DNA of 64,000 bases. It comes from an uncultured Olleya sp. Its GTDB lineage: Bacteria; Bacteroidota; Bacteroidia; Flavobacteriales; Flavobacteriaceae. A model generated the notes under the pieces. That model searched no databases. It was not told where the DNA came from and saw nothing but the letters and a program-made list of their open reading frames with translations. The DNA is taken from assembly GCA_947503885.1 (NCBI GenBank), contig CANNFD010000011.1, forward strand, positions 9,310-73,309. The letters are read 5' to 3'. Below are positions 1 to 64,000 of this stretch, piece by piece; positions within the stretch are counted from its first letter, which is position 1; each line of letters begins with the position of its first letter. A program made the translations under genes and the position numbers.

Positions 1-190
1 TTATTTTTTAAGTGGTGGTATTGGTTTAGAAGAAATGGACGCAATACTTCTATTTTTAAAAAGACCAGAATCTTATTTATGTTTTGGTATAGATTTAAAT
101 AGCAAATTTGAAACCGCAGCAGGCCTAAAAGACACTAACAAGTTAAACGATTTCAAACAAAAATTGATAGCACATAACTATGAGTTTTAA
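1..190 (+). CDS. trpF: phosphoribosylanthranilate isomerase, 3' fragment (runs off window start)
   Basis: Frame starting at nt 2 reads [11 protein letters not shown]...[15 protein letters not shown]...HNYEF*, typical of the TrpF C-terminus; stop at 188-190 overlaps the trpB ATG. Confidence 0.85.
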
Positions 191-1361
191 TATAAACGAC
201 AAAGGGTTTTACGGGGCTTTTGGTGGTGCATACATCCCAGAGATGCTGTATCCAAATGTCGAGGAGCTTTGTCAAAACTATCTAAAAATAATGTCTGACC
301 CTTCTTTTAAAAAAGAATTTGACCAATTGTTAAAGGATTATGTTGGACGCCCTTCTCCTCTTTATTTTGCCAAACGATTAAGCGAAAAATACAATACCAA
401 AATCTACTTAAAACGAGAAGATTTAAACCATACTGGTGCACATAAAATTAATAATACTATTGGACAAATTTTAATGGCACAACGTTTGGGCAAAACTCGT
501 ATCATTGCCGAAACCGGTGCAGGTCAACACGGTGTAGCTACCGCTACGGTTTGTGCATTAATGGGTTTAGAATGTATTGTTTACATGGGCGAAATTGATA
601 TTGCACGTCAAGCTCCAAATGTTGCTAGAATGAAGATGTTAGGCGCAGAAGTACGCCCAGCATTATCAGGAAGTCGTACACTAAAAGATGCTACAAACGA
701 AGCTATTAGAGACTGGATTAATAACCCCTTAAATACACATTATATTATTGGTAGCGTTGTTGGTCCACATCCATATCCTGACATGGTTGCACGTTTTCAG
801 GCTGTCGTGTCAGAAGAAATTAAATGGCAATTACAAGAAAAAGAAGGTCGTGAAAAACCAGATTATGTTATTGCATGTGTTGGTGGTGGTAGTAATGCTG
901 CAGGTGCTTTTTACCATTATTTAGACGATACTGATGTTAAACTTATTGCTGTAGAAGCTGCAGGAAAAGGGATTCACTCAGGTGAGAGTGCTGCAACCTC
1001 TATATTAGGAAAAGAAGGTATTATTCATGGAAGCAAAACCTTGTTAATGCAAACACAAGATGGACAGATTACAGAGCCTTATTCGATTTCAGCTGGATTA
1101 GATTACCCTGGCGTTGGCCCAATGCACGCACATTTATATAAAACTGGTCGTGCCGAGTTTATCTCAATCACAGATGACCAAGCAATGACTGCAGGTTTAG
1201 AGTTAAGCCAATTAGAAGGTATTATTCCTGCAATAGAGACATCACATGCGCTGGCAATTTTAAATGATAAAAAGTTTAACAATAACGATGTTTTAGTAAT
1301 CAATCTTTCTGGTCGTGGCGATAAAGATCTACAGAATTATATAGATTATTTTAAGTTGTAA
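180..1361 (+). CDS. trpB: tryptophan synthase beta subunit
   Basis: [19 protein letters not shown]-lysine motif, [20 protein letters not shown]. Confidence 0.98.
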
Positions 1362-1479
1362 TTAATTTAACCTTAATTATTAAAGCACCTAACAAGTTAG
1401 GTTATTAAATCTAATAAAAACTTAAACCCATAAAACAGTGTGAACCCAAAATAAATTGAGGTTGACCAAAACTATTTAA

Positions 1480-2244
1480 ATGAATCGAATTCAAACAAAA
1501 CTAAAAGAAAACAAAAAGCTATTAAGCATCTATTTTTCTGCTGGATATCCAAGTATAAACGACACAGTTTCAATAATTGAAAACTTAGAACAAAATGGAG
1601 TGGACATGATAGAAATTGGTTTACCATTTAGTGACCCTTTAGCTGATGGCCCTACTATTCAAGCTAGTTCAACTCAAGCCTTAAAAAACGGGATGACGAC
1701 AAAAGTGTTATTTGACCAAATAAAAGACATCCGTAAAACAGTTACTATTCCTTTAATAATTATGGGATATTTTAATCCAATATTACAATATGGTGTAGAA
1801 GCTTTTTGTAAAAAATGTAGACAAACAGGTATCGATGGATTGATTATACCTGATTTACCTGTTGATGTTTATAACGACCAATACAAAGCAGTTTTTGAAA
1901 AATATGGTTTAATAAACGTGTTTTTAATTACTCCTCAAACTAGCGTTGATCGTATTAATTTTATTGATTCTATTTCAAACGGATTTATTTATATGGTTAG
2001 TAGTGCAAGTGTTACTGGAGGCAATTCTGGATTTGGAGCAGAACAGACAGATTATTTTAAGCGAATTGCAAAAATGAATTTAAAAAATCCTCAAATTGTA
2101 GGATTCGGAATCTCAGATAATAAAACATTTACTCAGGCTACTGAACATACAAATGGCGCCATAATAGGTAGTGCATTTATAAAACATTTAAGTAATAATG
2201 GTGTAAAAAACATTAATCAATTTGTTTCAACAATTTTAAGATAG
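1480..2244 (+). CDS. trpA: tryptophan synthase alpha subunit
   Basis: IEIGLPFSDPLADGPTIQ motif, GFGIS, follows trpB. Confidence 0.98.
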   Translation: MNRIQTKLKENKKLLSIYFSAGYPSINDTVSIIENLEQNGVDMIEIGLPFSDPLADGPTIQASSTQALKNGMTTKVLFDQIKDIRKTVTIPLIIMGYFNPILQYGVEAFCKKCRQTGIDGLIIPDLPVDVYNDQYKAVFEKYGLINVFLITPQTSVDRINFIDSISNGFIYMVSSASVTGGNSGFGAEQTDYFKRIAKMNLKNPQIVGFGISDNKTFTQATEHTNGAIIGSAFIKHLSNNGVKNINQFVSTILR

Positions 2245-2335
2245 TTTAACAAATTGACCATATTATTTAACTAAGCCTTGTGAGACAGTTGTTTAAATAA
2301 TTTTTATATTAATTATGAACTAAAAAATATAAATT

Positions 2336-2485
2336 ATGGGAATTATAAAAGATAAAAAGAAGTTTAAAACAACCGTTAAACAAACAAATCCAACTAATCC
2401 AACTGGAAACACAAAAATGGAAACTAACGATTTTGATATCGATAAAGAGACTATCAAAAAACAACAAAATAAAACTAACAGCTAA
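2336..2485 (+). CDS. small hypothetical protein, 49 aa (not in ORF track)
   Basis: ATG 2336 after an A/T-rich leader; MGIIKDKKKFKTTVKQTNPTNPTGNTKMETNDFDIDKETIKKQQNKTNS*; followed by a terminator hairpin. Confidence 0.55.
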   Translation: MGIIKDKKKFKTTVKQTNPTNPTGNTKMETNDFDIDKETIKKQQNKTNS

Positions 2486-2505
2486 TAACAATTAGTATAG
2501 TTATT

Positions 2506-2543
2506 AAATGCTTATTCAGTATATTTGAGTAAGCATTTTTTTT
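2506..2543 (+). terminator. intrinsic terminator hairpin with U-tract; overlaps a TATATTTG -7 promoter element (2520-2527)
   Basis: AAATGCTTATTCA-loop-TGAGTAAGCATTT followed by TTTTT. Confidence 0.6.
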
Positions 2544-2768
2544 ATGAAACTACTTAACGATTTCCGACTAATATTACTACTGTGTCTAACCTTAGGCTTA
2601 GCACCTTTTTTTCCAGAACCTCACCTTTGGGGTAAACTAAAATGGATAGCAGGTGGTGCAAAAGGCATGCAACTTACAGATTGGTTTGATGTATTAATGC
2701 ACGGTTTACCTTGGGTGCTTTTAATTAGACTATTAATTTTAAAACTGACCTCAAAAAATGTCTCTTAA
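2544..2768 (+). CDS. small hypothetical membrane protein
   Basis: 74 aa, two hydrophobic segments, LGLAPFFPEPHLWGKLKW motif. Confidence 0.7.
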   Translation: MKLLNDFRLILLLCLTLGLAPFFPEPHLWGKLKWIAGGAKGMQLTDWFDVLMHGLPWVLLIRLLILKLTSKNVS

Positions 2769-3213
2769 TATTGTTTTAGTTGAACCTGAAATACCAAATA
2801 ACACAGGTAATATTGGAAGACTAGCTTTAGCTTCCGGAAGTAAATTACATCTAGTAAAACCCTTCGGGTTTGAACTTAGTGACAAACGCTTAAAGCGCGC
2901 CGGATTAGACTATTGGCAACATTTAGATGTCATTATGTACGATTCTGTAGATGATTTTTTTAATAAAAATAAAGCTGCTAATTTTGCTTTTTTTTCTAGT
3001 CATGGTACTAAATCTCATTGGGATATTCCATTTAAAGACAATCAGTTTTTAGTCTTCGGAAAAGAATCGGTTGGATTAGAAAAAACTATATTAAAAACAC
3101 ATGCAAATGCTCTATACAAAATACCTTTGTATAGTAACCACATTAGAAGCCTAAACCTTGCTAACTCAGTAGGCATTGTTGTATACGAAGGTTTAAGACA
3201 ACTTCAAAAATAA
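2758..3213 (+). CDS. trmL: tRNA (cytidine/uridine-34 2'-O)-methyltransferase, SpoU family
   Basis: IVLVEPEIPNNTGNIGR, LKRAGLDYW, FGKESVGL, RSLNLANSV. Confidence 0.93.
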   Translation: MSLNIVLVEPEIPNNTGNIGRLALASGSKLHLVKPFGFELSDKRLKRAGLDYWQHLDVIMYDSVDDFFNKNKAANFAFFSSHGTKSHWDIPFKDNQFLVFGKESVGLEKTILKTHANALYKIPLYSNHIRSLNLANSVGIVVYEGLRQLQK

Positions 3214-3216
3214 TTT

Positions 3217-4152
3217 ATGGAATCTAAAAAAACTAAAGTTTTAAAATCTGTTTCAGAGTATTTTCAAATCGCATTAGGTATTGTACTAGCTAGTATAGGT
3301 TTAAAAGCTTTTTTATTACCAAATGGATTTTTAGATGGTGGAGTAACGGGAATTGCGCTACTTATTAATGGCTTAATTGGCATCAATATTTCTTTGTTAC
3401 TAGTGTTATTTAGTATTCCTTTTTTAATTATAGGATACTACACCGTTTCTAAACGTATTATACTAAAATCCATAATAAGTATTATTGGTCTTGCACTTTT
3501 TATTCATTTTGAAAATTTTGAAGTCATTACAGAAGACAAGTTTTTAATTTCAATCTTTGGTGGTTTATTTTTAGGTTCAGGAATTGGTATTGCCATCAGA
3601 AATGGTTCTGTCTTGGATGGATCTGAAATTTTAGGAATCTTTATTAATGACCGTTTTGGAATAAGTATTGGAAAAGTAATCCTACTTTTTAATGTTATAT
3701 TATTTACCATTACAGCATTTGTAATCTCTAAAGAAATAGCCATGTACTCTATTCTTACCTACATTGTGACTGCAAAGGTTACCGATCTTGTAATTGAAGG
3801 ATATGAGGATTTTATTGGAGTTTCCATCGTGTCTAAAGATTATAACGAAATTAAACTAGCAATAATTAAAGAGCTTGGTGCTGGAATGACAATTTACAAA
3901 GGTAAAAAAGGCTTTATTACTAAAGGTGAAAATGAAGATATTGATATTATACACACCATTATCAACCGTATTGACATTAAAAAAATGTATCGTATTGTAT
4001 CAAATATAGATGAAGATGCTTTTATTGTAGAGTTTGATGTTAACAATGTAAAGGGTGGTGTATTACGTCGTTATTTACATAGAAAAAAAGGCAAAAAACT
4101 AGCTAAATTCTTAGCTCAAACTGAATTAAAACAACCTGTAATAAAACAATAA
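3217..4152 (+). CDS. YitT family membrane protein
   Basis: FLDGGVTGIALL, GSVLDGSEILG, multiple TM helices, C-terminal soluble domain. Confidence 0.88.
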   Translation: MESKKTKVLKSVSEYFQIALGIVLASIGLKAFLLPNGFLDGGVTGIALLINGLIGINISLLLVLFSIPFLIIGYYTVSKRIILKSIISIIGLALFIHFENFEVITEDKFLISIFGGLFLGSGIGIAIRNGSVLDGSEILGIFINDRFGISIGKVILLFNVILFTITAFVISKEIAMYSILTYIVTAKVTDLVIEGYEDFIGVSIVSKDYNEIKLAIIKELGAGMTIYKGKKGFITKGENEDIDIIHTIINRIDIKKMYRIVSNIDEDAFIVEFDVNNVKGGVLRRYLHRKKGKKLAKFLAQTELKQPVIKQ

Positions 4153-4196
4153 AGGTGGGATTGATGTAAGGTTATTTGCCTTTTTAAAGACAAGAT

Positions 4197-4424
4197 TTAC
4201 TTCTTATTTTTCTTTAAATAATCTAAATACATGTTTTCTACTTTGGTTCTAGCCCAAGGTGTACGACGTAAAAATTTTAAACTAGACTTTACCGAAGGGT
4301 TATCGTTGAAACATTTTATATTAATAACATGTCCCATATATTCCCAGCCATAATGCGCCTGTAAATCGGTAACGATTTGTTCTAATTTAATTCCGTGTAA
4401 AGGGTTATTTTTTTGTGTTTCCAC
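4197..4424 (-). CDS. VF530/DUF2132 family putative nucleic-acid-binding protein
   Basis: [13 protein letters not shown]...HYGWE...[21 protein letters not shown]. Confidence 0.85.
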
Positions 4425-4639
4425 TAGTTGTTTTCTATTAAGCTTTTAATTTTAACTGCTTTTTCAAAATGATCCAATTTATTAGTCTTAATCCACCATG
4501 TAGCAACTTCCATAAGTAATTCTGGACTATCATTTTTATTTTTGAAAAAAGCATAAAAAGAGACTCCAACCTGATCACCCTTTTGGGCAATTTTTTGATT
4601 GCAAGTCTCAATTATTTTATTTTTTAATGCAAGAGTCAT
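4424..4639 (-). CDS. small conserved hypothetical protein (DUF6500-like)
   Basis: 71 aa, KG..VG.SFYAFF.NKND.PELLME.ATWWI pattern; stop/start overlap with the downstream gene. Confidence 0.65.
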
Positions 4640-4647
4640 GTTAAAGA

Positions 4648-5955
4648 CTAACTGTTAGATCGTCTACTGTCGTTGTTTCTGCTTTTAGACTTGCTTCTAT
4701 TACGACCACCTGAGTTTGAAGACGAATTACCTCTAGATTTACCTTTTTCGCCTTTAGGCTTATTGTTTCTAGGTTGTTGTCTTCTGTTTTGTCCTGGTTT
4801 AATTGGCACTGTTGAGGCGTTAGGGTCTGGCTCAAAACCTTCTAAAATATCAACTGGCAACTTCATACCAATTAATTTTTCGATATCTCTTAAAAAAGTA
4901 GTCTCGTCTGCACTTACCAAACTTATTGCTTCACCATTAGCTCCTGCACGACCTGTACGACCAATTCTGTGTACATAATCTTCAGAGATATTTGGGATTT
5001 CAAAGTTAATAACGTGAGGTAATAAAGGGATATCTAAACCACGAGCAGCAATATCTGTTGCTACTAAAACACTTACACTTCCGTTTTTAAATCCAGCCAA
5101 TGCTTTTGTACGTGCACCCTGACTTTTATTTCCATGGATTGCAGCTGCTTTAATACCAGCTTTAATCATTTTTTCTACTAACTTGTTGGCACCATGCTTA
5201 GTACGTGTAAAAACAAGTACTTGTTTCCAATTACCATCATTAATTAACTTAATAATTAAATCCGTTTTCTTTGCTTTAGCAACTCTATATATTTTTTGTG
5301 CAATAGCATCAACCGTTGTGTTTTCTGGAGTCGCTTCTACTTGTACAGGACGATTTAAAATTCCGTTTGCTAGTTTTCTAATATCTTTAGAGAACGTAGC
5401 AGAGAACATTAAGTTTTGACGTTTGTCTGGCATAAGTTTCATTACGCGCTCAATATCGCGTAAAAACCCCATGTCTAGCATACGGTCTGCTTCATCTAAA
5501 ACAAAAATTTCTACACGTTTTAAAGACAGTAAGCCTTGGCTTTCTAGATCTATTAAACGCCCAGGTGTCGCAACTAACACATCAATACCTTGACGTATTG
5601 TTGCAGCTTGAGGTTTTTGATTAACCCCTCCAAATATAACAGCACTTCTCAAGTTTAAAAACTCGCTATACTCTTTTACATTTGCATATACTTGTGCTGC
5701 TAACTCACGTGTTGGCGTTAAAATTAACGCACGGATAGGTCTATATTTTTCTTTCGGGTTTTCCGATAATATGTGTAATAATGGCAGTGTAAAACCTGCT
5801 GTTTTACCAGTTCCTGTTTGTGCAGAAGCTAAAACATCGCGACCTTCTAATACTGGTGGAATGGCTTTTGCTTGAATTGGACTTGGTGTAGTGTATCCTT
5901 TTTTACTAATTGCTTTTAGTAAGGCTTCGGATAAGCCTAAAGATTGAAATGACAT
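4648..5955 (-). CDS. rhlE: DEAD-box RNA helicase (RhlE-like)
   Basis: [31 protein letters not shown]; basic disordered C-tail. Confidence 0.9.
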
Positions 5956-6012
5956 AAATACTGTTTATCGAGATAAACACTATTTAGTTAGGTTACCTCT
6001 TTTAATTTGATG

Positions 6013-6020
6013 CAAAGGTA
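6013..6020 (-). promoter_or_regulatory. Bacteroidota sigma-A -7 element (TACCTTTG) for the helicase operon
   Basis: Matches the TAnnTTTG consensus ~58 nt upstream of the ATG. Confidence 0.6.
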
Positions 6021-6298
6021 CGTTATTTAATGGGTTTTAAATTATAATTGGCTTTTGTTTATGTTTTGACTTAACTGAAGTTGTCTTTTTTTAAACAGAA
6101 TTAATAAAAAAACATAAGCCCTTTTAGCACTTGCAATCCTATATTTAAATCTAAAACAAATAGATTGCTAATTAGGATTTTTGCTTCGCTTTTAATTTAC
6201 TAAATTGTGTGCTTAATCTAATATTTTTGTCATTACAACAATCGTTAAACACTTAACGCGCCAACTACTTTTACAAGTAATAAAACCTAAAATAAAAA

Positions 6299-7768
6299 AT
6301 GAAACTTCTTAAAAAAGCACTTTTACTATTATTATCACTGCTTGTGATTTTTATAATCTATTTAGGTTTTAACACCTTAAATTTTAATTCAACCCAAATA
6401 CAACACTCCCCTATAAATAACATTAACCTTGATAAGTCTTCAATAAGCAATTTTTCTAAGGCTATAAAAATTAAAACAATATCTCCTGAAAACTCAGTTG
6501 ATTTTGACTCTATTCAGTTTTATAAATTTAACGCGTTTTTAAAAAACACATACCCTTTAACAGACTCTTTATTAGTAAAAAAGAATTTTAATTCTTTTAG
6601 TTTTTTATATAAATGGGAAGGCATTAATCCTACTTTAAAGCCAATTGTATTAATGGCGCATATTGATATTGTACCTGTTATTAAAGAAAATATACCACAT
6701 TGGAAACATGATGCTTTTGGAGGAGAAATAATAAAAGACACTATTTGGGGACGAGGCACAATAGACAATAAAGTTGGAGTTATTGGTATAATGGAATCTT
6801 TGGAATCTTTATTAAAAGAGGGCTATGTACCACAACGTAGTGTTTATATCGCTTTTGGTCATGATGAAGAAATTGGTGGTTTAAATGGCGCTAAAGTAAT
6901 TGCAAATCATTTAAAAAAAGAAGGTATTGAAGCAGAATATGTATTAGATGAAGGCGGTTATATTGTACAACAACTAATCCCAAGTGTAGAAAAAGATGTT
7001 GCACTAATTGGTATTGCCGAAAAAGGGTTTCTCTCTTTAGAACTATCTGTAAAAATAGAAGGAGGACACTCGTCAATGCCAGAAAACGAAACTGCTATAG
7101 ATGTCATTTCCAATGCTATTTCCAAACTAAAACACAACCCTTTTCCTGCAAAAATCTCTCCTCCAATCGAGCATTTTATCAAACACCTAGGTCCAGAAAT
7201 GCCTTTTGTTAATAAAATGGTATTTGCTAATAAGACCATTTTTAAATCATTAATTACTAGTATCTACGAAAAATCAGCATCTGGTAATGCATTGGTTAGA
7301 ACTACAACTTCTCCAACTATTTTTAATAGTGGCGTAAAAGAAAATATAATTCCGCATTCTGCAAAAGCAACCATAAACTTCAGGATTATTCCAGGAGAAA
7401 CCATTGCTAGTGTTATTGATCGTGTAACTAAAGTTATAGATGATCAGCGCATCACTATTACTAAAGGCGAATTTATATCAGAACCATCTAAGGTTTCAAG
7501 CACTGAATCTTTTGGTTATAAGACGTTACATAAGACTATTTCAGAAATTTACCCAGAAGCACTTGTAGCACCTTACTTGGTTGTTGGTGGGACCGACTCT
7601 AAACATTTTAGCACAATTACAGATAATATTTATAGGTTTTCTGCAATCAAATTAAATAAAGGAAATATTAAATCTTTTCATGGTTTAAATGAAAGATTAG
7701 CAGTTAGTGATTTTGAAACCTCAATTAAATTTTATCATCAATTAATAAAAAGTAGTACTTCAAAATAA
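6299..7768 (+). CDS. M20 family metallopeptidase (carboxypeptidase S / PM20D1-like), N-terminal membrane anchor
   Basis: LMAHIDIVP, IWGRGTIDNK, GHDEEIGG, VLDEGG, GGHSSMP, FHGLNER. Confidence 0.88.
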   Translation: MKLLKKALLLLLSLLVIFIIYLGFNTLNFNSTQIQHSPINNINLDKSSISNFSKAIKIKTISPENSVDFDSIQFYKFNAFLKNTYPLTDSLLVKKNFNSFSFLYKWEGINPTLKPIVLMAHIDIVPVIKENIPHWKHDAFGGEIIKDTIWGRGTIDNKVGVIGIMESLESLLKEGYVPQRSVYIAFGHDEEIGGLNGAKVIANHLKKEGIEAEYVLDEGGYIVQQLIPSVEKDVALIGIAEKGFLSLELSVKIEGGHSSMPENETAIDVISNAISKLKHNPFPAKISPPIEHFIKHLGPEMPFVNKMVFANKTIFKSLITSIYEKSASGNALVRTTTSPTIFNSGVKENIIPHSAKATINFRIIPGETIASVIDRVTKVIDDQRITITKGEFISEPSKVSSTESFGYKTLHKTISEIYPEALVAPYLVVGGTDSKHFSTITDNIYRFSAIKLNKGNIKSFHGLNERLAVSDFETSIKFYHQLIKSSTSK

Positions 7769-7781
7769 TTTTTTTAAACTG

Positions 7782-8471
7782 CTAAAAAAACTCGCTATAC
7801 TGCATTACCCTAAAATCGAAGGTATTAAATTTTGGGTTTTTAGCTTTTAGCTGCTTGTATAAAGGATTGCTTCCTATGGCAATATTTGCTGCACCAGACC
7901 CTGAAGTTAAGGACACAGTTTTTATAATTCTTTTTTGTTTTATAGTTACAATACTACTTTTTATAAGACTTGGTAATACAAACTGATGGATTTTAGGTGT
8001 CACATTTGACACTAATTCTAATTTAATATTATAGTCTTTTATGTGTTTTCTAAAAAAGTACTCTGGTCCGTTTTTACTATTTCCACCGGTAAACAATAAT
8101 GTTTTTATAGAAGGATACTTTTGTAAATAACCAATTACATCTCTTAGTTTAATATTGGTCATTCCTATATCTGAAGCATCTATTTTTTCTCGTTCTGCAC
8201 TGCCCACAATATCACAAACACCAATTTTGTTTTTTATTAAAAAGTCTTTTCTTTGGCTTATTGCTTCTTTTGAATTGTCGTAACGCAATCCTAAATCATG
8301 TATTTTATCTATATATAACCACAAACTGTTATAATAACTTCCGTAACAAAAATCTACGTCTTTCTCCAATAGCTCTCCAGTTGTAAAACGTGGAGGAGGT
8401 AATGTACCTACAATTAGTTTTTTGGTATCGTCTTTTATAAATGGTGGATAGGGATGCTTGTGTTTAAACAT
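7782..8471 (-). CDS. uracil-DNA glycosylase superfamily protein (mismatch-specific type)
   Basis: HPYPPFI...LIVGTLPP, FCYGS..N.LW, LLFTGG, LTSGSG. Confidence 0.75.
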   Translation of the reverse strand: MFKHKHPYPPFIKDDTKKLIVGTLPPPRFTTGELLEKDVDFCYGSYYNSLWLYIDKIHDLGLRYDNSKEAISQRKDFLIKNKIGVCDIVGSAEREKIDASDIGMTNIKLRDVIGYLQKYPSIKTLLFTGGNSKNGPEYFFRKHIKDYNIKLELVSNVTPKIHQFVLPSLIKSSIVTIKQKRIIKTVSLTSGSGAANIAIGSNPLYKQLKAKNPKFNTFDFRVMQYSEFF

Positions 8472-8619
8472 AGTTTTTATTCAGACAATTTACGTTTTAC
8501 TAAAATTTACAACAACTTTATGACTTTAATATTTGCTAAAAGCAATGGTTTTAGTAACTTAATGGATATTAAAATTAACTTAATAAGACTCCTAATTTAA
8601 AGGGATAAAAACAACAAAC

Positions 8620-8757
8620 ATGGGTAAAGGTGATAAAAAAACTAAACGCGGAAAAATTAATAGAGGAACTTTTGGTGTTAGACGCCCACGAATTAAAAAA
8701 CGTGTAAGACCTGAAACTAGAATTAGTGTGGATAAAAAAACTAAAGTTAAACCTTAA
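8620..8757 (+). CDS. thx: 30S ribosomal protein THX (bS31), 45 aa (not in ORF track)
   Basis: MGKGDKKTKRGKINRGTFGVRRPRIKK..., the characteristic THX N-terminus. Confidence 0.88.
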   Translation: MGKGDKKTKRGKINRGTFGVRRPRIKKRVRPETRISVDKKTKVKP

Positions 8758-9085
8758 ATCTTTCTCCTAATTGTTTTCCTATGTAGTAAGCGCCATAAAC
8801 TGCAAGTATTAAAATTACAATAGTAAAAAACACATAAAGTGGGTATAAAAACACGTCTACTTTAGAGTTTAAACAAAAGGTGTCTGTTATGCAAATAGTT
8901 ACTGTGTCTTCATATAATTGTGGTAATAAAAAGCTAATTGCTAATAAGGCACCAATTACCGTTAAAGCATACAATACATTATTGTTTTTTTTTGGTTTTC
9001 CGGTGGCTTTAAATAAGTCACGTTCTGTGTCAGTACGTTTATTATCTTGTAAAGACCAGGTCTTTTTGGGTTGAGAGGTTTCCAT
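8747..9085 (-). CDS. hypothetical membrane protein with two TM helices
   Basis: ORF track starts at TTG 9088; ATG at 9085; overlaps the yaaA 3' end and the thx 3' end. Confidence 0.65.
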   Translation of the reverse strand: METSQPKKTWSLQDNKRTDTERDLFKATGKPKKNNNVLYALTVIGALLAISFLLPQLYEDTVTICITDTFCLNSKVDVFLYPLYVFFTIVILILAVYGAYYIGKQLGERFKV

Positions 9086-9800
9086 CAAATTGGTAATTAT
9101 TATAATTAAATCCTTTTAAATCGTCAATAGTTTTTGCATTGGTATCAATAACATATCTAGCCATTAAACCACGTGCTTCTTTGGCATAAAAAGATATTAT
9201 TTTAAGTTTTCCGTTCTTCAATTCTTTAAAAGTTGCAGTAACTACTGGTACTTTTAGTGCTTTTGTATCTACTGCTTTAAAATACTCGTTACTGGCTAGG
9301 TTTAAAAACAGCTCATCATCTTCTAACTCTTCATTTAAAGACTTTACGATGTCTTTTTTCCAGAATTCATATAGATTTTTTTTACTTCCAACAGGAAGTT
9401 TTGTTCCCATTTCTAGTCGGTAAGGTTGTATTAAATCTAATGGTTTTAACACACCATATAATCCTGATAAAATCCTAACAGTATTCTGGGCTAAGTCTAT
9501 TTTATCCTCTGTAATTGTATAGGCATCCAAACCTTTGTAAACATCTCCGTTAAAGGCATAGATAGCTTGTCTTGCATTATCTTTTGTAAAGGGTAATGTC
9601 CAATCTTGATTACGATTATAATTTAGTTGTGCTAAATTATCGCTAATGCTCATTAACTTTGATAAGTCTTGTGGCTTTTGTTTTTTTAGTAATTTATTTA
9701 GTTTTTTAGATTGCTCTAAAAATATAGATTGTGTTGCTTTTGTTATTGGTAATTTTGTTTCAAAATCTAAAGATTTTGCTGGAGATATTACTAGTTTCAT
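9042..9800 (-). CDS. yaaA: peroxide stress protein YaaA (UPF0246)
   Basis: MKLVISPAKSLD, AIYAFNGDVY, ILSGLYGVLKPLDLIQPYRLEMGT, LNLASNEY, ARGLMARY. Confidence 0.95.
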   Translation of the reverse strand: MKLVISPAKSLDFETKLPITKATQSIFLEQSKKLNKLLKKQKPQDLSKLMSISDNLAQLNYNRNQDWTLPFTKDNARQAIYAFNGDVYKGLDAYTITEDKIDLAQNTVRILSGLYGVLKPLDLIQPYRLEMGTKLPVGSKKNLYEFWKKDIVKSLNEELEDDELFLNLASNEYFKAVDTKALKVPVVTATFKELKNGKLKIISFYAKEARGLMARYVIDTNAKTIDDLKGFNYNNYQFDGNLSTQKDLVFTR

Positions 9801-9964
9801 TTATTATAGCTTTTGGCTATTAGCGGTTTGCCTCTAGCACTTAATGTTGTGATTTGTTATTGTATAACTTAAGTACTAAAATACAAATTGTATCCTGTTT
9901 AAAAAAGCTGAAACTATAGTAATTTTATATTTCAAAATATGGTTTTACTATAACGCTAGGTTTT

Positions 9965-10053
9965 GCGTTAGCGATAATAGTAGCATCCTTTTTTTGCTGC
10001 CATATATGGCGAAAAAAGATATAACGGATAGCGCGACCCTTGTGGTAACGCCC
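9965..10053 (-). ncRNA. structured intergenic element resembling the Flavo-1 RNA / Flavobacteriaceae interspersed repeat
   Basis: Minus strand GGGCGTTACCACAAGGGTCGCGCTATCCG...AAAAGGATGCTACTATTATCGCTAACGC; terminal GCGTTA/TAACGC pairing plus an inner hairpin; family assignment is from memory, not a search. Confidence 0.55.
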
Positions 10054-10070
10054 AAATTATTGAATATAAC

Positions 10071-11108
10071 TTACTCCATGTGTTTAGAGTACCCTTTCCA
10101 TTTTTCGATACAGTTTGCTATATCTTCTGGTATTGGCGACTCAAAACTCATAAATTTGTTTGTTGTTGGATGTACAAATCCTAAAGTTTTGGCGTGCAGG
10201 GCTTGACGCGGTAACACTTTAAAACAGTTGTCTACAAATTGCTTGTATTTTGTAAAAGTGGTGCCTTTTAGGATTAGGTTTCCGCCATAACGCTCGTCAT
10301 TAAACAAAGTGTGTCCAATATGCTTCATGTGTACACGGATTTGGTGTGTACGACCGGTTTCTAGCTTACAACTTACTAAGGTTACATAGCCAAGGCGCTC
10401 TAACACTTTATAATGGGTTACTGCTGGTCTACCTTTATCTGCATCGTCGTCAAAAAACACGGTATTTTGTAATCTATTTTTAGGGTGTCGACCAATATTA
10501 CCTTCTATAGTACCTTCTTCCTCTTCTATGTTTCCCCAAACTATTGCAATGTATTCGCGTTCGCTAGTTTTGGCTTTAAATTGTGCAGACAGATGTGCCA
10601 TAGCAACTTCTGTTTTTGCAACAACCAACAAGCCTGATGTGTCTTTATCTATCCTATGTACTAATCCTGGACGGTCACTAGAGTTGTTTGGTAAATTATC
10701 AAAATGGTATATTAAGGCGTTAATTAACGTTCCAGAATAGTTACCATGTCCTGGGTGCACTACCATTCCTGCTGGTTTATTAACCACCAATAATTGGTCG
10801 TCTTCATAGACAATATCTAATGGAAGGTCCTCGCCTACCAATAGGTTTACGTGTGGAGGGTGCTCTAAACGCACCGTAATAACGTCGTCTGGTTTTACCT
10901 TATAATTAGATTTAACCGGAATATCATTTACAAATATGCTTCCGTTTTTTGCTGCATCTTGTATTTTATTACGTGTTGCGTTTTCGATTTTGTTCATTAA
11001 CCATTTGTCAATACGCAATGGTTTTTGTCCTTTATCTGCTATAAAAGAATGATGCTCGTATAGTCCATCTTCTCCTTCTTCTTGTAATTCTGGTGTGTAG
11101 TCCTCCAT
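10071..11108 (-). CDS. rluD: RluA-family 23S rRNA pseudouridine synthase with S4 domain
   Basis: LRIDKWL S4 domain, VNKPAGMVVHP, GLVHRIDKDTSGLL, LETGRTHQIRVH. Confidence 0.92.
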   Translation of the reverse strand: MEDYTPELQEEGEDGLYEHHSFIADKGQKPLRIDKWLMNKIENATRNKIQDAAKNGSIFVNDIPVKSNYKVKPDDVITVRLEHPPHVNLLVGEDLPLDIVYEDDQLLVVNKPAGMVVHPGHGNYSGTLINALIYHFDNLPNNSSDRPGLVHRIDKDTSGLLVVAKTEVAMAHLSAQFKAKTSEREYIAIVWGNIEEEEGTIEGNIGRHPKNRLQNTVFFDDDADKGRPAVTHYKVLERLGYVTLVSCKLETGRTHQIRVHMKHIGHTLFNDERYGGNLILKGTTFTKYKQFVDNCFKVLPRQALHAKTLGFVHPTTNKFMSFESPIPEDIANCIEKWKGYSKHME

Positions 11109-11111
11109 AAT

Positions 11112-11675
11112 TTAATTGCCTGCAGGACGATTACCGTTACCTAAAACCACATCTATAACTGCTGTTTTTGGCAGTTTTGTATTTGGCTCTAGTACTTTTC
11201 CTTTGTGGCGTAATTCTCTAACCATATCTTTACCAATATGATCTATATAAATTGTTTTTCCTATTTTAAATCCTAAAGCTTCAATCATTGGTTTAGCTTG
11301 TCTAAAACTTTTTTGACGTAAATCAGGCACTGCTATTTTACGGTATCCTGAAGGGTTTAGGGTGATATATATTTTGCGGTTTTCTTTTACTTGATCATTA
11401 ACTTTTGGATCTTGTGCTATCACAGAAAACTTAGGGTAGTCTGGGTTAAAATTAGCCGAATCCTGGATTTGCATAACTAGATTGTTTTTTTCAAGCTCAA
11501 TTTTAGCAACTTCTATGGATTTTCCTGTTAAGTCTGGTACAGTTTCAAACTCGCCATTATTAGTCGTTATGTTTAACCACTTAAGCATTAAAAACACTAA
11601 GACAAACGTAGCAACTATAGCAATTGCTAATTGCTTAAAAAAAACTTTACTTTTAAGAAAACTGATAACACTCAT
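11112..11675 (-). CDS. PASTA domain-containing protein
   Basis: N-terminal TM helix; VPDLTGKS and VPDLRQKS PASTA starts. Confidence 0.88.
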   Translation of the reverse strand: MSVISFLKSKVFFKQLAIAIVATFVLVFLMLKWLNITTNNGEFETVPDLTGKSIEVAKIELEKNNLVMQIQDSANFNPDYPKFSVIAQDPKVNDQVKENRKIYITLNPSGYRKIAVPDLRQKSFRQAKPMIEALGFKIGKTIYIDHIGKDMVRELRHKGKVLEPNTKLPKTAVIDVVLGNGNRPAGN

Positions 11676-11693
11676 CTAACTAATTTTTGTTGG

Positions 11694-11701
11694 CAAAGAT
11701 A
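11694..11701 (-). promoter_or_regulatory. -7 element (TATCTTTG) for the PASTA-rluD operon
   Basis: TAnnTTTG consensus 19 nt upstream of the ATG. Confidence 0.65.
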
Positions 11702-11801
11702 TAAAAACTAAAAGGTTTTATCTTCGGAATAAAATAAATGATATTTTTACAAAACGAATATTTTAATGGTTTATTGAATATCTGGTATAATTTAGATTTA
11801 A

Positions 11802-12776
11802 ATGAAAAAAAACATTGCCATAATAATGGGAGGTTATTCTAGCGAATACAAAATCTCTCTTGCCAGCGGAAACGTGGTTTATCAAAATTTAGACAAGACA
11901 AAATACAACGCTTATCGCGTACATATTTTTAAAAATAAATGGGTATATGTTGATGATGCAGACCACGAGTTTGCAATCGATAAAAACGATTTTTCCATAA
12001 CCATTAATGACACTAAAATCAACTTTGATTGTGTATTTAATGCCATACACGGTAGTCCTGGCGAAGATGGGTATATGCAAGGTTATTTTAACCTATTAAA
12101 CTTACCACATACAAGCTGCAGTATGTACCAAGCTGCCATAACCTTTAACAAACGTGACTGTTTAAGTATTTTAAAACCTTACGGAATTTTAACCGCAGAA
12201 AGCTATTATATTAATCTTGGAGACAGTGTAAAAGAAGATCAAATTATAGCAAAAGTAGGCTTACCCTGTTTTGTAAAAGCAAACAAAGCTGGCAGTAGTT
12301 TTGGAATTACTAAAGTGCATAAAAAAGAAGAGTTACAACAAGCTATAGACCACGCTTTTAAAGAAGACGACGAGATAATTATCGAATCATTTTTAGACGG
12401 AATTGAAGTGTCTGTTGGCGTTATTAATTATAAAGGCGAAACCAAAGTCTTACCAATAACTGAAATTGTTAGCGAGAATGACTTTTTTGATTATGAAGCT
12501 AAATACTTAGGTAAATCACTAGAGATTACACCTGCAAGGTTAACTAAAGCACAAGAGTTAAAAGTTAATACCGTAGCAAAAAAAGTGTACGACATTTTGA
12601 AAATGAAAGGCTTTTCTAGAAGTGAATACATTTTTAAAAACGGAGAACCTCATTTACTAGAAGTGAATACTGTCCCTGGCTTAACTACAGCTAGCATATT
12701 ACCGCAACAAGCTCAAGCAGCAGGAATTAGTATGCAGGATTTATTTAGCAATGCAATTGAAGAAGCTTTAAAATAA
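11802..12776 (+). CDS. ddl: D-alanine--D-alanine ligase
   Basis: GGYSSEYKISL, FNAIHGSPGEDG, GSSFGI, FFDYEAKY, LEVNTVPGLT. Confidence 0.96.
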   Translation: MKKNIAIIMGGYSSEYKISLASGNVVYQNLDKTKYNAYRVHIFKNKWVYVDDADHEFAIDKNDFSITINDTKINFDCVFNAIHGSPGEDGYMQGYFNLLNLPHTSCSMYQAAITFNKRDCLSILKPYGILTAESYYINLGDSVKEDQIIAKVGLPCFVKANKAGSSFGITKVHKKEELQQAIDHAFKEDDEIIIESFLDGIEVSVGVINYKGETKVLPITEIVSENDFFDYEAKYLGKSLEITPARLTKAQELKVNTVAKKVYDILKMKGFSRSEYIFKNGEPHLLEVNTVPGLTTASILPQQAQAAGISMQDLFSNAIEEALK

Positions 12777-12821
12777 AAATTATATCTTTAAAAACCAACT
12801 AACCAACAGCCCCAAAAAAAT

Positions 12822-13430
12822 ATGGTTTTTTACGGAAGTAAAGCACGCACATTAAAAGAAGGACAGCTTATTAATGTTAAATGCCCAAATTGCGATGACG
12901 GACAATCAATGCGGTATACCATTTACGGAAAATACGCTTACATTTACTGGATTCCGATGTTTCCAATTGGAAAAAAAAATATTTTAGAATGTAATCATTG
13001 CAAACGCACCTACAAGCTAAAGGATTTACCAAATCAAATAAAACAAAAATTTGAATTGGAAAAATCTGACACCAAATACCCTATATGGTATTTTAGCGGT
13101 TTAATTATTTTAATAATAGCTATTGCTACAGCTTTTTATTTAAGTAAAAAAGATGCCGAAAACGACAAGCTATACATACAAGATCCATTAGTTGGAGACA
13201 TGTATTCTGTAAAAACTTCTAAGAACGGGTATTACACCTCGATGAAAGTAACAGCGGTCACAAATGATAGTATTTTTGTTGTTTATAATGATTATGAAAT
13301 TGATAGGAAATCTAAAATTTATAAAATAGACAAAACTGAAAACTATACTACAGAAACAGATGGCTATTCAAAAGATGAAATAAAATTACTTTTTGAACAG
13401 GAGTTTATTTACGAAGTAGATAGAGATTAA
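12822..13430 (+). CDS. zinc-ribbon domain membrane protein
   Basis: CPNC...CNHC zinc ribbon, YWIPMFP motif, one TM helix. Confidence 0.75.
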   Translation: MVFYGSKARTLKEGQLINVKCPNCDDGQSMRYTIYGKYAYIYWIPMFPIGKKNILECNHCKRTYKLKDLPNQIKQKFELEKSDTKYPIWYFSGLIILIIAIATAFYLSKKDAENDKLYIQDPLVGDMYSVKTSKNGYYTSMKVTAVTNDSIFVVYNDYEIDRKSKIYKIDKTENYTTETDGYSKDEIKLLFEQEFIYEVDRD

Positions 13431-13442
13431 AAAAAACAAATC

Positions 13443-13901
13443 ATGAGACGTGCACTTTTTCCTGGATCTTTTGATCCCATTACACTTGGCCACTACGATA
13501 TAATTAATCGTGGTGTTAAACTTTTTGACGAAGTTATTGTTGCAATAGGTGTGAATTCTGAAAAAAAATATATGTTTTCTTTAGAAGAAAGAAAACGTTT
13601 TTTAGAAGAGACTTTTAAAGATCAACCTAAGGTAAAGATAATGACGTACCAAGGTTTAACCATCGATTTTTGCAAAGTGATTAAAGCACAATTTATATTA
13701 CGTGGTTTACGTAATCCAGCAGATTTTGAATTTGAAAAAGCAATTGCCCATACCAATAGAAAACTATCCAAAATAGAAACTGTCTTTTTACTTACAGCAG
13801 CTAGCACCTCTTATATTAGTTCTAGTATTGTTAGAGATGTTATTAGAAACAACGGAGATTATACTGTTTTAGTCCCTGATATAGTAAGAGTAAAGCAATA
13901 A
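13443..13901 (+). CDS. coaD: phosphopantetheine adenylyltransferase
   Basis: FPGSFDPITLGH, LRGLR, ISSSIVRD. Confidence 0.97.
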   Translation: MRRALFPGSFDPITLGHYDIINRGVKLFDEVIVAIGVNSEKKYMFSLEERKRFLEETFKDQPKVKIMTYQGLTIDFCKVIKAQFILRGLRNPADFEFEKAIAHTNRKLSKIETVFLLTAASTSYISSSIVRDVIRNNGDYTVLVPDIVRVKQ

Positions 13902-13910
13902 ATTATATCT

Positions 13911-13955
13911 AAAATAAAAAAGCATCAATATAAAAATATTGATGCTTTTTATTTT
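13911..13955. terminator. bidirectional intrinsic terminator between coaD and sulP
   Basis: AAAATAAAAAAGCATCAATA-loop-TATTGATGCTTTTTATTTT between convergent genes. Confidence 0.8.
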
Positions 13956-13972
13956 CTAGACTTAATAAATTT

Positions 13973-15634
13973 CTAAAATTTATACTCTGATAAAGGCTTA
14001 GGAAAATCCTCTGGATTTGCTGCTAAGTGATATCTTGGGTCGTCAATATCTTCAATCACTACTTCTCTAAATTTAGGACTAGACTTGTATAGTAACACTT
14101 TACAATCGTCACTTAAATGTTTCAAGCGTATTTGCTTGCCTTCTGCTTCATATTTTTCAACTAAATTAAAAATAGCTTCTAAAGCAGAGTGGTCACTAAT
14201 TCTAGACTCGACAAAGTCTATTTCTACTTTATCTGGATCATTTTTAACATCAAACTTATCATTAAAAGCCTGAATACTTCCAAAAAATAATGGTCCCCAG
14301 ATTTCATAAACCTTTGTTCCATCATCTTTTATGCGTTTTCTAGCTCTAATTTTCTTAGCATTTTCCCATGCAAATACTAAAGCCGAAATTATAACTCCGA
14401 TAAATACAGCTACTGCTAAATCTACAAATACAGTAACAAGAGACACTGTTATAAGTACAAAAGCATCAGACATTGGTATTTTTTTCAAAATTCTAAAACT
14501 TGACCATGCAAATGTTTCTATAACCATCATAAACATTACCCCTACTAAAGCTGCAATTGGCACCATTTCTATCAACTGATCTGCAAATAAAATAAAAGAT
14601 AATAATGTTACTGCCATCATGATTCCTGATAATCTACCACGTCCACCTGCATTAATATTAATAACTGTTTGTCCAATCATACCACAACCTCCGGTACCAC
14701 CAAACAGTCCACTTACAATGTTTCCTGCTCCTTGCGCAACACATTCTCTGTTTCCATTTCCTCTAGTTTCAGTTAACTCATCAACCAAATTCATTGTCAT
14801 TAAAGACTCAATTAATCCTACAGAAGCAGCTAAAAATGCTGGCAAAGCAATAAACTTTAAAGTATCAAAATTAAACGGTAACTTCTCCCAAAGCTCCATG
14901 TTTGGTGTAGGAAACTCTCCTTTTAAACCTGTTCCTCCTCCTTCAATAATATAAGACCCAACCGTAGACACATCCATATTAAATCCAATAACAATAAGAC
15001 TTGTAACCAATATAGCGGTTAATGCAGCAGGTAATTTTTTAGTGATTTTAGGTAATCCCCAAATAATCCCCATTGTTAGTAGCACTAAACCAATCATTAT
15101 ATATAGTTCAGACCCCTGCATATAAGTACTTACATACTCTTTAACTCCAGCATCAGATACTTTTAATGATTTATGAGAAAACATTTTTACTTGAGCCATA
15201 AAAATTACAATCGACAAACCATTAACAAAACCCATCATCACTGGATGCGGAATTAATCTTACAAAACGTCCTAATTTAAAAACACCAGCAAATATTTGAA
15301 TAATCCCCATTAATACCACACAGGCCATTAAATAGAAAAACCCCATGTTTTCTATAGGTGTATCCATTAGCATACCTTTGGTATGACCATCTGCAATCAT
15401 AGAGACAAAAATAACTGCTACTGCTCCTGCAGCACCAGAAATCAAACCTGGTCTACCACCAAAAATAGCGGTAATTAAACCTATAATAAAGGCACCCGAC
15501 AAAGCCATTAATGGATCTATTTGCGCTACAAAAGCAAACGCAACAACCTCTGGTATCATAGCTAAAGACACGGTTATTCCTGCTAGCACATCGTCTTTTG
15601 CATTTGGAACTATCTTTCTTATAAACTCAGTCAT
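13973..15634 (-). CDS. SulP family anion permease with STAS domain
   Basis: DVLAGITVSLAMIPE, GRPGLISGA, NRECVAQG, C-terminal GPLFFG STAS. Confidence 0.93.
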   Translation of the reverse strand: MTEFIRKIVPNAKDDVLAGITVSLAMIPEVVAFAFVAQIDPLMALSGAFIIGLITAIFGGRPGLISGAAGAVAVIFVSMIADGHTKGMLMDTPIENMGFFYLMACVVLMGIIQIFAGVFKLGRFVRLIPHPVMMGFVNGLSIVIFMAQVKMFSHKSLKVSDAGVKEYVSTYMQGSELYIMIGLVLLTMGIIWGLPKITKKLPAALTAILVTSLIVIGFNMDVSTVGSYIIEGGGTGLKGEFPTPNMELWEKLPFNFDTLKFIALPAFLAASVGLIESLMTMNLVDELTETRGNGNRECVAQGAGNIVSGLFGGTGGCGMIGQTVININAGGRGRLSGIMMAVTLLSFILFADQLIEMVPIAALVGVMFMMVIETFAWSSFRILKKIPMSDAFVLITVSLVTVFVDLAVAVFIGVIISALVFAWENAKKIRARKRIKDDGTKVYEIWGPLFFGSIQAFNDKFDVKNDPDKVEIDFVESRISDHSALEAIFNLVEKYEAEGKQIRLKHLSDDCKVLLYKSSPKFREVVIEDIDDPRYHLAANPEDFPKPLSEYKF

Positions 15635-15656
15635 AAAATCATTTTTTTTCAGGCTG

Positions 15657-15705
15657 CAAAAGTACGTTTAATTACAACAATCACAAGTGTATAGTATTAT
15701 ATTTG
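15657..15705. promoter_or_regulatory. back-to-back divergent -7 elements (TACTTTTG on minus at 15657-15664; TATATTTG on plus at 15698-15705)
   Basis: Both match TAnnTTTG and point to sulP and the M14 peptidase respectively. Confidence 0.6.
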
Positions 15706-15733
15706 TGAAGCATTTTGTTTAAAAATAGTAACA

Positions 15734-17464
15734 ATGAAAAAAATATTAGTCCTTTTATTATTAACCATTTCCTGTAAACCTTCTACTAAATCAACCTTTG
15801 ATTTTAAAACTGTTTTTGAAAAATCTAATGGATTAGAAACCGCAACTTATCATGAAACTATTGAGTTTTACAAAAATCTAGCGACTACTTATAATTCGAT
15901 TTCAATAGATTCAATCGGCAACACAGATTCAGGTCAACCTTTACATTTAATCACTTTAAATCCTGATGCTAATTTTAATTTTGAAAATATAAGAAATAAC
16001 AAACGTATACTTTTAATCAATAACGGAATTCACCCTGGAGAATCTGATGGTATTGATGCAACAATGATGCTTTTTAGAGATATCGCTAATGGCGAAATTA
16101 AAATGCCAAAACATACCGTTTTAACTACAATCCCTATTTATAATGTTGGAGGAAGTTTAAACCGAAACACCTCAACCAGAACTAACCAAAATGGTCCTAA
16201 AGCTTATGGATTTAGAGGTAACGCACGTAATTTTGACCTAAATAGAGATTTTATTAAAAGTGATACTAAAAACGCTAAGACCTTTGCACAAATATTTCAT
16301 TTAGTACAACCCGATGTGTTTATAGATAATCATGTTAGTAATGGTGCAGATTACCAATATACTTTAACACATCTTTTTACACAACATAATAAATTAGGGG
16401 ACGATTTAGGCCAATATTTACATACTAATATGCAACCTAACTTAGAAGCAAAACTAGCAGCTAAACAGTGGGACATTACACCTTATGTAAACGTCTTTAA
16501 CAAAACCCCTGAAGCTGGATTTAGTCAGTTTTTTGATAGCCCAAGGTACTCTACTGGTTATACATCTTTATTTAACACATTAGGGATGATGATAGAAACA
16601 CACATGCTTAAACCTTACAAACAACGTGTGGAAGGCACTTATGAGTTGATGAAGTCTATGGTAGAAATTATCGAAGAAGACCATGCTAGCATCAAAACCC
16701 TTCGTAAAGATTTTAATCAAAAACTTATTGCTAAAAAAACATACCCGTTGCAATGGAAAATTGACACCACTAATACTACCACACTTAACTTTAAAGGGTT
16801 TGAAGGTAAAATGATACCAAGTAATATTACGGGAGCAGACCGCTTAAAATTTGATAGAAGCAAGCCTTTTACAAAACAGGTCTCCTATAAAAATTATTTT
16901 AAACCAAGTTTAGAAGTCACAATACCAAAAGCGTATATCATCCCTCAAGGTTGGTGGAATGTGATGGACCTTTTAAAATTGAATAACGTCACAATAAAAA
17001 CCTTAGAAAAAGATTCAACCCTTACGGTACAGTCTTACAAAATAGAATCTTTTGAAACTAGAAGACAAGCTTACGAAGGACATTTTCAACATTACAATAC
17101 AAAAGTAAAAGCTTCGGAAGAAGCAATAACTTTTAAAAAAGGAGATTATATAATTGAAACCAATCAAGCTGCTTTTCGATACTTAATGGAAACTTTAGAA
17201 CCTGAAGCTCCAGATTCATTTTTTAATTGGAATTTTTTCGATACAATACTTCAACAAAAAGAAGGTTTTTCGCCTTACGTTTGGGAGGACAAAGCCGAAA
17301 TGTTATTAATGCAAAATCCTAAACTAAAAATAAATTTTAATCTTAAAAAATCGTACGATAAAGACTTTGCAAATAATTGGTACGCACAACTAGACTGGCT
17401 TCATAAACAGAGTGTTAATTACGAAAAATCACATTTACAATACCCCGTTTATAGGCTAAAATAA
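15734..17464 (+). CDS. M14 family zinc carboxypeptidase, probable lipoprotein
   Basis: Lipobox-like TISC; NGIHPGESDG (HxxE), DLNRDF, DNH. Confidence 0.85.
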   Translation: MKKILVLLLLTISCKPSTKSTFDFKTVFEKSNGLETATYHETIEFYKNLATTYNSISIDSIGNTDSGQPLHLITLNPDANFNFENIRNNKRILLINNGIHPGESDGIDATMMLFRDIANGEIKMPKHTVLTTIPIYNVGGSLNRNTSTRTNQNGPKAYGFRGNARNFDLNRDFIKSDTKNAKTFAQIFHLVQPDVFIDNHVSNGADYQYTLTHLFTQHNKLGDDLGQYLHTNMQPNLEAKLAAKQWDITPYVNVFNKTPEAGFSQFFDSPRYSTGYTSLFNTLGMMIETHMLKPYKQRVEGTYELMKSMVEIIEEDHASIKTLRKDFNQKLIAKKTYPLQWKIDTTNTTTLNFKGFEGKMIPSNITGADRLKFDRSKPFTKQVSYKNYFKPSLEVTIPKAYIIPQGWWNVMDLLKLNNVTIKTLEKDSTLTVQSYKIESFETRRQAYEGHFQHYNTKVKASEEAITFKKGDYIIETNQAAFRYLMETLEPEAPDSFFNWNFFDTILQQKEGFSPYVWEDKAEMLLMQNPKLKINFNLKKSYDKDFANNWYAQLDWLHKQSVNYEKSHLQYPVYRLK

Positions 17465-17543
17465 TTTTGTTAAAATATTTTTTCAAGTTGATTTTTGGAT
17501 ATGTTTTTATATTACATTTACTTAAAATTTCAAGTAAATAAAA

Positions 17544-19070
17544 ATGAATCCACAAGACATTGAAAATATAGAATTAGCGTATCTAACTTTAAATGATTAT
17601 CAAGAGTTAAAAGAGGCTATGCAGGAAGCATACAAGTCTATGCCTAATCTATATTGGAGAGAAAATCAAATTAAAACTTTAATAGATAAGTTTCCTGAAG
17701 GACAAGTTGTAATTAAAATTAACAATCAGATTGCAGGTTGTGCATTATCAATTATTGTAGACTACGATAGGATTGAAACAGAACACACCTACGAAGACAT
17801 TACAGGAAACTACTCTTTTAATACACATACCAAATCTGGTGATGTACTTTACGGTATTGATGTCTTTATTAAACCTAAATTTAGAGGGTTACGTTTAGGA
17901 AGACGTTTATACGATTACAGAAAAGAATTGTGTGAAAAATTAAACTTAAGAGGGATTGTTTTTGGAGGTCGTATTCCAAACTATCATAATTACCAAGACC
18001 AAATGACACCTAAGGAGTATATGGCTAAGGTAAAAAGAAAAGAAATCCATGACTCTGTTTTAAACTTTCAAATCTCAAACGATTTTCATCCACTTAGAGT
18101 TTTAAAAGGCTACCTAGAAGGGGATAAAGATTCTGGCGAATTTGCAGTGCTGTTAGAATGGGATAATATTTACTATCAAAAACCTTCTAAAAAAGCTGCT
18201 ACTAAGAAAAAAGTTGTGCGCTTAGGTCTTATACAGTGGCAAATGCGGTTATATAAAGATCTTGAAGAGTTAATGCAGCAAGCTGAATACTTTGTAGATG
18301 CAGTATCCGGATACCGTTCTGACTTTGCATTATTTCCAGAGTTTTTTAATGCGCCTTTAATGGCTGAAAATAATCACTTATCGGAAGCTTCAGCAATTAG
18401 AGAATTAGCAAAACATACCGATGAAATTGTTCAGAAATTTTCTGAATTAGCAATCTCCTACAACATCAATATAATTACTGGAAGTTTTCCAGAAATGAAA
18501 GACGACCTGCTTTACAACGTTGGGTATTTATGTAGACGTGATGGTACTTTAGAGCGTTATGAGAAATTACACGTGACACCAGATGAAGCCAAAGTTTGGG
18601 GGATGCAAGGCGGTAATAAGCTACAAGCATTTGACACCGACTGCGGTAAAATTGGTATATTAATTTGTTATGACTCTGAGTTTCCAGAACTAAGTAGATT
18701 ATTGGCAGACGATGGGATGGATATTTTATTTATTCCATTTTTAACAGACACTCAAAATGGATATTCTAGGGTCCGTAATTGCGCACAAGCAAGAGCTATA
18801 GAAAACGAGTGTTACGTTGCAATCGCTGGAAGTGTAGGTAATTTACCTAAAGTGCATAATATGGATATCCAATATGCACAATCTATGGTGTTTACACCTT
18901 GTGATTTTGCGTTTCCGGCAAATGGTATAAAAGCAGAAGCAACTACAAATACCGAAATGATTTTAATAGCAGATGTAGATATAGATTTACTACGTGAATT
19001 AAACCAATTTGGAAGTGTCAGAAACCTTAGAGACAGAAGAGTAGACCTATTTAGTTTGACTAAAAAATAA
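17544..19070 (+). CDS. GNAT N-acetyltransferase / carbon-nitrogen hydrolase fusion
   Basis: GNAT motif A (FRGLRLGRRLY); nitrilase triad FPE / EKLH / ICYDSEFPE. Confidence 0.9.
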   Translation: MNPQDIENIELAYLTLNDYQELKEAMQEAYKSMPNLYWRENQIKTLIDKFPEGQVVIKINNQIAGCALSIIVDYDRIETEHTYEDITGNYSFNTHTKSGDVLYGIDVFIKPKFRGLRLGRRLYDYRKELCEKLNLRGIVFGGRIPNYHNYQDQMTPKEYMAKVKRKEIHDSVLNFQISNDFHPLRVLKGYLEGDKDSGEFAVLLEWDNIYYQKPSKKAATKKKVVRLGLIQWQMRLYKDLEELMQQAEYFVDAVSGYRSDFALFPEFFNAPLMAENNHLSEASAIRELAKHTDEIVQKFSELAISYNINIITGSFPEMKDDLLYNVGYLCRRDGTLERYEKLHVTPDEAKVWGMQGGNKLQAFDTDCGKIGILICYDSEFPELSRLLADDGMDILFIPFLTDTQNGYSRVRNCAQARAIENECYVAIAGSVGNLPKVHNMDIQYAQSMVFTPCDFAFPANGIKAEATTNTEMILIADVDIDLLRELNQFGSVRNLRDRRVDLFSLTKK

Positions 19071-19098
19071 GTGTCAAATAATTTATTAAACATTTAAC

Positions 19099-19131
19099 TA
19101 AACTGGTTTTACAATATGTAAAACCAGTTTA
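19099..19131. repeat. perfect 15-bp inverted repeat (3-nt loop)
   Basis: TAAACTGGTTTTACA-ATA-TGTAAAACCAGTTTA. Confidence 0.85.
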
Positions 19132-19179
19132 AAAATAATATAACTTTACTTAAAATTTATATCGCGATTATCGCATAAA

Positions 19180-20625
19180 ATGAACAAATACATTGTTGTC
19201 AATCAACCAGAAAAATGGCGTTTTTCGATTGAGAATATTACAGTAATTTCTTCTCAGGATTATCTTACCAATCCTAAGTTTTCACTATTAAAAAAAGCTA
19301 GAATCTTTAACCTTTGTAAAGACTACAGCTACCAATCTAAAGGTTACTATGTGTCTCTTTTAGCAGAAGCTAGAGGTCATTTAGCTATTCCAACGGTTAG
19401 AAACATTGTAGACCTTAAAACATTAAAACTTGTTAAAATTGTATCGGACGAGTTTGATGATGTTATTCAACAAAGTTTAAAAAACATTAAATCTAGAGAG
19501 TTTACTTTAAGTATTTATTTTGGTCAAAATGTGGCTCAGAAATACAAAGAGTTAAGCAGCCTATTTTATAAACATTTTCAAGTTCCTTTTTTACGGGTTA
19601 AGTTTTATCATAACACAAAATGGAACATTCAAAGCATAAAAGCTATTTCTGAATCTGAAATCCCAATGGATCATTTAGAAAGTGTTTATGAATTTGCCAA
19701 TCAATATTTTGCAAAAAAACGTTATGACACCCCTAAATTAACAACCTCCGATTTTGATTTAGCCATTTTAGTCAACCCAAATGATCCTGCACCACCTAGC
19801 AACCCTAAAGCTTTAAAAAAGTTTATTGAAATTGCTGAAAAAATGAATATTTATGCTGAAATCATTGACCCTAAAGACTTAAGTCGTCTGTCGTCCTTTG
19901 ATGCCTTATTTATTAGACAAAGTACAGAAGTTAACAACGAAGCGTATGCATTTGCGCGCAAAGCACAACAGGAAGGCATTGCAATTATAGATTACCCAGA
20001 AGCTATTTTAAAGTGCTGTAACAAAGTTTACATGGCAGAAGCATTAAACAATGCTAATATCGCAACGCCTAAAACAGTTATTGTACATAAAGAAAATAGA
20101 GCTTCGGTTTTAGATCAAGTTGGCTTACCATGCGTTTTAAAAGCACCTGACAGCACATTCTCATTTGGTGTAAAAAAAGCAAAAACAAAAGCAGAATACG
20201 ACAGTTTAGTTTTAGAAATGCTAAAAGAATCTGATTTAATTATTGCCCAAGAGTTTTGCCCATCTGATTATGATTGGCGCATTGGAATTATTGACGACAT
20301 TCCATTTTACGCTTGCAAATATTATATGGCAAAAGGACATTGGCAAATATATAACTGGGAGGCTAGCAAAAAAAACGAGCAAGATGGAGATGCAGATTGT
20401 TTACCTATTGAGGCTGTACCTAAAAAAGTGCTAGATATGGCAGTAAAATCTGCAAGGCTTATGGGTAAAGGTCTGTATGGCATTGATATTAAAGTGGTAG
20501 ATAACAAACCAATGGTTATAGAGATTAATGACAATCCTAATATAGATTTTGGAGTAGAGGATTTACATTATGGTGACTTAGTTTATATTAAAATACTTAA
20601 TGCTTTAAAAACAAGATTAGAATAA
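19180..20625 (+). CDS. RimK-like ATP-grasp ligase with N-terminal RLAN domain
   Basis: CKDYSYQSKGYYVSLLAEARGH (RLAN); LKAPDSTFSFGV, QEF...DWRIG, YGIDIK, IEINDNPNID. Confidence 0.88.
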   Translation: MNKYIVVNQPEKWRFSIENITVISSQDYLTNPKFSLLKKARIFNLCKDYSYQSKGYYVSLLAEARGHLAIPTVRNIVDLKTLKLVKIVSDEFDDVIQQSLKNIKSREFTLSIYFGQNVAQKYKELSSLFYKHFQVPFLRVKFYHNTKWNIQSIKAISESEIPMDHLESVYEFANQYFAKKRYDTPKLTTSDFDLAILVNPNDPAPPSNPKALKKFIEIAEKMNIYAEIIDPKDLSRLSSFDALFIRQSTEVNNEAYAFARKAQQEGIAIIDYPEAILKCCNKVYMAEALNNANIATPKTVIVHKENRASVLDQVGLPCVLKAPDSTFSFGVKKAKTKAEYDSLVLEMLKESDLIIAQEFCPSDYDWRIGIIDDIPFYACKYYMAKGHWQIYNWEASKKNEQDGDADCLPIEAVPKKVLDMAVKSARLMGKGLYGIDIKVVDNKPMVIEINDNPNIDFGVEDLHYGDLVYIKILNALKTRLE

Positions 20626-20627
20626 TT

Positions 20628-21860
20628 ATGGGTAAAAAATATCACTTATTTGAGGTCTATGGGATAGAGCTTGAATATATGTTGATTAACTCTAAAAACT
20701 TTAAAGTAGCACCAATTGTTGATGTTTTACTTACAAAAAAAAATGGCGAATTAACGTCAGACGTTGATAATGGAAACATAGCTTGGAGCAATGAGTTGGT
20801 AGCACATGTGATCGAGCTAAAAACTAATGGCCCTACTAATGACCTAGATAACCTTTCAGTTGATTTTCATAAAAACATAATAGAAATTAATAGATTATTA
20901 AAACCATTAAACACTAAACTACTCCCAACAGCTTGCCACCCAACAATGAATCCCTTAAAGGATACTCAGCTCTGGAAACATAGTTATAGCGAAGTCTACG
21001 AACTATATAATCGGATTTTTGATTGTAAAGGTCACGGTTGGAGTAATGTACAAAGTACACATATAAACTTGCCTTTTTACAATGACAATGAGTTTAAAAA
21101 GCTACATGCTGCAGTACGAGTAATTTTACCTTTACTACCTGGCTTATGTGCCAGCTCACCTATTTTAGATGGAAAAATCACTGGTTTTAAAGATACTAGA
21201 TTAGAGTATTATAAAACTAATCAAAAAGAAATCCCAGAAATGACTGGTCTAGTAATTCCGGAGCGTGTCTTCACAAAAACGGACTACTACTCTACTATTT
21301 TTGAACCAATCAAAAACGCTATTAAAAAATACGACACTAATAACATTTTAGATCATCATTTTTTAAACAGTCGAGGTGCAATTGCAAGGTTTGACAGAAG
21401 TGCTATCGAAATAAGATTAGTAGATATTCAAGAATGTCCAAAAGCAGACGTTGCTATTTGCGTATTAATTATTGAAGTTTTAAAACTTTTAGTTGAAGGA
21501 AAAACGGTTAACCTTAAAAAACAAGAAAAATGGTTAAAACAGGATTTATTTGCCATTTTAAATGCGATAATTAAAGATGGAGAACTTTACAACATCTCTA
21601 ATTTAGAATATTTGGAAGTATTTGATTTAAATACAACCACATCCGTAAAAAATGTGTGGAAACATTTATATGGTCTAGTAAAAGAAAACATCACAACGGA
21701 CTATCAAAACGCTTTAGAAATCATATTTACCCATGGTACACTTTCAACAAGAATAATTACTGCTTTGGGTAAAGATGTTACGGTAAAAAACATTGAAACC
21801 GTATATAATCAATTAGCAATGTGCTTGGAGGAAAACAAATTGTTTATTCCTAATAATTAA
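20628..21860 (+). CDS. glutamate-cysteine ligase family 2 (GCS2) carboxylate-amine ligase
   Basis: YGIELEYML, SNELVAHVIELKT, STHINLP, RGAIARFDRSAIEIR. Confidence 0.85.
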   Translation: MGKKYHLFEVYGIELEYMLINSKNFKVAPIVDVLLTKKNGELTSDVDNGNIAWSNELVAHVIELKTNGPTNDLDNLSVDFHKNIIEINRLLKPLNTKLLPTACHPTMNPLKDTQLWKHSYSEVYELYNRIFDCKGHGWSNVQSTHINLPFYNDNEFKKLHAAVRVILPLLPGLCASSPILDGKITGFKDTRLEYYKTNQKEIPEMTGLVIPERVFTKTDYYSTIFEPIKNAIKKYDTNNILDHHFLNSRGAIARFDRSAIEIRLVDIQECPKADVAICVLIIEVLKLLVEGKTVNLKKQEKWLKQDLFAILNAIIKDGELYNISNLEYLEVFDLNTTTSVKNVWKHLYGLVKENITTDYQNALEIIFTHGTLSTRIITALGKDVTVKNIETVYNQLAMCLEENKLFIPNN

Positions 21861-21861
21861 G

Positions 21862-22542
21862 ATGAAACTAGTTATAACTTGTGAGCATGGCGGAAACACT
21901 GTTCCTGTAGAGTTTAAACACCTTTTTAAAGACACTACTATTTTAGATACACATAGAGGGTATGATTTGGGCGCTTTAGATGTTTTTAATTATTTAAAAC
22001 CATTAGCCGATTATTCAAATTACTGCACAACAAGTAGGCTATTAATAGAACTGAACAGATCTTTAAATCATAAAAATTTATTTTCAGAATTTACTAAACC
22101 CCTTTCAACAAATAAAAAAAACATAATAATACAAGAGCATTATAAAGGATATAGGGAAGCAGTAACACAATATATTTTTAACACTATTAATAAAAACGAA
22201 CCCGTTTTACATCTATCAATCCACACGTTTACACCTACTTTAAATTTAGTTAAAAGACATTGTGACATTGGACTATTGTACGACTCTAGAATAAAAAAAG
22301 AAAAACAATTTGCAGTAGATTTTAAAAAGCAGTTATCATCTATAAACCCAAACTATTTAGTAAGATTTAATTATCCTTACCTAGGAAAATCTGATGGTTT
22401 TACAACAGCATTAAGGCAGCGTTTTACAAAAAACTACATTGGTATTGAGATAGAAATCAATCAAGCTTATTCCAAAAACAACAAAATGCCTGAAGCCATT
22501 AAAATACTATTAAAAAAAAGCATATTAAAACTTAAAGCATAA
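21862..22542 (+). CDS. N-formylglutamate amidohydrolase family protein
   Basis: ITCEHGGN, THRGYDLGA, SRLLIELNRS, LSIHTFTP, GIEIEINQ. Confidence 0.88.
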   Translation: MKLVITCEHGGNTVPVEFKHLFKDTTILDTHRGYDLGALDVFNYLKPLADYSNYCTTSRLLIELNRSLNHKNLFSEFTKPLSTNKKNIIIQEHYKGYREAVTQYIFNTINKNEPVLHLSIHTFTPTLNLVKRHCDIGLLYDSRIKKEKQFAVDFKKQLSSINPNYLVRFNYPYLGKSDGFTTALRQRFTKNYIGIEIEINQAYSKNNKMPEAIKILLKKSILKLKA

Positions 22543-22572
22543 AAAAACCGTTACAAATTGTAACGGTTTTTT
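22541..22572. terminator. bidirectional intrinsic terminator
   Basis: AAAAAAACCGTTACAA-ATTGTAACGGTTTTTT between convergent genes. Confidence 0.8.
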
Positions 22573-22591
22573 ATTGTTATAAATTAAAGGC

Positions 22592-25500
22592 TTACTTTTT
22601 TACTACAATCTTTTTAGTAAAGCTTCTGCCTTCAGAATTTAGTTTTAATATATAAAGCCCAGCTGCTAAATCTTTTGTCTGAATAACATTTGTATTGCTA
22701 TTTAAACTTCCAGAAAGCACTTGCTTACCATTTAAATCTATCATCATATAATTTAATATTTCACCTTCAAATAAAGTGATATCAACATTTAAACTATTGA
22801 CTACAGGATTAGGATATAATTTAATATCATCAATTAGATTTACCTCATCTATTCTGTTGTCAGTTTCGACTACTTCTTCAGCTTGATCTGCTTGTTCAGC
22901 GTTAACCGTTTCATCTTTAGTTTCATTAATAATTACCTTATCTGTAGACCCAGTAATAATAACCATAATAGAAACTCCAGCAGTATCTATATCTGCACAA
23001 ATCTCATTATTAGTAATCATTATAGCTAAGTCATTAATAGTAGTAACTCCTAAATTAATATCAGTTAGATCTAGTGTACTTGGATCATAAGCTATTGTAT
23101 GTATATTGTAATAACCTCCTAATTCTGGTAAACTGATTGTAGTCAAATCACTAATTGTTGTAATTACTGAATTTGAAGCATTTGATAATAAAGTACCTGT
23201 AACATATCCACTTGGTACAATTGCGTCACCTGTAGGTAAAATAGTTGCAAACGTCTGAACACCTTCTGTAATAATTATAACACTAGACACTATCGAAGCT
23301 GTACCTGCGTAAACAGATTCACACTCTAAAGCATCTACAAGCGTAAAGTTTATGGTTTGTGTATCACATAATGTTGCGCTACAATAATTACCAGAAAACA
23401 CTTCTGCTTGCACTTCAAAATTACCTAAACCTAAACTCCAAGCAGCTCCTCCTGCTGGATATGTATAAGGAATCACATTTTCTGTAATTACAGTTGATGC
23501 ATTTGTATCTAAATTAGTTACAGTTAATCTTACGCTTTCAGACTCTCCTGCTACAATTGCATCTACATAAAAATCTGCTGGTAAATCTGAAATATTATAA
23601 GATTCTCCATCGACAATGGTTGTGTTTACTGTTCCATCAGAAAAAGCAAATTGATCAATAACACCACAATCATCAACATCACAATTAGTTATAGTAAATG
23701 TTACACAAGCGCTATCGCACTCTGCTCCATTAGCACCGTCCAGCTTATAAACACTAGAACAGAAGTTAAATGTACCACATCCAAGTGTCCATACTTGATA
23801 GGTTGCTCCAGGGAATGTATATGGCAATACGTTTTCAAGTTTAGTATACACTTCACCCGTATCTACATTTGTTAGTGTATTAAAAGCACTTTCAATATTA
23901 CCAGACGTTAATACGTTAATATTAAAATTAGCTGGTATATTATTAAAATCATAACTACCTCCATCTACAATCGCAACTGTAGGGTCTGAAGTAAAGTTTG
24001 AAAATTCAAAACCTGTGATAGTACCACAATCTGAGATTAGACCACAACCATCATTAATACTTGCAGTATTACCGCTAGTATCAACATAACCAATAACCTG
24101 AACTAGTCCACCAAAAGTAATTCCTAATAAATCTTGAGAACATGAAGTATGTATTTGTGCAGTTGCACCATTGATGTAAACCTCAAAATCTTTAACTAAT
24201 TTATCACCAGTTGCAATAGCAGTGTATGTTCCATCACCATTATTAACTACAGTTCCTGAGTTAGTTGTAACAGTCCCAGAACCAGAATAATTAAAAGTTA
24301 ATTCTACTAATCCTCCTTGACAAGGACAATCAGGTATAGACCCATCAAATAAGGTGAATTTAAGGTAATCATAATCACACTTATCCCCCATTGCATTATC
24401 TAATTTGAAGATTTCTGCTTTTACTTTAAATTCCGAAATCCCTAAACTCCAAGATGTACCATCGTTAGGGTATGTAAAAGCTTGGTCATTATCAATCGAA
24501 ATAAACTCGTTACCAGTATCTTCATTTTTAACACTAAATCTTACACTCTCTGGAAATCCAGATAATACTACTTCTACATAAAAATTAGCTGGTAAGGTAT
24601 TAATATCATAACTATCACCATCAACAATTGGGATGCTTGTAACACCATCTGTAAACACAAAACCTGTAACAGTCCCACAATCTGGTGCTGCAATACAACC
24701 ATCTGTTAAACTTGCACTATTACCATCAGTATCTACATATCCAATAACTTGTACTCCACCTGTAAAAGTAACACCTAAAACATCTTGAGAACAAGAAGTA
24801 TGTATTTGTGCAGTATTACATCCGTTAGTAACAATTTCTAAGTTTTTATCTAATTTTAAACCGTTATCAGAAACCGTATAAGTGCCATCTCCGTTATTAG
24901 TTATACTTCCAGTATTAGTTGTTATAGAACCTCCTCCAGAATACGTAAAAGTCACCTCTGTCATTCCTCCTTCACAAGCACAATCGGGCGCTAAAACATC
25001 TGTAATAGTAAACTTAATAGTTTCTTTATCACAGTAACTTCCTTGACAGTAATTATACTTAAAAATTTTAGCTTCTATTTCAAATTCTCCTGTACCATAA
25101 CTCCATGCTGCATTTCCGCCAGGTGCTGTATATGGTAAGTGGTTTTCTCCGATAGTATATTCTGCGCCTGTATCTTTATTTTTTAATTTAAAGCTAGCAC
25201 TTTCAGAATACCCATCAACTAATAAGTCAACATAAAAGTTTGCAGGTAATTGGTCTAAACTATATTCGCCATCATTAACGATAGCAACAGAGTTAGTTCC
25301 ATTTGAAAATTGAAACCCATCAATATCTCCACAATTAGGAGTTGATAAAATTTCAAATTTTATAGTTTCGCTATCACAATAAGAGCCATAACAACTATTA
25401 TACTTATATAATTTAGCTTTAACTTCAAACTCTCCATAGCCAAAATTCCACGCTCCGTTTCCACCTGGAAAAGTATATGGCAAATGGTTTTCTGTTATGC

Positions 25501-25781
25501 TATAGTTTTGACCTGTGCTTAAATTTTTGACATAAAATTTAGCACTTTGTGAATAGCCATTAACAATTAAGTCAACATAAAAATTGTTTGGTAAATCGCC
25601 TATATAATAGGATTGGTCATTACTGATTGTAACACTTGAGCTTCCGTTTGAGAATTCGAAACCTGCAATATTACCGCAGTAAGTTTCATCAAAAGCAACA
25701 GCTTGAAATGAATACATTAAAGCTACAATACTAAATATGGCCTTAAAATTTAGGGTGGGTTTAGGTATTTTTTTTTAACAT
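22592..25781 (-). CDS. T9SS type A sorting-domain repeat protein; N-terminal signal peptide is out of frame at an A9 run (25768-25776)
   Basis: C-terminal IKLYPNPV...LAAGLYILKL...TKKIVVKK CTD; five A and two B Cys-containing repeats; track ORF 22592-25717; upstream ATG 25781 is one base out of frame. Confidence 0.8.
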
Positions 25782-25928
25782 ACTAGAGGATTTTTGATTA
25801 ATTATATTTACATATGCAAATCTAAATAACAAAATTTTCCTACAAAAAAATAATAGCTAAAGCGCAATTAAAAACTTTAAAGAGACATATCCCTCTGATA
25901 TTCTGAAACGTATATTATTACAAAACAA

Positions 25929-26510
25929 CTAAAATAATAATTTGATGTTTGCGTAAGAATTTGATAAAGCAGCGTCTACATCTTTTTGATCAACCCATTT
26001 CACTTCTGTAATACCCTCGTTTAATTGTGGATACAATTCTCCTTTAAATGAAGAATGCATTTCATACCAATAAGTAATTTTAAGTTTTGCTTTACCGTTT
26101 CTTTTAAATATATGGTAAGTAATTGGAAGTGGTTTAACTATTTTTAATTTAGTAACACCGGTTTCTTCAGCAACCTCTCTAACTGCTGTTTCTTCAATAG
26201 TTTCCTTTTTCTCTGTTTTACCTTTTGGCAAATCCCATTTATCATTTCGATAGATAAATAATATTTGACCTTTATCATTGTAAACCTTACCACCTCCAGC
26301 AACAACATTAGGCAATTTTTTTTTGAAGGATTTTAAAAGTTTATCTTCACTGTGACCGATTAGTCTAACAGATTTAATTGATTTTTTTGAAAGTGTTTGG
26401 AGTACTATTTCTATATCAACACCTTTCAGCAAAAAATTTTTGAAATCTGTTTCTTTTTCAACCTTTGTAGTCAAAAATATAGGTTTATCGTTTACAAAAA
26501 TGCATTGCAT
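25929..26510 (-). CDS. NUDIX hydrolase
   Basis: WDLPKGK...ETAVREVAEETG Nudix box. Confidence 0.92.
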   Translation of the reverse strand: MQCIFVNDKPIFLTTKVEKETDFKNFLLKGVDIEIVLQTLSKKSIKSVRLIGHSEDKLLKSFKKKLPNVVAGGGKVYNDKGQILFIYRNDKWDLPKGKTEKKETIEETAVREVAEETGVTKLKIVKPLPITYHIFKRNGKAKLKITYWYEMHSSFKGELYPQLNEGITEVKWVDQKDVDAALSNSYANIKLLF

Positions 26511-26618
26511 AAAATAGGGCTACTAATTTAATTTAGGTAAAAATATTAAAATTAATGACATTGACACTTTCTCAAAATTTATTTTAAAATAAATTTTAAG
26601 TAAAATTAAATAAAGCTG

Positions 26619-26626
26619 TATTTTTG
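26619..26626 (+). promoter_or_regulatory. -7 element (TATTTTTG) 4 nt before the pyrE ATG; probable leaderless mRNA
   Basis: TATTTTTG-CAAC-ATG. Confidence 0.55.
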
Positions 26627-26630
26627 CAAC

Positions 26631-27275
26631 ATGATTAGTAACAAACAAACTGCCAGACAAACCGCTAAAGTTTTATTACAGATAAATGCAATTAAACTTC
26701 AACCTAAAGACCCTTTTACATGGGCTTCTGGTTGGAAATCTCCAATATACTGTGATAATCGCGTAATACTATCTTATCCTACTATAAGAAATTACATTAG
26801 GGAAGAGATTAGTAAATTTATAGAAGAAGAATATGGTAAACCTGATGTAATCGCTGGGGTTGCAACAGGAGCTATCGGCATTGGTATGTTGGTTGCAGAG
26901 TATTTAGGGTTACCCTTTATATATGTTAGACCGGAAGCTAAAGGACATGGTCGAAAAAACCAAATTGAAGGTCATATAGAAAGTGGTCAAAATGTTGTAG
27001 TTGTTGAAGACCTAATAAGCACCGGAAAAAGCAGCCTTAATGCAGTAAAAGCTTTAAAAGAAGCTAATGTAAATGTAAAAGGTATGGTTGCCATTTTCTC
27101 TTACGGGTTTGATGTTGCTAAAGACAACTTTAAAAATGAAGAGATTACATTACATACCTTAAGTAACTACGAAAACTTATTATTAGAAGCAGCTTCAAGT
27201 AATTATATATCAGAAAAAGAAATAGAAACCTTAAGTCAGTGGAATGCCAACCCTAGTGTTTGGAACGCTAATTGA
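26631..27275 (+). CDS. pyrE: orotate phosphoribosyltransferase
   Basis: FTWASGWKSPIYCDNR, VVVVEDLISTGKS PRPP loop. Confidence 0.97.
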   Translation: MISNKQTARQTAKVLLQINAIKLQPKDPFTWASGWKSPIYCDNRVILSYPTIRNYIREEISKFIEEEYGKPDVIAGVATGAIGIGMLVAEYLGLPFIYVRPEAKGHGRKNQIEGHIESGQNVVVVEDLISTGKSSLNAVKALKEANVNVKGMVAIFSYGFDVAKDNFKNEEITLHTLSNYENLLLEAASSNYISEKEIETLSQWNANPSVWNAN

Positions 27276-27335
27276 TAATTAAATTAATAGTTATAACTAG
27301 ATAATAACATTAATTTTAAATAATAAAACAAATAT

Positions 27336-27743
27336 ATGAAACTAGAAAGCCCAAAAGTAATACTAGAAAAATCTACTGAAGACACTTTTAATTTTTTAAG
27401 TGATGTAAAAAATTTTAAAAATTTAATGCCTGAAAACATTAGTAAATTTGAAGTGCTTAGTGAAGATAAATTTTTATTTGCGCTTAAAGGAATGCCAGAA
27501 ATAGTACTGAAGAAAAAAGAAATGACACCAAATAGCAAAATCGTATTAGGTGCTGCTGGCGGTAAGTTAGATTTTTCTTTAATTGGTGACATAACAGAAA
27601 TTGACGCTAATAAAAGTGAAGTACAATTAACTTTTGAAGGCGAATTTAATGCTATGATGGCAATGATGATAAAAAAACCTATCAGTAAATTTATTGAAAC
27701 ATTAGCTGTTAATATGCCAACTGCAATTAATACAGTAGCTTAA
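27336..27743 (+). CDS. SRPBCC (START-like) family protein
   Basis: 135 aa, F.FL.D..NF..LMPE pattern, commonly downstream of pyrE in Flavobacteriaceae. Confidence 0.7.
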   Translation: MKLESPKVILEKSTEDTFNFLSDVKNFKNLMPENISKFEVLSEDKFLFALKGMPEIVLKKKEMTPNSKIVLGAAGGKLDFSLIGDITEIDANKSEVQLTFEGEFNAMMAMMIKKPISKFIETLAVNMPTAINTVA

Positions 27744-28452
27744 TAGTTTTTAAATCATAGGTTTTTAAAACTTGATCTTCAATCAAGACCTCTAACAAGC
27801 CTTGATTAGAAACCCCTTTAATAATACCAGAAAACAAACCTTCAGCAGTTTCAAACGTTGAAGGTTTTTCTTTTCTAAATAAATAAGCTTCGTAAGACTG
27901 TTTTAGTGTTTTAGTGTTTTCTGTTAAAAGCTCCAGTTGGACTTTAAGCGCTTTTAACATTAGATGCAAAATTTCATCTAAATTATAATTAACTCCTGTT
28001 ATAGCGCTTAAAGAACTAGCATTAGGCAAACCGTTAAAGTTAATTTGATTTACATTCAACCCAACCCCTATTATAGAAGATTCAATTACATTTTGCTTTA
28101 TGACATTTTCAATCAAAACACCACAAATTTTTTGATTTGCTGACAAAATGTCGTTTGGCCATTTCACACTTAATTTAGGTATATTTAATTGCTCTAACAC
28201 CTTAATTATAGCTAAGGATACTGCCATACTAATATTAAACTGCTCGTCAAAAGGTAATAAACCCATTTTTTTATAAACACTAAAAGTTAGATTTTTAGAG
28301 GGTTGAGATTGCCAAGAAGTACCCATTTGACCACGACCTTCTGTTTGGTGACTAGTGACTACTGTTGTAAAATCTTTAACTGGACTATCCAAACATAGAT
28401 TACGAAGAAATCGATTTGTAGAATCGGTGGCATTAAGTTTGATTATACGCAT
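27727..28452 (-). CDS. birA: biotin--[acetyl-CoA carboxylase] ligase (no N-terminal HTH)
   Basis: DSTN, QTEGRGQMG, KWPNDI, KICGVLIEN, GVGLNVNQ. Confidence 0.95.
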   Translation of the reverse strand: MRIIKLNATDSTNRFLRNLCLDSPVKDFTTVVTSHQTEGRGQMGTSWQSQPSKNLTFSVYKKMGLLPFDEQFNISMAVSLAIIKVLEQLNIPKLSVKWPNDILSANQKICGVLIENVIKQNVIESSIIGVGLNVNQINFNGLPNASSLSAITGVNYNLDEILHLMLKALKVQLELLTENTKTLKQSYEAYLFRKEKPSTFETAEGLFSGIIKGVSNQGLLEVLIEDQVLKTYDLKTIKLLY

Positions 28453-28547
28453 ATTAAATAATTATCTTCGTATTATAAAATCTTATGATTTTTTTAGAGT
28501 ATAAAGAACTTAAAAATAATAACTTTGCACAAATTTAAATATAATTA

Positions 28548-28919
28548 ATGTCAAAAGAACAACCAAACATAGACGCCCTTATAGCAACAATAATAGAAGG
28601 CGTTGAAGATGTAAAAGGAAAAGAAATAAATATTCTTGATTTAAGAGAGATTGAAAACACTGTTTGTGACTACTTTGTAATTTGCGAAGGTACTTCTAAC
28701 ACACAAGTTAACGCAATTGTTAATTCTATTCAGAAAAAAGTTAGCAAAACACTTAAAGACAAACCTTGGCATATAGAAGGTGAAGATAATGCTGAGTGGA
28801 TACTTATGGATTATGTTAACGTTGTTGTCCATGTTTTCCAAAAACATATTAGAGAATACTACGATATAGAAAGCCTTTGGGGTGATGCTAAAGTGACCGT
28901 TATCGAAACAAATTATTAA
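28548..28919 (+). CDS. rsfS: ribosome silencing factor
   Basis: DYFVICEGTS..QV.AI, WILMDY..VVVHVF, REYYDIESLWGD; TAACTTTG promoter at 28520-28527. Confidence 0.95.
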   Translation: MSKEQPNIDALIATIIEGVEDVKGKEINILDLREIENTVCDYFVICEGTSNTQVNAIVNSIQKKVSKTLKDKPWHIEGEDNAEWILMDYVNVVVHVFQKHIREYYDIESLWGDAKVTVIETNY

Positions 28920-28928
28920 ACTCATTTC

Positions 28929-30893
28929 ATGGCAGATAAAAATAAAAAAACAGCACCAAAAAAACCTAAATTTAACCCGTATTGGTTATATGGTGGTATA
29001 ATCATTTTCTTTATTGCGCTTCAAATTTTTGGAAGCAGTGCTGGGACTGAAAACAAAACCTCTCCTTCACAGTTTTTTGAATATTTAAGAGACGGTGATG
29101 TTGAAAAAGTAGATATTGTTAACGAAACAACTGCAAAGGTATATTTAAGAAAAGATGCGCAAAGCAAGGAGGTACATAAAAGTTCAAAACCAACTTCAAT
29201 TTTTCCATCGACAACACAAATGCCTAATTATTCTTTCCAATTTGGAGATTTAGCATTGTTTCAAGAAACGATAGATAAAATAAATCAAGAAATAGGTAAA
29301 GATAGTGCTGCCGAAGTAACGTTTAGCATTGATAGTAACCCTTGGGGAGAACTACTATTTAGTTTATTACCATTTGTACTTTTAATTGGAGTATGGATTT
29401 TTATCATGCGTCGTATGTCATCTGGTGGCGGTGGCGGTGCTGGTGGACAGATATTTAATATCGGAAAATCAAAAGCTAAACTTTTTGACGAAAACTCTGA
29501 AGTAAAAACATCCTTTAAAGATGTTGCAGGATTAGAAGGTGCAAAAGAAGAAGTACAAGAAATTGTAGATTTTTTAAAAAACCCATCTAAATACACAAAC
29601 TTAGGAGGTAAAATACCTAAAGGCGCTTTGCTTGTTGGACCTCCAGGTACAGGTAAAACATTATTAGCAAAAGCAGTTGCAGGAGAAGCTAAAGTCCCAT
29701 TCTTTTCTTTATCAGGATCTGATTTTGTAGAAATGTTTGTTGGTGTTGGAGCCTCTCGTGTAAGAGACTTATTTAAACAGGCTAAAGAAAAATCTCCAGC
29801 TATAATTTTTATTGACGAGATTGATGCTATTGGTCGTGCAAGAGGTAAAAATGCAATGTCTGGTAGTAATGACGAGCGCGAAAACACTTTAAACCAACTA
29901 TTAACAGAGATGGATGGTTTTGGTACAAATACAAACGTTATAGTCTTAGCTGCAACAAACAGAGCTGACATATTAGATAAAGCTTTGATGCGTGCAGGAA
30001 GGTTTGATAGACAAATCCATGTTGATTTACCAAACTTAACAGAACGTAGAGACATCTTTAAAGTACACCTAAAGCCACTTAAAAAAGCGGAAGGATTAGA
30101 TGTAGAATTTTTATCTAAACAAACGCCAGGATTTTCTGGTGCTGACATTGCAAATCTATGTAATGAAGCTGCCTTAATTGCTGCAAGAAAAGATAAAAAA
30201 GTTGTTGAAAAACAAGACTTTTTGGATGCAGTAGACCGTATTGTTGGAGGGTTAGAAAAAAGAAGCAACTTGTTTTCTGTTGAAGAGAAAAAAACCATTG
30301 CTTACCATGAAGCAGGACACGCTACCGTTAGCTGGTTTTTAGAACATGCAGACCCATTAGTAAAAGTAACTATCGTCCCTAGAGGTCGTAGCTTAGGTGC
30401 TGCTTGGTATTTACCACAGGAAGCTTATATAACTAGAACAAGTAAGTTTTTAGACGAAATCTGTGTAACAATGGGTGGACGTGCTGCAGAAAAATTAATA
30501 TTTGACCAAATATCTACTGGTGCTTTAAGCGATCTAGAAAACGTAACCAAAAAAGCAAAAGCTATGGTTATGATATATGGACTAAATGAAAAGGTTGGAA
30601 ACATCACTTTTTATGATCCTGCAGGCGAAAACGGTTTTGTTAAACCTTATAGCGAGAAAACAGCCGAGTTGATTGATAACGAGATAAAGAGCATCGTAGA
30701 AACTCAATATCAAAGAGCTATAGAGTTGTTAAGCTCTAAAAAAGATGTGCTTGAAAAATTAGCCCAAAGGTTAATTGAAAGAGAGGTTATTTTTAAAGAC
30801 GATTTAGAAGAAATTTTAGGAAAACGTCCTTTTGATAATCACGATAATAAAAACATTATCGAAGAAACTACAAGCCCTAACGAAGAAGAATAA
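28929..30893 (+). CDS. ftsH: ATP-dependent zinc metalloprotease FtsH
   Basis: Two TM helices, GPPGTGKT, DEIDAIG, RAGRFDRQI, HEAGH. Confidence 0.98.
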   Translation: MADKNKKTAPKKPKFNPYWLYGGIIIFFIALQIFGSSAGTENKTSPSQFFEYLRDGDVEKVDIVNETTAKVYLRKDAQSKEVHKSSKPTSIFPSTTQMPNYSFQFGDLALFQETIDKINQEIGKDSAAEVTFSIDSNPWGELLFSLLPFVLLIGVWIFIMRRMSSGGGGGAGGQIFNIGKSKAKLFDENSEVKTSFKDVAGLEGAKEEVQEIVDFLKNPSKYTNLGGKIPKGALLVGPPGTGKTLLAKAVAGEAKVPFFSLSGSDFVEMFVGVGASRVRDLFKQAKEKSPAIIFIDEIDAIGRARGKNAMSGSNDERENTLNQLLTEMDGFGTNTNVIVLAATNRADILDKALMRAGRFDRQIHVDLPNLTERRDIFKVHLKPLKKAEGLDVEFLSKQTPGFSGADIANLCNEAALIAARKDKKVVEKQDFLDAVDRIVGGLEKRSNLFSVEEKKTIAYHEAGHATVSWFLEHADPLVKVTIVPRGRSLGAAWYLPQEAYITRTSKFLDEICVTMGGRAAEKLIFDQISTGALSDLENVTKKAKAMVMIYGLNEKVGNITFYDPAGENGFVKPYSEKTAELIDNEIKSIVETQYQRAIELLSSKKDVLEKLAQRLIEREVIFKDDLEEILGKRPFDNHDNKNIIEETTSPNEEE

Positions 30894-30917
30894 TTACAGA
30901 AATAACAAAATAGGATT

Positions 30918-30958
30918 AAAAATCTTAGATTATCTCGTTTGATAGTCTAAGATTTTTT
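30918..30958 (+). terminator. intrinsic terminator after ftsH
   Basis: AAAAATCTTAGATTATC-loop-GATAGTCTAAGATTTTTT. Confidence 0.75.
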
Positions 30959-31005
30959 ATATTTGATAATCCCATAATATAATATCTGATTATAGTTAAG
31001 TGTTA

Positions 31006-31614
31006 ATGAGCCTTTTTAGAAAATTATTTAGTTCTAAATCTCAAATAGAAAAAGAGGAATTAAAGTCCGATGATAGAGGCAAGTATATGCCCAAAGAGGA
31101 GCTACCCATAGATGAACGTTTTACAATAAACTTCAAGGAAAATGGCGGTAAATTTTTGTATTGCGACTCTATTGACGAAGTGTACGAAAACCTCAACAAT
31201 ATTATTTTAGAAAACAATTGGGAAGACCACTCCGCTTTTTTTTACGATACTAACTTAAAAGACAAATTTAAATCGTCACAACTTAAGGTTAGTAGTAATT
31301 TATCAGAATGCACTTATTTTATAACCACTTGTGAAAATTTAATAGCTAACGATGGTTCTTTACTTGTCTGTTCAAACCAATTAGCAGAAAAGAAACTTAT
31401 AGAATTTCCTAATAATGTTATTGTTTTTGCAACAACAAGCCAAATTATCTCAAATATTGGAGAAGGCTTAAGAGAAATTAAAAACAAATACAGTAGAAAA
31501 ATACCTACTAACATTACAACAATCAAACATTTTAAATTACAGGAGGAAAAAGACTTTTTATCTTACGGGAGCAGTACAAAAAACCTATATTTGTTGCTTT
31601 TAGAAGACCTATAA
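31006..31614 (+). CDS. LUD (LutC/YkgG) domain protein
   Basis: ITTCENLIANDGSLLV, PTNITTI; ATG 31006 preferred over GTG 31000. Confidence 0.7.
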   Translation: MSLFRKLFSSKSQIEKEELKSDDRGKYMPKEELPIDERFTINFKENGGKFLYCDSIDEVYENLNNIILENNWEDHSAFFYDTNLKDKFKSSQLKVSSNLSECTYFITTCENLIANDGSLLVCSNQLAEKKLIEFPNNVIVFATTSQIISNIGEGLREIKNKYSRKIPTNITTIKHFKLQEEKDFLSYGSSTKNLYLLLLEDL

Positions 31615-31618
31615 TTTT

Positions 31619-32440
31619 ATGAACGAAACCTTAACAAGAGCACTTTCAGGATTCTTATACGTAAGCTTGCTTGTAGCATCACTTTTAAATCAACACGCTT
31701 TTATCGTGTTGTTTTTTGTGTTTGGGGTAGTTTGTTTAATAGAATTATGCAAATTAATACAAGTTAAGAGTGTTGTACCATTTATAATTTTTACTGTTTT
31801 ATATTTTGTGTTTGGATATTGGCAATTAGTAATGAAGTCTGACAAAGGACTTAATGAAGCCACACAAATACTACAAGTACTTACTATATTTGTTCACTTG
31901 TTTTTAATTAAGGATTTGTTTTCAGAAAAAACAATACCTTTATTTAGCTCAAAAAGGTTTTTAATAACAACCTTTTATTTATCAAGTGGATTTGTTTTTT
32001 TATTGTTAATAGCTAATCACAATGGATATTTTACACCAGAATACATTTTAGGTTCTTTTATACTAGTTTGGATTAACGATACTTTTGCTTACTTAGTTGG
32101 TAAAAACTTTGGAAAACAAAAGTTATTTCCAAGCATCTCACCTAAAAAAACAGTAGAAGGCTTTTTAGGCGGTCTATTTTTCGCCTCAGTTGCCAGCTAT
32201 TTTATTCATATATTTACAGAAACATTAACCTTTACACATTGGTTAATATTAAGTATAATAATTAGTGTAATTGGTACATTAGGAGATTTAATCGAGTCCA
32301 AGTTTAAACGACAAGCAAACGTAAAGGATAGTGGCGTAATTATGCCAGGACATGGAGGATTGCTTGACCGATTTGACAGCATGATATTTGCTGCTCCTTT
32401 TATTTATTTATTTTTAAGAATTTTAAAATATGTTTCATAA
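31619..32440 (+). CDS. cdsA: phosphatidate cytidylyltransferase
   Basis: WINDTFAYLVG...SPKKTVEG, GDLIESKFKR...KDSG..MPGHGGLLDRFDS. Confidence 0.96.
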   Translation: MNETLTRALSGFLYVSLLVASLLNQHAFIVLFFVFGVVCLIELCKLIQVKSVVPFIIFTVLYFVFGYWQLVMKSDKGLNEATQILQVLTIFVHLFLIKDLFSEKTIPLFSSKRFLITTFYLSSGFVFLLLIANHNGYFTPEYILGSFILVWINDTFAYLVGKNFGKQKLFPSISPKKTVEGFLGGLFFASVASYFIHIFTETLTFTHWLILSIIISVIGTLGDLIESKFKRQANVKDSGVIMPGHGGLLDRFDSMIFAAPFIYLFLRILKYVS

Positions 32441-33080
32441 AGAAGGGTTTAAGATAATTGCAATCACGTTTTTATTGGTGGCTATATCAGCAGTAGTAGT
32501 AGATAAATTTGTTTCCATACAATGGTTACAATACTTACTGTTTTTTACATTATTTGTGTTTCTATTTTTAATACTTCAATTTTTTAGAAATCCAAAAAGG
32601 ATTACTGCCCTAAACGATAATACCGTAGTATCTCCAGTAGATGGTAAAGTTGTGGTTATTGAGGAAGTTTTTGAACCTGAATACTTTAAAGAAAAAAGAC
32701 TACAAGTTAGCGTATTTATGTCGCCAATTAATGTCCATGTAACGCGCTACCCTATCGGTGGTAAAGTTGCATATAGCAAGTACCATCCAGGTAAGTATTT
32801 AGTCGCTTGGCACCCAAAAGCAAGTACTGAAAACGAACGCACAACAGTTGTTGTAGACAATCCATCATACGGTAAGGTATTGTACAGACAAATTGCTGGC
32901 GCACTAGCTAAACGAATTGTAAACTATGCTAAAGAAGGTGATCTTGCTGCTCAAGGTTCTGATTCCGGTTTTATAAAATTTGGTTCGAGAGTAGATTTAT
33001 TTTTACCTTTAGACACTAATATTAAAGTTGCCTTAAACCAAAAAGTAAAAGGAGGCGAAAGTATTATTGCAGAAATTTAA
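32430..33080 (+). CDS. psd: phosphatidylserine decarboxylase proenzyme
   Basis: FFRNP.R, SPVDGKV, FMSPINVH, GFIKFGSRVD (GS cleavage site). Confidence 0.95.
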   Translation: MFHKEGFKIIAITFLLVAISAVVVDKFVSIQWLQYLLFFTLFVFLFLILQFFRNPKRITALNDNTVVSPVDGKVVVIEEVFEPEYFKEKRLQVSVFMSPINVHVTRYPIGGKVAYSKYHPGKYLVAWHPKASTENERTTVVVDNPSYGKVLYRQIAGALAKRIVNYAKEGDLAAQGSDSGFIKFGSRVDLFLPLDTNIKVALNQKVKGGESIIAEI

Positions 33081-33084
33081 GAGT

Positions 33085-33351
33085 ATGACTCCTGAAGAAT
33101 TAAATACAATTTTTGAAGATGCTGTTGAGCGTATAAACGCACATACAGAACCCTTTCCAGCAGATTTATTACTTCGTTTATATGCCTATTATAAAAAAGC
33201 GACCAATAACTACGAAAGACCAAGTAGTAGAAAGCCTATTATAAATGCATTTAAAACTAATGCCCTTTTTCAAATCAAAGACATTACTTCTGACCAAGCA
33301 AAAGAGACTTATATAGAGCTTGTAGACAACTACTTTTTATATAGAAAATAA
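33085..33351 (+). CDS. acyl-CoA-binding protein (ACBP)
   Basis: LLRLYAYYKKAT ACBP signature; ATG 33085 avoids overlap with psd. Confidence 0.8.
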   Translation: MTPEELNTIFEDAVERINAHTEPFPADLLLRLYAYYKKATNNYERPSSRKPIINAFKTNALFQIKDITSDQAKETYIELVDNYFLYRK

Positions 33352-33457
33352 TTATGCTTTTCTACTTTGAAACTTAGTTATTCCAAGTTTTATATCTAGA
33401 ATTATATTTAACATAACAAGTCATGTTATGCTAAAATTTTACTTCTAGTTAAGTCAA

Positions 33458-35113
33458 TTAATTTTCCAATACAAATTCTAAAGGTTTACCTGTAGCTCCG
33501 TTAGGAAAAGAAATGCCTAATAACGCTGAAATTGTTGGTGCAATATCTGGTATGGTCGTATGCTCCATTGTGCTTCCTGCTTTAATACCTTTTCCAAAAA
33601 ACAATAATGGTACGTGGGTATCATAATTTAAAGCAGACCCATGTGTCGATCCTGTTTTACTATAGCTAATTACAGCAGGATCTAAAACATATAATACATC
33701 TCCTGAACGTTTTTGGTTATATCCATTTTGAAGTAAGTTCTCAATGCCTCCAGAAAACTCAGTAGTACTCATGCTTGTTGCTGTATAAGCTTTATAAATA
33801 TTTGGATAGCTAATAATAGTATTTACAATTTCTTGCTGTACACTAGCTAGGTTTAAACCATAGCTTTTAATTAGCTCGCGATCCAAAAATATTTGATTAT
33901 TACTAATGTTTTTAATTAAGTCTTCTGCTTTATAGTTAAAGATTACAGTTTCGTTTAAATTAGATTTAAAAGCATCCTTATCAAAATATCCTGCAGGTAT
34001 TTTTAATGATTGTAAGTAAGCTGGCACTTCTACTGCTCCATGGTCAGAAGATAAAAACAATGTGTAATTCCCTTCTCCTACTTTAGCATCAAGTGCATTT
34101 AACAAACGCTCTATATCTTTATCTAATCTTAAATAAGTATCCTGTATCTCTTTACTGTTAACACCAAAGTTATGACCTACATAATCTGTACTTGAGTAAC
34201 TAACAGTTAAAACATCTGTAATAGCATCTTTTCCTAACTGCTCTCCATCAATTGAAGCAATAGCAAAATCTGTAACAATACTATTTCCGTAAGGTGTTGC
34301 TTTAATAATCTCGTAGCCTCTATTAAATTCGCTTAGCGCTTTTAAATCATATGGGAAAGTTGCAGTTTCCTTACCTTTAAAACCGCCTTCAAACGCGTTT
34401 AAATCGTTTCCACTTTCAGTATAAGTATCAATATCATATAATGTATTCCATTCTTTTAAATAACTTTCAGCTATAGCTGAATTATTAAATGACTGCACCC
34501 AATTTGGTAAAGTTTCAAAATAGAAAGTACTACTAATAAAACGACCTTCATCCGCACCATGAAACCAATAGGCTGCATTAGCAGTATGCCCTGCAGGTAA
34601 AATAGCACCTCTATCTTTTACAGAAATACCGATAGTTTTACCACGCATTTGGGTAAACATTCTGTTTTCGTCTGCAAAAGTTGTCGTTTTTAGTCTATGT
34701 GGAGACATTTGCCCCGCTTTATGTGAAGTACCAACCGATTGTACAGTTGTATCGCCAGCGCAATACACATAACTATCCGACACCTTATCATACCAATTAT
34801 TAGAAATTACTCCATGTACTTTAGGCGTAGTCCCCGTAAATACGGATGCGTGTCCCGGTCCTGTATAAGTAGGCACATAATTAAAATGATTGTTTTTACA
34901 ATTAAAACCTTGATTAATCAAACGTTTAAAACCGCCTTCTCCATACTTACTATAAAACCTAGTTAAATAATCATATCTCATTTGATCAACAACAATTCCA
35001 ACCACTAATTTAGGTTGAGTATTAAGAGTTGTAACCTTAGTGTTTACCGCACTTTTTTGCGATTGACATCCTAGCAAAAAACAAATAACAAATACAGATA
35101 AAAAGACTCTCAT
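33458..35113 (-). CDS. pafA: alkaline phosphatase PafA family lipoprotein
   Basis: VVGIVVDQMRYDYL, TGPGHAS (Thr nucleophile), SSTDYVGH, SSDHG, TGSTHGS. Confidence 0.9.
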   Translation of the reverse strand: MRVFLSVFVICFLLGCQSQKSAVNTKVTTLNTQPKLVVGIVVDQMRYDYLTRFYSKYGEGGFKRLINQGFNCKNNHFNYVPTYTGPGHASVFTGTTPKVHGVISNNWYDKVSDSYVYCAGDTTVQSVGTSHKAGQMSPHRLKTTTFADENRMFTQMRGKTIGISVKDRGAILPAGHTANAAYWFHGADEGRFISSTFYFETLPNWVQSFNNSAIAESYLKEWNTLYDIDTYTESGNDLNAFEGGFKGKETATFPYDLKALSEFNRGYEIIKATPYGNSIVTDFAIASIDGEQLGKDAITDVLTVSYSSTDYVGHNFGVNSKEIQDTYLRLDKDIERLLNALDAKVGEGNYTLFLSSDHGAVEVPAYLQSLKIPAGYFDKDAFKSNLNETVIFNYKAEDLIKNISNNQIFLDRELIKSYGLNLASVQQEIVNTIISYPNIYKAYTATSMSTTEFSGGIENLLQNGYNQKRSGDVLYVLDPAVISYSKTGSTHGSALNYDTHVPLLFFGKGIKAGSTMEHTTIPDIAPTISALLGISFPNGATGKPLEFVLEN

Positions 35114-35224
35114 TTTAAAAAATTTAATTTAGAACCTCAAAAATACAGATTTTAAAACATCTAATTTGAAATTAAGGTCAAATACCTCTTAGAATTTTAT
35201 ATTTTAGCAGTAATAAATAACTGA

Positions 35225-35965
35225 ATGAATTACCTACACTATATTGGAACTTACTTTTTAATGGTTATCGAGATGTTTCGAAAGCCTACAAAGTGGTCTG
35301 TAATGAAAAAATTAATACTTAAAGATATCGACGATTTGATTATCGGGTCTTTGGGTATCGTGGCGTTTATCTCGTTTTTTGTTGGTGGTGTTGTAACAAT
35401 ACAGACTGCATTAAACATTGATAATCCTTTAATCCCAAAAAACCTGGTAGGTTTTGCTACTAGGCAATCTATTATATTAGAATTTGCTCCAACTTTTATG
35501 TCTATTATTATGGCGGGTAAGGTAGGTTCTTTTATCACATCAAGTATTGGAACCATGCGTGTTACGGAGCAAATTGATGCTTTAGAAGTAATGGGGATTA
35601 ATAGTTTAAATTATTTAGTGTTTCCAAAATTTATAGCCTTAACCCTTTACCCATTTGTAATTTCAATTTCAATGTTTTTAGGTATAATGGGTGGATTGGC
35701 TGCTTGTGTTTATGGGGGCTATGCTACAATGCCAGATTATATTGAAGGAATCCAATTAGACTTTAAGCCTTTTCATATGGCTTATGCTTTTATAAAAACA
35801 TTAATTTTTGCTTTTATCCTAGCAACAGTTCCTTCCTATCATGGGTACTACATGAAAGGTGGTGCTTTGGAAGTTGGTAAAGCTAGTACAACGTCTTTTG
35901 TTTGGACTAGTGTGATGATTATCCTATTAAATTATATATTAACTCAACTCCTGCTAAGTCAATGA
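35225..35965 (+). CDS. mlaE: MlaE-family ABC permease
   Basis: EFAP, AGKVGS..TSSIGTMRVTEQIDALEVMG, GALEVGKASTT. Confidence 0.92.
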   Translation: MNYLHYIGTYFLMVIEMFRKPTKWSVMKKLILKDIDDLIIGSLGIVAFISFFVGGVVTIQTALNIDNPLIPKNLVGFATRQSIILEFAPTFMSIIMAGKVGSFITSSIGTMRVTEQIDALEVMGINSLNYLVFPKFIALTLYPFVISISMFLGIMGGLAACVYGGYATMPDYIEGIQLDFKPFHMAYAFIKTLIFAFILATVPSYHGYYMKGGALEVGKASTTSFVWTSVMIILLNYILTQLLLSQ

Positions 35966-36729
35966 TAGAAGTAAAAAATTTACATAAATCGTTTGGAGAT
36001 GCACATATTTTAAAAGGCGTTACTACCACTTTTGAAAAAGGAAAAACTAACCTTATCATTGGACAAAGTGGCTCTGGTAAAACTGTATTTTTAAAATGCT
36101 TATTAGGCTTATTTGATTATGAAGAAGGTAGTATTGCTTACGATGGTAAAGTGTTTTCTCAGTTAAGTGAAGACCAAAAAAGAGAAATTAGAGCAGATAT
36201 AGGGATGGTTTTTCAAGGCAGTGCTTTATTTGACTCAATGACAATTGCAGAAAACGTTATGTTTCCGCTTAAAATGTTTACTAAACAAAGTAAAAGCGAA
36301 ATGGAAGACCGTGTTAACTTTGTTTTAAATAGAGTTAATCTTGGTGACGCGCATAATAAAAAGCCAAGTGAAGCCTCGGGAGGTATGCAAAAACGTGTTG
36401 CAATTGCACGCGCAATTGTAAACAAACCAAAATACTTGTTTTGTGATGAGCCTAACTCTGGTTTAGACCCAAAAACAGCAATTGTAATTGATGATTTAAT
36501 TAAAGAAATCACTGAAGAATATCAAATAACGACTGTCATCAACTCTCACGACATGAACTCGGTGATGCAAATTGGAGAGAAGATAATTTTCTTAAAAAAT
36601 GGTTACAAAGAGTGGGAAGGCTCACGTTATGATATTTTTAAAACAGATAACGAAGCTGTTACAGACTTTGTATACTCGTCAGAATTATTTAAAAAAGTAC
36701 GCCAAATGTACTTAGAAGAACGTGGCTAG
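35962..36729 (+). CDS. mlaF: MlaF-family ABC ATP-binding protein
   Basis: GQSGSGKT, SGGMQKRVAIAR, CDEPNSGLDP. Confidence 0.9.
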   Translation: MIEVKNLHKSFGDAHILKGVTTTFEKGKTNLIIGQSGSGKTVFLKCLLGLFDYEEGSIAYDGKVFSQLSEDQKREIRADIGMVFQGSALFDSMTIAENVMFPLKMFTKQSKSEMEDRVNFVLNRVNLGDAHNKKPSEASGGMQKRVAIARAIVNKPKYLFCDEPNSGLDPKTAIVIDDLIKEITEEYQITTVINSHDMNSVMQIGEKIIFLKNGYKEWEGSRYDIFKTDNEAVTDFVYSSELFKKVRQMYLEERG

Positions 36730-36752
36730 GCCTATTTAAATTAAACACCCAA

Positions 36753-38231
36753 TTAATCTGCTTGTTTAACAATCAAACTATCTAATTTTAATTTTAATTT
36801 TAACCAACGGTACAGTTTATCTTTTTCTTTAGCTATTTGATCTTCTGATGCTATAGAATCATTCCATCTTACAGAAAACACTGCTACAGTATCAATCGTT
36901 TTAAAGTTAGAGTTGACCACACTAGCATAAGACAAAGATTCAATATTTTCATAATTAATATTAACTTCTTTAGACAATTCTTCAAACGGAATTTGGTTAC
37001 GTTCTAACTTAGACAAGTACTTAACCTTATCTTCCAAATAAGATATTTTTTGTTGTTGCCCCATTAAATCTAGAGAGTCTCTGGTACGCAGTTCCTCCAT
37101 ATATTCTAGATTATTAATATTCCTGTCTTTTGTTTGATTGATTAGTAATTTAACATCATTTAAATAGGTATATTCCTGAAGACGTTGTTCTAAAAAATGC
37201 TTCATATCATCTGATATTACATCTGTCCCAAAGGTGGTTAATTCGATATTAGACTCACCATTTGGATCATAATTAGGAGTCGCATTTTTTTTGATATAAC
37301 TAGCGTTAGGTAAGGTTTTAAGCTCATTATCGATAAAGTTTTTTGCATCAATTTTAAACTGACTTTCTCTTAATACACTTAAAAATGTAAACATTGCTGG
37401 TATCATTACCACAATAGCCACCAAAGAGGCTATTCTAGCAATACGCTTACGCTTAGCAGAGTTTGCATACTTTAACATTGGGAAACGCAAAATCTTTAAT
37501 ACTAAAAACGTTGCTAACGCAATAAAAATGGTGTTAATAGTAAACAAATACATCGCTTGCCCAAAGTAAATCCAATTACCTTTTGCTAACCCATACCCAG
37601 CAGTACATAATGGAGGCATTAAGGCAGTAGCAATTGCTACACCAAAAATAACAGAAGCTATTGTCCCTTTTTTAGTCCGTGCTATAATTAATGCTAAACC
37701 ACCAAAAAAAGCTATTAAAACATCACGTATATCTGGCTGTACACGACCTAAAAGCTCTGAAGTATCTTCGCTTAACGGAAAAAATCTAAAAAACAAAAAT
37801 GCGGTTAATAAACTTAAAACAATCATTGTTGCTAGATTGATTAACGAGCGTTTAAGCGTATCAATATCATTTATTGCAATAGACAAACCAACACCTAAGA
37901 TTGGCCCCATTAATGGTGAAATTAACATGGCACCAATAACTACCGCAGTACTATTAGCATTTAAACCAACCGAAGCCACAAAAATAGAACAAATTAAAAT
38001 CCATGCTGTTGCCCCTTTAAAAGGGATGTCTGCTTTTATGGCTTCTATAGTTGCATCTCTGTCAGTATCGTCTCTAAAATCAAGTAACTCATGCATAAAA
38101 GTTTTAATACTTTTAAATAACCCTTGTGCATCTTTTTTTACCGCTTCCTTTTTTTCTTTAACAACTTCGTTTTGTTTCTCTTCATCAGAGAAATTAAATT
38201 TACTTTCTTTCGGTTCGTTATTTTGTTCCAT
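36753..38231 (-). CDS. DUF389 domain membrane protein
   Basis: IASVGL..NSTAVVIGAMLISPLMGPI, GVAIATALMPPL. Confidence 0.88.
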   Translation of the reverse strand: MEQNNEPKESKFNFSDEEKQNEVVKEKKEAVKKDAQGLFKSIKTFMHELLDFRDDTDRDATIEAIKADIPFKGATAWILICSIFVASVGLNANSTAVVIGAMLISPLMGPILGVGLSIAINDIDTLKRSLINLATMIVLSLLTAFLFFRFFPLSEDTSELLGRVQPDIRDVLIAFFGGLALIIARTKKGTIASVIFGVAIATALMPPLCTAGYGLAKGNWIYFGQAMYLFTINTIFIALATFLVLKILRFPMLKYANSAKRKRIARIASLVAIVVMIPAMFTFLSVLRESQFKIDAKNFIDNELKTLPNASYIKKNATPNYDPNGESNIELTTFGTDVISDDMKHFLEQRLQEYTYLNDVKLLINQTKDRNINNLEYMEELRTRDSLDLMGQQQKISYLEDKVKYLSKLERNQIPFEELSKEVNINYENIESLSYASVVNSNFKTIDTVAVFSVRWNDSIASEDQIAKEKDKLYRWLKLKLKLDSLIVKQAD

Positions 38232-38240
38232 AGTTAAAAC

Positions 38241-39320
38241 CTATCCGTAATGTTCGCCAAATTTATCTTTTACTTTTAGAAGCACTTCTTTAATATCTTG
38301 CTCCTTTGTCTTTGGAAAGATAAGCAAAACTTCGTCTTTATCCACAATAATATAATCTTGCAATCCATCGACTACCACTACCTTATTCCCTTTAGTGCTA
38401 ATCATGTTTCCAGACGCATCATTAGTTAACGTTTTAGCATTAACCACTGCATTATAATTTTCGTCTTTATCTAGTTTGTCATATAAGCTTCCCCAGGTTC
38501 CAAGATCATTCCAATCAAAAGTTGCAGGGATAACATAGACGTTTGATGAAGATTCCATAATAGCGTAATCTACTGAGATGTTTTCCGCTTTAGCGTAATT
38601 ATCTCTAATAAAATCGTCTTCAAAATCTGTGTTGTACACCTCGATTCCGTTTTTAAACAAATCAAATAATTGTGGTTGATTTTTTTGAAATGCATTAATC
38701 ACACTCTTGGCGCTCCACATAAATATTCCTGCATTCCATAAAAAATTACCTTTTGCTATAAATTGCTTTGCAGTTTGGTAATCTGGCTTTTCTCTAAACT
38801 GAACTACTGTACTTATATTATCCTCTGACATTGGTCCACTTTCTATATAACCATATCCTGTATTAGGAAACGTTGGCGTAATCCCTAGAGTCATTAATGC
38901 TTCATTATCCTGACAATATTGAAACGCTTGTTTTACGTTTTGTGTAAACGCCTCTTCGTCCTCAATCCAATGGTCACTAGGTGCGACAATCATTACTGCA
39001 TCAGGGTTTTCTTTTTGAATTTTTAAACTAGCATACAAAATACAAGGTGCAGTATTACGCATAGCAGGCTCTAAAACCACTTGACGTTGGGTCACTTCTG
39101 GTAGTTGCTGCAGCACCAAATCGTTATATTTTTGATTGGTTAAAATAAAAATATTTTCTTTTGGAATTAAGCGACTTAAACGACTAAACGTTTTTTGGAT
39201 TAGCGTATCTCCAGTACCAAGCATGTCATGAAACTGCTTTGGAAACTGCTCTGTACTAACTGGCCAAAAACGTGATCCTACCCCTCCTGCCATTAATATG
39301 GCGTAATAATTTTTATTCAT
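38241..39320 (-). CDS. manC: mannose-1-phosphate guanylyltransferase
   Basis: ILMAGGVGSRFWP...PKQF, EPAMRNTAP, PSDH, FREKP, SVDYAIME, WNDLGTW. Confidence 0.92.
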   Translation of the reverse strand: MNKNYYAILMAGGVGSRFWPVSTEQFPKQFHDMLGTGDTLIQKTFSRLSRLIPKENIFILTNQKYNDLVLQQLPEVTQRQVVLEPAMRNTAPCILYASLKIQKENPDAVMIVAPSDHWIEDEEAFTQNVKQAFQYCQDNEALMTLGITPTFPNTGYGYIESGPMSEDNISTVVQFREKPDYQTAKQFIAKGNFLWNAGIFMWSAKSVINAFQKNQPQLFDLFKNGIEVYNTDFEDDFIRDNYAKAENISVDYAIMESSSNVYVIPATFDWNDLGTWGSLYDKLDKDENYNAVVNAKTLTNDASGNMISTKGNKVVVVDGLQDYIIVDKDEVLLIFPKTKEQDIKEVLLKVKDKFGEHYG

Positions 39321-39524
39321 TTTGTTATTGCTTTTTGCTGTTAGCTATTTGTTTAGGCTTCAACTATTAAGTTGTCGCAATCTGTTTTTAAATCCTGTTA
39401 AAACAAGATTTTTAATTTTATTTTTTAATGTTCATGTGGTTTTTTGCTTTCGCAGAAATAACAAAAACACTTTATTTAATTTTTTACTTATTATTGGTAA
39501 ATTACCAATGTCTTGGAAATATAA

Positions 39525-40124
39525 TCAATCCTCAATAATATCTACCTCTGCATTGGCATTAAATAGATATGTTTTACCTGTTTTAACCTCGACACACTCA
39601 TGTCTAGTACGACGTTTTGCCCCTTTTTTAAACACACGTCCATTGTGTATTTTAAACGTTTGATGCAAAGGTACTTCAAATATAAAACTTTTATTATTTG
39701 GGGCGTCCAATTGCTTTAATGCTAAAGCCAGTTGCACGTCTGTGTCGCTAGAGGCTTTAGGATTAATAAAATGCTTGGCAATTGCAGGCAAAATAGCCTC
39801 TGGAAATACCTCTGGATTTATAAAAGGTAACATTAAGTGTTGGAAAGTACGCTTCCACTCTGCCCCATGAGGTTTGATATGACGCCCAAATTTAGAAAAC
39901 GCTTCTAAATGGGCTATTTCATGGATTAGTGTTATTAAAAATCGGTATTTATTTAAGCTACCATTAACCGTTATTTGATGTTTCCCGTTTGGTAATCTGC
40001 GGTAATCACCATGTCTAGTTTTACGTTCTTTTTTTACCTTAATTACCAAATGATCATGCGCTAATAGTTGTAACACTTTAGGCACTGACGCTTCTGGTAT
40101 ATAATGAGAAATAGTGTTTTGCAT
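39525..40124 (-). CDS. SprT-like zinc metalloprotease domain protein
   Basis: TLIHEIAHL HExxH, PHG.EWK; ATG 40124 preferred, preceded by TATTTTTG at 40130-40137. Confidence 0.85.
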   Translation of the reverse strand: MQNTISHYIPEASVPKVLQLLAHDHLVIKVKKERKTRHGDYRRLPNGKHQITVNGSLNKYRFLITLIHEIAHLEAFSKFGRHIKPHGAEWKRTFQHLMLPFINPEVFPEAILPAIAKHFINPKASSDTDVQLALALKQLDAPNNKSFIFEVPLHQTFKIHNGRVFKKGAKRRTRHECVEVKTGKTYLFNANAEVDIIED

Positions 40125-40296
40125 TATTACAAAAATAGAAGAATTTAATGAGAAAAATAAGCTTTTAAACATATTGATTTTTACCTAACAACTAATTGAT
40201 TTACCAGGCCAGTTTTATGCAAACGACTACTCTTTATATTAAACCTTTTAAGATAAAACGATACTTGGTTTATCTAAAATAGTTAGTGTAAAATAT

Positions 40297-40332
40297 AAAA
40301 ACCGCTTCCAAGTAAATGAAAGCGGTTTTTTA
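40297..40332 (-). terminator. intrinsic terminator after the outer-membrane beta-barrel gene
   Basis: AAAAACCGCTT-loop-AAGCGGTTTTTT. Confidence 0.7.
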
Positions 40333-40355
40333 ATTTATAACAACTGTGTTTTTTT

Positions 40356-40955
40356 TTAGAAACCAAATCCTATAGAGAATTGCCATACTCTGTTTTTTGG
40401 CGACCCATCGTTATCATCATAGATATCTCCTAATCCTAAATGGTAACGTACACCAAATGTGACATTAGACTCTGTTTTAAAACCTGCTCCAAAATTTACT
40501 CCGTAATCAAAGTTATTTGGTTCAAACTCTTGAGAGGTATCAAATAAATCAAAGTTACTATCGTAAGTTTCTTTATGCGATATAGCATATCCTATTTGTG
40601 CACCACCTTCTAAATAAAAAGTACTTACTGGGTATAATTTTAAGGATAATGGTAGATTAATGTAATTTAGTTTTTGTGTAAATGTACCGTTATTAGATTC
40701 TATTTGATAGCCTTGTTGAGAGTATACTACTTCTATTTGCAGTGCTGCAAAATCGGCAACATAAGACTCGCCATAAAACCCTACATGAAAACCGCTACGT
40801 TGTCCAGTTTCTGCATCCCCATCGTATTGGACAGCAGCTAGGTTGTAACCTGCTTTAATCCCTCCGTTAGACTTTGTTTTAGCTGCTTCGTCTTGAGCAT
40901 TTACTAAAAACATTACACCAATACTTAGTGCTATTGATAAAAATATCTTTTTCAT
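40356..40955 (-). CDS. outer membrane beta-barrel protein (PorT/porin-like family)
   Basis: Signal peptide, GGIKAGYN, YSQQG, YINLPL, terminal GFGF. Confidence 0.82.
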   Translation of the reverse strand: MKKIFLSIALSIGVMFLVNAQDEAAKTKSNGGIKAGYNLAAVQYDGDAETGQRSGFHVGFYGESYVADFAALQIEVVYSQQGYQIESNNGTFTQKLNYINLPLSLKLYPVSTFYLEGGAQIGYAISHKETYDSNFDLFDTSQEFEPNNFDYGVNFGAGFKTESNVTFGVRYHLGLGDIYDDNDGSPKNRVWQFSIGFGF

Positions 40956-41003
40956 AATTAATAAGTTTTAATATGTGATTTTTAAATTGTTATTGTTGTT
41001 TAA

Positions 41004-41777
41004 TTATTTCCCTCCGTTAGCCTGAAGATCTGCAATACATTGTGCGTCTAGTTGTGGTGCAGAACCACCAGAAATCATATCCATAACTCCATTACTTGTT
41101 TCGGCTTGCCAATACATTAAGCAGCTATCCACATTACAATGCCTAGGATGATCAACATCCTCATGATTAGTTTGTGTAGCACTACCCAAATTAGTTAGCC
41201 CTAAAATATGTCCAAACTCGTGATTAATTACTGTGGTTTCTAAAATTGGAGTAGTGTTTAAAACTGTACCAGAGGTTAACTGCTCTATCATTTCTTGATA
41301 AATAATAAAAGACGTGTTTCTATAAGCTGTACCTAAAACGATTCCGGTATCTGTATTATTTACAGATTCTCCGTCTGCAAAAAACATCCAAACTGCAATT
41401 TGATTGTTTGTATTAAACTGTGTACGATTTGCTTCTTCTATTGCAATAATATCTTGATTAGTATATGGCGACAAACCTGTAGATGGAATAGATCGTTTTT
41501 GTACCGTTATCCCTTCTGGCTTGTTAATTCTGTTTTCTAAAAAAGAAACAAAATTATTAATTGCGGTTTGTGAGGGTTCAAAACCGTCAACATAAACAAC
41601 CTCAACAACAAGACTTGTAAAAGTATTTGCTGATAACAAATCGTTTGCAGACACACCAACACTTAACGCATTAGCCTGTGTAGCCTCACTATTGGTACCA
41701 TTATCTGTTTGTGAGTCGTCACTACTACATGACATAAATACAAACAATACAATACATAAATACTTTACCTTTTTCAT
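41004..41777 (-). CDS. zincin metalloprotease lipoprotein
   Basis: Lipobox FMSC followed by acidic SSDD; HEFGHILGL...HC..DSCLM. Confidence 0.8.
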   Translation of the reverse strand: MKKVKYLCIVLFVFMSCSSDDSQTDNGTNSEATQANALSVGVSANDLLSANTFTSLVVEVVYVDGFEPSQTAINNFVSFLENRINKPEGITVQKRSIPSTGLSPYTNQDIIAIEEANRTQFNTNNQIAVWMFFADGESVNNTDTGIVLGTAYRNTSFIIYQEMIEQLTSGTVLNTTPILETTVINHEFGHILGLTNLGSATQTNHEDVDHPRHCNVDSCLMYWQAETSNGVMDMISGGSAPQLDAQCIADLQANGGK

Positions 41778-41793
41778 TTGTGTATTTTATTTT

Positions 41794-41829
41794 AAAAAAC
41801 TGCTACCCGAATTAAAGGATAGCAGTTTT
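41794..41829 (-). terminator. internal terminator/attenuating hairpin between the two lipoprotein genes
   Basis: Minus strand AAAACTGCTATCC-loop-GGTAGCAGTTTTTT. Confidence 0.55.
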
Positions 41830-41858
41830 GTAAAGTGCTATTAATTAATCTATACTAA

Positions 41859-42917
41859 CTATATTTGAGTCAACACTAAAGTTAACGCTGCATTAGCAGT
41901 GCTTTGCAATGAAATTGATGTGCTATTATAACTAGTAACTACCCAGTTTTGGTTTAATACATTAAATGTAATATTACCTGCAAACGTTAGGTCTAAATAT
42001 ACTTCTGTTTCAGACGTTACTTGGTAAGTACCTTGTACATCTTGTACTGTAGCATTTACTACGTTATCTGCAACAACTGTTAAATCATTTGCAAAATCTA
42101 AAGTAAACTCAGCAAAATCTGTAGCAGTATCTACACCTGACTCTACTATCGATTGTATTTGAAATACACCATTTACTAATATTGTTTCTAAGCTATCTGC
42201 ATTGTCTTCTGCTTCTTCTTCTAATTCTTCATAATTTAAACAATCAGAAATAGCTGCTTGTAATTCGGCATCACTGCTAACAGTTACTGTTTGTGTTACT
42301 CCACTTGCGACAGTTGCTGTAATTGGGTAATTAATTGCAAATAACTGATTATTACCAAAGTTATTTATATACCCATATAATTGTTGTTCAGTTTCAATAA
42401 CAACACTACCTGTTTGCTCGTAATTTAAACTATAAGTTAAAATTGTAATTGGAAAATCAATATCCACACAAGAGATTGCACTTTCGCCAGCAGCTTCTAA
42501 TTCTTGACATGCTGTTAAAATTTGATCATATTCTGCTTGATTAGTAACCACTACTTCTGTGTAATTACTTAAAGTAACAGTTAACGGGAATTGCAACTCT
42601 ACAGTGTCATCGTCTGTATTAAATTGTCCTAAAATATTAATTACTTGTTGGTAGTCTGACTCACTAACTAATGTTATTTGCGTTCCATTAACAGTCGCTG
42701 TAACTGGCAACAATATAGACGAGCATGAGGCACCATCTAGAAAATCGTCAAAAGACCCATCATAAGCAGATGTACGTTCTAAGTTACTTGCTGTTTGAGA
42801 ATTTGAAGTGTTTGTGTTTGGGTTTTCTCCGTTTTCGTTATCTATCTCATCTTGACAAGATGTAAAGGTTAACATTGATGTTAAAAATAACGCTGTAAAT
42901 AATTTAAGGGTTTTCAT
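41859..42917 (-). CDS. acidic surface lipoprotein with an internal repeat (C..I.FP.T)
   Basis: Lipobox FTSC then QDEID; repeated SCSSILLPVT / SCVDIDFPIT segments. Confidence 0.8.
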   Translation of the reverse strand: MKTLKLFTALFLTSMLTFTSCQDEIDNENGENPNTNTSNSQTASNLERTSAYDGSFDDFLDGASCSSILLPVTATVNGTQITLVSESDYQQVINILGQFNTDDDTVELQFPLTVTLSNYTEVVVTNQAEYDQILTACQELEAAGESAISCVDIDFPITILTYSLNYEQTGSVVIETEQQLYGYINNFGNNQLFAINYPITATVASGVTQTVTVSSDAELQAAISDCLNYEELEEEAEDNADSLETILVNGVFQIQSIVESGVDTATDFAEFTLDFANDLTVVADNVVNATVQDVQGTYQVTSETEVYLDLTFAGNITFNVLNQNWVVTSYNSTSISLQSTANAALTLVLTQI

Positions 42918-43012
42918 AGTCTTTAAATGTTTGTAAAGTTAATTTTTCTTTTTAATTTTTCTTTTTAATCTTATTTTTCTTTTTCAAAACAATTTTTATT
43001 GTCTTCTAAGGG

Positions 43013-43041
43013 TAAGACAACTAATGTTTAATTTACCCTAC
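43013..43041 (-). promoter_or_regulatory. putative ECF-sigma promoter copy 1 (GTAGGGTAA-N11-GTTGTCTTA)
   Basis: Exact match to the copies at 43182-43210 and 43784-43812. Confidence 0.75.
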
Positions 43042-43181
43042 CCTAAAATGTCAACTAATTGATTAATTATATAAATTGACACTGCAAAGCTTGTTAATAA
43101 AACAATTATTAATAATGTTTCAACTATTTCAATAAGTCTCTCGGTTTCCATACTTTTATATTTACTGGATTAATACGACCT

Positions 43182-43210
43182 TAAGACAACACAAAATAAT
43201 TTTACCCTAC
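43182..43210 (-). promoter_or_regulatory. putative ECF-sigma promoter copy 2
   Basis: Plus strand TAAGACAAC-N11-TTACCCTAC. Confidence 0.7.
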
Positions 43211-43263
43211 TTTTACAAAAAAATAATTTTAGACTAGCCTATTAAAACAGCTTAACTTTATTT

Positions 43264-43779
43264 ATGAACAACAGTAAAAACAACCTTTGCGAAGAAAATA
43301 GTTTTAGTAATTTTTATTTAGAACATTTACAGTCTGCTAGTAACTTTGCGTATTATAAATGCGGAGATGGCGCTAAATCTTTAGATTTGGTTCAGGATGC
43401 TTTTTCAAAAATTTGGGAAAACTGTTCTAAAATAGAGTTTGCAAAAGCTAAGACTTATCTATTCACCTCTATTAATAATATGTTTTTAAATACCATAAAA
43501 CATAAAAAGGTGGTTATGGAGTATGCAAAAGCTGCTCCTTATATAGATAAAGATAACCAAAGCCCTGAATATTTATTAGAAGAAGAAGAATTTAAAACAA
43601 AGCTACAAAACGCGATCGCTTTATTAACTGATGGGCAACGTGAAGTTTTTTTATTAAATAGAATTGAAGGAAAAAAATATAGAGAAATTGCCGAAATGCT
43701 TGATATATCTCAAAAAGCAGTAGAAAAAAGAATGTCTGGTGCATTAAAAACACTAAAGCAACATATTGAAAACATTTAA
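43264..43779 (+). CDS. ECF RNA polymerase sigma-70 factor
   Basis: DLVQDAF..IW (region 2), L...QREVFLLNRIEGKKYREIAEML.IS.KAVEKRM (region 4). Confidence 0.93.
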   Translation: MNNSKNNLCEENSFSNFYLEHLQSASNFAYYKCGDGAKSLDLVQDAFSKIWENCSKIEFAKAKTYLFTSINNMFLNTIKHKKVVMEYAKAAPYIDKDNQSPEYLLEEEEFKTKLQNAIALLTDGQREVFLLNRIEGKKYREIAEMLDISQKAVEKRMSGALKTLKQHIENI

Positions 43780-43783
43780 CTAA

Positions 43784-43812
43784 GTAGGGTAAGTTTGTAT
43801 TTAGTTGTCTTA
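43784..43812 (+). promoter_or_regulatory. putative ECF-sigma promoter copy 3, upstream of fecR
   Basis: GTAGGGTAA-GTTTGTATTTA-GTTGTCTTA. Confidence 0.75.
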
Positions 43813-43831
43813 AGAATGAAGGACTTATAAA

Positions 43832-44746
43832 ATGAAAAAAGAAAACAACATATTAAAATGGTTTAATAACGAATTATCTAATCAAGAGTTAGAGGATTTA
43901 AAACAAACCGAAAACCTAGATGTTTTAGAAAAAATAAAACATTATAGTGCCCAAATGGAAGCGCCTAAAGTTGATGCCCAAAAAGCTTTAGCTGCCTTTA
44001 AACAAAAACAACATACCAAATCAACCCCTAAAGTAATTAGCCTAAACTTTAAAACCTTTTTTAAAGTTGCAGCAATGTTGGTTGTTATGCTTGGCGCATC
44101 TTACTTTGCGTTTTTTAATGACACCAAAACATTTACAACACAAATCGCAGAAACTGAAACTTTAATTTTACCTGATAATTCTGAAGTTATTTTAAATGCT
44201 AAATCTAAATTAACCTACAATAAAAAAACATGGGACGATAAGCGTGATTTAGAATTAGAAGGAGAAGCCTTTTTTAAAGTTAGTAAAGGACAAAAGTTTA
44301 CTGTTACTACAGACGCTGGTGTAGTACAAGTGTTAGGAACCCAATTTAACGTTAAAGAACGTGACAATTACTTTGAAGTAAATTGCTTTGAAGGCTTAGT
44401 AAGTGTAACCTACAACAATCAAACCGTGAAGCTAAAAAAAGGCAAAGGGTATAAAGTTGTTGATGGTATTATTGAACTTACAGAAAGCAATACTATTAAG
44501 GCGCCATCTTGGTTACAAGATGAAAGCAGCTTTACTAAAATAGCTCTAAAACAAGTGATTGCAGAACTAGAACTCCAATATAAAGTCAAAATTAATTTTG
44601 AAAATATTGATGATTCTCAATTATTTACCGGTACTTTTACACATAGTAACTTAAATACTGCATTACAGTCTGTTACTATACCTTTAAAAATTAGTTATAA
44701 AATTGAGAAGAATATAGTTACATTTTATAAATATGAAGAGAACTAG
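43832..44746 (+). CDS. fecR: FecR family anti-sigma factor
   Basis: One TM helix, LPDNSEVILNA.S.L, LEGEAFFKV.KG, VQVLGTQFNV. Confidence 0.92.
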   Translation: MKKENNILKWFNNELSNQELEDLKQTENLDVLEKIKHYSAQMEAPKVDAQKALAAFKQKQHTKSTPKVISLNFKTFFKVAAMLVVMLGASYFAFFNDTKTFTTQIAETETLILPDNSEVILNAKSKLTYNKKTWDDKRDLELEGEAFFKVSKGQKFTVTTDAGVVQVLGTQFNVKERDNYFEVNCFEGLVSVTYNNQTVKLKKGKGYKVVDGIIELTESNTIKAPSWLQDESSFTKIALKQVIAELELQYKVKINFENIDDSQLFTGTFTHSNLNTALQSVTIPLKISYKIEKNIVTFYKYEEN

Positions 44747-47270
44747 ATGGATCGTTTGTTTATTGTTTTTTATAACCAACATTTGCATTAGTCAAACTAC
44801 TACCGATAAAATACCACTAACAGATTATATTAAAACTATTGAAGCAGAATTTGATGTGAAATTCTCCTATGCTGTAGATGATGTTGCTAATATTTTAATT
44901 GATAAACCCACTACTTCATTAAACTTAAAAGAGACCCTTAACTACCTAAACTCTAAAACGTTTTTAAACTTTAAAACTATCGACAACCGTTATATAACGG
45001 TTTCGGTGTTAGAAAAAACAATATCTATTTGTGGTATTGTGCTTTCAGAACACGAACCCCTTTTAGGTGCTTCTGTAATAATATCTGGGACAACAAAAGG
45101 CACAAGTACTAATTACGATGGACAGTTTCAACTAAATAATATTCCGTTAAACACAACCCTTTCAATTTCTTATTTAGGATTTGAAACCCAAACGATTAGC
45201 GCCAAGTATTTTTTTAAGGACGATCAAACTTGCAAACCCTTAACCTTAACAGAAAATAGCGAACAACTTAACGAGGTATTAATCACTAAGTTTCTTACTA
45301 CAGGTTTACAAAAACTAGCTGATGGTAGCATCGTTTTAAACACAGAGCAGTTTGGTATTTTACCGGGACTGATCGAGCCTGACATCCTATTATCTATCCA
45401 AGCACTACCAGGTGTAGAAAGTGTTAATGAAAGTGTTGCAAATATTAATGTTAGAGGTGGTACTAACGACCAAAACCTAATGTTATGGGATGACATAAAA
45501 ATGTACCATTCCGGACACTTTTTTGGACTAATATCGGCTTACAATCCTAATTTAACTAATAAGGTTATTGTTACCAAAAACGGGACCAGCAGCCAATATA
45601 GCGATGGGGTTTCTAGCACCATTAACATGTACACCAAAGACAAAATATCTAATACATTTGCGGGCGGAGTTGGTGTTAATTTAATAAGCGCAGATGCCTT
45701 TTTAGAAGTACCGATTTCTAAAAAATTAGAATTACATATCTCCGGAAGACGCTCTATCACAGATGGGATTTCCACACCTACTTACGAGAATTATTTTGAA
45801 AGAAGTTTTCAGGATAGTGATATCAATACTAATGCTTCAGGCAATAATACAAACACCACATCAGACTTTGTGTTTTATGATTATACTGCAAAGCTACTTT
45901 TTGACTTAAATAAAAATCATAAGTTTAGAGCTAATGTGATTGGTATAAATAACAATTTAGATTATACCGAAAGTGTTTTAAATAACAACAATACAACCAC
46001 CTCAAAAGCAAGTAATTTATCACAAACCAATTTGGGTTATGGTGCTAATTGGAACGCACAATGGACCGACAAGTTTAGCACTACTTTATCCGGAAGCTAC
46101 TCGCAATACAATGTGGATGCTACAGATTTAAAAGTAGAAACCAACCAAGGATTAACACAAGCAAACGAGGTTTTAGAAACAGGCGCACAATTTAAAACTA
46201 AATATAACGTCAATAATAACATGTCCGTTTTAACGGGTTATCAATTTGAAGAAATCGGTATATTAAACCAAACCACTGTTACTGCACCTGCATACGAGCG
46301 TACTAAAAAAGACGTCTTGCTTAATCACGCTGCATTTACAGAAGTAGAATATAATAATAAAAGCACCTATTTTAGACTTGGGGTTAGAGCTAATTATTTT
46401 CAAAAATTTAATCAGCTAATTATTGAGCCTAGAGTAAATATTAGACAAAAGCTATCCCGACAATTGGCTTTAAAACTAGAAGGCGAATTTAAAAATCAGT
46501 CTGTAACACAAATTGTAGATTTTCAGGATGATTTTTTAGGTGTCGAAAACAGACGTTGGATTTTAGCCAATAATACCACAATACCAATATCAACTAGTAA
46601 GCAAGCCTCTTTTGGTGTCGATTTTAAACAAAGCAATTTTAATCTTGACGTTACTGGTTTTTACAAAGTTGTCGATGGGATTACTGCCAGAAACCAAGGG
46701 TTTTATAACAATTTTCAATACCTTAATGCTACAGGAAATTATACCGCAAAAGGCGTCGAGTTTTTAGCCAAAAACACCTCAGAAAAATTAAGTACCTGGT
46801 TAAGTTATGCATATAGTATAAACGAGTACAAATTTGAAACTTTTAACCCTTCTGTTTTTCCTAATAATGTAGATATTAGACACTCTGTCTCCCTAGCATT
46901 TAACTATGCGTTATTTAAAAATTTCCAACTGTCTGTAGGCGGAGTTTGGCATTCTGGACAACCCTATACTAGACCTTTAGAAGGTAACGAAACAGTAGAA
47001 ATTGACGACAACTACTTTGTTAATTATGACCAACCAAACAGTCAAAATGTAGATCCTTTTTTAAGAGTTGACACCTCTATTAGCTACGATATTAACCTGT
47101 CTAACAATTCAAAATTAACTTTTAGAGCTGGTGTTAGAAACCTAACTAACGAAGACAATATCATTAACAAGTATTTTAAAGTTGACCCAGAAGACACCAA
47201 CAAGACCGTTGAGATTAACAATAAGTCTTTAGGATTTACACCAAATGCTAGTTTGCGTGTTAGTTTTTAA
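44733..47270 (+). CDS. TonB-dependent receptor with N-terminal signalling and CarboxypepD_reg-like domains
   Basis: GTSTNYDGQF.L, LPGV...NVRGGTNDQNL plug, terminal LRVSF. Confidence 0.9.
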   Translation: MKRTRWIVCLLFFITNICISQTTTDKIPLTDYIKTIEAEFDVKFSYAVDDVANILIDKPTTSLNLKETLNYLNSKTFLNFKTIDNRYITVSVLEKTISICGIVLSEHEPLLGASVIISGTTKGTSTNYDGQFQLNNIPLNTTLSISYLGFETQTISAKYFFKDDQTCKPLTLTENSEQLNEVLITKFLTTGLQKLADGSIVLNTEQFGILPGLIEPDILLSIQALPGVESVNESVANINVRGGTNDQNLMLWDDIKMYHSGHFFGLISAYNPNLTNKVIVTKNGTSSQYSDGVSSTINMYTKDKISNTFAGGVGVNLISADAFLEVPISKKLELHISGRRSITDGISTPTYENYFERSFQDSDINTNASGNNTNTTSDFVFYDYTAKLLFDLNKNHKFRANVIGINNNLDYTESVLNNNNTTTSKASNLSQTNLGYGANWNAQWTDKFSTTLSGSYSQYNVDATDLKVETNQGLTQANEVLETGAQFKTKYNVNNNMSVLTGYQFEEIGILNQTTVTAPAYERTKKDVLLNHAAFTEVEYNNKSTYFRLGVRANYFQKFNQLIIEPRVNIRQKLSRQLALKLEGEFKNQSVTQIVDFQDDFLGVENRRWILANNTTIPISTSKQASFGVDFKQSNFNLDVTGFYKVVDGITARNQGFYNNFQYLNATGNYTAKGVEFLAKNTSEKLSTWLSYAYSINEYKFETFNPSVFPNNVDIRHSVSLAFNYALFKNFQLSVGGVWHSGQPYTRPLEGNETVEIDDNYFVNYDQPNSQNVDPFLRVDTSISYDINLSNNSKLTFRAGVRNLTNEDNIINKYFKVDPEDTNKTVEINNKSLGFTPNASLRVSF

Positions 47271-47290
47271 TGGACTTCTCTAATTAAAGT

Positions 47291-47380
47291 TACGTCGTTG
47301 TACAAATCTATATTTTTACAAAAACCGACTAACAGAATTGGACAATTGACAAATAAATCAAACGTTTTTTATCAGTGACA
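47291..47380 (+). repeat. degenerate copy R0 of the ~100-bp promoter-like repeat
   Basis: TACGTCGTTGTAC...ACAAAAACCGACTAAC...TTGGACAATTGAC...TTTTTTATCA aligns with 50245-50332. Confidence 0.55.
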
Positions 47381-47534
47381 CAATTAACAAACTAGCCAAT
47401 TACTATTCAATACAAACCATAACTTACACACCTTCAAACACTAAAAGTCATTTTTTTTGTGTCGCAGAGCCCAAAACCTACATACGTGCTAAACAACTAC
47501 TCCTTTTAGGAAGATTATTTAACATAAAGCTAAT

Positions 47535-47600
47535 TTATAGATAGTCTAACAAAAACAAATTAGATTTGTTGAACGATTTGCAAAAAACATGAAACAATTT
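47535..47600 (+). repeat. degenerate copy R1 of the ~100-bp repeat, with a perfect TAGATTTG -7 element at 47561-47568
   Basis: TATAGATAGTCTAACAAAAAC...TTTGTTGAACGATTTGCAAAAAACATGAAAC. Confidence 0.6.
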
Positions 47601-47671
47601 TATATTTTTTAATACATTTGATGCAAATTTTTAAAAAAGAACACAAACAATAATCTATATATTTAATTTTA

Positions 47672-48415
47672 ATGAAAACTTACATTTCCCTTTTTATTTT
47701 TAGCATTTTTACCAATATGATGATAGCCCAAGTAGGAATTGGTACTACAGAGCCAAAAGCCGCATTGGACATTACTTCAGAAGATTCAGGTTTATTAATT
47801 CCTCGTGTTGCACTTAGCGATATAACGGATAGCACCACGGTTAGGACACCATCGGATTCCGATCCTGACGTAGAGGTTAGCACATTGGTTTATAATGATG
47901 GGACCGGAGGCTTACAACCTGCTGGTTTTTATTATTGGGAAGGTAGCAAGTGGATTCAATTTGCATCAACCGAGAAGCAAGTACATGTAGGTAAATTCAA
48001 GATAACAGCTTCTGGGATCACTACTATTGCTGGATTACCATTTAAACCAAAAAGTATCGAGTTTAAAGCATATGCTAATATTGAAGATTACAATTTAAAT
48101 AGCGATAATGGTGTAAATAACAATAACTCAGGATTACAAAACTACTTTGGATACATGCAAGGTTATGCTCAAAACACTTCTGGTACTATTGAGCAGCAAG
48201 TAATAGCAGGTGGTGCAAGTGCCAATTCTGTAAATGACCATTCACGTTACGCTTCGGACACTAATTGTATCGGAGTACGTTATGCAAACCAAAACGGAGA
48301 TTCGTTAGGATTAACAAATGCTTCACTTACCTCTTTTAACGCAGATGGTTTTACATTAAATGTAAGCAATTTTACTGATGGCTTAGTTGTAATTTATACC
48401 GCTTATAAGTATTAA
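47672..48415 (+). CDS. secreted hypothetical protein (Flavobacteriaceae QVGIGT family)
   Basis: Signal peptide, then QVGIGTTEPKAALDITS..SGLLIPRVAL and GFYYWEGSKW. Confidence 0.8.
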   Translation: MKTYISLFIFSIFTNMMIAQVGIGTTEPKAALDITSEDSGLLIPRVALSDITDSTTVRTPSDSDPDVEVSTLVYNDGTGGLQPAGFYYWEGSKWIQFASTEKQVHVGKFKITASGITTIAGLPFKPKSIEFKAYANIEDYNLNSDNGVNNNNSGLQNYFGYMQGYAQNTSGTIEQQVIAGGASANSVNDHSRYASDTNCIGVRYANQNGDSLGLTNASLTSFNADGFTLNVSNFTDGLVVIYTAYKY

Positions 48416-48532
48416 TAATATAAGTAAGCCTAAATTAAAATGTTTTTTTAATAAGCACATCTTAAAATGTAAAACAAAAGCATTATATAATAGTTAGCAT
48501 TATGCTTAAAAATTAATGTTATATAACATAAA

Positions 48533-48592
48533 AACACAAACAAAAAACGCTTTCAAATATCTGAAGGCGTTTTTTAGTATAATAAAGTTTAA
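48533..48592. terminator. copy A of the argS terminator/3' region
   Basis: AACACAAACAAAAAACGCTTTCAAATATCTGAAGGCGTTTTTTAGTATAATAAAGTTTAA, near-identical to 51241-51298. Confidence 0.8.
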
Positions 48593-48895
48593 AACTGAAA
48601 AACGTTTTGTCCAACCACAACTTTTAAAGAATTATCATCTCCGGAAAAAACACCTGCACCTTTCCGGTTAGACAAACTCGTGTAAGAGGGATAGTTTTAC
48701 ACTGTACTTTATCAATTTAGTCATTTAAAAACTAATTGTAATAAGGTAAAAAAGAACCCCTCCCAACCAACTTATGATTAATTCCTAGAGTTAAAATCAA
48801 AAAAAATCAGAAAATATGTATACATTTGATAGAGCTATAATCGATTGAATATCAACAACTAACACTAGCATTAATTGAGATTAAAATAAAATATT

Positions 48896-49261
48896 ATGAA
48901 ACATTTAAAATCCAATTTAATACTGACTTTATTTATTTTTAGCTTTTTGGTTTGTCAATCCTGTAAAAGTGATGATGATTCTCAAGCTCTGGTTGAAATT
49001 TGTAATGACGGAATAGACAATGATGGTGATGGGTTTACAGATTGTGAGGATGCTGACTGTGTTTCAGCCTCAAATTGTGTAATAGAAATTTGTAACGACG
49101 GTATTGACAATGACGGTGATGGGTTTACAGATTGTGATGATGATGATTGTGATTCAGACTCCAACTGTGGTGTTGAAATTTGTAACGACGGTATTGACAA
49201 TGATGGGGATGGATTTACAGATTGTGATGATGATGACTGTACTGCTGATCCAAGTTGTTAA
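48896..49261 (+). CDS. small lipoprotein made of three Cys/Asp-rich putative metal-binding repeats (MopE-like)
   Basis: Lipobox CQSC-KSDDD; 3 x EICNDGIDNDGDGFTDC(E/D)D(A/D)DC. Confidence 0.85.
   Translation: MKHLKSNLILTLFIFSFLVCQSCKSDDDSQALVEICNDGIDNDGDGFTDCEDADCVSASNCVIEICNDGIDNDGDGFTDCDDDDCDSDSNCGVEICNDGIDNDGDGFTDCDDDDCTADPSC
48995..49258 (+). repeat. three tandem 90-nt coding repeats
   Basis: GAAATTTGTAA starts at 48995, 49085 and 49175. Confidence 0.9.
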
Positions 49262-49426
49262 CATAGCCAATACAAAGTTTAAAAACAATTGCTGTTTTTT
49301 ACATATATAATGGCGTATCAAGTTTGCTACGTCTAAATTTTATATATAAAACCCTAGCACACAAACCTACAACGTCACTTTGACTAAAGCTTGTTTTACT
49401 AATAGCCCTTTTTAATATAATATAAT

Positions 49427-49473
49427 AACGCTTTCAAATACTTGAAGGCGTTTTTAGTATAGTAACGTTTTAA
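49427..49473. terminator. copy B of the argS terminator/3' region
   Basis: AACGCTTTCAAATACTTGAAGGCGTTTTTAGTATAGTAACGTTTTAA. Confidence 0.78.
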
Positions 49474-49519
49474 TCTTAAAATGTTTTATTCTGCTACAAC
49501 TATCTACTAGGTTGTGTAA

Positions 49520-49620
49520 AAAAATTTACGTAGTTCTACGTATAGTTTATCTAACATTAAACAACTAATTTCGTTGACCGATTGATAAAAACATTGAAAC
49601 GATTTTTTATCATCGAAATA
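49520..49620 (+). repeat. copy R2 of the ~100-bp promoter-like repeat
   Basis: TACGTAGTTCTAC...TAATTTCGTTGACCGATTGATAAAAACATTGAA...TTTTTTATCATCGAAATA. Confidence 0.85.
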
Positions 49621-49659
49621 ATTACTCGGTAAATTATAAATTGAAATAAAATATAAAAT

Positions 49660-49869
49660 ATGACATTGTTAATAGTAGTAATAGTAGTTGGATTGATTTG
49701 GTATGGAATAAAAATTGGATTTAATATTGGTTGTATAATCGGAGGAATCATTGGAGTATTTATTGGAGGGAGTTTGGGTGTAGCTGGTGGAGGCGGAGCA
49801 TCAAACGGGTGGATTATTTTCGGCGCTATCGGATTTGTTGTTGGGGGATTAATTGCAAATAAAAATTAA
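49660..49869 (+). CDS. small glycine-rich membrane protein
   Basis: 69 aa, hydrophobic GxxxG-rich helices, ATG after an A/T-rich leader. Confidence 0.65.
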   Translation: MTLLIVVIVVGLIWYGIKIGFNIGCIIGGIIGVFIGGSLGVAGGGGASNGWIIFGAIGFVVGGLIANKN

Positions 49870-50044
49870 TATAAAAAATATTATAGGAATAGTAATTCAA
49901 TTTGGATTAGCGAATTATAAAAGAAGTTCAGAGGAATTATTTGAAAATGGCTCAGAATTTATGACAAATCCTACTGTTATAGGAGTTTTGACTCTTTTGA
50001 GTTGGGTTATAATGGTAATCGGAATCGTAAGTTTTTTCTATTAA
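49853..50044 (+). pseudogene. probable fragment of a membrane-protein gene
   Basis: 63 aa, overlaps the upstream gene by 17 nt with a poor N-terminus; hydrophobic C-terminal helix; followed by stop-riddled sequence. Confidence 0.4.
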
Positions 50045-50124
50045 TAAATATTTATGAGTTAACTCGGAATTGAACAATTAAAGCGGAAGAATTAAAACTT
50101 GTTCATTCAGATGTCTCGTAACAG

Positions 50125-50196
50125 TTTGTAACAAAATTTATATAATTTATTGCTAGTTCTATCCTATTTACAAAAGTCCTCGCAGATTTACTATTT
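50125..50196 (+). mobile_element. decayed left half of an attC-like Flavobacteriaceae cassette repeat
   Basis: TTTGTAACAAAATTTATATAATTTATTGCTAGTTCTATCCTATTTACAAAAGTCCTCGCAGATTT; resembles a repeat family I recall from Flavobacteriaceae; right arm absent. Confidence 0.45.
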
Positions 50197-50239
50197 AACC
50201 ACTTTACATATTTACATCTTTAAAAAGGGTATTTATAAC

Positions 50240-50340
50240 AAATCTACGTAGTTGTACTTATAGATTTCTTAACAAAAATCTACTAACTTCGTTGAACGAT
50301 TGATAAAAAACATTGAAGCTTTTTTTTTATCATCGAAATA
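50240..50340 (+). repeat. copy R3 of the ~100-bp promoter-like repeat
   Basis: TACGTAGTTGTAC...TAACTTCGTTGAACGATTGATAAAAAACATTGAA...TTTTTTATCATCGAAATA. Confidence 0.85.
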
Positions 50341-50381
50341 TTGGCAATAATTAAAAAACAAAATAAAACTGCACATTAAAA

Positions 50382-50735
50382 ATGACAAATGACTATCAAG
50401 ATTACAAAATACTTTTAAACAACTACACTTCTTCTTACATTAGTGAATATGGAACAAAAAGTGCTAAAAAGACCATAGAAACAATTCAAAAATCAAAACA
50501 CTCGATTAACTTATTGCATCAAAGCGCAACAAAAGGTTTTGTGCCAACTGTCGGTGATTTTAATTCTTTTGTCCTTAGTAATTTATCGTTGAGCTTTGCA
50601 AAAAAAGCAAAAATTAGATTTGCTTCAATAATCTTATTTAATCATTGGCATAATGATGTTAATGTTGAATTACAACTTTTATCAGAATATGAAGTTATTT
50701 CTTTGTTTAACAAAATCCTTGAAAAAACAATATAA
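50382..50735 (+). CDS. hypothetical protein (cassette ORF 1)
   Basis: 117 aa, ATG after an A-rich leader, no recognisable motif. Confidence 0.7.
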   Translation: MTNDYQDYKILLNNYTSSYISEYGTKSAKKTIETIQKSKHSINLLHQSATKGFVPTVGDFNSFVLSNLSLSFAKKAKIRFASIILFNHWHNDVNVELQLLSEYEVISLFNKILEKTI

Positions 50736-50799
50736 AATTATTTAAAAATAGCCTACTATTTAAAATCAGTAGATTAACTCAAATACTTAGAAAATAATT

Positions 50800-51051
50800 A
50801 TGGATATAAATGAATTGAAAACAGGAATTATCGATGGAATGTCAAAAATTGTAGTTGATGATTTCAGTAAAAGTGAATATAAAGGAACACCTCTTGAAAG
50901 TATGGCTATCATTGAATCATTAAATTACTCATCAAAATGGTACACAAATTGGCTATTGGAAAATAAAATTGATTTTAAGATTTCTGAGGAACAAATTGAT
51001 GATATAATAAAAGATTGTTATACAAAGACGTATGATAAATTTTTAGAATAA
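50800..51051 (+). CDS. hypothetical acidic protein (cassette ORF 2)
   Basis: 83 aa, no recognisable motif. Confidence 0.7.
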   Translation: MDINELKTGIIDGMSKIVVDDFSKSEYKGTPLESMAIIESLNYSSKWYTNWLLENKIDFKISEEQIDDIIKDCYTKTYDKFLE

Positions 51052-51087
51052 TTATATAGTTCTACAGTAATGGTAACCGTATAAAAC

Positions 51088-51216
51088 TATTGCCAACAAC
51101 GTATATAAAAAATAGCGATTTTAGTGCTTAAACGAAAGATAAATAATAAAATAAAGGTCTGTAATAAACCGAAAAGTTAGTGTTTAAAATCCGCTACTTT
51201 TCATATACCAGACCTT
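51088..51216 (+). mobile_element. attC-like imperfect inverted repeat
   Basis: Arms 51101-51123 and 51185-51208: two A/C mismatches (G:T on the bottom strand) and one extrahelical base; GCCAAC at the left end. Confidence 0.65.
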
Positions 51217-51240
51217 TCAACGAAAAGTCAAAATCTATCT

Positions 51241-51298
51241 AACACAAAAAAAAACGCTTTCAATAACTTGAAAGCGTTTTTAGTATAATAAAGTTTAA
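51241..51298. terminator. argS terminator (copy C, native position)
   Basis: AAAACGCTTTCAA-TAAC-TTGAAAGCGTTTT, 2 nt from the argS stop codon. Confidence 0.85.
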
Positions 51299-51300
51299 GC

Positions 51301-53085
51301 TTACATACGTTCTGGCACTGCCACACCTAATAAGCTAAAGGCATTTTTTATTGTTGTTGCTACTGCTTTAGACAGTTGTACCCTAAACACAATTTCGTTT
51401 TGCGTGTCTGCGCCAAGTATAGATACGTTTTGGTAAAAACTATTAAAGGCTTTTACTAGGTCGTAGGTATAATTAGCAATTAACGCTGGACTGTGGTTAT
51501 TGGCTGCTTGTTGTATTACTTCTGGAAACAGTTGTAATTGTTTTATTAGCTCGCGCTCCTTATCATCCAAAGCCACTTGATCTGCGCTTAAAGTTATTGC
51601 AGGGTCTATATTAGCTTTGCGTAATATGGATTGGATTCTGGCATAGGTATACTGTATAAAAGGTCCTGTATTACCCTGAAAATCGATAGAGTCTTTTGGA
51701 TCAAATAAGATTCGTTTTTTAGGGTCTACTTTTAAAATATAATATTTTAAAGCGCCTAAACCTATGGTTTGATATAAGTCTTGCTTTTCTTGGTCTGTGT
51801 AACCGTCCAGTTTACCAAGCTCTTCAGATATGGTTTGTGCTGTGTCTGCCATTTCTACAATTAAATCGTCAGCATCTACAACAGTCCCTTCTCTACTTTT
51901 CATTTTTCCGGAAGGTAAATCTACCATCCCATAACTTAAATGAAACAGGTTTTTTGCCCAATCAAAGCCTAGTTTTTTAATAATTAAAAACAAGACCTGA
52001 AAATGGTATTCTTGCTCGTTACCAACCGTATAAACCATACCACCAACATCTGGATAATCTTTTACACGTTGGATTGCTGTACCAATATCTTGGGTCATGT
52101 ACACTGCTGTACCGTCAGATCGTAGGACAATTTTCTCGTCCAAACCATCTTCGGTCAAATCGCACCATACCGAGCCATCTTCTTTTTTAAAGAACACGCC
52201 AGATTTTAAACCTTCGGCAACAAACTCTTTACCTAAAAGGTAAGTTTGACTTTCATAATATAAATTATCAAAATCTACACCTAGGCTTTTATAGGTTTGG
52301 TCAAACCCTTTATACACCCAACCGTTCATGGTTTGCCAAAGTGCAACAACGTCCTTATCTCCTGCTTCCCATTGTTGTAACATTTGTTGTGCTGCAACCA
52401 AAATTGGTGCTTCTTTTTTAGCGTCGTCTTCGGTTTTACCCTCAGCCATTAAAGCTGCTATTTCCTTTTTGTATTCTTGGTCAAATTTAACGTAGTAATT
52501 ACCTACTAATTTATCTCCTTTTAATCCTGTAGATTCCGGAGTTTCGTTATTGCCAAAACGTTGCCAAGCTAACATACTTTTACAAATATGAATCCCTCGG
52601 TCGTTAATAATCTGTGTTTTATATACTTTTTTACCTGACGCCTTTAATATTTCGGCAACGCTATACCCTAATAAATTATTACGGATATGCCCAAGGTGTA
52701 ATGGTTTGTTGGTGTTAGGCGAAGAATACTCCACCATAATGGCTTTATTTTCCGCTTTAGCGTCCACAAAACCAAATTTTTCTTCGGCTTTAATACTATT
52801 AAAATAGTTTACAAAATAAGAGGCTTCAATCTCAAGATTTAAAAACCCTTTAACCACGTTAAACGCTTTTACCTCTGTAACATTGGCTACTAAATAATCC
52901 CCAATAGCTTCACCAATTTGCATTGGATTACCTTTAACAACCCGTAACATTGGAAAAACTACTACAGTAATATCTCCAGCAAATTCTTTACGAGTAGCTT
53001 GGAATTCTACAGTTTCTAAATCTGCACTGTAAATTGAATTTACAGCTTGTTTCACGAATTTTTCTAAGGTGTTTTGAAGACTCAT
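51301..53085 (-). CDS. argS: arginine--tRNA ligase
   Basis: EYSSPNTNKPLHLGHIRN (HIGH), GKMKSREG, YIQYTYARI; TATATTTG promoter at 53107-53114. Confidence 0.97.
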   Translation of the reverse strand: MSLQNTLEKFVKQAVNSIYSADLETVEFQATRKEFAGDITVVVFPMLRVVKGNPMQIGEAIGDYLVANVTEVKAFNVVKGFLNLEIEASYFVNYFNSIKAEEKFGFVDAKAENKAIMVEYSSPNTNKPLHLGHIRNNLLGYSVAEILKASGKKVYKTQIINDRGIHICKSMLAWQRFGNNETPESTGLKGDKLVGNYYVKFDQEYKKEIAALMAEGKTEDDAKKEAPILVAAQQMLQQWEAGDKDVVALWQTMNGWVYKGFDQTYKSLGVDFDNLYYESQTYLLGKEFVAEGLKSGVFFKKEDGSVWCDLTEDGLDEKIVLRSDGTAVYMTQDIGTAIQRVKDYPDVGGMVYTVGNEQEYHFQVLFLIIKKLGFDWAKNLFHLSYGMVDLPSGKMKSREGTVVDADDLIVEMADTAQTISEELGKLDGYTDQEKQDLYQTIGLGALKYYILKVDPKKRILFDPKDSIDFQGNTGPFIQYTYARIQSILRKANIDPAITLSADQVALDDKERELIKQLQLFPEVIQQAANNHSPALIANYTYDLVKAFNSFYQNVSILGADTQNEIVFRVQLSKAVATTIKNAFSLLGVAVPERM

Positions 53086-53441
53086 TTATTCTGTTTTTTG
53101 AAAGCGCAAATATACGGTTTATTGGATAACAAGTCTATACATTACACCGGTTATTGCGCTATAATTTATTTTATTAAAGAATAAAATTTCAGATTTATTA
53201 AAAGTGAAATTAACTGGCAGATTAAAACATTAAAAACTAATTTAACCGTTAGTCTAATTTTTTGGTATTACCACTTAAAAATTATGATACCAGCTTATTA
53301 ATAACCACTTTTATACTTCGAAGGAAAATCCCTCTAAAATTTCTTCTAAAATTAAACTAACTATTAAGTCATGATATTAATGAAAATAAGTTGCTTAAAT
53401 GTGCTACTTATCTTACATTTGTTATGATGCTATATATATAA

Positions 53442-55505
53442 ATGAAGAGACTACTAGTCCTTATTTTGTTGCTTAATTTTGGTTTTGGTTTTTCACAGGA
53501 TGAAGAACTAGAAAGCTTGACTATACAATTAGCTTATCAAGATCCAGACTCTTCAAAAATAAATACATCTGTTAGTATTATAAAACTACTTTTTGAATCT
53601 AAAGAGTATAGTAAAGCCTTAAAATTTGTAAAACAAAGTGAAAAATTAGCTAAAGACCTAAAGTACAATAAAGGTTTAGCCGAAATCACGTTTTACAAAG
53701 CAAAAATCCATGACCAAGTTGGTAACTATCCTCAAGCTATTAGAGATTTTAAAAATGCCAAAACACTTTACACCCACGTTAAAGACACAATAGCTATTGC
53801 TAAAGTAAATAGTAATCTTGGGTTTTTAGAAATTGGTAGAGGTAACTATAAAACGGGACTAAATTATGCGTTATTAGCTATTAACGAATTAGAAAAAAGA
53901 GGCCTTTATGAAGAGTTATCCAAAAACTATCAAAGTCTAGCTAATGCTTATGAAAAGTCTAATAATTTAGAAAAAGCAATTACCTATAACCTTAAAAAAC
54001 TGGATGTTGATAACAGGACTAATGATGTTGAAGGCCTTATTAGCACCAACAAAAATTTAGGAGATATTTACACAAAAAAGCAAAACTTTAATCAAGCTAT
54101 TAGCTACTATGAAAGTGCTTTAGGATATGCCAGCTCTACTGACGAAAAACTAAGAGCACAGATATTACCATACTTAGGTAATGCCTATTTAAAAGATAAA
54201 GATTACAGGACCTCTGCTAGATATTTAGTAGAGTCTATAAACCTTAATAGACGTTTTAATAATAAAACTGAGATTTTAATCGCCCTAAATAGTTTAGGCG
54301 ATTTAAACTTACAGCAAAATAGATTAAACACTGCAGAAGAGCAACTACTTGAAGCTGCTAATTTAAGTCGAGTGATTAAAAATGATGAGCAATTACTACG
54401 TAATTATATGCTTATGAAATCGCTAGACTCGATTAAAGGTGACTTTGACAATGCCTTTATTTGGCAAGGCGAATATTATAAGCTTAAAGAAAAAATTGAC
54501 GCTGAAAACAAGAAGAATGAGTTTTTATTAATCCCAGAAATAACTGAGAGTGATGAGGCGGATAGCGACCCTATACTTGATGTTGCTACCACAACAGATA
54601 ATCAGGTTTCAAAAAAGCAATACGATAAGTTTAAATTAATATTTTATGCGCTGCTTGCTGCATTTGCTGTTGTTTTAACCTTTTTTGTACTGTTTTATTT
54701 AAAGCGCAACAACCGACTTAAATACACTAGAGAACTTGAAGCTACAAACAAAAAAATCGAGCTACAAAACGAAGCTATTTTAGAGCAAAGTAAGCATCTA
54801 GAAAGTATTAATAAGGCCAAAGATAAATTGTTCTCTATCGTGTCACATGACCTTAAAGACTCGCTAACCTCAACCAAAGGTTTTATAGACTTATTAAAAG
54901 AAGGACAACTGACCCAAGACGAGTTTCATAGTTTACTACCAGAATTAAGCGAAAACGCAAACAACGCCTCGTTATTATTATTTAATTTATTAAACTGGTC
55001 TAAGTCTCAAATGCAGTCTTTAGAGCCTAAACCCTCTTTATTTGATATACAAGAAGTCTTTGCTGAAAAAGTAAAGCTTATGGATCAAAAAATAGAAGCT
55101 AAAGGTTTAAAAATAATTGACAATACACTACGTGATTTTGTGTATGCTGACCGTAGTATGATTGAAATTGTCGTACAGAATCTATTAGCCAATGCTGTTA
55201 AGTTTTGTAACAGAGGAGACCAAATTACAATTAGCAATCAAATTAGTAATGGTAAATCGATAATAACTGTAGAAGACAGCGGAGTTGGAATAAAGAAAGA
55301 AGATATAAATAAACTTTTTGAAAGCAACACCTTTACTACCAGAGGTACTAATAAAGAAAAAGGAACAGGATTAGGACTTACTATTTGTAAAGAACTAGTT
55401 GAGCTTAATAGTGGAGCTATCTGGGTAGAAAGTGAAGTAAATATAGGGAGCACTTTTTATATAGAACTCCCTAAAAGTAGAATTGAAAATTTAGTTAACA
55501 CTTGA
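53442..55505 (+). CDS. TPR-repeat membrane sensor histidine kinase (orphan)
   Basis: Signal peptide, TPR repeats, TM helix, SIVSHDLK H-box, NLLANAVKF N-box, DSGVGI, GTGLGL. Confidence 0.92.
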   Translation: MKRLLVLILLLNFGFGFSQDEELESLTIQLAYQDPDSSKINTSVSIIKLLFESKEYSKALKFVKQSEKLAKDLKYNKGLAEITFYKAKIHDQVGNYPQAIRDFKNAKTLYTHVKDTIAIAKVNSNLGFLEIGRGNYKTGLNYALLAINELEKRGLYEELSKNYQSLANAYEKSNNLEKAITYNLKKLDVDNRTNDVEGLISTNKNLGDIYTKKQNFNQAISYYESALGYASSTDEKLRAQILPYLGNAYLKDKDYRTSARYLVESINLNRRFNNKTEILIALNSLGDLNLQQNRLNTAEEQLLEAANLSRVIKNDEQLLRNYMLMKSLDSIKGDFDNAFIWQGEYYKLKEKIDAENKKNEFLLIPEITESDEADSDPILDVATTTDNQVSKKQYDKFKLIFYALLAAFAVVLTFFVLFYLKRNNRLKYTRELEATNKKIELQNEAILEQSKHLESINKAKDKLFSIVSHDLKDSLTSTKGFIDLLKEGQLTQDEFHSLLPELSENANNASLLLFNLLNWSKSQMQSLEPKPSLFDIQEVFAEKVKLMDQKIEAKGLKIIDNTLRDFVYADRSMIEIVVQNLLANAVKFCNRGDQITISNQISNGKSIITVEDSGVGIKKEDINKLFESNTFTTRGTNKEKGTGLGLTICKELVELNSGAIWVESEVNIGSTFYIELPKSRIENLVNT

Positions 55506-55506
55506 A

Positions 55507-56439
55507 CTAGCCCTTCGGTAGAAATACCTCAGCCATCATACAGCGAGCACTCCCACCGCCACAAGTCTCAATAGTCTCTAAACTGCTAGATATAATTGGG
55601 CAATGTGCTTCAATTAAATCAATTTGTGTTGGCGTTAAGCTTTCATGTGCAGCTTGACTCATTACTAAATATAATTTATCATCTGCGCCTTTTACCTGTA
55701 ACATATTACCAGCAAAGTGATTCATCTGCTGCTCAGTAATTTTTATTATCTTTTTATTTGTTTTTTCTAGGCTGCTAGTTACACTTTTACGTTCTTTTTT
55801 ATCATCTATCGTATCTAGGCAAATAACAGCAAAAGTTTCTGCTAAACACATCATAACATTAGTATGATAAATTGGTAAACGTTTATCGTCTACAGTTTGA
55901 TAGGCAGTAAATAAAACTGGTGTGTATTCAAAGTCCTCGCAAAACTCTATAAATAAATCTTCATCAGCTCTTGGCGATAATGCACAATATGCAATATCAT
56001 TAGCTCTATCCAAAAGTATACTTCCAGTACCTTCTAGAAAAAACCCTTCGTCCTCAGCAGATGTGTAATCAATAATATTATTAATTTTAAAACCTTCGTT
56101 TTCTAGCCTAATAAAAACTTCGTCACGTCTTTCTTTTCTTCTGTTTTCTGCAAACATTGGATATAAAGCAACGTCACCGTTTTGATGAAAACTCACCCAG
56201 TTATTAGGAAAGATAGAATCTGGGGTATCCATTAGCTCGTCATCATTTTCAACAATAACATTAACACCCACAGCTCTTAACTTATCAACAAACGCATCAA
56301 ACTCCTCTTGTGCTTTCTTATTAATTTCTGCATTTTTTATTTTTAAATCTTCTTGAAAATAATTATTTACTGCAGTCTGCTCGTTCATCCTGAAACTTAC
56401 AGGGCGAATCATTAATATAGTGTTTGTTGTTTGTTGCAT
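55507..56439 (-). CDS. ctlX: citrulline utilization hydrolase / amidinotransferase family
   Basis: ILMIRPVSF, TPDSIFPNNW, LEGTGS, IYHTNVMM, CGGGSARCM. Confidence 0.88.
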   Translation of the reverse strand: MQQTTNTILMIRPVSFRMNEQTAVNNYFQEDLKIKNAEINKKAQEEFDAFVDKLRAVGVNVIVENDDELMDTPDSIFPNNWVSFHQNGDVALYPMFAENRRKERRDEVFIRLENEGFKINNIIDYTSAEDEGFFLEGTGSILLDRANDIAYCALSPRADEDLFIEFCEDFEYTPVLFTAYQTVDDKRLPIYHTNVMMCLAETFAVICLDTIDDKKERKSVTSSLEKTNKKIIKITEQQMNHFAGNMLQVKGADDKLYLVMSQAAHESLTPTQIDLIEAHCPIISSSLETIETCGGGSARCMMAEVFLPKG

Positions 56440-56599
56440 TTTTTGATATTTTTCACAAAAGTAAATTAATTTAAAATGAAATACATTTAAAAAATTGGTA
56501 AATTATTGACGATTTTTTATGCGAAATAAAATCAATCAAATTCAATCTTTTTATTAAATATGTCCTATCTAAATAGGCCTGTTTATTAATAACACCCGA

Positions 56600-57154
56600 T
56601 TATTTCCATTTAATATTACAACCCATACTTGGTTTTTGCACAGTCAATGGGCTTTGATTATTTAAAACAGCATCCATAGCTTGTATTAAATCTGTGCCTG
56701 TAACCGGTATGCCATTACTTGGTCTTGATTGATCAAGCTGCCCATGATAAGTCGATTTTAAATCTTTATCAAACACGTAAAAGTCTGGTGTACACGCCGC
56801 ATCATAAGCTTTTGCAACTTCTTGTGTAGCATCATATAAATACGGAAAAGGATATTGTAAATCTAAAGCCAGTTGTTTCATTTTATCTGGTCCATCCTGT
56901 GGATAGTTAACAATATCATTACTACTTATAGCTATAAAAGCAATCCCTTGTTTTTGATATTGATTAGCTATTTTTACTAATTGATCATTAATATGAATGA
57001 CGTAAGGACAGTGATTACATATAAATAAAATTACAGTTCCCTTCTTGCCTTTTAATTGTTGTAAACTAAATTCTTTATTTGTTACAGTATCTAACAAAGT
57101 AAATTCTGGAGCAGTTTTATATAACGGAAATGGATTAGAAGGTGTTAAAGCCAT
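56600..57154 (-). CDS. thioredoxin-fold (AhpC/TSA) family protein
   Basis: FICNHCPYV, AYDAACTPDFYVFD, GCNIKWK. Confidence 0.9.
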   Translation of the reverse strand: MALTPSNPFPLYKTAPEFTLLDTVTNKEFSLQQLKGKKGTVILFICNHCPYVIHINDQLVKIANQYQKQGIAFIAISSNDIVNYPQDGPDKMKQLALDLQYPFPYLYDATQEVAKAYDAACTPDFYVFDKDLKSTYHGQLDQSRPSNGIPVTGTDLIQAMDAVLNNQSPLTVQKPSMGCNIKWK

Positions 57155-57273
57155 AATTAAAATGTTAATTTTTTAAGATTAATTTAGTTTTTAGTTTGTT
57201 TTATCGGAAAAAAAATGCTTAATTGCTGATGCTTAATAGGCATCCCTTTAAATTAATAGATTAATAGCAACTA

Positions 57274-57711
57274 ATGAGATACTCCCTTATTCTCCTATTT
57301 GTACTGTGTATAAACGCATTGCAAGCACAAGAAAACATAGACCAAAGTACAACTTCTGAGGACTATTTACAAGTTACACGCTATAGACTTCAACCAAAAG
57401 AGTTAGGTATTGAAAACGAAATAGACACTGAAAAAGTCTATATTAAAATATATTATAATAAGTCGGCAAGCGTAAGTGACGATTATAAATTTTTTAAACC
57501 TAAGAAAAACGAAATTTTATTTTTTTACGGAATCAATCCAGAAAACAATAAAACAGAAATGTTTTTTAAAGCAGACGATACTTTAAAAACTATATATAAG
57601 AAACAAGATTTTAAACAACTAATGCAAGTTGTAAAAGTATTGGAATATAATGTCTTCTCTGAAGATGACTTTTCTAGTGCTGAAGCATATGCAGCTTTAG
57701 AACGTTTCTAA
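57274..57711 (+). CDS. hypothetical exported protein
   Basis: Signal peptide ending LQA; no recognisable domain. Confidence 0.65.
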   Translation: MRYSLILLFVLCINALQAQENIDQSTTSEDYLQVTRYRLQPKELGIENEIDTEKVYIKIYYNKSASVSDDYKFFKPKKNEILFFYGINPENNKTEMFFKADDTLKTIYKKQDFKQLMQVVKVLEYNVFSEDDFSSAEAYAALERF

Positions 57712-57732
57712 AAAAATATTGAAATATTAAAT

Positions 57733-57770
57733 AAAACAGCTGATTCTAAATTGAATCAGCTGTTTTTTTT
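57733..57770. terminator. bidirectional intrinsic terminator
   Basis: AAAACAGCTGATTC-TAAATT-GAATCAGCTGTTTTTTTT. Confidence 0.82.
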
Positions 57771-58455
57771 ATGGAGTAGAATTAGAGACTTGCAATAACT
57801 TTCCGTTATACAATTGGTGTCCCGTTAAGGCAAAATTAGCCATATAGTCAGCCATTTGTTTTGCAGAAGTTGATGCCTGATACCCAGGGAATGCCTCTTC
57901 TAACATTTCTGTTTGAACAGCGCCTAATGCTAATACATTAAATGACGGTCCGGTTTCTTTATATTCCTCAGCTAACAACTCTGTTAACGTAATCACAGCG
58001 CCTTTGCTAGAACTGTAAGCAGATAATCCAGGAAATTTCATACTACCTTGCACTCCACCCATAGAGCTAACGGTAACCACATGACCGTCTTTTGGCATAA
58101 ATGGAAGAGTTGTTTTTGTCATTTTAGCGACACCAAATACATTAGTTTTATAAACAGCTTCAAACTCTTGCATAGTGGTTTCTATAAAAGGCTTATTTAC
58201 TAAAGCACCCGCATTATTGATTAAAACATCAACATGCTTCCATTCTTTTTTAATAAAATCGATTACCTTATTATAATCGGTTTCCTTGGCTAAATCAAAT
58301 GCAAAAGCGGTAACATTATTAAGTTTTAATGCGTTTATTGGCTCTACATTTCTTGACAAAGCTAACACGTTATGACCTTGGCTAGCAAAAACAGTAACCA
58401 ACTCAAAACCTATACCTCTACTAGTCCCAGTTATAATTATATTTTTAGTTTTCAT
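57769..58455 (-). CDS. SDR family oxidoreductase
   Basis: TGTSRGIG, NNAG, YSSSK. Confidence 0.93.
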   Translation of the reverse strand: MKTKNIIITGTSRGIGFELVTVFASQGHNVLALSRNVEPINALKLNNVTAFAFDLAKETDYNKVIDFIKKEWKHVDVLINNAGALVNKPFIETTMQEFEAVYKTNVFGVAKMTKTTLPFMPKDGHVVTVSSMGGVQGSMKFPGLSAYSSSKGAVITLTELLAEEYKETGPSFNVLALGAVQTEMLEEAFPGYQASTSAKQMADYMANFALTGHQLYNGKLLQVSNSTP

Positions 58456-59407
58456 TTAAAGTAATTTCTTTTGTTGGTGTATTACTCATTTTTTCAATAC
58501 CTGGGATTATACTATTAATAAGCTCTACCATGTGATTGTAATCTAATTTATCTGCTTCGTCACCTACATGGTGGTAGTAGTCATAATTAGATAAATCGCA
58601 AGAAGAAATAGTATGACATGGTAAATTAAATGCTTTATAAAATGCGTAATTATCAGACTGTCTAAACAAGTTATATTTTTTTGCAACTTCAGAAGCTCCG
58701 ATAACTTTTTTACCAGAATATCCATTTAATTTTTCGGCAATATTAGATTTATCAAAACCTGTAACAAAAGCAATATAATCTCTATCTTTAAATGGTACAC
58801 CAATCATTTCTAGATTAATCATTGTATACATATTAAAATCTTCTTGCTTAAGACGTTTTGCTAAGTGATCTGACCCCAACAATCCTTTTTCTTCAGCAGA
58901 GAAAGTAACAAATAGCAAGCTTCTTTTGTTGGTTTTTTTAGCTCCAAAATATTTTGCTAAAGCTAATACACCACTTGTCCCAGCAGCATTATCGTTTGCA
59001 CCATTTGAAATAGAGTCGTTTTCTACTATCTTTTTAGAAATTCCAATATGATCATAATGTGCTCCAATTACAATAAACTCATCTTTTAGTGTAGCGTCAT
59101 TACCCTCTAAATAGCCTACTACGTTATAAGCATCTAAATCTCCTACTTTAAAATTATCACGATAAGTATTATAATAAGGCTTGATCCCAAAAGCTTTAAA
59201 TTTTGACTCAACATAATTTGCAGCTTCACCTATCCCTTCAGACCCTGTGTCACGTCCTTTTAAATCGTCTGAAGCTAAATAGGTTACCATTGCTTCAATC
59301 TCTTGAGAAGTCACTGTATAATCGGCTGGATTTAAAGTAGTTTCTACTTTAGTTTTACAAGCATTAACAAAGATTGCTAATGTTAATAGTAGTATTATTT
59401 TTTTCAT
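58445..59407 (-). CDS. M28 family peptidase lipoprotein
   Basis: MKKII...FVNAC lipobox (ATG 59407 preferred over 59449); GAHYDH, NGANDNAAG, FSAEEKGLLGS, YHHVGD. Confidence 0.88.
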   Translation of the reverse strand: MKKIILLLTLAIFVNACKTKVETTLNPADYTVTSQEIEAMVTYLASDDLKGRDTGSEGIGEAANYVESKFKAFGIKPYYNTYRDNFKVGDLDAYNVVGYLEGNDATLKDEFIVIGAHYDHIGISKKIVENDSISNGANDNAAGTSGVLALAKYFGAKKTNKRSLLFVTFSAEEKGLLGSDHLAKRLKQEDFNMYTMINLEMIGVPFKDRDYIAFVTGFDKSNIAEKLNGYSGKKVIGASEVAKKYNLFRQSDNYAFYKAFNLPCHTISSCDLSNYDYYHHVGDEADKLDYNHMVELINSIIPGIEKMSNTPTKEITLNEN

Positions 59408-59434
59408 AGTATTTGATTTGAGTTTAAAGATAAA

Positions 59435-59469
59435 AAAATCCCAAATCAATATAATTGATTTGGGATTTT
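59435..59469 (-). terminator. intrinsic terminator after pdhC
   Basis: AAAATCCCAAATCAAT-ATA-ATTGATTTGGGATTTT, A-run to its left gives the U-tract on minus. Confidence 0.8.
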
Positions 59470-59500
59470 ATATAGATTTATTTCCGCAAAAGCTAACTTA

Positions 59501-61123
59501 TTATACTAACATAGTCACAGGGTTTTCTATATATCCTTTTAATGTTTGAAGGAATTGTGCACCTGTAGCACCATCTACGGTTCTGTGGTCACAAGCTAAT
59601 GTTAACTTCATTGTATTACCTGGTACAATTTGACCATTTTTTACTACCGGTTTTTGCACTATTGCTCCAACTGAAAGTATTGCAGAGTTAGGTTGGTTGA
59701 TAATTGAAGTAAAACTTTCTATACCAAACATTCCTAGGTTAGAAATAGTAAACGTACTCCCTTCCATTTCGTCAAGAGATAATTTTTTATTTCTTGCTCT
59801 ACCTGCATAGTCTTTAACTGCTGCACCAATTTGTGTTAAAGATTGCTCGTTTGCAAACTTAACAACCGGCACTAATAAGCCATCGTCTACAGCTACTGCA
59901 ACCCCGATATGTACGTGATTGTTTAATCTCATTTTATCATCAAACCACTGCGAGTTAACTTGTGGGTGTTGACGTAATGCTAAAGCACAAGCTTTAACAA
60001 TCATATCGTTAAATGAAATTTTAGTATCTGGAATTGAGTTGTATTGTGCTCTAAACGCCATCGCATTGTCCATATCAAACTCTACATTTAAGTAGTAATG
60101 TGGAGCAGAAAACTTAGATTTAGCTAAGTTTTTAGCAATTGCTTTACGCATTTGCGAGTTTGGTTTCTCATCAAAATCCTCTTGACCTGAAGCTACAAAT
60201 TTAGCTACTGGTGCAGATGATTGTGCTGCTGCAGATGGTGTAAAGTTTTCGATATCGCGTTTTACGATACGTCCATTTTCTCCAGACCCTTGAACTTGTG
60301 ATAAGTTAATCCCTTTCTCTTCAGCCATTTTTTTAGCTAAAGGAGACACAAAGATACGACCAGATGCAGTGTTTAAATTCTGAGTTTGTGGCGCTGTTTC
60401 TTTTTTAGTTTCTTGTTTAGGAGCTTCTTTTTTATGATCTGCTTTTGGAGCTTCTTCTTTTTTAGATGAATCACTTCCAGCTGAACTAAAGTTTTTTGCA
60501 ATGTTAGAAACATCAGTCCCTTCTGGTCCGATAATCGCTAACAGCTCATCAACTTTTGCTGAATCGCCTTCTTTTAATCCAACATATAATAGATTACCAG
60601 ATTGGAACGATTCAAATTCCATAGTTGCTTTATCGGTTTCAATTTCGGCTAAAATATCACCCTCTTCTACTACATCTCCTACTTTTTTTAACCAAGTAGC
60701 AACTGTACCTTCTTCCATAGTATCACTTAATCTAGGCATTGTAACTACTGTTACGCCTTCTGGGATATCTATATCGTTTGATACTGAATCATTATTATTA
60801 GAAGTATCACCTTCGTTATCTTGAGTACTTTCCTCTTTAGAGGTCTCCTCTGAGCTTGCGTTTAATAAAGCTGATACATCTTCACCTTCTTCTCCAATAA
60901 TAGCTAATAATTGGTCTACTTTAGTCGTTTCTCCTTCTTGTACACCTATGTGAAGTAAAGTCCCTTCATAAAAAGACTCAAACTCCATAGTTGCTTTATC
61001 AGTTTCAATTTCGGCTAAAATATCACCTTCTTCAATTTTATCACCTACTTTTTTTAACCAAGTTGCGACAGTACCTTCTTCCATGGTGTCACTTAAACGT
61101 GGCATGTTTATAATTTCAGCCAT
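59501..61123 (-). CDS. pdhC: pyruvate dehydrogenase E2, dihydrolipoamide acetyltransferase (two lipoyl domains)
   Basis: 2 x EIETDKATMEFES, ASPLAKK-type E3-binding region, DHRTVDG. Confidence 0.96.
   Translation of the reverse strand: MAEIINMPRLSDTMEEGTVATWLKKVGDKIEEGDILAEIETDKATMEFESFYEGTLLHIGVQEGETTKVDQLLAIIGEEGEDVSALLNASSEETSKEESTQDNEGDTSNNNDSVSNDIDIPEGVTVVTMPRLSDTMEEGTVATWLKKVGDVVEEGDILAEIETDKATMEFESFQSGNLLYVGLKEGDSAKVDELLAIIGPEGTDVSNIAKNFSSAGSDSSKKEEAPKADHKKEAPKQETKKETAPQTQNLNTASGRIFVSPLAKKMAEEKGINLSQVQGSGENGRIVKRDIENFTPSAAAQSSAPVAKFVASGQEDFDEKPNSQMRKAIAKNLAKSKFSAPHYYLNVEFDMDNAMAFRAQYNSIPDTKISFNDMIVKACALALRQHPQVNSQWFDDKMRLNNHVHIGVAVAVDDGLLVPVVKFANEQSLTQIGAAVKDYAGRARNKKLSLDEMEGSTFTISNLGMFGIESFTSIINQPNSAILSVGAIVQKPVVKNGQIVPGNTMKLTLACDHRTVDGATGAQFLQTLKGYIENPVTMLV
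60612..61105 (-). repeat. duplicated lipoyl-domain coding sequence (about 128 nt, offset 366 nt)
   Basis: 60612-60739 vs 60978-61105 highly similar. Confidence 0.8.
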
Positions 61124-61126
61124 AGC

Positions 61127-62128
61127 TTATTTAATTTTATGGTCTATAAATGGATAATCTTCTTGATCATAAACAGAATCATACATAACGTTTTTATCTG
61201 GATATGGAGACTCTTCAGCAAATTTTTCACATTCTGCAACCAGTGCCTTAACACGCTTATCAATTACTTTGATATCATCTTCTGTTGCGTATTTTTTATC
61301 AAGAATAACTTGTTTAACCTGAGTAATAGGGTCTAATTTTTTGTATTCTTCTACTTCGTCTTTAGTTCTATAATGCTGTGCATCAGACATTGAGTGCCCT
61401 CTGTATCGGTAAGTTTTAACTTCTAAAAACGTTGGTCCATCCCCACGACGAGCACGCTTAATAGCTTCGTCAAAAGCTTCAGCTACTTTAATAGGGTTCA
61501 TCCCATCTACAGGTCCACAAGGCATTTCATAACCTAAACCTAGTTTCCAGATGTCTGTGTGGTTAGCTGTACGCTCAACAGAAGTCCCCATTGCGTAACC
61601 ATTGTTTTCGCAAACAAAAACAACTGGCAGTTTCCATAGCATTGCCATATTAAATGTCTCGTGTAATGATCCTTGACGTGCTGCACCATCACCAAAACAA
61701 CAAATGGTTACACCATCTACTCCATGATATTTATCACCAAAAGCAATACCAGCACCTAAAGGAATTTGACCTCCTACAATACCGTGTCCTCCGTAAAAAC
61801 GGTGCTCTTTAGAAAAAATGTGCATTGAACCACCTAACCCTTGAGAGGTACCAGTAGCTTTACCAAATAACTCTGCCATAACACGCTTAGGATCTACACC
61901 CATACCTATTGGTTGCACGTGGTTACGATACGCAGTAATCATTTTGTCTTTGGTTAAATCCATTGCATGTAAAGCTCCTGCTAATACAGCTTCTTGCCCG
62001 TTATACAGGTGAAGAAAACCTCTAACTTTTTGTTGAATATAGACAGCTGCTAGCTTGTCTTCAAACTTTCTCCAAAACAGCATGTCCTCATACCATTTTA
62101 TATACGTTTCTTTTGTTACTTTTTGCAT
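61127..62128 (-). CDS. pdhA: pyruvate dehydrogenase E1 alpha
   Basis: GFLHLYNGQEA, GDGAARQG TPP motif, YRGHSMSD; start MQKVTK at 62128, promoter TACTTTTG at 62159-62166. Confidence 0.96.
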   Translation of the reverse strand: MQKVTKETYIKWYEDMLFWRKFEDKLAAVYIQQKVRGFLHLYNGQEAVLAGALHAMDLTKDKMITAYRNHVQPIGMGVDPKRVMAELFGKATGTSQGLGGSMHIFSKEHRFYGGHGIVGGQIPLGAGIAFGDKYHGVDGVTICCFGDGAARQGSLHETFNMAMLWKLPVVFVCENNGYAMGTSVERTANHTDIWKLGLGYEMPCGPVDGMNPIKVAEAFDEAIKRARRGDGPTFLEVKTYRYRGHSMSDAQHYRTKDEVEEYKKLDPITQVKQVILDKKYATEDDIKVIDKRVKALVAECEKFAEESPYPDKNVMYDSVYDQEDYPFIDHKIK

Positions 62129-62226
62129 TGGTGACGTTTGTATTTTTTTAACGAATAACAAAAGTAACACTTTAGTTATTAACGAAAAAACTGAAAATAG
62201 TTATTTTTATTACTAAATCGTTATAG

Positions 62227-62709
62227 TTATAAAACTGATTTATCAAATATTAATGGTAATAGATTTGCTAAAGAATTTGATTGTACAACTTTACCAGTTT
62301 CTCCCATAAAAAACAACTCGATTGGTGCGTCTTGTTTTACCTCGTATTCTGCTATTGCTTGCCTACAAGCTCCACATGGAGGTATAGGGGTTAATGTAGG
62401 ATGTAGTTGAGATCCTGCAATTATAGCCATTTTTACAAATTTTGCTTTAGGATATTTTGCACCAGCATAATAAATAGCTGTGCGCTCTGCACATAAACCC
62501 GAAGGGTATGATGCATTTTCTTGATTACTACCAATAACAACTTCGTCGTTATCTAATAATAATGCTACTCCGACACTAAATTTTGAATACGGTGCATAGG
62601 CATTGTTTCTTGCTTCTGATGCTTTACTCATTAAAGCTTGAATATCTTCAGGTAACTCCTTGATGTTGTCAAAGACTTGTAAAGTGGTTTCGATTTTAAC
62701 TTCCTTCAT
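62227..62709 (-). CDS. cdd: cytidine deaminase
   Basis: AYAPYSKF.VG, NQENASYPSGLCAER, PCGACRQ. Confidence 0.95.
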   Translation of the reverse strand: MKEVKIETTLQVFDNIKELPEDIQALMSKASEARNNAYAPYSKFSVGVALLLDNDEVVIGSNQENASYPSGLCAERTAIYYAGAKYPKAKFVKMAIIAGSQLHPTLTPIPPCGACRQAIAEYEVKQDAPIELFFMGETGKVVQSNSLANLLPLIFDKSVL

Positions 62710-62739
62710 AATTTAAATATACGTAACTATTTTAGACAA

Positions 62740-62767
62740 AAAAACTATTGTTTTCACAATAGTTTTT
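62740..62767 (-). terminator. intrinsic terminator after porV
   Basis: AAAAACTATTG-loop-CAATAGTTTTT. Confidence 0.6.
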
Positions 62768-62787
62768 AAGTTATATATTATTTAGTT

Positions 62788-63987
62788 TTAATACTCATCA
62801 TAAGTACCAGCACCTAAGTTAAACGTTAAAGAGAAACGTAACGTACTTTCTAGTGGGCTTTGGACTTGAGACGCAGAGAATAAATATGATAAATCTACAT
62901 TTATTACATTGTATTTAAAACCTGCACCTAACGCAAAAAACTTTCTAGCTCCTTTTGTTTCGTGCTCATTAAAATATCCAGCTCTAAACGCAAATGAATC
63001 TTGATAAGTATATTCTGCTCCTAAAGCATAGGTAAACTCTTGTAACTCTTCTTTAAATCCTCCTGGCGCATCGCCAAAAGATTGAAATACCCCTGATAAA
63101 AATGGTACATCTGGATCCTGACCAGAAACAATATAAGTAGGCTCGTCTGCATCTTGTGTTCCGTCTTCATCGGTATCATCAAAACCTAAAAGCGGTGGTG
63201 TTGGTACTAGTAATTTAGAAAACTCTGCAGTTACCCCTACTTTATTATATTGGTCTAATATAAAATCGAATCCTGCCCCTAATCTTAGGTTAGTTGGCTG
63301 GAAGTTTTCTTGACCTGCTTCGTCATATTTAAATTTAGGTCCTAAGTTTTGGATTGCAAACCCTCCTCTCCAACGACCATTAAAGTCATTGTAAGCTTGT
63401 TCTTCACTTTGATAATAACCAGAAATATCAACTCCAAAAGTACTTGCTGCTTTTGTATCGTTATCTCCAATGTTTAATTTTAAATCTGATTGTAAATAGC
63501 GCATAGCGACAGACATCCCAAATTGATCACTTAGCCTTAATGCGTAAGACACATCAAAAGTAAACTCGTTTGGTCTTTGTACTAAAGCTTCAGAAAACTC
63601 ATCCTGAACAAATTCAATATCTCCTAAAGAGAAATATTTAAAACTTGCTGCAAAAGCACTATTATCGTTAAGTCTATTAAAATAGGTTACGTTTCCTAAA
63701 AAAATATCATTAACCAATTTGCTTAAGTATGGTGTATAACTAATTGCTACTCCAGACTTGGTTTCTGAGAACACATATTTAGACGAGTTCCATTGTTGTG
63801 AAAATGCATCTGGCGATGTTGCCACACCCATATCACCCATAGCTGCTGCTCTAGCATCTGGTGCAATTAACAAAAATGGCACTCCAGTAGTAATTACTCT
63901 TGTATCATTAGGGTTAGTAATTGTTGTTTGCGAAAATCCTTTTAGGGACAAAAAGAAAGCTAACGCTATTAAAATTTTATTTTTCAT
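62788..63987 (-). CDS. porV: type IX secretion system outer-membrane shuttle PorV
   Basis: ITTGVPFLLIAPDARAAAMGD, YTPYLSKLVNDI, PTNLRLG, TLRFSLTF. Confidence 0.93.
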   Translation of the reverse strand: MKNKILIALAFFLSLKGFSQTTITNPNDTRVITTGVPFLLIAPDARAAAMGDMGVATSPDAFSQQWNSSKYVFSETKSGVAISYTPYLSKLVNDIFLGNVTYFNRLNDNSAFAASFKYFSLGDIEFVQDEFSEALVQRPNEFTFDVSYALRLSDQFGMSVAMRYLQSDLKLNIGDNDTKAASTFGVDISGYYQSEEQAYNDFNGRWRGGFAIQNLGPKFKYDEAGQENFQPTNLRLGAGFDFILDQYNKVGVTAEFSKLLVPTPPLLGFDDTDEDGTQDADEPTYIVSGQDPDVPFLSGVFQSFGDAPGGFKEELQEFTYALGAEYTYQDSFAFRAGYFNEHETKGARKFFALGAGFKYNVINVDLSYLFSASQVQSPLESTLRFSLTFNLGAGTYDEY

Positions 63988-64000
63988 GAATCAATTTTAG

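What the first reader, a model, noticed from the sequence alone, without database searches (positions are those of the whole stretch)
25717..25781. Signal peptide of the T9SS protein is switched off by one extra A in an A9 tract (possible phase variation)
Seen: on the minus strand ATG(25781)-TT-A9-TACCTAA reads MLKKNT*. With A8 it reads MLKKIPKPTLNFKAIFSIVALMYSFQAVA|FDET, a textbook Sec signal peptide in frame with the 1041-aa ORF. The track ORF (MYSFQAVA...) lacks a usable signal. Known: T9SS cargo needs Sec export, and homopolymer slippage near the start of surface-protein genes is a classic ON/OFF switch. A sequencing homopolymer error is an equally simple explanation.
Basis: partly seen in the sequence, partly recalled or inferred. 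Interest (0 to 1): 0.65.

Follow-up and report, generated by a model that had tools for sequence, protein, structure and literature searches.

The report
Extra A breaks a secretion signal
In this marine Olleya genome, one extra A in a run of nine cuts the export signal off a large surface-protein gene; this is most likely an ordinary, recent slippage mutation at a mutation-prone spot, not a proven on/off switch.

Summary
On the minus strand, ATG 25781 + TT + A9 (25776-25768) reads MLKKNT-stop. The 1041-aa ORF (25717-22592) carries a type-A T9SS C-terminal domain. It stays open upstream to 25774, in the frame one base off.

All 8 congeneric Olleya genomes and 5 metagenomic relatives keep this ATG in frame with a homologous signal peptide. 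They are exactly 1 nt shorter at the run. So the frameshift removes a real, conserved Sec signal.

Indirect evidence favours a real allele over an assembly error:
- Contig ends overlap by exactly 77 nt, which points to a short-read de Bruijn assembly.
- Only 3 other frame breaks appear among about 1535 orthologues, the same level as a finished relative.
- About 640 other coding A/T runs of 8 or more are intact.

Evolved phase variation is not supported. The Olleya orthologues have only A3-A6 here. A8-A10 runs sit in the first 15 codons of 57 intact genes, consistent with a by-product of AAA lysine codons. No other gene shows a 5' tract in the OFF state.

Best reading: a recent, potentially reversible +1 slippage null allele, resembling the 5' poly(A) frameshift of Listeria inlA. 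Interest is low to moderate.

The parts
25817..25846 (-). Promoter-like element of Bacteroidetes type: TTTG-N18-TAGATTTG (-33/-7 motifs), ending 36 nt upstream of the ATG
   Evidence: Pattern search. On its own it is not above chance (4 matches against 5 expected in the window). It sits in the expected place, and its core (TTGTAGG..., TA..TTTG) is conserved in the 8 Olleya orthologues.
25779..25781 (-). Ancestral start codon ATG, conserved in all orthologues, with A at -3 and at -10 to -14
   Evidence: The context rule (A at -3, -6, -12, -13 favours initiation in Flavobacterium johnsoniae) comes from PMC6847099. The annotated ATG 25717 has T at -3.
25768..25776 (-). A9 homopolymer (T9 on the + strand). 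It is one base longer than the in-frame length and is the site of the frameshift.
   Evidence: All 8 Olleya orthologues are 1 nt shorter here.
25761..25781 (-). Six-codon remnant ORF MLKKNT-stop, produced by the frameshift
25718..25774 (-). Stranded part of the signal-peptide coding region (KKIPKPTLNFKAIFSIVAL). It is in frame with the long ORF but has no ATG/GTG/TTG start.
   Evidence: It is homologous to orthologue N-termini such as MNKLLPNLTLNFRALFSIVALIFSVQAYA.
25694..25717 (-). Annotated start and end of the former signal peptide (MYSFQAVA). The predicted signal peptidase I site A-V-A|F lies after 25694.
   Evidence: The conserved FSFQxxA|[FL][DE]DTxCG motif is seen in the orthologues. 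The cleavage site is inferred from the AXA rule and was not computed with a predictor.
22592..25717 (-). 1041-aa ORF: five ~115-aa beta-sandwich repeats (starting at aa 14, 129, 347, 564, 684), two ~100-aa Cys-rich modules (aa 244, 462; weak DUF7467 match), a further beta-rich region, and the T9SS C-terminal domain
   Evidence: AlphaFold model with mean pLDDT 72 and repeats at 80-90. Foldseek returns only generic strings of Ig/FN3-like domains, S-layer proteins and large adhesins.
22598..22819 (-). T9SS type A C-terminal sorting domain (aa 967-1040)
   Evidence: PF18962 E=3e-13 and TIGR04183 E=2.5e-13.
22541..22571 (.). Hairpin flanked by A and T runs: a bidirectional intrinsic-terminator-like site between the convergent genes
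   Evidence: Read directly. It was not scored with a tool.

Best explanation
The gene encodes a large, Cys-rich, multi-beta-sandwich surface or secreted protein. It is exported first by Sec, through an N-terminal signal peptide, and then by the type IX secretion system, through its C-terminal domain. In the lineage of this strain, substitutions in codons 2 and 5 (TAT to TTA, TTA to ATA) fused the two lysine codons into an A8 run. Replication slippage then added one A, giving A9. Translation from the conserved ATG now stops after 6 codons. Any product restarted at ATG 25717 lacks the charged n-region and most of the hydrophobic core, so it should stay in the cytoplasm and never meet the T9SS. 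The allele is therefore a recent secretion-null allele, a young pseudogene. The promoter, the start codon, all 1041 codons and the terminator are still intact. The tract is an incidental hypermutable site, so back-slippage to A8 can occur at the elevated rate typical of long A runs. It is not an evolved contingency locus. Shown: the frameshift, the homology of the stranded codons, the lineage-specific tract, and the rarity of frame breaks in the assembly. Inferred: that the A9 is in the DNA and not an error, the loss of export, and reversibility.
For:: exact anatomy; the 8 Olleya orthologues keep the ATG and the frame, are 1 nt shorter at the run, and have conserved promoter-like upstream DNA; nearly all protein homologues, and 5 of 6 metagenomic loci, start with the homologous signal peptide. 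T9SS C-terminal domain present; SprA and GldM intact, so the secretion pathway exists; 22 contig-end pairs overlap by exactly 77 nt, which indicates a short-read de Bruijn assembly, where a consensus error at A9 is rare; tblastn of ORFs from 2.4 Mb of the finished Olleya sp. YS genome finds only 3 split-frame loci among about 1535 orthologues; the reverse test finds about 5 in the finished genome, so this is background level; about 640 sense A/T runs of 8 or more inside ORFs are intact, and 57 genes carry A8-A10 in their first 15 codons; this is the only gene in which a 1-nt change in a 5' run restores a signal peptide; a second T9SS cargo gene (LamG + C-terminal domain; 1425 aa in the relative) is broken at a G5 run. 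Two of 42 T9SS cargo genes against 2 of about 2479 others gives Fisher p=0.0016. That fits real mutations under relaxed selection on surface proteins better than random sequencing errors; a whale-fall metagenome contig about 97% identical to the orthologue in another Olleya genome (handle G001) has lost the promoter, 5'UTR and first codons by a deletion between 12-nt direct repeats. That is an independent natural 5' knock-out or remodelling of the same gene. Precedent: the Listeria inlA 5' poly(A) tract, which gives an 8-aa product when out of frame (PMC2831843).
Against: No reads could be inspected, so an assembly error is not excluded. All frame breaks in this assembly lie at homopolymers (G5, T7, A9, and a minor one at T5). 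Both slippage and sequencing chemistry would produce that pattern. No second genome of the same species exists in the collections searched, so the allele's frequency in nature is unknown. Loss of export is inferred from general Sec/T9SS knowledge, not measured.
Confidence: 0.6

Rival explanations
1. Assembly or sequencing artefact: the DNA has A8, the gene is intact, and the extra A is a homopolymer miscall.
For: Homopolymer length is the classic weak point of sequencing. The gene is otherwise perfect: promoter, ATG, 1041 codons and terminator. All frame breaks found in this assembly are at homopolymers. Reads could not be checked.
Against: The 77-nt contig-end overlaps point to a short-read de Bruijn assembly. 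Platforms prone to homopolymer errors would leave far more than about 4 frame breaks in about 1535 orthologues, and a finished relative shows as many. About 640 other coding runs of 8 or more are in frame. One of the other breaks is at a run of only 5 G, where miscalls are very unlikely. Breaks are enriched in T9SS cargo genes.
Confidence: 0.2
2. Evolved phase variation: the A tract is a contingency locus that switches this T9SS cargo ON (A8) and OFF (A9/A7) at high frequency, and the culture was sequenced mostly in the OFF state.
For: A +/-1 change toggles the signal peptide, and the rest of the gene is intact. The protein is a surface-type protein, the usual target of such switches. Two distant orthologues carry an in-frame A9 at the same codons (ATG+A9+TTA, MKKKL). 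Expression of this gene family is also lost by another route in nature, and a second T9SS cargo gene is frameshifted in this genome. Poly(A) tracts at 5' ends as reversible inactivators are documented (PMC2831843).
Against: The tract is not conserved: the 8 Olleya orthologues have A3-A6. A8-A10 runs in the first 15 codons occur in 57 genes, consistent with a by-product of AAA lysine codons, and none of the others is OFF. MutS and MutL are intact. No tract-length polymorphism has been observed, and no second strain is available. The library holds no paper on repeat-mediated phase variation of T9SS cargo or in Flavobacteriia.
Confidence: 0.15
3. Recoding: the A9 allele is still expressed, either because RNA polymerase slips on the A9 run and makes A8 mRNA, or because ribosomes shift +1 on AAA-AAA-A. 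The protein would then be made and exported at a reduced level.
For: The A9 length equals the RNA:DNA hybrid length at which transcriptional slippage becomes appreciable, and slippage frequency rises exponentially with run length (PMC5574713). A +1 shift of tRNA-Lys from AAA to the next AAA would give exactly the A8 product (sequence logic).
Against: Slippage at A/T runs gives mainly insertions. Deletions, which are needed here, are rare, and that study saw no restoration of broken frames. No orthologue uses such a site, and there is no stimulatory structure or conserved shift site. At best this is a leak, not a programme.
Confidence: 0.05

Closest known systems
Listeria monocytogenes inlA 5' poly(A) homopolymeric tract (Orsi, Bowen & Wiedmann 2010, PMC2831843)
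   Same: A poly(A) run lies in the first codons (signal-peptide region) of a gene for a surface protein that also carries a C-terminal sorting signal. The out-of-frame length gives a peptide of a few residues (8 aa there, 6 aa here). Related lineages carry an interrupted, stable version of the tract. Reversion is measurable (A6 to A7 about 5.5e-7).
   Different: In inlA the polymorphism was seen in many isolates and the switching was measured. Here there is one assembly and no measurement. The organism is Gram-positive with a sortase/LPXTG signal, not a T9SS C-terminal domain. The OFF state there is a deletion (A6); here it is an insertion (A9).
Neisseria pilC poly(G) and opa CTCTT repeats within the signal-peptide coding region (from memory, not checked here)
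   Same: A repeat inside the leader-peptide coding sequence sets the reading frame of an outer-surface protein.
   Different: Those tracts are conserved across strains, sit in multigene phase-variable repertoires, and switch at 1e-3 to 1e-4. None of this is shown here, and the conservation test failed.
Poly-G/C contingency loci of Campylobacter, Haemophilus and Helicobacter (for example the review PMC8355987, listed)
   Same: Intragenic homopolymer with an ON/OFF effect on surface structures.
   Different: Those genomes hold dozens of over-represented long G/C tracts, against their base composition. Here the A tract follows the base composition and lysine codon usage.
Frameshifted genes at poly(A) tracts in Buchnera/Blochmannia, partly rescued by transcriptional slippage (PMC5574713; PMC3017870, listed)
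   Same: AT-rich genome, poly(A) frameshift in an otherwise intact gene, possible leaky expression.
   Different: Rescue is described for tracts of about 10 or more and mostly through insertions. Here a deletion in the mRNA is needed. The organism is free-living with intact mismatch repair.
Phase variation in Bacteroidota by invertible promoters or shufflons (from memory; inversion survey PMC9881135, listed)
   Same: Same phylum, with surface structures as targets.
   Different: The mechanism there is site-specific inversion. No recombinase or inverted repeats flank this gene. Its neighbours are GCS2 ligase, FGase, NUDIX and PRTase genes.

Membership tests
T9SS type A cargo protein | C-terminal type A sorting domain (TIGR04183 / PF18962) | tested here: met
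   aa 967-1040, E=2.5e-13 and 3.2e-13, above the curated cut-offs.
T9SS type A cargo protein | N-terminal Sec signal peptide in frame with the mature protein | tested here: not met
   In the assembled sequence the signal peptide is split by the frameshift. It is present and in frame in all orthologues. The gene as assembled is therefore a disrupted member.
T9SS type A cargo protein | T9SS machinery present in the same genome | tested here: met
   SprA (2749 bits, 2401-aa open frame) and GldM (476 bits) are intact. There are 42 PF18962 matches in the genome. Other core components were not searched.
Simple-sequence contingency locus (phase variation) | Hypermutable repeat placed so that a change of one unit switches expression | tested here: met
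   A9 in codons 2-5; A8 joins the ATG to the ORF.
Simple-sequence contingency locus (phase variation) | Tract maintained in related strains or species beyond what composition explains | tested here: not met
   The 8 Olleya orthologues have A3-A6. 57 genes in this genome have A8-A10 in their first 15 codons, in line with AAA lysine codon usage. Two distant orthologues have an in-frame A9, which fits recurrent KKK codons and not a maintained switch.
Simple-sequence contingency locus (phase variation) | Tract-length heterogeneity within a culture or between isolates | not testable with these tools
No second genome or metagenome contig of the species was found.
Simple-sequence contingency locus (phase variation) | Reversible high-frequency switching with a phenotype | not testable with these tools
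   This needs fluctuation assays or reporter fusions.
Programmed frameshift / transcriptional-slippage recoding site | Shift site conserved in orthologues, with both frames required | tested here: not met
   Every orthologue that retains the start region (one whale-fall contig has lost it by deletion) encodes the signal peptide and mature protein in one frame.

The most novel reading that the evidence does not exclude
The A8/A9 tract works as a real, reversible ON/OFF switch for a T9SS-secreted adhesin-like protein in a free-living marine flavobacterium. It would be part of a wider habit of this group of toggling or discarding individual T9SS cargo genes at their 5' ends or at homopolymers. 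Supporting hints are a second cargo gene broken at G5 in this genome and an independent promoter/start deletion of the orthologue in a whale-fall metagenome. This would be the first repeat-mediated phase variation described for T9SS cargo.
Probability: 0.12. Interest if true: 0.55.

Novelty: new member of a known kind. Interest (0 to 1): 0.25.

Why it matters
If the allele is real, this strain cannot display one of its 42 T9SS cargo proteins. That matters for anyone using the strain for adhesion, biofilm or algal-interaction work, and for annotation: the gene should be flagged as frameshifted, not called from the internal ATG. More generally, in AT-rich Bacteroidota the lysine-rich start of signal peptides creates long A runs in dozens of secreted-protein genes. 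This gives a built-in, cheap route to lose, and possibly regain, single surface proteins. Whether marine flavobacteria exploit that route is open, and could be tested with amplicon sequencing of this tract.

Tried and rejected
2. An exact 29-mer scan of metagenome contigs for the same species found nothing. The protein's 90% cluster has one member, and genome contigs returned only O. aquimaris at 69% identity. So there is no second strain.
3. A generic scan for ORF merging at all 4398 homopolymers and a first N-terminal scan were too noisy. They flagged adjacent genes and internal sites. A stricter scan and homology-based tblastn replaced them.
4. Alternative start in the long frame: there is no ATG/GTG/TTG between 25774 and 25718. 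Only ATA and ATT codons occur there, so this was rejected as unlikely. ATG 25717 also has a poor context (T at -3; rule).
5. A hypermutator background was rejected: MutS and MutL are intact and frame breaks are few.
6. A nearby invertase or other switch machinery was rejected: the neighbours are housekeeping genes.
7. Function of the protein: a PDB sequence search hit only the C-terminal domain of a lipase. The fold search gave only generic Ig/FN3-like multidomain hits with TM about 0.1. No specific function can be assigned.
8. An apparent stop inside a T9SS C-terminal domain match at C1:294072 is simply the natural stop codon.
9. Earlier notes of this scan on the same genome concern other loci and did not bear on this finding.

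Full report
WHAT IS THERE. The window lies in contig 11 of a 3.04-Mb, 43-contig, 32% GC genome. Homologues place it in the genus Olleya, family Flavobacteriaceae. The nearest is a 1086-aa protein of O. aquimaris DSM 24464, 69% identical. On the minus strand the sequence reads ATG (25781-25779) TTA AAA AAA AAT ACC TAA, that is MLKKNT-stop, with an uninterrupted A9 at 25776-25768. The frame one base off is open from 25774. It reads KKIPKPTLNFKAIFSIVAL and then M(25717)YSFQAVAFDETYCG..., and continues for 1041 codons to TAA 22594-22592. There is no ATG, GTG or TTG between 25774 and 25718. The protein ends in a type A T9SS sorting domain (PF18962 and TIGR04183, aa 967-1040).

IS THE UPSTREAM PIECE REALLY A LOST SIGNAL PEPTIDE? 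Yes. A whole-genome search of 40 relatives found the orthologous 5' region in 8 of 10 other Olleya genomes. In the alignment, all eight keep the ATG and encode a one-frame leader of the form M[YC]K[KL]LPN.TLNF[RK]ALF..VAL.FSFQ..A followed by [FL][DE]DT.CG. The window sequence needs exactly one 1-nt gap in all eight, placed at the run. The protein homologues show the same leader, as do five of six metagenomic loci. The joined reading has a charged n-region (four Lys), a 12-residue hydrophobic core and an A-V-A|F cleavage motif. The annotated N-terminus has none of the first two. My crude heuristic scores the two as positive and negative respectively. No dedicated predictor was available.

The upstream DNA is also conserved, including TTTG-N18-TAGATTTG at 25846-25817, which matches the Bacteroidetes -33/-7 promoter pattern. 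The pattern alone is not above chance in the window. ATG 25781 has A at -3 and at -10 to -14, positions that favour initiation in Flavobacterium johnsoniae (PMC6847099). ATG 25717 has T at -3. A hairpin with flanking A and T runs follows the stop codon. The gene is thus a complete monocistronic unit whose only visible defect is one nucleotide.

REAL ALLELE OR ASSEMBLY ERROR?
- Twenty-two pairs of contig ends overlap by exactly 77 nt. This is the signature of a de Bruijn-graph assembly of short reads with final k=77, where a consensus error at a 9-mer is rare.
- I fetched 2.4 Mb (80%) of the finished genome of Olleya sp. YS, translated its ORFs and ran tblastn against this assembly. About 1535 ORFs had hits of 60% identity or more (median identity of all best hits 84%). 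Only three loci are split between frames. The first is a 1425-aa LamG + T9SS C-terminal-domain protein, broken at a G5 run where the relative's frame needs one more base. The second is a PIF1-like helicase, broken at a T7 run where the relative has T6. The third is a minor C-terminal difference.
- The reverse comparison finds about five such loci in the finished genome. So the assembly shows background levels of frame breaks, not the tens to hundreds expected from chemistries prone to homopolymer errors.
- About 640 sense-strand A or T runs of 8 or more inside ORFs are in frame.
- Two of the four frame breaks hit T9SS cargo genes, which number 42. The comparison with about 2479 other genes gives Fisher p=0.0016. 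The caveats are small numbers and the pre-selection of this gene.

Random miscalls should not prefer one functional class. Real mutations under relaxed or fluctuating selection on surface proteins would. I put the odds at roughly 4:1 that A9 is what the sequenced DNA mostly contained.

IS IT A PHASE-VARIATION SWITCH? The anatomy allows it, since a change of one base toggles the leader. The comparative tests do not support an evolved switch.
- The tract is lineage-specific. The eight Olleya orthologues have ATG TAT AAA AAA TTA or variants, with runs of only 3 to 6 A. The in-frame A8 precursor requires TAT to TTA in codon 2 and TTA to ATA in codon 5.
- Long A runs at the 5' end are commonplace in this genome. 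Fifty-seven ORFs carry A8-A10 within their first 15 codons, many of them MKKN.../MKKK... leaders. This is consistent with what AAA lysine codons in a 32% GC genome would produce.
- Two distant orthologues have ATG+A9+TTA (MKKKL) in frame at the same position. This fits recurrent lysine codons, not a maintained switch.
- A genome-wide scan of 4398 homopolymers for cases where a 1-nt change near a 5' ORF boundary reconnects an upstream ATG returned 42 candidates. This gene is the only one in which the change is within the first codons and restores a signal-peptide-like N-terminus. There is thus no set of 5' tracts in OFF state.
- Mismatch repair genes are intact, and no recombinase is nearby.

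MOST LIKELY MECHANISM. This is a recent +1 replication-slippage event in an incidental A8 tract. Its effects would be as follows. Ribosomes starting at the favoured ATG terminate after six codons. Any re-initiation at ATG 25717, 44 nt downstream, would give a leaderless protein rich in conserved cysteines. That protein cannot enter the Sec pathway and therefore cannot reach the T9SS, which acts on periplasmic substrates (established knowledge of T9SS, not tested here). The mutation must be young, or must revert often, because a 3.1-kb frame in a 32% GC genome is still fully open and the promoter is conserved.

Back-slippage is expected at the elevated rate of long A runs. For scale, Listeria inlA A6 to A7 occurs at about 5.5e-7 and A7 to A6 at about 3.9e-8, against less than 3e-10 for an interrupted tract (PMC2831843). 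Leaky rescue by RNA polymerase slippage is possible but should be weak. Slippage at A/T runs yields mainly insertions, whereas a deletion is needed here (PMC5574713).

THE PROTEIN. The protein has five ~115-aa repeats (starting CG.I.GF.FSNG), two ~100-aa Cys-rich modules, a further beta-rich region and the C-terminal domain. The AlphaFold model (mean pLDDT 72; repeats 80-90) is all-beta. Foldseek returns only generic strings of Ig/FN3-like domains, an S-layer protein and a large adhesin repeat, with TM about 0.1. A sequence search of the PDB hits only the C-terminal domain. I call it an adhesin-like surface protein of unknown ligand. The family is confined to Olleya, Lacinutrix, Mesoflavibacter and related metagenomic sequences.

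COMPARISON WITH THE KNOWN. The closest documented case is the 5' poly(A) tract of Listeria inlA. It is the same kind of gene, the tract sits in the same position, it gives the same few-residue product, and it has interrupted stable alleles in sister lineages. The classic contingency loci (Neisseria pilC/opa, Campylobacter poly-G) share the logic. They also have conserved tracts and observed polymorphism, which are not found, or not testable, here. I found no paper in the library linking repeat-mediated phase variation to T9SS cargo or to Flavobacteriia.

VERDICT. The switched-off signal peptide is correct as a description of the assembly. Phase variation is possible but unsupported, and it fails the conservation test. 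This is an ordinary kind of event, a young homopolymer frameshift pseudogene or null allele, in a slightly interesting place. Interest 0.25.

Noticed in passing
G000:C2:349884-349888 (outside the window; locus L137, ORFs 1876-4686 and 410-1891, minus strand): A second large T9SS cargo gene (LamG/Laminin_G_3 domain plus Por_Secre_tail; 1425 aa in Olleya sp. YS) is split into 936 + 493 aa at a G5 run. The relative's frame needs one more base there.
   Followed up: partly
G000:C11:95696-95702 (same contig, about 22 kb beyond the window's end; locus L138): A PIF1-like helicase with HRDC and HTH_40 domains (812 aa in the relative) is split 173 + 646 aa at a T7 run, where the relative has T6. The site is 650 nt from the contig end.
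   Followed up: partly
L145:1-260 (whale-fall metagenome contig AAGA01010657.1) compared with L005 (another Olleya genome, handle G001) and L141 (TARA): A contig about 97% identical to the orthologue in G001 lacks the promoter-like region, 5'UTR and first ~10 codons. The junction lies in a 12-nt direct repeat (TGGTTAATTTTA) that is present twice in the intact relatives. This suggests a repeat-mediated deletion of about 124 nt, which leaves a shorter possible leader, MVNFKAMLVLLAMTFSFQSFA.
   Followed up: partly
L140:139-150 and L146 (about 1440-1460): Two distant orthologues (Lacinutrix-like metagenome contigs) begin ATG + A9 + TTA (MKKKL...). So an in-frame A9 sits at the same codons where this genome has its out-of-frame A9.
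   Followed up: yes
G000:C22:2170-2178: A T9/A9 run joins two overlapping ORFs (an HTH-type N-terminal part and a second ORF) in a 3.5-kb contig. It looks like the programmed -1 frameshift site of an IS3-family transposase, judged from memory of the family and not tested.
   Followed up: no
G000, all contig ends: Forty-four directed end-to-end overlaps of exactly 77 nt, which indicates a de Bruijn assembler with k=77. Many tiny contigs (210-1300 nt) are probably repeat fragments.
   Followed up: yes
window 22541-22571: A perfect hairpin (ACCGTTACA...TGTAACGGT), flanked by an A run on one side and a T run on the other, lies between the convergent T9SS cargo gene and the FGase gene. It is a likely bidirectional terminator.
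   Followed up: no
window 22592-25717 (protein P0001): The internal architecture is 5 x ~115-aa beta-sandwich repeats plus 2 x ~100-aa Cys-rich modules with a weak DUF7467 match. This repeat family has no Pfam model and is restricted to Olleya, Lacinutrix and Mesoflavibacter. Orthologues differ in repeat number (603-1086 aa).
   Followed up: partly

Follow-up and report, generated by a model that had tools for sequence, protein, structure and literature searches.

The ~4 kb interval between a TonB-dependent receptor gene (TBDR) and argS in an uncultured Olleya sp. is probably a hypervariable hotspot with tandem expression sockets of an integron-like cassette system of the Flavobacteriaceae, and we assign this reading a probability of roughly 0.7. 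The interval occupies positions 47,271 to 51,300 of the 64,000-nucleotide stretch that was analyzed (the window). Each socket, designated R, would combine a promoter with an attC-like two-stem hairpin, and the argS terminator (T) would close the unit. Circular cassettes, consisting of one or more genes and their own attC, would be cut into the R hairpin at |TT by a tyrosine recombinase acting in trans, most likely the one encoded on contig C6 at 246641-247831, which is located before cassettes of the same family. The inserted genes would be read from the R promoter and stopped at T.

Organization and variability of the interval

The features of the interval and its flanks are listed below, with positions in the window.

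43264-43779, ECF sigma factor gene, upstream of the TBDR gene; Pfam matches
43832-44746, FecR gene, between the ECF sigma factor gene and the TBDR gene; Pfam matches
44733-47270, + strand, TBDR gene, the fixed left flank; Pfam matches
47283-47400, + strand, R0, doubtful decayed docking/promoter copy; 60% identity to R2 over 90 nt
47505-47638, + strand, R1, at best a decayed docking copy (hairpin part), just upstream of the 247-aa ORF; 70-72% identity to R2/R3 over 67 nt
47672-48415, + strand, gene for a 247-aa secreted protein with a signal-peptide-like N-terminus
48543-48589, + strand, TA, copy of the argS terminator hairpin (arms 48542-48575) and of the ~20 nt spacer preceding the argS stop codon
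48896-49261, + strand, gene for a 121-aa lipoprotein with three 30-aa acidic double-disulfide repeats (NCBIfam NF033662, 96 bits)
49272-49367, + strand, weak, decayed attC-like remnant directly 3' of the lipoprotein gene
49424-49470, + strand, TB, second argS terminator copy with spacer (hairpin 49427-49452)
49501-49621, + strand, R2, probable docking site, left part; holds TACGTAGTTCTACGTA (49527-49542), the -7-like box TAATTTCG (49567-49574) and a hairpin, and ends in ...CGAAATAA|TT
49622-50236, + strand, cassette A, decayed, behind R2; right arm of its attC lost
49660-49869, + strand, cassette A ORF of 69 aa, Gly-rich membrane protein, orphan among 250 genera
49853-50044, + strand, cassette A ORF of 63 aa, doubtful
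50121-50195, + strand, left half of the cassette A attC (R'' box 50125-50132)
50237-50340, + strand, R3, probable docking site, left part; found with the independent model, hairpin covariation, crossover after 50340
50341-51215, + strand, cassette B, two ORFs and an attC, starting with TTGGCAATAAT; inserted in R3
50382-50735, + strand, cassette B ORF of 117 aa
50800-51051, + strand, cassette B ORF of 83 aa
51088-51215, + strand, cassette B attC, with R'' box ATTGCCAAC at 51088-51096; 81 bits, E 3e-25
51216-51228, + strand, right half of the R3 docking hairpin, TTCAACGAAAAGT, complementary to 50288-50297
51250-51296, no strand assigned, TC, functional two-way terminator of argS and the socket, with the spacer to the argS stop codon; perfect 14-bp stem, 51250-51281
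51301-53085, - strand, argS (arginyl-tRNA synthetase), 594-aa ORF, the fixed right flank

Across the seven genomes of the genus that were compared, the length of the interval was found to range from 13 bp (G008) to 9.3 kb (G005), and none of its six ORFs is shared. This is the variable content between fixed TBDR and argS flanks that the initial annotation of the window had predicted. The TBDR is retained beside the interval in G001, G004, G005, G006, G008, and G010, TC is retained beside argS in G001, G003, G004, G005, G006, and G010, and argS is 89-97% identical within the genus. The interval is probably a variable hotspot in which cassettes are cut into promoter-carrying hairpin docking sites. 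The elements that the initial annotation had ordered along the interval are present where it placed them; R2, R3, the three terminators, and both attC-like elements are robust, and R0 and R1 are marginal. Its statement that the window holds no integrase stands for tyrosine recombinases, as the contig of the window gave no match to PF00589. The ORFs of the window matched no immunity, defense, or phage family, and the genes are orphans.

Compared with G005, G006 carries an additional single-gene insert of 960 nt that is bounded by 75-nt direct repeats (93% identical) of the 3'-end of the TBDR gene. The hotspot thus does receive inserts that are flanked by long target duplications. The same comparison provides a clean example of single-crossover circle insertion, at the other flank.

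The 247-aa protein belongs to a family found in 82 of the 251 genera sampled. Its gene has no cassette signature, and neither R nor attC was found beside its homologs, and its arrival as a cassette is not supported. The lipoprotein gene contains an internal 90-nt tandem repeat. The attC-like remnant at its 3'-end scores 11.3 bits in nhmmer (E 8.6e-4 when 4.4 kb is searched and 0.013 for the full window), and the gene might conceivably also have arrived as a cassette. This remnant is a third attC-like element and was absent from the initial list.

Cassettes A and B and the terminator copies

On the sequence comparisons, cassette B is considered proven to be a mobile cassette that is mobilized in trans. 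Its own attC contains TATTGCCAA, the reverse complement of the TTGGCAATA with which the cassette starts (9/9 matches). Cassette B was also found in another genus (G103, 85% over 791 nt) and in metagenome arrays (L116-L119, 86% over 819 nt), where its neighbors are a 225-aa cassette on one side and a Gabija-like gene pair on the other, and the homology to these copies begins exactly at 50341 every time. The initial annotation had taken this two-ORF unit for an attC-type cassette mobilized in trans, and the fit of the start box to its own R'' box and the recurrence of the unit bear this out. The moving unit is not, as had been proposed, a promoter-gene-terminator block; it consists of gene and attC, inserted into a pre-existing promoter-bearing R hairpin. 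The R' core of cassette B reads TTT (51215), and GTT is found in 15 of the 18 relatives in the family alignment. Because the G of the R' core has mutated (GTT to TTT), cassette B is probably fixed in place.

In R3, the -7-like box TAACTTCG is located at 50284-50291 and the outer-stem arm TTCGTTGAAC at 50288-50297, and the inner hairpin is formed by the pairing of 50301-50310 with 50323-50332. The two halves of the R3 hairpin are 875 nt apart. Cassette A, behind R2, is shown to be a decayed cassette insertion; its start box is not convincing, with a match of 4 nt only and a nearby alternative (8/10) that is within chance.

The terminator copies TA, TB, and TC are 88% alike over 44-60 nt, and one similar hairpin occurs elsewhere (C4:23189) in addition to the three at the locus. 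The serial addition of whole units beside argS that was initially suggested was not demonstrated, and the socket model leaves the terminator copies unexplained. The arm variant GAAGGCG is common to TA and TB and is found neither in TC nor in any of the relatives, a distribution more readily accounted for by local duplication or gene conversion than by TC having been copied repeatedly. One guess is that the T copies and sockets multiplied either through local tandem duplication or through the insertion of small circles, each entering by one crossover within the 60-100 nt T segment.

These copies bear on a different explanation, in which small integrative elements or circles entered at the 3'-end of argS, T represents att- or Campbell-type repeats, and R and the cassettes are passengers rather than capture machinery. 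Three direct copies of the hairpin and the ~20 nt spacer bound the modules, an older T copy lies upstream of the material inserted beside argS in G005 and G006, and the 960-nt insert of G006 has its own direct repeats, all of which favor such elements. However, no integrase was found on the contig of the window, the inserts are just 0.9-1.8 kb in length, and the similarity of TA and TB does not extend significantly into the argS codons (z = 2.0 and 0.4, respectively). The exact G|TT boundaries of cassette B and the split R3 hairpin would also be left unexplained. As an account of the whole interval, this explanation is unlikely; an integrative-element origin is quite plausible for the T copies by themselves, in parallel with the insertion of cassettes into R sockets.

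The R element

R itself appears to be a docking or recombination site, composed of a Bacteroidetes-type promoter and a hairpin with an outer stem that is split by the cassette. Using a model built from the copies of relatives only, and hence independent of the window, R2 was matched at 49501-49639 (E 1e-16) and R3 at 50218-50361 (E 4e-23). R0 and R1 were not found with this model in a search of the whole window. When the search was restricted to the 400 nt upstream of the 247-aa gene, they scored 1.5 bits and 4.7 bits (E 0.01), respectively, and they may at best be decayed R copies.

The socket is ~105 nt in length and forms a two-stem hairpin, with TTCGTTKAAC pairing with GTTMAACGAA in the outer stem, an inner stem of ~10 bp, and the crossover at (G/A)|TT. 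Over 12 rejoined or empty sites, 94.6% of the cells are paired, with compensatory changes in seven pairs. The outer-stem pair 11-60 is U-A in nine sites and G-C in three (R3 included) and is never broken. At nine loci (G002, G008, and G009), the order downstream of R is one or two genes, a same-strand attC, the invariant G|TTAAACGAA, and a terminator. Empty R sites read ...GAGAAA|TTAAACGAA (G000 C1:434911) and ...AAACG|TTCAACGAA (G002). In G008, the ortholog of the G000 site is interrupted in its loop by a gene that has no attC; the cassette grammar is thus not obeyed in every event at R.

The published consensus for Bacteroidetes promoters is TTG/TAnnTTTG, and R is close to it. The pattern in R is TTG or TAG, a distance of ~19-20 nt, and then TAACTTCG, which is of the Bacteroidetes sigma-A type. 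The dispersed copies have CTTGAC, a 19-nt spacer, and the same box, and R2 and R3 have TAG instead of TTG at -33. Approximately 24 of the 26 aligned R copies are located a short distance upstream of a same-strand ORF. By its match to the consensus, R is predicted to be an active promoter, in agreement with its first description as promoter-like.

It could also be argued that R is a mere dispersed mobile promoter or small-RNA-like repeat, that the interval varies by homologous recombination in the flanks, and that the adjacency of R and cassettes is incidental. The R copies are scattered, with 12 each in G002 and G009, an attC was found downstream at only ~9-11 of the ~25 R loci inspected, and the flanks are conserved enough for homologous exchange. 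The copy at G000 C1:434911 faces the 3'-end of a convergent gene and has no ORF to drive. However, an invariant TTAAACGAA follows the last attC, supplies the missing part of the R hairpin, and covaries with its left arm over 12 sites, and the cassette starts abut R at one fixed position. These properties are not expected if the adjacency were incidental. We consider this alternative quite improbable and prefer R as the docking site.

The candidate recombinase and related systems

The search for more attC copies and for an IntI-like tyrosine recombinase that the initial annotation had suggested was productive. At least 40 further attC-like sites were found in the genome, and a candidate Xer/IntI-like recombinase is encoded at C6:246641-247831, on a contig other than that of the window. 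In 29 adjacent pairs of sites, the 7 nt that follow G|TT were compared with the reverse-complemented R'' box of the next site; on average 6.1 of 7 positions match, compared with 2.6 of 7 for non-adjacent control pairs, 3.3% of which reach 6. In the C1 array, 11 of 11 reach 6 or 7 of 7, and 10 are perfect. AAC and GTT are in register in 32 of 41 attC-like sites, and compensated changes were found in 11 pairs of the 15-pair stem. The bottom strand folds better in 32/32 attC sites (-40.7 vs -31.5 kcal/mol, using RNA energy parameters).

The C6 protein would most likely be the recombinase that acts on these sites. Its gene is followed by two cassettes on the same strand, and the protein has an N-terminal extension of ~100 aa. 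Full-length homologs were found in 40 of the 61 genera sampled, and same-strand attC-like sites lie downstream of the recombinase gene at 11 of 19 loci of other genera (12 of 20 when that of G000 is included). A close homolog (E <= 1e-40) was not found in G009, despite the 12 R copies of that genome. None of the proteins of the genome reaches the cutoff of 265 for the IntI model TIGR02249. The best match scores 118.7 + 86.3 bits and leaves model positions 179-237, the IntI-specific segment, unmatched; in the alignment to VchIntI4 (2a3v), there are 16 residues where IntI4 has 59.

A CALIN is defined in IntegronFinder by at least two attC, found with its covariance model within 4 kb, and no intI nearby; home-made models detect, in a 2-kb part of the window, a near-complete attC, half of another, and a weak remnant. 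A classical integron remnant, that is, a CALIN with attC sites served by a canonical IntI, would account for the way the sites are built like attC, for their G|TT grammar, and for the folding bias toward the bottom strand but is very improbable given the IntI scores below the cutoff, the missing IntI-specific segment, the 16 residues opposite 59 of IntI4, the co-orientation of the recombinase with the cassettes, its N-terminal extension, and surveys in which the Bacteroidetes are nearly empty of integrons (PMC9024848).

We see somewhat better than an even chance that the Flavobacteriaceae possess a "distributed integron", in which one Xer-like recombinase without the IntI domain serves both large cassette stores and many dispersed sockets. 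If so, each socket could supply its own promoter and terminator to whichever stored or imported cassette is inserted there, and local multiplication of sockets, as beside argS, would yield arrays with a separate promoter for each cassette. It would also contradict the view that folded-attC recombination needs the IntI-specific domain.

The system resembles integrons in several respects. In both, a cassette is composed of one or more genes and an imperfect palindrome that folds and bears R''/L''/L'/R' boxes, and crossover occurs at G|TT so that the first bases of the cassette complement its own R'' box; by the folding energies calculated here with RNA parameters, the bottom strand likewise folds better than the top. 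Co-oriented arrays, and cassettes located away from the integrase, are also known from integrons (sedentary chromosomal, CALIN, and solitary at attG), and a promoter located where the cassettes insert drives their expression, as predicted here. In contrast, the recombinase described here lacks the IntI-specific segment, is extended at its N-terminus, and is co-oriented with the array, and the attC sites are ~135-142 nt in length and form sequence families of their own. Integrons have a single attI with Pc beside it, divergent from intI, whereas in the window cassettes enter at dispersed promoter-bearing attC-like hairpins, remote from any recombinase gene, with four tandem copies at the locus (R0 and R1 marginal). 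A genomic attG of classical integrons reportedly needs only a short GNT motif and brings no promoter of its own.

The pdif modules of Acinetobacter plasmids are likewise discrete gene modules bounded by sites for a Xer-type recombinase encoded elsewhere. Their dif sites are double-stranded, 28 bp in length, and lack a long folded structure, and the modules have neither the G|TT cassette grammar nor a promoter-bearing socket.

No published description of such a system was found in the literature beyond the rAID-1 arrays of Bacteroidales. The rAID-1 (recombinase-associated acquired interbacterial defense) arrays of gut Bacteroidales were defined by a recombinase at least 44% identical to one of B. 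fragilis (BF9343_RS08045) and by immunity-gene content, and their intergenic repeats were called "reminiscent of integrons" (Ross et al. 2019, bioRxiv 10.1101/471110). The two systems share the phylum, a XerD-like tyrosine recombinase at the 5'-end of co-directional small accessory genes, and repetitive intergenic sequences. However, that paper describes neither cassette boundaries nor folded sites nor docking sites that are dispersed, and its array genes are orphan immunity genes, whereas those found here are orphans that match no immunity or defense family. The rAID-1 layout, a recombinase gene at the 5'-end followed by at least two co-directional genes, is absent from the window itself and was found outside it at C6:246641-249200 and at 11 of the 19 recombinase loci of other genera.

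The interval between the receptor gene and argS

The window corresponds to C11:9310–73309 of the source genome (G000). In it, the interval between the TonB-dependent receptor (TBDR) gene, which is preceded by ECF sigma factor and FecR genes, and the convergent argS gene was found to be 4,030 bp in length. The features referred to below are as follows.

44733–47270, TBDR gene
49622–50236, cassette A, a decayed unit behind R2
50288–50297 and 51216–51225, the two halves of R3
50341–51215, cassette B, a two-ORF unit with an attC-like site
51088–51215, attC-like site of cassette B
51301–53085, argS, convergent with the TBDR gene

The initial annotation listed the promoter-like elements R0 and R1, a secreted protein gene, terminator copy TA, a lipoprotein gene, terminator copy TB, R2, small membrane ORFs with half of an attC-like site, R3, cassette B, and terminator copy TC, and this order is present exactly. 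The observation was largely confirmed, and its interpretation as a hotspot for serial gene capture was right in its main thrust. The unit proposed to move, however, was promoter-gene-terminator; this has been corrected to the cassette, with R as the predicted promoter and recombination site.

As anticipated, the interval is variable between fixed flanks, with lengths of 13 bp to 9.3 kb across seven genomes of the genus.

Length of the TBDR–argS interval in seven genomes of the genus
G008: 13 bp, without any terminator
G004: 1.7 kb
G010: 1.9 kb
G001: 3.3 kb
G000: 4.0 kb
G006: 8.7 kb
G005: 9.3 kb

None of the six ORFs in the G000 interval is present in the intervals of the other genomes in this set. 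R-type elements and extra copies of the argS terminator are also found in the intervals of G005, G006, and G010. The neighbor of argS differs in four further genomes of the genus, and the DNA at the 3' end of argS is variable there too. An exact look-up of ArgS returned no strain of the same species. Large genes lie behind R-type elements in two of the intervals: a 1,106-aa protein gene in G005 (locus L014, oriented 2818–6138) and a pair encoding 196 and 360 aa in G006 (locus L013, 3805–5464). These look like the cargo of defense islands.

attC-like sites and cassettes

In a DNA search of relatives, two short parts of the interval turned out to be family-wide repeats. Using a profile search, at least 40 copies of the attC-like site were found in G000, most of them in arrays of co-oriented small ORFs that run off contig ends (C1:495–506 kb, C8:0.5–5.8 kb, C13, C19, C22, and C23), and two more copies immediately follow the gene for a tyrosine recombinase on C6. 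The sites are approximately 135–142 nt long, starting with ...NNNNNNNAAC and ending with GTTNNNNNNN, and conservation ceases at GTT. For 29 adjacent pairs, the 7 nt that follow the crossover point G|TT agree with the reverse-complemented pre-AAC box of the next site at a mean of 6.1 of 7 positions, compared with control values of 2.6 of 7 for non-adjacent pairings and 2.3 of 7 for the two boxes within one site. In the C1 array, all 11 pairs match at 6 or 7 of the 7 positions (10 perfectly). Compensatory changes were found in 11 of the 15 pairs of the stem, and, with RNA parameters, the bottom strand gives the more stable fold in all 32 of the sites folded. The integron grammar is the decisive test, and by it the attC-like elements are real recombination sites.

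The site of cassette B is a member of a subfamily common to many genera. Directly after the end of R3, the sequence TTGGCAATA at 50341 reads as the R'' box of this site, TATTGCCAAC, in reverse complement. The two-gene unit was found in a different genus (genome G103; 85% identity over 791 nt) and in metagenome contigs (86% over 819 nt), where the homolog is part of an array, with a 225-aa cassette on one side and a Gabija-like pair (AAA/TOPRIM and UvrD) on the other. In G103 and the metagenome contigs the homology to the window begins exactly at 50341, after the ...ACG|TT or ...TTG|TT of an upstream site. The left boundary is thereby known to the base, and the unit is shown to move as a cassette. 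The core of the R' box is TTT in the window instead of the GTT found in 15 of 18 relatives, a change by which the window copy of cassette B has probably been immobilized.

On metagenome contig L116 (4970–8354; ENA NODE_1085, sample ERZ25043458), the cassette adjoining the cassette B homolog has genes for an OLD-like AAA/TOPRIM protein and for a UvrD helicase. This Gabija-like defense pair indicates that the cassette system also carries anti-phage cassettes. Distant homologs (61–77%) of the 117-aa protein of cassette B are encoded on two Logan contigs, L120 and L121, where the neighbors are an HTH repressor, AAA_24 and DUF3871 replication genes, and a phage-type integrase. The context is that of a phage-like or integrative element and suggests a phage origin for the 117-aa protein gene. 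On L121, a partial attC-like match immediately follows the homolog.

R elements as putative docking sites

R0 to R3 had been annotated as copies of one repeat. With a model built only from the copies in other genomes, this was upheld for R2 and R3 (E values of 1e-16 and 4e-23), but R0 and R1 gave no match in the whole-window search and were marginal (1.5 and 4.7 bits) in a search of just the 400 nt that precede the 247-aa gene. Copies of R are dispersed in the genus, with 12 in G002 and 12 in G009; G000 has few, four of which are within the interval (two solid and two decayed). Exact matches to the R core were also found in Lacinutrix, Gaetbulibacter, and Mesoflavibacter.

The alignment of R has three parts, the first of which is a –33/–7 pair composed of CTTGAC, 19 nt, and TAACTTCG; in R2 and R3, the –7-like box is TAACTTCG or TAATTTCG. 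The Bacteroidetes sigma-A consensus is TTG/TAnnTTTG, and the predicted pair is close to it. The second part is a hairpin with compensatory variation in its stem, and the similarity ends abruptly at (A/G)|TT. In nine loci, R precedes one or two genes plus an attC on the same strand; next comes, without exception, G|TTAAACGAA (in one locus, TTCAACGAA) and then a terminator. The first bases of each cassette in these loci complement its own R'' box. The R hairpin starts with TTCGTTTAA, to which TTAAACGAA is the reverse complement. R, the probable docking site, is therefore a small attC-like hairpin split by the cassette.

Unsplit copies of R are located at C1:434911 in G000 and, in G002, beside argS. 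For 12 rejoined or empty sites, the two-stem structure has 94.6% of its cells paired and 7 compensated pairs; at the outer-stem pair, nine sites have U-A and three have G-C, among them R3 of the window, whose halves are separated by 875 nt. The locus of the unsplit G000 copy (C1:433390–436465) has an ortholog in G008 (L033, G008:C2:384920–387962), in which the left half of R is present and is interrupted in the hairpin loop by approximately 1 kb of inserted DNA with a gene for a beta-propeller-like protein; the right half of R is missing. The two genomes do not provide a clean comparison of an empty and an occupied site, in that the G008 insert is a gene without an attC; it is a different kind of event at the docking site.

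The motif TACGTA-N4-TACGTA occurs 8 times in the G000 genome, compared with an expected value of 0.36. It occupies the –33 position in the R copies of the window and is thus probably a binding site for a regulator. Four copies at C2:191400–191950 head a tandem array of units of approximately 140 nt, each with a TAnnTTnG-like box and a terminator, that look like four candidate small-RNA genes. The other copies are at C4:25763, C7:74851, C9:107450, and 49527–49542 of the window.

Candidate recombinase and related systems

An IntI-like recombinase was to be sought elsewhere in the genome. A search of G000 with the IntI model found no classical IntI, but a tyrosine recombinase on contig C6 (246641–247831, 396 aa) is a candidate. 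This protein just reached the NCBI "XerA / integron integrase" model (221 bits, cutoff of 220) and failed the IntI model (203 bits, cutoff of 265). It aligns with VchIntI4 on both sides of the IntI-specific segment, where it has 16 residues versus the 59 of IntI4. It has an N-terminal extension of approximately 100 aa, and its gene points in the same direction as its cassettes. Full-length homologs, named XerD, site-specific integrase, or at times integron integrase in public databases, were found in 40 of the 61 genera sampled, often at contig ends. On the same strand, attC-like sites lie downstream at 11 of 19 recombinase loci from other genera (12 of 20 with that of G000). No close homolog was found in G009, despite its R sites and cassettes.

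Surveys of integrons have described the Bacteroidota as almost integron-free, with IntegronFinder 2.0 finding the Bacteroidetes nearly empty (PMC9024848). In such surveys, an enzyme that recombines folded attC sites is recognized by its IntI-specific domain. The cassette grammar of the Olleya system is the same as that of integrons, but two defining features fail: the candidate recombinase lacks the IntI domain, and there is no single attI beside an intI gene. Classical integrons, in turn, do not have the many small, portable, promoter-bearing docking sites. Within the phylum, the closest published system is rAID-1 of the Bacteroidales, in which an XerD-like recombinase is followed by arrays with integron-like intergenic repeats (bioRxiv 10.1101/471110); cassette boundaries, folded sites, and docking sites are not described in that report. 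Full-text literature searches found no published description of such arrays in Flavobacteriaceae.

An abundant marine family has here a full cassette grammar with a candidate recombinase that lacks the IntI-specific domain, together with probable docking sites, each with its own predicted promoter, that are scattered across the chromosome and multiplied at a hotspot beside an essential gene. If confirmed, this would broaden the definition of integron-like gene capture, help to explain strain-level variation in the gene content of marine flavobacteria, and provide the genetic toolbox for Bacteroidota with a compact natural "landing pad plus promoter". Annotation at present misses such loci and many orphan cassette genes.

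Terminator copies and other modules

The three copies of the argS terminator are clear, and their common part is the hairpin plus approximately 20 nt of spacer up to the argS stop codon. The terminator was rejected as a dispersed element, there being three copies at the locus and one similar hairpin at C4:23189 without the common spacer. Remnants of argS codons in TA and TB, as the signature of an att site, were unsupported against shuffles and window tiles (z = 2.0 and 0.4). TA and TB have a common arm variant that is absent from TC and all relatives, and the tail of TA is closest to TC. This mosaic points to a putative origin by local duplication or gene conversion; the docking-site model leaves the terminator copies unexplained. 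Relative to G005, which has the empty site, G006 (L013, G006:C1:4260500–4272500) has a 960-nt insert with one 271-aa ORF directly after the TBDR gene. On each side of this insert is a 75-nt direct repeat of the last 57 nt of the receptor gene plus its stop, and the two repeats are 93% identical. Inserts with long target duplications, for example small circles integrated by a single crossover, therefore occur at the hotspot.

In cassette A, a Gly-rich membrane ORF is accompanied by an attC of which the left half remains, the right arm being lost where R3 begins. The ORF is an orphan among 250 genera, and the start box gave no match beyond chance. The attC-like remnant after the lipoprotein gene is weak. 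The 247-aa gene is from a widespread family of secreted proteins, and neither R nor attC was found near its homologs at any of 9 loci; it cannot be called a cassette. Searches of the six ORFs against Pfam, NCBIfam, PADLOC, and PHROGs gave an acidic double-disulfide repeat as the sole match. In the 121-aa lipoprotein gene, three 90-nt tandem repeats (48995–49264; 78–83% identical) encode this repeat, EICNDGIDNDGDGFTDC(D/E)D.DC. The only known RNA family found was Flavo-1 (Rfam RF01705), on the plus strand at 9960–10042 with 53 bits against a gathering score of 42, which is unrelated to the interval.

Follow-up and report, generated by a model that had tools for sequence, protein, structure and literature searches.

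What is a sequence element of about 100 bp doing in four copies in this part of an Olleya genome, and why do two of the copies stop exactly where a different sequence begins? The window (the whole 64,000-nt stretch of DNA that was analysed) raised the suspicion of a regulated promoter that doubles as an insertion point, analogous to Pc and attI of integrons. The analysis described here suggests that the two better copies, R2 and R3, are probably the left 80-100 bp or so of a folded attachment site fused to promoter-like sequence, into which integron-type cassettes have been inserted. More broadly, judging from sequence comparison, Olleya and related bacteria seem to have numerous dispersed sites of this kind, which take up a mobile gene and could also switch it on.

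The features of the region are listed in the table, where scores are from a covariance model of the element. The genome of the window is referred to as G000 and its contig as C11, and G001-G010 are further Olleya genomes. The original prediction described R2 and R3 as closely similar with a common end, and R0 and R1 as decayed copies. This holds up well. A BLAST search of the genome with R3 finds R2 at 82% identity over 102-104 nt. Both copies finish with TTTTTTATCATCGAAATA, after which R2 goes on A|TTACTCGG at 49621|49622 and R3 goes on |TTGGCAATA at 50340|50341. The divergence of R3 after CATCGAAATA is a true boundary: a discrete unit of 875 nt starts at position 50341 and is found at other places with identical ends. 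R0 and R1 are 60-72% identical without gaps and score low (R0 30.5 bits, E=0.011; R1 23.9 bits, E=0.3). In G002, G007, G008, and G009, intact copies lie directly 3' of the stop codon of a paralogous receptor gene. The count of four is correct for the window, but the genome adds a fifth and better copy (G000:C1:434886-434966, 96.8 bits), an empty site that directly follows an outer-membrane protein gene. Weak matches to the covariance model also occur on contigs C4 and C9 of G000.

Table. Element copies, cassettes and argS-derived repeats in the window.
Feature	Position	Strand	Description
R0	47283..47382	+	Decayed copy directly 3' of the stop of a TonB-dependent receptor gene (44733-47270)
R1	47535..47606	+	Decayed copy; a 247-aa ORF (47672-48415) begins 66 nt downstream
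D4a	48543..48589	+	Copy of argS terminator and flank
D4b	49424-49470		Further copy of argS terminator and flank
R2	49519..49621	+	Probable left part of another site of R3's class; 78.2 bits
R2, promoter-like part	49527-49573		TACGTA 49527-49532 and 49537-49542; TAG 49543-49545; 20-nt spacer; TAATTTCG 49566-49573
R2, box and hairpin	49570-49621		TTCGTTGACC 49570-49579; hairpin 49580-49615; tail to 49621
Cassette A	49622..50248	+	Probable, degenerate; starts TTACTCGG; ORFs of 69 aa (49660-49869) and 63 aa (49853-50044)
R3	50237..50340	+	Probable left part of an occupied docking site; 84.0 bits
R3, promoter-like part	50245-50291		TACGTA 50245-50250; degenerate TACTTA 50255-50260; -33-like TAG 50261-50263; 20-nt spacer; -7-like TAACTTCG 50284-50291
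R3, box and hairpin	50288-50340		R''-like box TTCGTTGAAC 50288-50297; inner hairpin 50298-50335, GATTGATAAAAAAC / loop / TTTTTTATCATCG; tail GAAATA; putative crossover after 50340
Cassette B	50341..51215	+	875 nt; starts TTGGCAATAATTAAAA; ORFs of 117 aa (50382-50735) and 83 aa (50800-51051)
Cassette B attC-like site	51088-51215		Starts TATTGCCAAC, the complement of the cassette start; ends ...CATATACCAGACCT
Displaced right half of R3 site	51216..51224	+	R'-like box TTCAACGAA, exact reverse complement of TTCGTTGAA (50288-50296)
D4c	51250-51296		Genuine argS terminator

Comparison between genomes places these copies in a family of well-defined geometry. All 11 Olleya genomes carry the element, with between 1 and 28 copies each, and it is present in 26 of 140 other Flavobacteriaceae genera sampled. 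The element is repeated far beyond chance, and the genus yields more than 120 matches at E<=0.01. Its anatomy is a TTG box, a 20-nt spacer, TAACTTCG, an invariant TTCGTTTAAC and a covarying hairpin. The spacer is 20 nt long in 81 of 86 copies and its sequence varies from A-tracts to T-tracts. Phase variation through these tracts was considered and rejected on account of the fixed length. Information content rises sharply at the TTG box (TAG in R2 and R3) and nothing is conserved upstream of it, while some 40 nt outside the palindrome are kept across genera. The element was also considered as a MITE, a REP or an IS200-type element. This was rejected because terminal inverted repeats are absent, there is one hairpin and the orientation toward genes is strict. 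Rfam, whose models do not include the IntegronFinder attC model, gives no match at the element, be it in the window (E<=10) or in ten related loci (E<=5).

Comparison of loci separates empty from occupied sites and reveals where cassettes begin and end. Six copies are empty, the element being followed directly by TTAAACGAA. In occupied sites the cassette starts at N|TT, directly 3' of the element. Inspection by eye of 17 loci showed at all 17 that the initial 8-10 nt of the cassette and the 5' box of an attC-like site further downstream are reverse complements. Behind this site comes G|TTAAACGAA, to which the invariant box of the element is complementary. A script that covered 1.5 kb downstream found the displaced box with 0-1 mismatch at 26 of 34 candidate loci, with about half of all copies falling in neither the empty nor the occupied class. 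The cargo includes PIN, HNH, reverse-transcriptase, TerB, and 2OG-oxygenase genes and genes for secreted proteins. No single gene always follows the element, as different Olleya species carry different genes after it at one locus. Breakpoints taken from a comparison of the G003, G005, and G006 arrays are ambiguous because all elements there are alike.

Cassette B is one example. It is bounded by G|TT and the 5' box of its terminal palindrome is complementary to its start, as in integron cassettes. The same cassette recurs, 97.6% identical and with the same ends, on contigs L233 (two tandem copies with a period of 875), L235, L236, and L238, and on L234 with a different 3' site. Its junctions elsewhere read ...ACCG|TTGGCAAT, and no promoter element occurs on these other contigs (L233-L236, L238). 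By this comparison cassette B moves independently of the element. An insertion point at 50341 is therefore well founded, the more so as box TTCGTTGAA of R3 has its complement immediately 3' of the cassette, with the argS terminator coming next. This part of the proposed Pc/attI analogy stands. The likeness to attI does not, since the site is folded, attC-like and dispersed. Pairing covaries across the inserts. TTCGTTGAAC pairs with TTCAACGAA in R3, L032, and L179, so that R3, L032, and the empty site L179 share a compensated T-to-G/A-to-C change, and in L145 TTCGATTAAC pairs with TTAATCG.

In cassette A, the left half of an attC-like site of a second family (TTTGTAAC...TATATAATTTATTGCTAG...) begins at about 50125. 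Positions 50139-50192 match type-2 attC sites of L234 (82-84%) and dozens of sites in every Olleya genome. The right half of the site has decayed and seems to end at CTACG (50244-50248). The coding part of the cassette was not found elsewhere, and the ends given for cassette A are for this reason putative. A search by eye found no partner boxes for R0, R1, and R2, nor was an attC complement recognised at R1. Exact-match searches with three proteins, ArgS and those of 69 aa and 247 aa, found nothing.

When the R3 halves are rejoined (50286-50340 and 51216-51230), they form a two-stem hairpin of -14.5 kcal/mol (z = -4.1), and the empty sites do likewise (z = -4.1 to -6.5 with R3 included). The outer stem is 9 bp, TTCGTTTAA/TTAAACGAA, and the inner stem covaries. 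Among Olleya copies 94.6% of cells are paired, compared with 45-57% when the partners are slid, and double changes occur in 6 of 11 pairs. Across genera the figures are 87.2% and 26-52%, with 79 cells altered on both sides, in alignments that had been fitted to the model's structure. Among the details that different genera share are the loop CATTRAAACG, an A.C mismatch and a bulge. The pairing is that of an attC site, R'' with R' and L'' with L', with structure conserved over sequence. A 9-nt identity between TAACTTCGT and a loxP arm was put down to chance, there being a single arm and no inverted partner at lox spacing.

Is the left part of the site a promoter? The arrangement TTG-N20-TAACTTCG resembles the Bacteroidetes -33/-7 promoter (-33 TTTG / -7 TAnnTTTG), and its geometry suggests promoter activity. 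Published flavobacterial signals (PMC6847099; PMC9723704) agree with it in the position of the -7 box, the 4-5 nt to the predicted start and an A-rich region of initiation. A co-oriented ATG ORF begins within about 250 nt of the element end in 42 of 50 Olleya copies and 37 of 45 copies from other genera, mostly at 60 nt or less. Two observations do not fit. C replaces T at -6 in almost all copies, although TA, TT, and G of the box are kept, and R2 and R3 have TAG in place of TTG at -33. In Flavobacterium johnsoniae promoters T at -6 is nearly invariant, and the refined -7 consensus is TAHHTTTG (PMC6847099). The same consensus disposes of the "perfect" -7 element noted in R1, since TAGATTTG misfits it and G at -10 is virtually absent (PMC6847099). 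Genome counts of TTG-N19-21-TAnnTTTG against TTCG were uninformative. An ECF-style reading of the element, TGTAAA-N16-CGTT, is possible. It was also asked whether the element is the target of a neighbouring ECF sigma factor, and this was rejected because that sigma's own repeated motif, GGGTAA...GTCTTA, differs.

What if the element is a recombination site only? In this scenario TTG-N20-TAACTTCG would be recombinase binding sites, for example for an N-terminal extension, and cassettes would be expressed from elsewhere or not at all. The C at -6, where a housekeeping sigma factor expects T, would then be no puzzle, nor would the overlap of the -7-like box with the R'' box, and the candidate recombinase (see below) does have an additional N-terminal region. 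There is a precedent too, as attI of class 1 integrons has accessory integrase-binding repeats upstream of the crossover. However, the TTG and TAACTTCG boxes are absent from attC types 1 and 2 and from the recombinase-side junction. Their absence from other recombination partners indicates that they are apparently not needed for recombination, and so favours a promoter role. The 20-nt spacing, the A/T-rich spacer and co-oriented ORFs with an ATG 7-60 nt past the junction also suit a promoter, and docked cassettes have no room for one of their own. On balance, a purely recombinational role is improbable.

The candidate recombinase is a 396-aa Xer/IntI-like tyrosine recombinase (G000:C6:246641-247831) that adjoins attC arrays. 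Against the integron integrase model TIGR02249 it scores 203 bits, below the cut-off of 265, in a two-piece alignment that skips model positions 179-237. It does not have the IntI-specific insertion and has about 100 extra amino acids at the N-terminus. It just passes NF040815, "XerA / integron integrase" (221.4 vs 220), whereas the TIGR02249 cut-off is passed in none of the 11 Olleya genomes. G000 gives over 40 attC-like matches, distributed over about 10 contigs, and two of these matches lie 0.5-1.4 kb directly downstream of the recombinase. In G001, G002, G005, and G010 the gene lies just upstream of long attC arrays, as in integrons, and the sites of G001 spread over about 80 kb. Array sites share the orientation of the recombinase gene. 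Contig C11 carries no tyrosine recombinase gene. Over 140 genera the recombinase occurs in about 18 of 26 genomes that have the element and in about 61 of 114 that lack it, a weak association explained by the breadth of the recombinase family. This enzyme may be the one that acts, and the system may still be active.

Perhaps the element is simply the ordinary attC of an upstream cassette, the window an integrase-less attC cluster (CALIN) and the likeness to a promoter incidental. The attC-like fold agrees with this, as do the arrays of G001, G003, and G006, in which a unit of about 300 nt, running from a TTAAACGAAC start to the element end, alternates with ORF cassettes. But the invariant R'' box pairs with the downstream flank TTAAACGAA and not with the start of any upstream cassette, and the element is not the 3' end of any cassette. 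Many copies instead lie directly 3' of core genes, as at the receptor genes of four genomes and the outer-membrane protein gene of G000:C1, and the 40 nt conserved outside the palindrome would be unexplained. The CALIN reading is thus quite unlikely. A different proposal dispenses with recombination. The element would be the promoter of a regulon followed by a leader RNA whose 5' hairpin binds a regulator or stabilises the transcript, the copies being alike through selection or through spread as a "mobile promoter". Reuse of promoters is documented in prokaryotes (PMC3575422), the loop (CAUURAAACG in RNA), mismatch and bulge are conserved across genera, and one copy has G.U-compatible changes. 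Very little credence is left for this idea by the complementary box after the cassette, covariation over 450-875 nt, the empty and occupied states and the rule linking cassette start to attC. It was dropped as the main reading given the cassette ends and the displaced box, and an RNA role beside the DNA role is possible. The original prediction also saw in the three heptamers CGTTGAA, CATTGAA, and CATCGAA direct-repeat sites for a LytTR-type response regulator. The heptamers and their spacing are confirmed (50290/50311/50331 in R3, 21/20 nt apart; 49572/49592/49611 in R2, 20/19 nt apart), and G000 encodes seven LytTR proteins. However, none is encoded on C11, the heptamers coincide with the R'' box, the hairpin loop and the 3' arm/spacer of the palindrome, the stems between them covary and the third is CAGAGAA, CCGCGAA, or TCGCTAT in other copies. 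Regulation of this kind is hardly credible.

The preferred reading, a folded attachment site fused to promoter-like sequence, would work as follows. The unoccupied site is about 95 bp long. It begins with TTG, 20 nt, TAACTTCG and the overlapping outer box TTCGTTTAA(C). Next come an imperfect inner hairpin with its loop, a few spacer nucleotides and N|TTAAACGAA, which is complementary to the outer box. This is the R''-L''-loop-L'-R' layout of an integron attC. A tyrosine recombinase, with the 396-aa protein as candidate, would insert circular cassettes at N|TT of the right box, each cassette bringing its own attC-like site of 120-140 nt. Insertion would split the site, leaving the promoter, R'' box and hairpin upstream and displacing TTAAACGAA to the far end of the cassette. 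Transcription is predicted to start about 5 nt after TAACTTCG, within the site, and would cross the crossover into an otherwise promoterless cassette with its ATG typically 7-60 nt past the junction. In the window, R3 would hold cassette B, R2 an older degenerate cassette, and R0 and R1 would be decayed sites.

How does such a site compare with known systems? Like attI with Pc in class 1 and sedentary chromosomal integrons, the element has a fixed G/N|TT insertion site and a resident promoter-like sequence facing the first promoterless cassette, and the cassettes likewise have attC-type sites and a start that is the complement of their own R'' box. However, an integron has one attI beside intI, non-palindromic and recognised as double-stranded DNA, whereas the element occurs in up to about 28 dispersed copies far from the recombinase gene, folds into a two-stem palindrome, mostly holds a single cassette and has the promoter-like part inside the site. 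With attC it has in common the order of boxes, an asymmetric internal loop, mismatches, a variable loop, an N|TT crossover in the right box and an inner stem conserved in structure more than in sequence. It differs in its size (a box-to-box distance of about 60 nt, at the bottom of the attC range), in having invariant outer boxes complementary to each other and in the conserved promoter-like 40 nt on its 5' side. Another comparison is with attG sites, which are short and not known to be structured or conserved. The element, in contrast, is structured and conserved over several genera, and its promoter-like part is built in. What the two have in common is that cassettes enter the genome outside the integron platform and depend for expression on a host promoter close by, attG being the name for non-classical genomic insertion sites of integron cassettes (PMC12901181). 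Promoter cassettes without an ORF, and promoters borne by cassettes (cited in PMC8618304), supply local promoters in arrays as the 300-nt units of G001, G003, and G006 might. Element copies, by contrast, are mostly solitary and chromosomal, with the promoter-like part fused to the recombination site and not carried as cargo. Finally, mobile or re-used promoters (PMC3575422) place a near-identical upstream region before unrelated genes, as happens here, but in this case genes would reach the promoter by site-specific insertion and the promoter does not spread to genes.

Integrons are known as single platforms, each with one integrase, one attI, one promoter and one array. Perhaps Flavobacteriaceae have instead a "distributed integron". 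Tentatively, and with rather more doubt than belief, this could be a mostly silent store of cassettes in arrays beside an Xer-like recombinase without the IntI insertion, together with up to a few dozen dispersed promoter-bearing slots, so that cassettes would be activated by relocating singly and not by reshuffling of one array. Surveys find integrons to be nearly absent from Bacteroidetes; with IntegronFinder 2.0, where earlier only In0 had been known, one complete integron was later found, in Salinibacter (PMC9024848). A literature search on integron-like systems found no published description of such a system in Flavobacteriaceae or Bacteroidota. Here, in a common marine family, long attC-type arrays adjoin a recombinase that falls short of the IntI criteria. 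In addition, solitary folded target sites with attached promoter-like sequence form a family conserved over several genera, and many of these sites contain just one cassette. If this is right, cassette capture gains a wider taxonomic and mechanistic range, and both the expression of promoterless cassettes outside arrays and the small hypervariable islands of flavobacterial genomes would be accounted for. It would also provide a compact natural "landing pad plus promoter" for Bacteroidetes genetic tools, and a new system in which to test how target sites are defined and whether recombination at folded sites depends on the IntI insertion.

A smaller observation concerns the argS repeats. After both D4a and D4b come some 35 nt of decayed sequence from the 3' end of argS. 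These fragments parallel the units of about 300 nt in the G001, G003, and G006 arrays, which contain a 3' fragment of pepD.

The repeats of the window (G000:C11:9310-73309) lie within a 4-kb gap between a receptor operon and argS in the 3.04-Mb genome of its source, a member of the Flavobacteriaceae. None of the six small ORFs in this gap has a Pfam match. The repeated element is quite probably a docking site for gene cassettes. R2 and R3 share 82% identity in BLAST and both terminate in TTTTTTATCATCGAAATA, in line with the original observation, and R0 and R1 are indeed much weaker copies (60-72% identity, covariance-model scores of 30.5 and 23.9 bits). The covariance model also finds a fifth, better copy elsewhere in the genome.

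One line of evidence comes from cassette B, the unit directly behind R3. An exact look-up of its 117-aa protein returned 17 public contigs, and BLAST finds window 50341-51217 elsewhere at 97.6% identity with identical ends. The promoter element is absent from the other contigs carrying cassette B (L233-L236, L238). Therefore, cassette B moves independently of R3, and 50340|50341 is a recombination junction, as expected from the earlier proposal that the end of the element is an insertion point. At other locations the junctions of cassette B read ...CATATACAAGACCG|TTGGCAAT, ...ATAATCAAG|TTGGCAAT and ...CAAAAACG|TTGGCAAT. Beyond the unit comes G|TT, with the next gene behind it. The unit starts with TTGGCAATA and its 3' inverted repeat with TATTGCCAAC. 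In other words, cassette B follows integron-cassette logic, with a G|TT crossover and first bases that complement the R'' box of the cassette's own attC. The cassette behind R2 appears degenerate, and its ends are putative.

Features of the docking-site system and their locations (plain number ranges are window positions; G000 is the source genome, G001-G010 other Olleya genomes, G166 another genus, L numbers extracted loci)
Feature	Location	Remark
Element copies R0, R1, R2, R3	47283-47382, 47535-47606, 49519-49621, 50237-50340
Fifth copy	G000:C1:434886-434966
R3 box pair	50288-50297, 51216-51224	875 nt between
Cassette B unit	L235, L236, L238	between GFO_IDH_MocA gene and DoxX gene
Cassette B unit	L233	two in tandem, 875-nt period
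Cassette B unit	L234	different 3' site
TACGTA-N4-TACGTA box	49527-49542, 50245-50260; G166 loci L220-L224	10-bp period
ECF sigma/FecR/TonB-dependent receptor operon	43264-47270	one flank of gap
argS	51301-53085	convergent; other flank of gap
argS terminator copies	48543-48589, 49424-49470, 51250-51296
pepD terminator/3'-end repeats	L171:3537-3850, 4521-4850, 6550-6870
121-aa secreted-protein gene	48896-49261
AGGGTAA-N11-TTGTCTTA	43013-43041, 43182-43210, 43784-43812	around ECF sigma gene
TAACTTCGT	50284-50292
Tyrosine recombinase, 396 aa	G000:C6:246641-247831
Recombinase and attC-like arrays	G000:C6:246641-249193; G001:C1:1488783-1576207; G002:C1:519436-557375; G005:C1:1217961-1235284
Flavo-1 near empty sites	L230:461-617, L206:454-575, L195:478-570	other genera

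What does an insertion do to the site? In 17 of 17 loci compared by eye, the element is followed by 8-10 nt that reverse-complement the 5' box of an attC-like site downstream of the gene. This attC-like site ends in ...ACG|, and next to it stands TTAAACGAA, which is in turn the reverse complement of the invariant TTCGTTTAA in the element (17 loci, also by eye). Under strict criteria, a script picked out 34 loci as candidate occupied sites, 26 of which have the displaced box with at most one mismatch, and six empty sites in which TTAAACGAA directly follows the element (G000:C1:434886 among them). The boxes covary across the insert. TTCGTTGAAC goes with TTCAACGAA in window R3, in L032 and in the empty site L179, and a site with TTCGATTAAC has TTAATCG as its second box. 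For R0 and R1 no partner boxes are recognisable. These patterns indicate that the docking site is palindromic and that cassette insertion splits it. Genes carried behind the element elsewhere include PIN_8, HNH_5, a 1106-aa reverse transcriptase, Crp-like, TerB, CIA30 and 2OG-oxygenase genes, in addition to proteins with C-termini that by eye resemble type IX secretion sorting domains.

The 3' part of the element has a conserved fold. TAACTTCG is followed by an invariant TTCGTTTAAC and then by a stem-loop with covarying stems. Conservation extends to its loop (CATTRAAACG), to one A.C mismatch and to a bulged A. Within Olleya, 94.6% of cells pair, versus 45-57% with the partners slid, and 6 of 11 pairs have changes on both sides; across genera the values are 87.2% versus 26-52%, from an alignment that had been fitted to the model. 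For the empty sites and the rejoined R3 flanks, the predicted fold (-12 to -18.8 kcal/mol; z between -4.1 and -6.5) has an outer stem of 9 bp, separated by an asymmetric internal loop from an inner stem of 10-13 bp that carries a loop of 9-12 nt. Such a fold is built like an attC site. A DNA recombination structure thus accounts for the covariation, in place of the initial reading of the hairpin as an RNA leader, although the hairpin might have a role as RNA in addition to its role as DNA. In some copies (L047, L056, L212) an insertion of 25-30 nt (...TGTGCTGAACTTGT...) enlarges the hairpin loop, which recalls how attC sites vary in their terminal structure.

The element family is widespread. 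BLAST followed by a covariance model built from 17 copies found 1-28 copies in every one of the 11 Olleya genomes, and the model, with stricter filters, found the element in 26 of 140 other Flavobacteriaceae genera with no more than 28 per genome. No Rfam family matches it. Information content jumps at a TTG box, which precedes CTAAC by 23 nt, with no conservation upstream of TTG, and conservation fades a few bases past the hairpin. TTG and TAACTTCG are 20 nt apart in 81 of 86 copies, with A-tracts or T-tracts between them. The flavobacterial -33/-7 promoter has a TAnnTTTG box at -12 to -5, initiates 4-5 nt further on and has spacers rich in A and T (PMC6847099; PMC9723704). The geometry of the element fits this promoter except at -6, where C replaces the near-invariant T in almost all copies. 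Most copies (42 of 50 in Olleya, 37 of 45 in other genera) have a co-oriented ATG ORF that starts no more than about 250 nt past the element, usually within 60 nt. From this geometry, from the orientation and from the absence of space for a promoter inside docked cassettes, the element is probably a promoter. In a subclass including R2 and R3, and found in another genus as well, TACGTA-N4-TACGTA adjoins the -33 position; judged from sequence, it may be an activator site (compare the position of the Pho box) or mark where an adjacent recombination site ends (...CTACG|T).

Other readings of the conserved boxes have been considered. TTG and TAACTTCG could be recombinase arm sites, but they are missing from all other recombination partners examined, which argues against it. 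Three heptamers downstream had been read as LytTR-type direct repeats. Their positions and spacings are exactly as claimed. However, they correspond to the R'' box, loop and 3' arm or spacer of the palindromic site, and the third lacks conservation. A LytTR operator is therefore unsupported. Nor is TAGATTTG in window copy R1 the perfect -7 box it was taken for, when set against the published consensus (PMC6847099). Regulation by the neighbouring ECF sigma factor was rejected because the repeats associated with that sigma follow another motif. Its gene is surrounded by three copies of AGGGTAA-N11-TTGTCTTA, plausibly an ECF promoter unrelated to the docking element. TAACTTCGT matches 9 nt of a loxP arm exactly, but it is a single arm with no inverted partner at lox spacing and was taken as chance.

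The locus itself varies between species. In O. aquimaris (G008, locus L173) the receptor-argS gap is 12 nt and has no terminator, versus 47271-51300 in the window; in the other species that retain the receptor gene beside argS it is 1.7-9.3 kb and contains unrelated, differing genes. It had been stated that the same gene always following the element would speak against an insertion point, and this is not the case since the TACGTA-class element near argS precedes differing genes in G000, G002, G005, G006 and G010. Parts of the window array are preceded by argS terminator copies and a decayed argS 3' end. Arrays adjacent to pepD (G001, G003, G006) alternate ORF cassettes with a unit of about 300 nt that starts with TTAAACGAAC and holds a terminator, the last ~85 nt of pepD and an element, with an identical break point in all units. 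This repetition of the flanking gene's 3' end, together with the common break point, suggests that an occupied site was duplicated in tandem along with its flank and that cassettes were exchanged afterwards. Equivalently, the argS and pepD units might be ORF-less 'promoter cassettes'. The window array also encodes a 121-aa secreted protein with no Pfam match, which has three Cys/Asp-rich 30-aa repeats (C-N-D-G-I-D-N-D-G-D-G-F-T-D-C) encoded by 90-nt DNA repeats that are 78-83% identical; an attC-like end (...CACACAAACCTACAACG) comes after its gene.

The window's contig (C11) has no tyrosine recombinase gene. Elsewhere in the genome, a 396-aa recombinase gene is followed 0.5-1.4 kb downstream by two attC-like sites on the same strand, and the first cassette there starts G|TTATATGC and has the attC box GCATATAAC. 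BLAST places over 40 matches to two families of attC-like sites on about 10 contigs of this genome, many at contig ends, and the assembly splits the arrays over contigs C1, C8, C13, C19, C22 and C23. Orthologous recombinase genes are just upstream of attC matches spanning 10-80 kb in G001, G002, G005 and G010. These Xer/IntI-like proteins (380-418 aa) have an additional N-terminal ~100 aa and are encoded on the strand of the arrays. The 396-aa protein passes NF040815 (XerA/integron integrase) by 1.4 bits, is below the TIGR02249 threshold (203 versus 265) and aligns to VchIntIA in two pieces, lacking the IntI-specific insertion. The recombinase is found in 79 of 140 across the family (E<=1e-60), and its co-occurrence with the element is weak. 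In many draft genomes of the family its homologs very often sit close to a contig end, a few hundred bases away at most, which would be expected of assemblies that break beside repeated attC arrays. The 396-aa enzyme is the candidate for the acting recombinase, and the system may be active today.

Recombinase and arrays together resemble sedentary chromosomal integrons, in the Bacteroidetes, a phylum where surveys describe integrons as very rare (PMC9024848). By analogy, the docking element would work like attI plus Pc. It is built like a minimal attC, yet it has many solitary copies and its own promoter-like part. No description of this docking-site system was found in the literature searched. 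Finally, in other genera a match to the Rfam motif Flavo-1 (RF01705) follows empty docking sites at a distance of 47-60 nt, past a conserved flank, TTAAACGAACCTCTCCAAAAA. Rather than a small-RNA gene, it may be a component of the platform such as a terminator or insulator.

Follow-up and report, generated by a model that had tools for sequence, protein, structure and literature searches.

Integrative elements that insert at the 3′ ends of genes can accrete in tandem, and this accretion leaves att sites behind as direct repeats. Examples are the CIME/ICE elements at fda in Streptococcus thermophilus, SGI1 at trmE and GIsul2 at guaA. GIsul2 also appears in PMC9376610. Further systems for comparison are integrons and CALINs (IntegronFinder 2.0, PMC9024848) and the rAID-1 arrays of Bacteroidales (Ross et al., 10.1101/471110). 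Canonical integrons have barely been reported in Bacteroidota (PMC9024848).

Here we describe a locus of an uncultured marine Olleya sp. (contig CANNFD010000011.1) at which the argS terminator hairpin and an adjoining tail are present in three copies of the same orientation. We refer to the whole 64,000-nucleotide stretch of DNA that was analysed as the window. Between them, in a gene-insertion hotspot, lie blocks of small accessory genes that look separately acquired, with the copies at the seams; the arrangement is a local and modest variation on a known pattern. As in CIME/ICE accretion, same-orientation repeats flank the inserts, one of them extends over the 3′ end of an intact housekeeping gene, displaced and decaying copies of that 3′ end lie distal to the gene, and the blocks stand in tandem. 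Integrase is absent throughout the argS array; an att-type element has an integrase beside one att site, whereas CIMEs, which are helper-dependent, lack one, as do the internal blocks here. Other departures from CIME/ICE accretion are the tiny size of the blocks (0.9 and 1.8 kb), repeats that are 87-88% identical and not near-identical, and a cargo of integron-like cassettes. The triplication alone is a modest finding, and the interest lies mostly in the surrounding cassette system. The repeats locate the seams exactly, so that the assembly of a hotspot next to an essential gene can be read from them, and they provide three predicted deletion or circle junctions that are directly checkable by PCR or deep reads. 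In sister Olleya the slot holds differing anti-phage genes with integron-like content boundaries, and thus offers a compact natural system for studying integron/rAID-like cassette capture in Bacteroidota.

The three copies (T1, T2 and T3) lie on the plus strand at 48533/48543-48592, 49424-49473 and 51241/51250-51298, spaced 881 nt (T1-T2) and 1826 nt (T2-T3), and each consists of a hairpin and a tail of 16-18 nt. T3 is part of the resident bidirectional argS terminator unit (51241-51330, plus strand), which comprises the hairpin (51249-51281), the tail (51282-51298), a 2-nt spacer and the stop codon and last ~9 codons of argS (51301-51330). The gene itself (51301-53085, minus strand) encodes an intact arginine--tRNA ligase of 594 aa, and its 3′ end is the duplicated sequence. 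T1, the distal copy of this unit (48533-48624, plus strand), has an A-run, hairpin and T-run at 48540-48575, the tail AGTATAATAAAGTTTAA at 48576-48592 and a decayed argS-3′-like stretch at 48593-48624. The middle copy, T2 (49424-49505, plus strand), has a hairpin with a weak left A-run (49424-49455), the tail AGTATAGTAACGTTTTAA (49456-49473) and a similarly decayed stretch (49474-49505). The tails of T1 and T3 are the same over 17 nt, and that of T2 matches at 15/18. A strict pattern made of the hairpin and the start of the tail matches the window exactly twice, and 100 shuffles gave no match; T1 departs from the pattern by one extra T. The three same-orientation copies of the original prediction are confirmed.

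Stems of the form xCTTCAA-loop-TTGAAGx are found at unrelated terminators of the genome (C4:23189, C7:46527, C8:77286), and the bare hairpin pattern matches 23 loci in genome contigs, many from unrelated taxa, so that the hairpin by itself is not diagnostic. These matches favour terminators of independent or convergent origin, or membership of a generic repeat family of terminators, an explanation that we regard as extremely improbable, since the matches lack the tail, and the identical 17-nt tail and the in-register argS-like flank occur only at the three linked sites. A genome-wide search by regular expression and blastn (43/43 contigs, 3.04 Mb) confined hairpin plus tail to these sites, with none of the many unlinked copies of a REP-like or otherwise repeated terminator. 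A generic genome-wide repeat was the case that the original prediction had set against itself, and for the assembled genome it is refuted. The hairpin with tail had no match among metagenome contigs, the hairpin pattern had none among viral contigs, and Rfam gave nothing meaningful across the region.

Exact identity between the copies ends 2 nt before the argS stop codon, as first described, but weak in-register similarity continues for 32 nt further. In an anchored, banded alignment of the 32 nt past the tail, compared with 20,000 random genomic 32-mers, T1 resembles argS at p=0.0011, T2 resembles argS at p=0.0011 and T1 resembles T2 at p=0.002; the argS remnants are a result of this one test design, and unanchored local alignments of the flanks beyond the tail gave no significant score. 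Because this similarity extends in register to the final codons of argS, the sequence identifies T1 and T2 as decayed duplicates of the argS 3′ end. Together with the shared tail and the uniqueness in the genome, these remnants agree with the earlier claim that the copies are argS 3′ duplicates and not independent terminators. The three copies are roughly as distant from one another as from the argS terminators of other species, a divergence that blurs donor and event order. AGTATA is common to T1, T2 and T3, other Olleya having TATATA or AATATA, and a derived stem change, GAAGGCG, is present in T1 and T2 and absent from T3.

T3 resembles an ordinary bidirectional terminator between convergent genes in its position between argS and plus-strand genes, its 14-bp stem with an A-run on one side and a T-run on the other, and its fold energy of about -16 kcal/mol on both strands. 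Unlike such a terminator, it is present in three copies, along with 17 nt of tail outside the hairpin and remnants of the upstream coding sequence. The predicted fold energies of T1, T2 and T3 are -16.7, -13.8 and -16.1 kcal/mol on the plus strand and -13.5, -9.5 and -16.5 kcal/mol on the minus strand, with z-scores of -3.5 to -8. The predicted structure, a stable G+C-containing stem-loop with a U-tract at a gene 3′ end, is that of an intrinsic (Rho-independent) terminator. A terminator scan made two calls, one for T3 (minus strand) and one for T2 (plus strand); on the minus strand T2 has no U-tract. Given their weaker minus-strand folds, the internal copies T1 and T2 are predicted to keep plus-strand terminator function only.

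All three blocks read on the plus strand. Unit 1 (47271-48532), which ends in T1, holds two copies (47283-47390 and 47521-47630) of D2, an attI-like element of ~105 nt, and a secreted 247-aa ORF (47672-48415). Module A, the 0.9 kb unit (48625-49423), carries a 121-aa acidic double-disulfide-repeat lipoprotein (ORF121, 48896-49261) and a 3′-truncated attC-like element of type 3 (49272-49380). Module B, the 1.8 kb unit (49506-51240), contains, in this order, a D2 at 49519-49625, a pair of small membrane ORFs at 49660-50044, a repeat of type 4 at 50047-50134, the left half of an attC of type 1 at 50139-50195, a second D2 at 50237-50340 and a cassette with ORF117, ORF83 and an attC of type 2 (50341-51217, the attC at 51088-51217), which is followed by the conserved TTCAACGAAA spacer. 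Searches of the module ORFs with Pfam, NCBIfam and PADLOC gave a single match, acid_disulf_rpt in ORF121. The D2 copies are 72-82% alike, no nearer to each other than to the D2 of other species, and unit 2 holds none. Module B has a GC content of 24-28% vs 33-38% in its flanks, and positions 50341-51124 of its cassette are 85% identical to the genome of another genus, the match beginning at exactly the predicted cassette boundary, 50341. At least one cassette is, on sequence grounds, of foreign origin. The hypervariable gap in congeners, the low GC of module B and the cassette common to another genus make the stretches between the copies look separately acquired. This part of the original reading of the repeats as insertion scars is supported; a target-duplicating integrase as their maker finds no support, as no integrase lies in or beside the modules and no recombinase ORF lies in the gap. 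All seven tyrosine recombinases of the genome are on other contigs. Cassette junctions fall at D2|TT and at the attC R′ end and never coincide with a terminator copy, which points to a different recombination system as the builder of the module interiors.

Several of these features are shared with integrons and rAID-1 arrays. The genome encodes, at C6:246641-247831, a XerD/IntI-like (integron-integrase-like) recombinase with an adjoining co-directional cassette and a repeated attC-like element of ~150 nt; consecutive elements have complementary R′/R″ ends, cassettes start TTRRRY-like, the arrays are low in GC, and the cargo of sister strains is of a defence or immunity type. Unlike those systems, the argS array has no adjoining recombinase, three or four attC-like families are packed into 4 kb, and D2 recurs inside the array. 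The terminator copies are not attC-like either: they have neither the imperfect R″-L″/L′-R′ inverted repeats with RYYYAAC ... GTTRRRY ends nor the extrahelical bases of an integron attC, the site found at each cassette's 3′ end, whereas the type 1-3 attC-like elements of gap and genome do carry attC-type ends.

The left border of the hotspot is a conserved TonB-dependent receptor gene (44733-47270, plus strand), preceded by ECF sigma and FecR genes. Across Olleya the gap between this gene and argS is hypervariable in length and content, from 7 bp to 9.2 kb; at the lower extreme (G008) receptor and argS are 7 nt apart with no terminator. One- and two-copy loci occur in other Olleya, and an exact look-up of the argS protein returned no other assembly of this species. 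Four genomes (G001, G003, G004, G010) have one orthologous terminator at argS and six further loci (L086-L088, L090, L095, L097) a single copy, all of them empty sites of other species and not of conspecific isolates. T3 is orthologous to this lone terminator. In the clade of G005, G006 and L089 a second copy is likewise present. Its tail gives a match at p about 0.009, and the copy is followed ~150 nt downstream by a D2 and then by variable cargo.

As to recombination mechanism, event order and any present-day mobility, we infer the following. The correct account has about an even chance of being serial accretion, in which recombination inside the terminator segment is driven by RecA or by an enzyme acting in trans. 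The segment would be ~90 nt long and would span the last ~10 argS codons, the stop, the ~17-nt 3′ tail and the bidirectional intrinsic terminator. T1, T2 and T3 would be paralogues of this one segment, T3 the resident and T1 and T2 displaced and left behind as new gene blocks joined the argS 3′ end. The most likely mechanism would be Campbell-type insertion of circular DNA bearing its own copy, with a crossover inside the segment that would need either a trans-acting tyrosine recombinase or RecA and 50-90 bp of homology. The segment would thereby be duplicated and argS left intact. The blocks may be integron/rAID-like capture units, each with a D2 attI-like element, one or more cassettes, an attC-like repeat and a terminator, and internal copies would have been retained for their continued role in ending plus-strand transcripts of the captured genes. 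The derived stem change restricted to T1 and T2 suggests that the second duplication arose from an internal and not the argS-proximal copy, and the shared stem G misfits simple serial insertion at the argS-proximal copy, barring parallel mutation or gene conversion. Also against serial accretion are the divergence of the copies, the lack of an integrase in or beside the modules, cassette junctions that lie away from the terminator copies, and a search of viral and metagenome contigs that turned up no attP-bearing element. A bolder and unlikely extension would make the argS 3′ end and terminator the attachment site of a small integrase-less integron/rAID-like platform, made up of a D2 attI-like promoter element, cassettes with attC-like ends and a terminator, moving and stacking as a unit in tandem in Olleya, serviced in trans by the distant XerD/IntI-like recombinase and acting in sister strains as a one-slot anti-phage exchange point.

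Serial accretion has to be weighed against in-situ tandem duplication of the whole capture unit (D2 ... terminator and ~30 nt of argS) by unequal crossing-over or replication error, with contents later replaced so that integron-like cassette turnover left only the terminator segments alike. We consider this rather unlikely. It requires no integrase, the lineage-specific AGTATA is in 3/3 copies, cassette turnover between D2 and terminator is evident among O. marilimosa-type strains, and the expected D2...T junction is seen both 46 nt past T2, where a D2 starts, and past the internal copy of the two-copy clade. Against it, the units have only the ~50-90 nt segment in common, their D2 copies are as divergent as those between species with none in unit 2, and two duplications with full content replacement would be required. 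That T1 and T2 instead came in with the modules from a different Olleya lineage, on donor fragments spanning a cassette, the terminator and the 3′ end of argS that were joined homologously on one side and illegitimately on the other and so left a foreign argS end and terminator in the gap, is decidedly unlikely. Both copies are as similar to the argS terminators of other species (81-82%) as to T3 (74-78%), their loop sequences equal those of other Olleya lineages and the T2 tail GTTTTAATCTTA matches the O. namhaensis type; yet 55 nt afford almost no phylogenetic resolution, AGTATA is specific to this genome and found in all three copies, and both pseudo-argS remnants stop near the same point, which is improbable for two illegitimate joins.

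The terminator unit could also itself be an attC-like or secondary site of an integron/rAID-like system, used directly by the XerD/IntI-like recombinase, with modules A and B as "macro-cassettes". Identity decays just past a G|TT found at the same tail position in 3/3 copies (AAAG|TTTAA, AACG|TTTTAA), the recombinase has its adjacent cassette and attC, and cassettes do occur beside argS, outside the integrase platform. This reading is nonetheless very unlikely: the unit forms a hairpin of 10-14 bp that is perfect, with a loop of 4 nt and unequal arms to AAC/GTT (5 vs 11 nt), it has no extrahelical bases or R″/R′ complementarity, unlike the local attC-like families, integron-type exchange leaves its target unduplicated, and similarity runs past G|TT into argS codons. 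Two other candidates were rejected, an IS200/IS605-type or PATE element end because the unit is the conserved native argS terminator in congeners, and a mobile pseudo-cassette with a G|TT at each boundary because the three hairpins have unrelated spacers on their left.

Across 11 Olleya genomes no occurrence of the hairpin core lies farther than ~16 kb from the argS locus. Extra matches 6-11 kb off in G001 and G006 differ in their extended stems and resemble terminators of independent origin. The cargo of the gap in sister strains includes AAA_15 with DUF4435, Abi_2, an OLD-like TOPRIM ATPase and AAA_15/DUF2813. These sister-strain genes are of anti-phage type.

The repeat AACGCTTTCAA-N4-TTGAA(A/G)GCGTTTTT, followed by the tail AGTATA(A/G)TAA(A/C)GTTT, occurs three times in the window in the same orientation: T1 at 48543-48592, T2 at 49424-49473 and T3 at 51250-51298, spaced by 881 nt (T1-T2) and 1826 nt (T2-T3), with about 10 nt left of the hairpin additionally common to T1 and T3. 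argS runs on the minus strand at 51301-53085, which makes T3 its terminator, separated from the argS stop codon by 2 nt. The three copies are present where the original prediction had placed them, and in 100 shuffled versions of the window the strict hairpin and tail pattern never matched. That prediction had also named a generic terminator repeat, scattered through the genome, as the alternative. In the assembly (3.04 Mb in 43 contigs, the window being C11:9310-73309) hairpin plus tail is instead confined to these three linked sites. Unrelated terminators on contigs C4, C7 and C8 have similar stems without the tail, and the bare hairpin pattern matches 23 loci in unrelated taxa. It is the tail, not the hairpin, that indicates common descent of the copies.

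Exact identity stops 2 nt before the argS stop codon, as had been proposed, but this limit does not describe the full extent of the duplication. Beyond the tail, unanchored local alignments were not significant. A second alignment design was anchored at the tail end, banded to +/-3 nt and controlled with random genomic 32-mers. With this design, the 32 nt right of T1 and the 32 nt right of T2 both resemble the argS stop and last ~9 codons (p=0.0011 each), and the two right flanks resemble each other (p=0.002). The repeated unit is thus ~80-90 nt long and includes the argS end. Both the unique tail and the argS-like flanks bear out the view that the copies are duplicates of the argS 3′ region rather than independent terminators. 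Where T1 and T2 differ, T3 matches one of the two, a pattern that would be expected under independent decay from a coding-constrained original.

The copies are 87-88 % identical to one another, a divergence equal to that from the argS terminators of other species. AGTATA, found in all three, is specific to this genome, and T1 and T2 have a stem G in common, which suggests either a single internal copy as the ancestor of T1 and T2 or gene conversion among the copies. This A-to-G change in the stem of T1 and T2 gives G.U in plus-strand RNA and a C.A mismatch in minus-strand RNA. Folding energies on the plus and minus strands are -16.7 and -13.5 kcal/mol for T1, -13.8 and -9.5 kcal/mol for T2, and -16.1 and -16.5 kcal/mol for T3. 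These modelled values fit T1 and T2 having been kept as terminators for captured plus-strand genes only.

The integron/rAID-like cassette system surrounding the terminator copies is more notable than the copies themselves. It occupies the gap between argS and a conserved TonB-dependent receptor gene, which is preceded by ECF sigma and FecR genes. The gap spans 7 bp in G008 (where the terminator is absent), 1.7 kb in G004, 1.8 kb in G010, 3.2 kb in G001, 4.0 kb in the genome of the window, 8.6 kb in G006 and 9.2 kb in G005, all Olleya (Flavobacteriaceae). A conserved terminator stands once beside argS in G001, G003, G004, G010 and a number of other Olleya contigs. In the genomes of 11 Olleya species, every hairpin core lies at the argS locus or at most ~16 kb away; the two outlying copies differ in their extended stems and look independent. 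Metagenome contigs L092, L093 and L094 (argS 94 % identical) break off at the terminator, 13-115 nt past argS, as expected for a heterogeneous population; the end of L093 folds back around the hairpin and repeats the contig's own sequence, which is an assembly artefact.

The gap carries four copies of D2 (47283-47390, 47521-47630, 49519-49625 and 50237-50340), an element of ~105 nt that contains the palindrome TACGTAGTTCTACGTA as well as a hairpin made only of A/T. At the argS locus, D2 is found in most Olleya; copies outside the window are those of G002, G005, G006, G010 and loci L087-L089 and L095. Cassettes attach to D2 at the 3′ end. In G002 one D2 seems to be unoccupied and ends in AAACG|TTCAACGAAA; TTCAACGAAA also follows the final cassette's attC in the window (51216-51226), and in L095, TTTCAACGC comes after the cargo. 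D2 thus acts as attI sites do, and ancestrally the order was D2, TTCAACG..., about 30 nt, terminator and argS.

Several attC-like families accompany D2. The left half of type 1, a ~150-nt element with ends ...YAAC and GTTG... and about ten copies in this genome, mostly near contig ends, lies at 50139-50195. On C13, one type-1 element ends GTTGCCA and the next starts TGGCAAC, complementary ends as in integron cassette arrays. Type-1 and partial type-2 copies are located at C8:643-5789, C13:54904-55837, C1:497833-503834, C23:1798 and C19:3847. Type 2 (51088-51217; consensus ...AACAACGTATATAAAAAATAGCGG...CCGCTACTTTTCATATACAAGACCGTTG) is widespread in other genera; a third family has a 3′-truncated member at 49272-49380 and a fourth a repeat at 50047-50134. 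A cassette of ORF117, ORF83 and attC type 2 at 50341-51217 is shared with G107, a genome of another genus (L049, contig C3, 9782-10553): 50341-51124 is 85 % identical, and the match begins exactly at the predicted cassette boundary, 50341. The junction reads ACG|TTGGCAA in G107 versus ATA|TTGGCAA in the window, and the cassette's own attC starts TTGCCAAC. Module B, the 1.8-kb unit between T2 and T3, has a G+C content of 24-28 % (49400-51200), whereas argS and the TonB receptor gene have 33-38 %.

This architecture is similar to that of integrons and of rAID-1, the recombinase-associated arrays of Bacteroidales (Ross et al., 10.1101/471110); there are hardly any reports of canonical integrons from Bacteroidota (IntegronFinder 2.0, PMC9024848). 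None of the six gap ORFs is a recombinase, and only ORF121 matches a family, that of the acidic double-disulfide repeat. Outside the window, C6:246641-247831 encodes a 396-aa XerD/IntI-like tyrosine recombinase scoring 221 bits against NF040815 'tyrosine recombinase/integron integrase' (cut-off 220) and 203 bits against TIGR02249. It is followed by one co-directional small ORF and a complete ~150-nt type-1 attC-like element, making C6:246641-248520 an rAID/integron-like platform with a single cassette. In G107, a 39 %-identical homologue of this recombinase lies 6.5 kb from the shared cassette.

The terminator copies divide the gap into three units, D2-D2-ORF247-T1, ORF121-attC3-T2 and D2-ORFs-attC remnants-D2-cassette-attC2-T3. 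The copies are not the sites of cassette recombination, since cassette junctions (D2|TT and attC ends) do not fall at T1, T2 or T3 and the terminator has no attC features: its 10-14 bp stem is perfect, its loop has 4 nt and its arms are unequal. A crossover within the ~90-nt segment would duplicate it, argS end included, while leaving argS intact, and this matches the known signature of tandemly stacking elements whose target is the 3′ end of a gene. On this model, resident T3 retains its orthologous left flank (TTCAACGAAA...), while T1 and T2 would be displaced copies. The adjacency of T and then D2 is accounted for about as well as by insertion if a D2...T unit was duplicated in tandem and its cassettes were then replaced. 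The interpretation originally proposed is supported in part: the copies are argS 3′-end duplications and lie where independently gained blocks meet. No integrase occurs in the terminator/cassette array, and no attP-bearing element was found among viral and metagenome contigs.

In the G005/G006/L089 clade, a second terminator copy directly follows a cNMP-binding-protein gene (tail match p about 0.009), and then come ~150 nt, D2, variable cargo and the argS terminator copy. Cargo at the argS slot of other strains comprises AAA_15 plus DUF4435, which is PARIS-like, Abi_2, an OLD-like TOPRIM ATPase and AAA_15/DUF2813, as well as a 360-aa ORF beside a 196-aa ORF and a 1106-aa ORF. Between D2 and the argS terminator, the anti-phage-type genes differ by strain (L087, L088, L089, L095, G005 and G006). 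ORF121 (48995-49264) is built of a 30-aa unit (90 nt), the acidic double-disulfide motif NF033662, repeated three times in tandem, and a related repeat is found at C7:68854-68924. Elsewhere in the window, 9960-10042 matches the Flavo-1 RNA motif (Rfam RF01705) at 53 bits, above the gathering score of 42.
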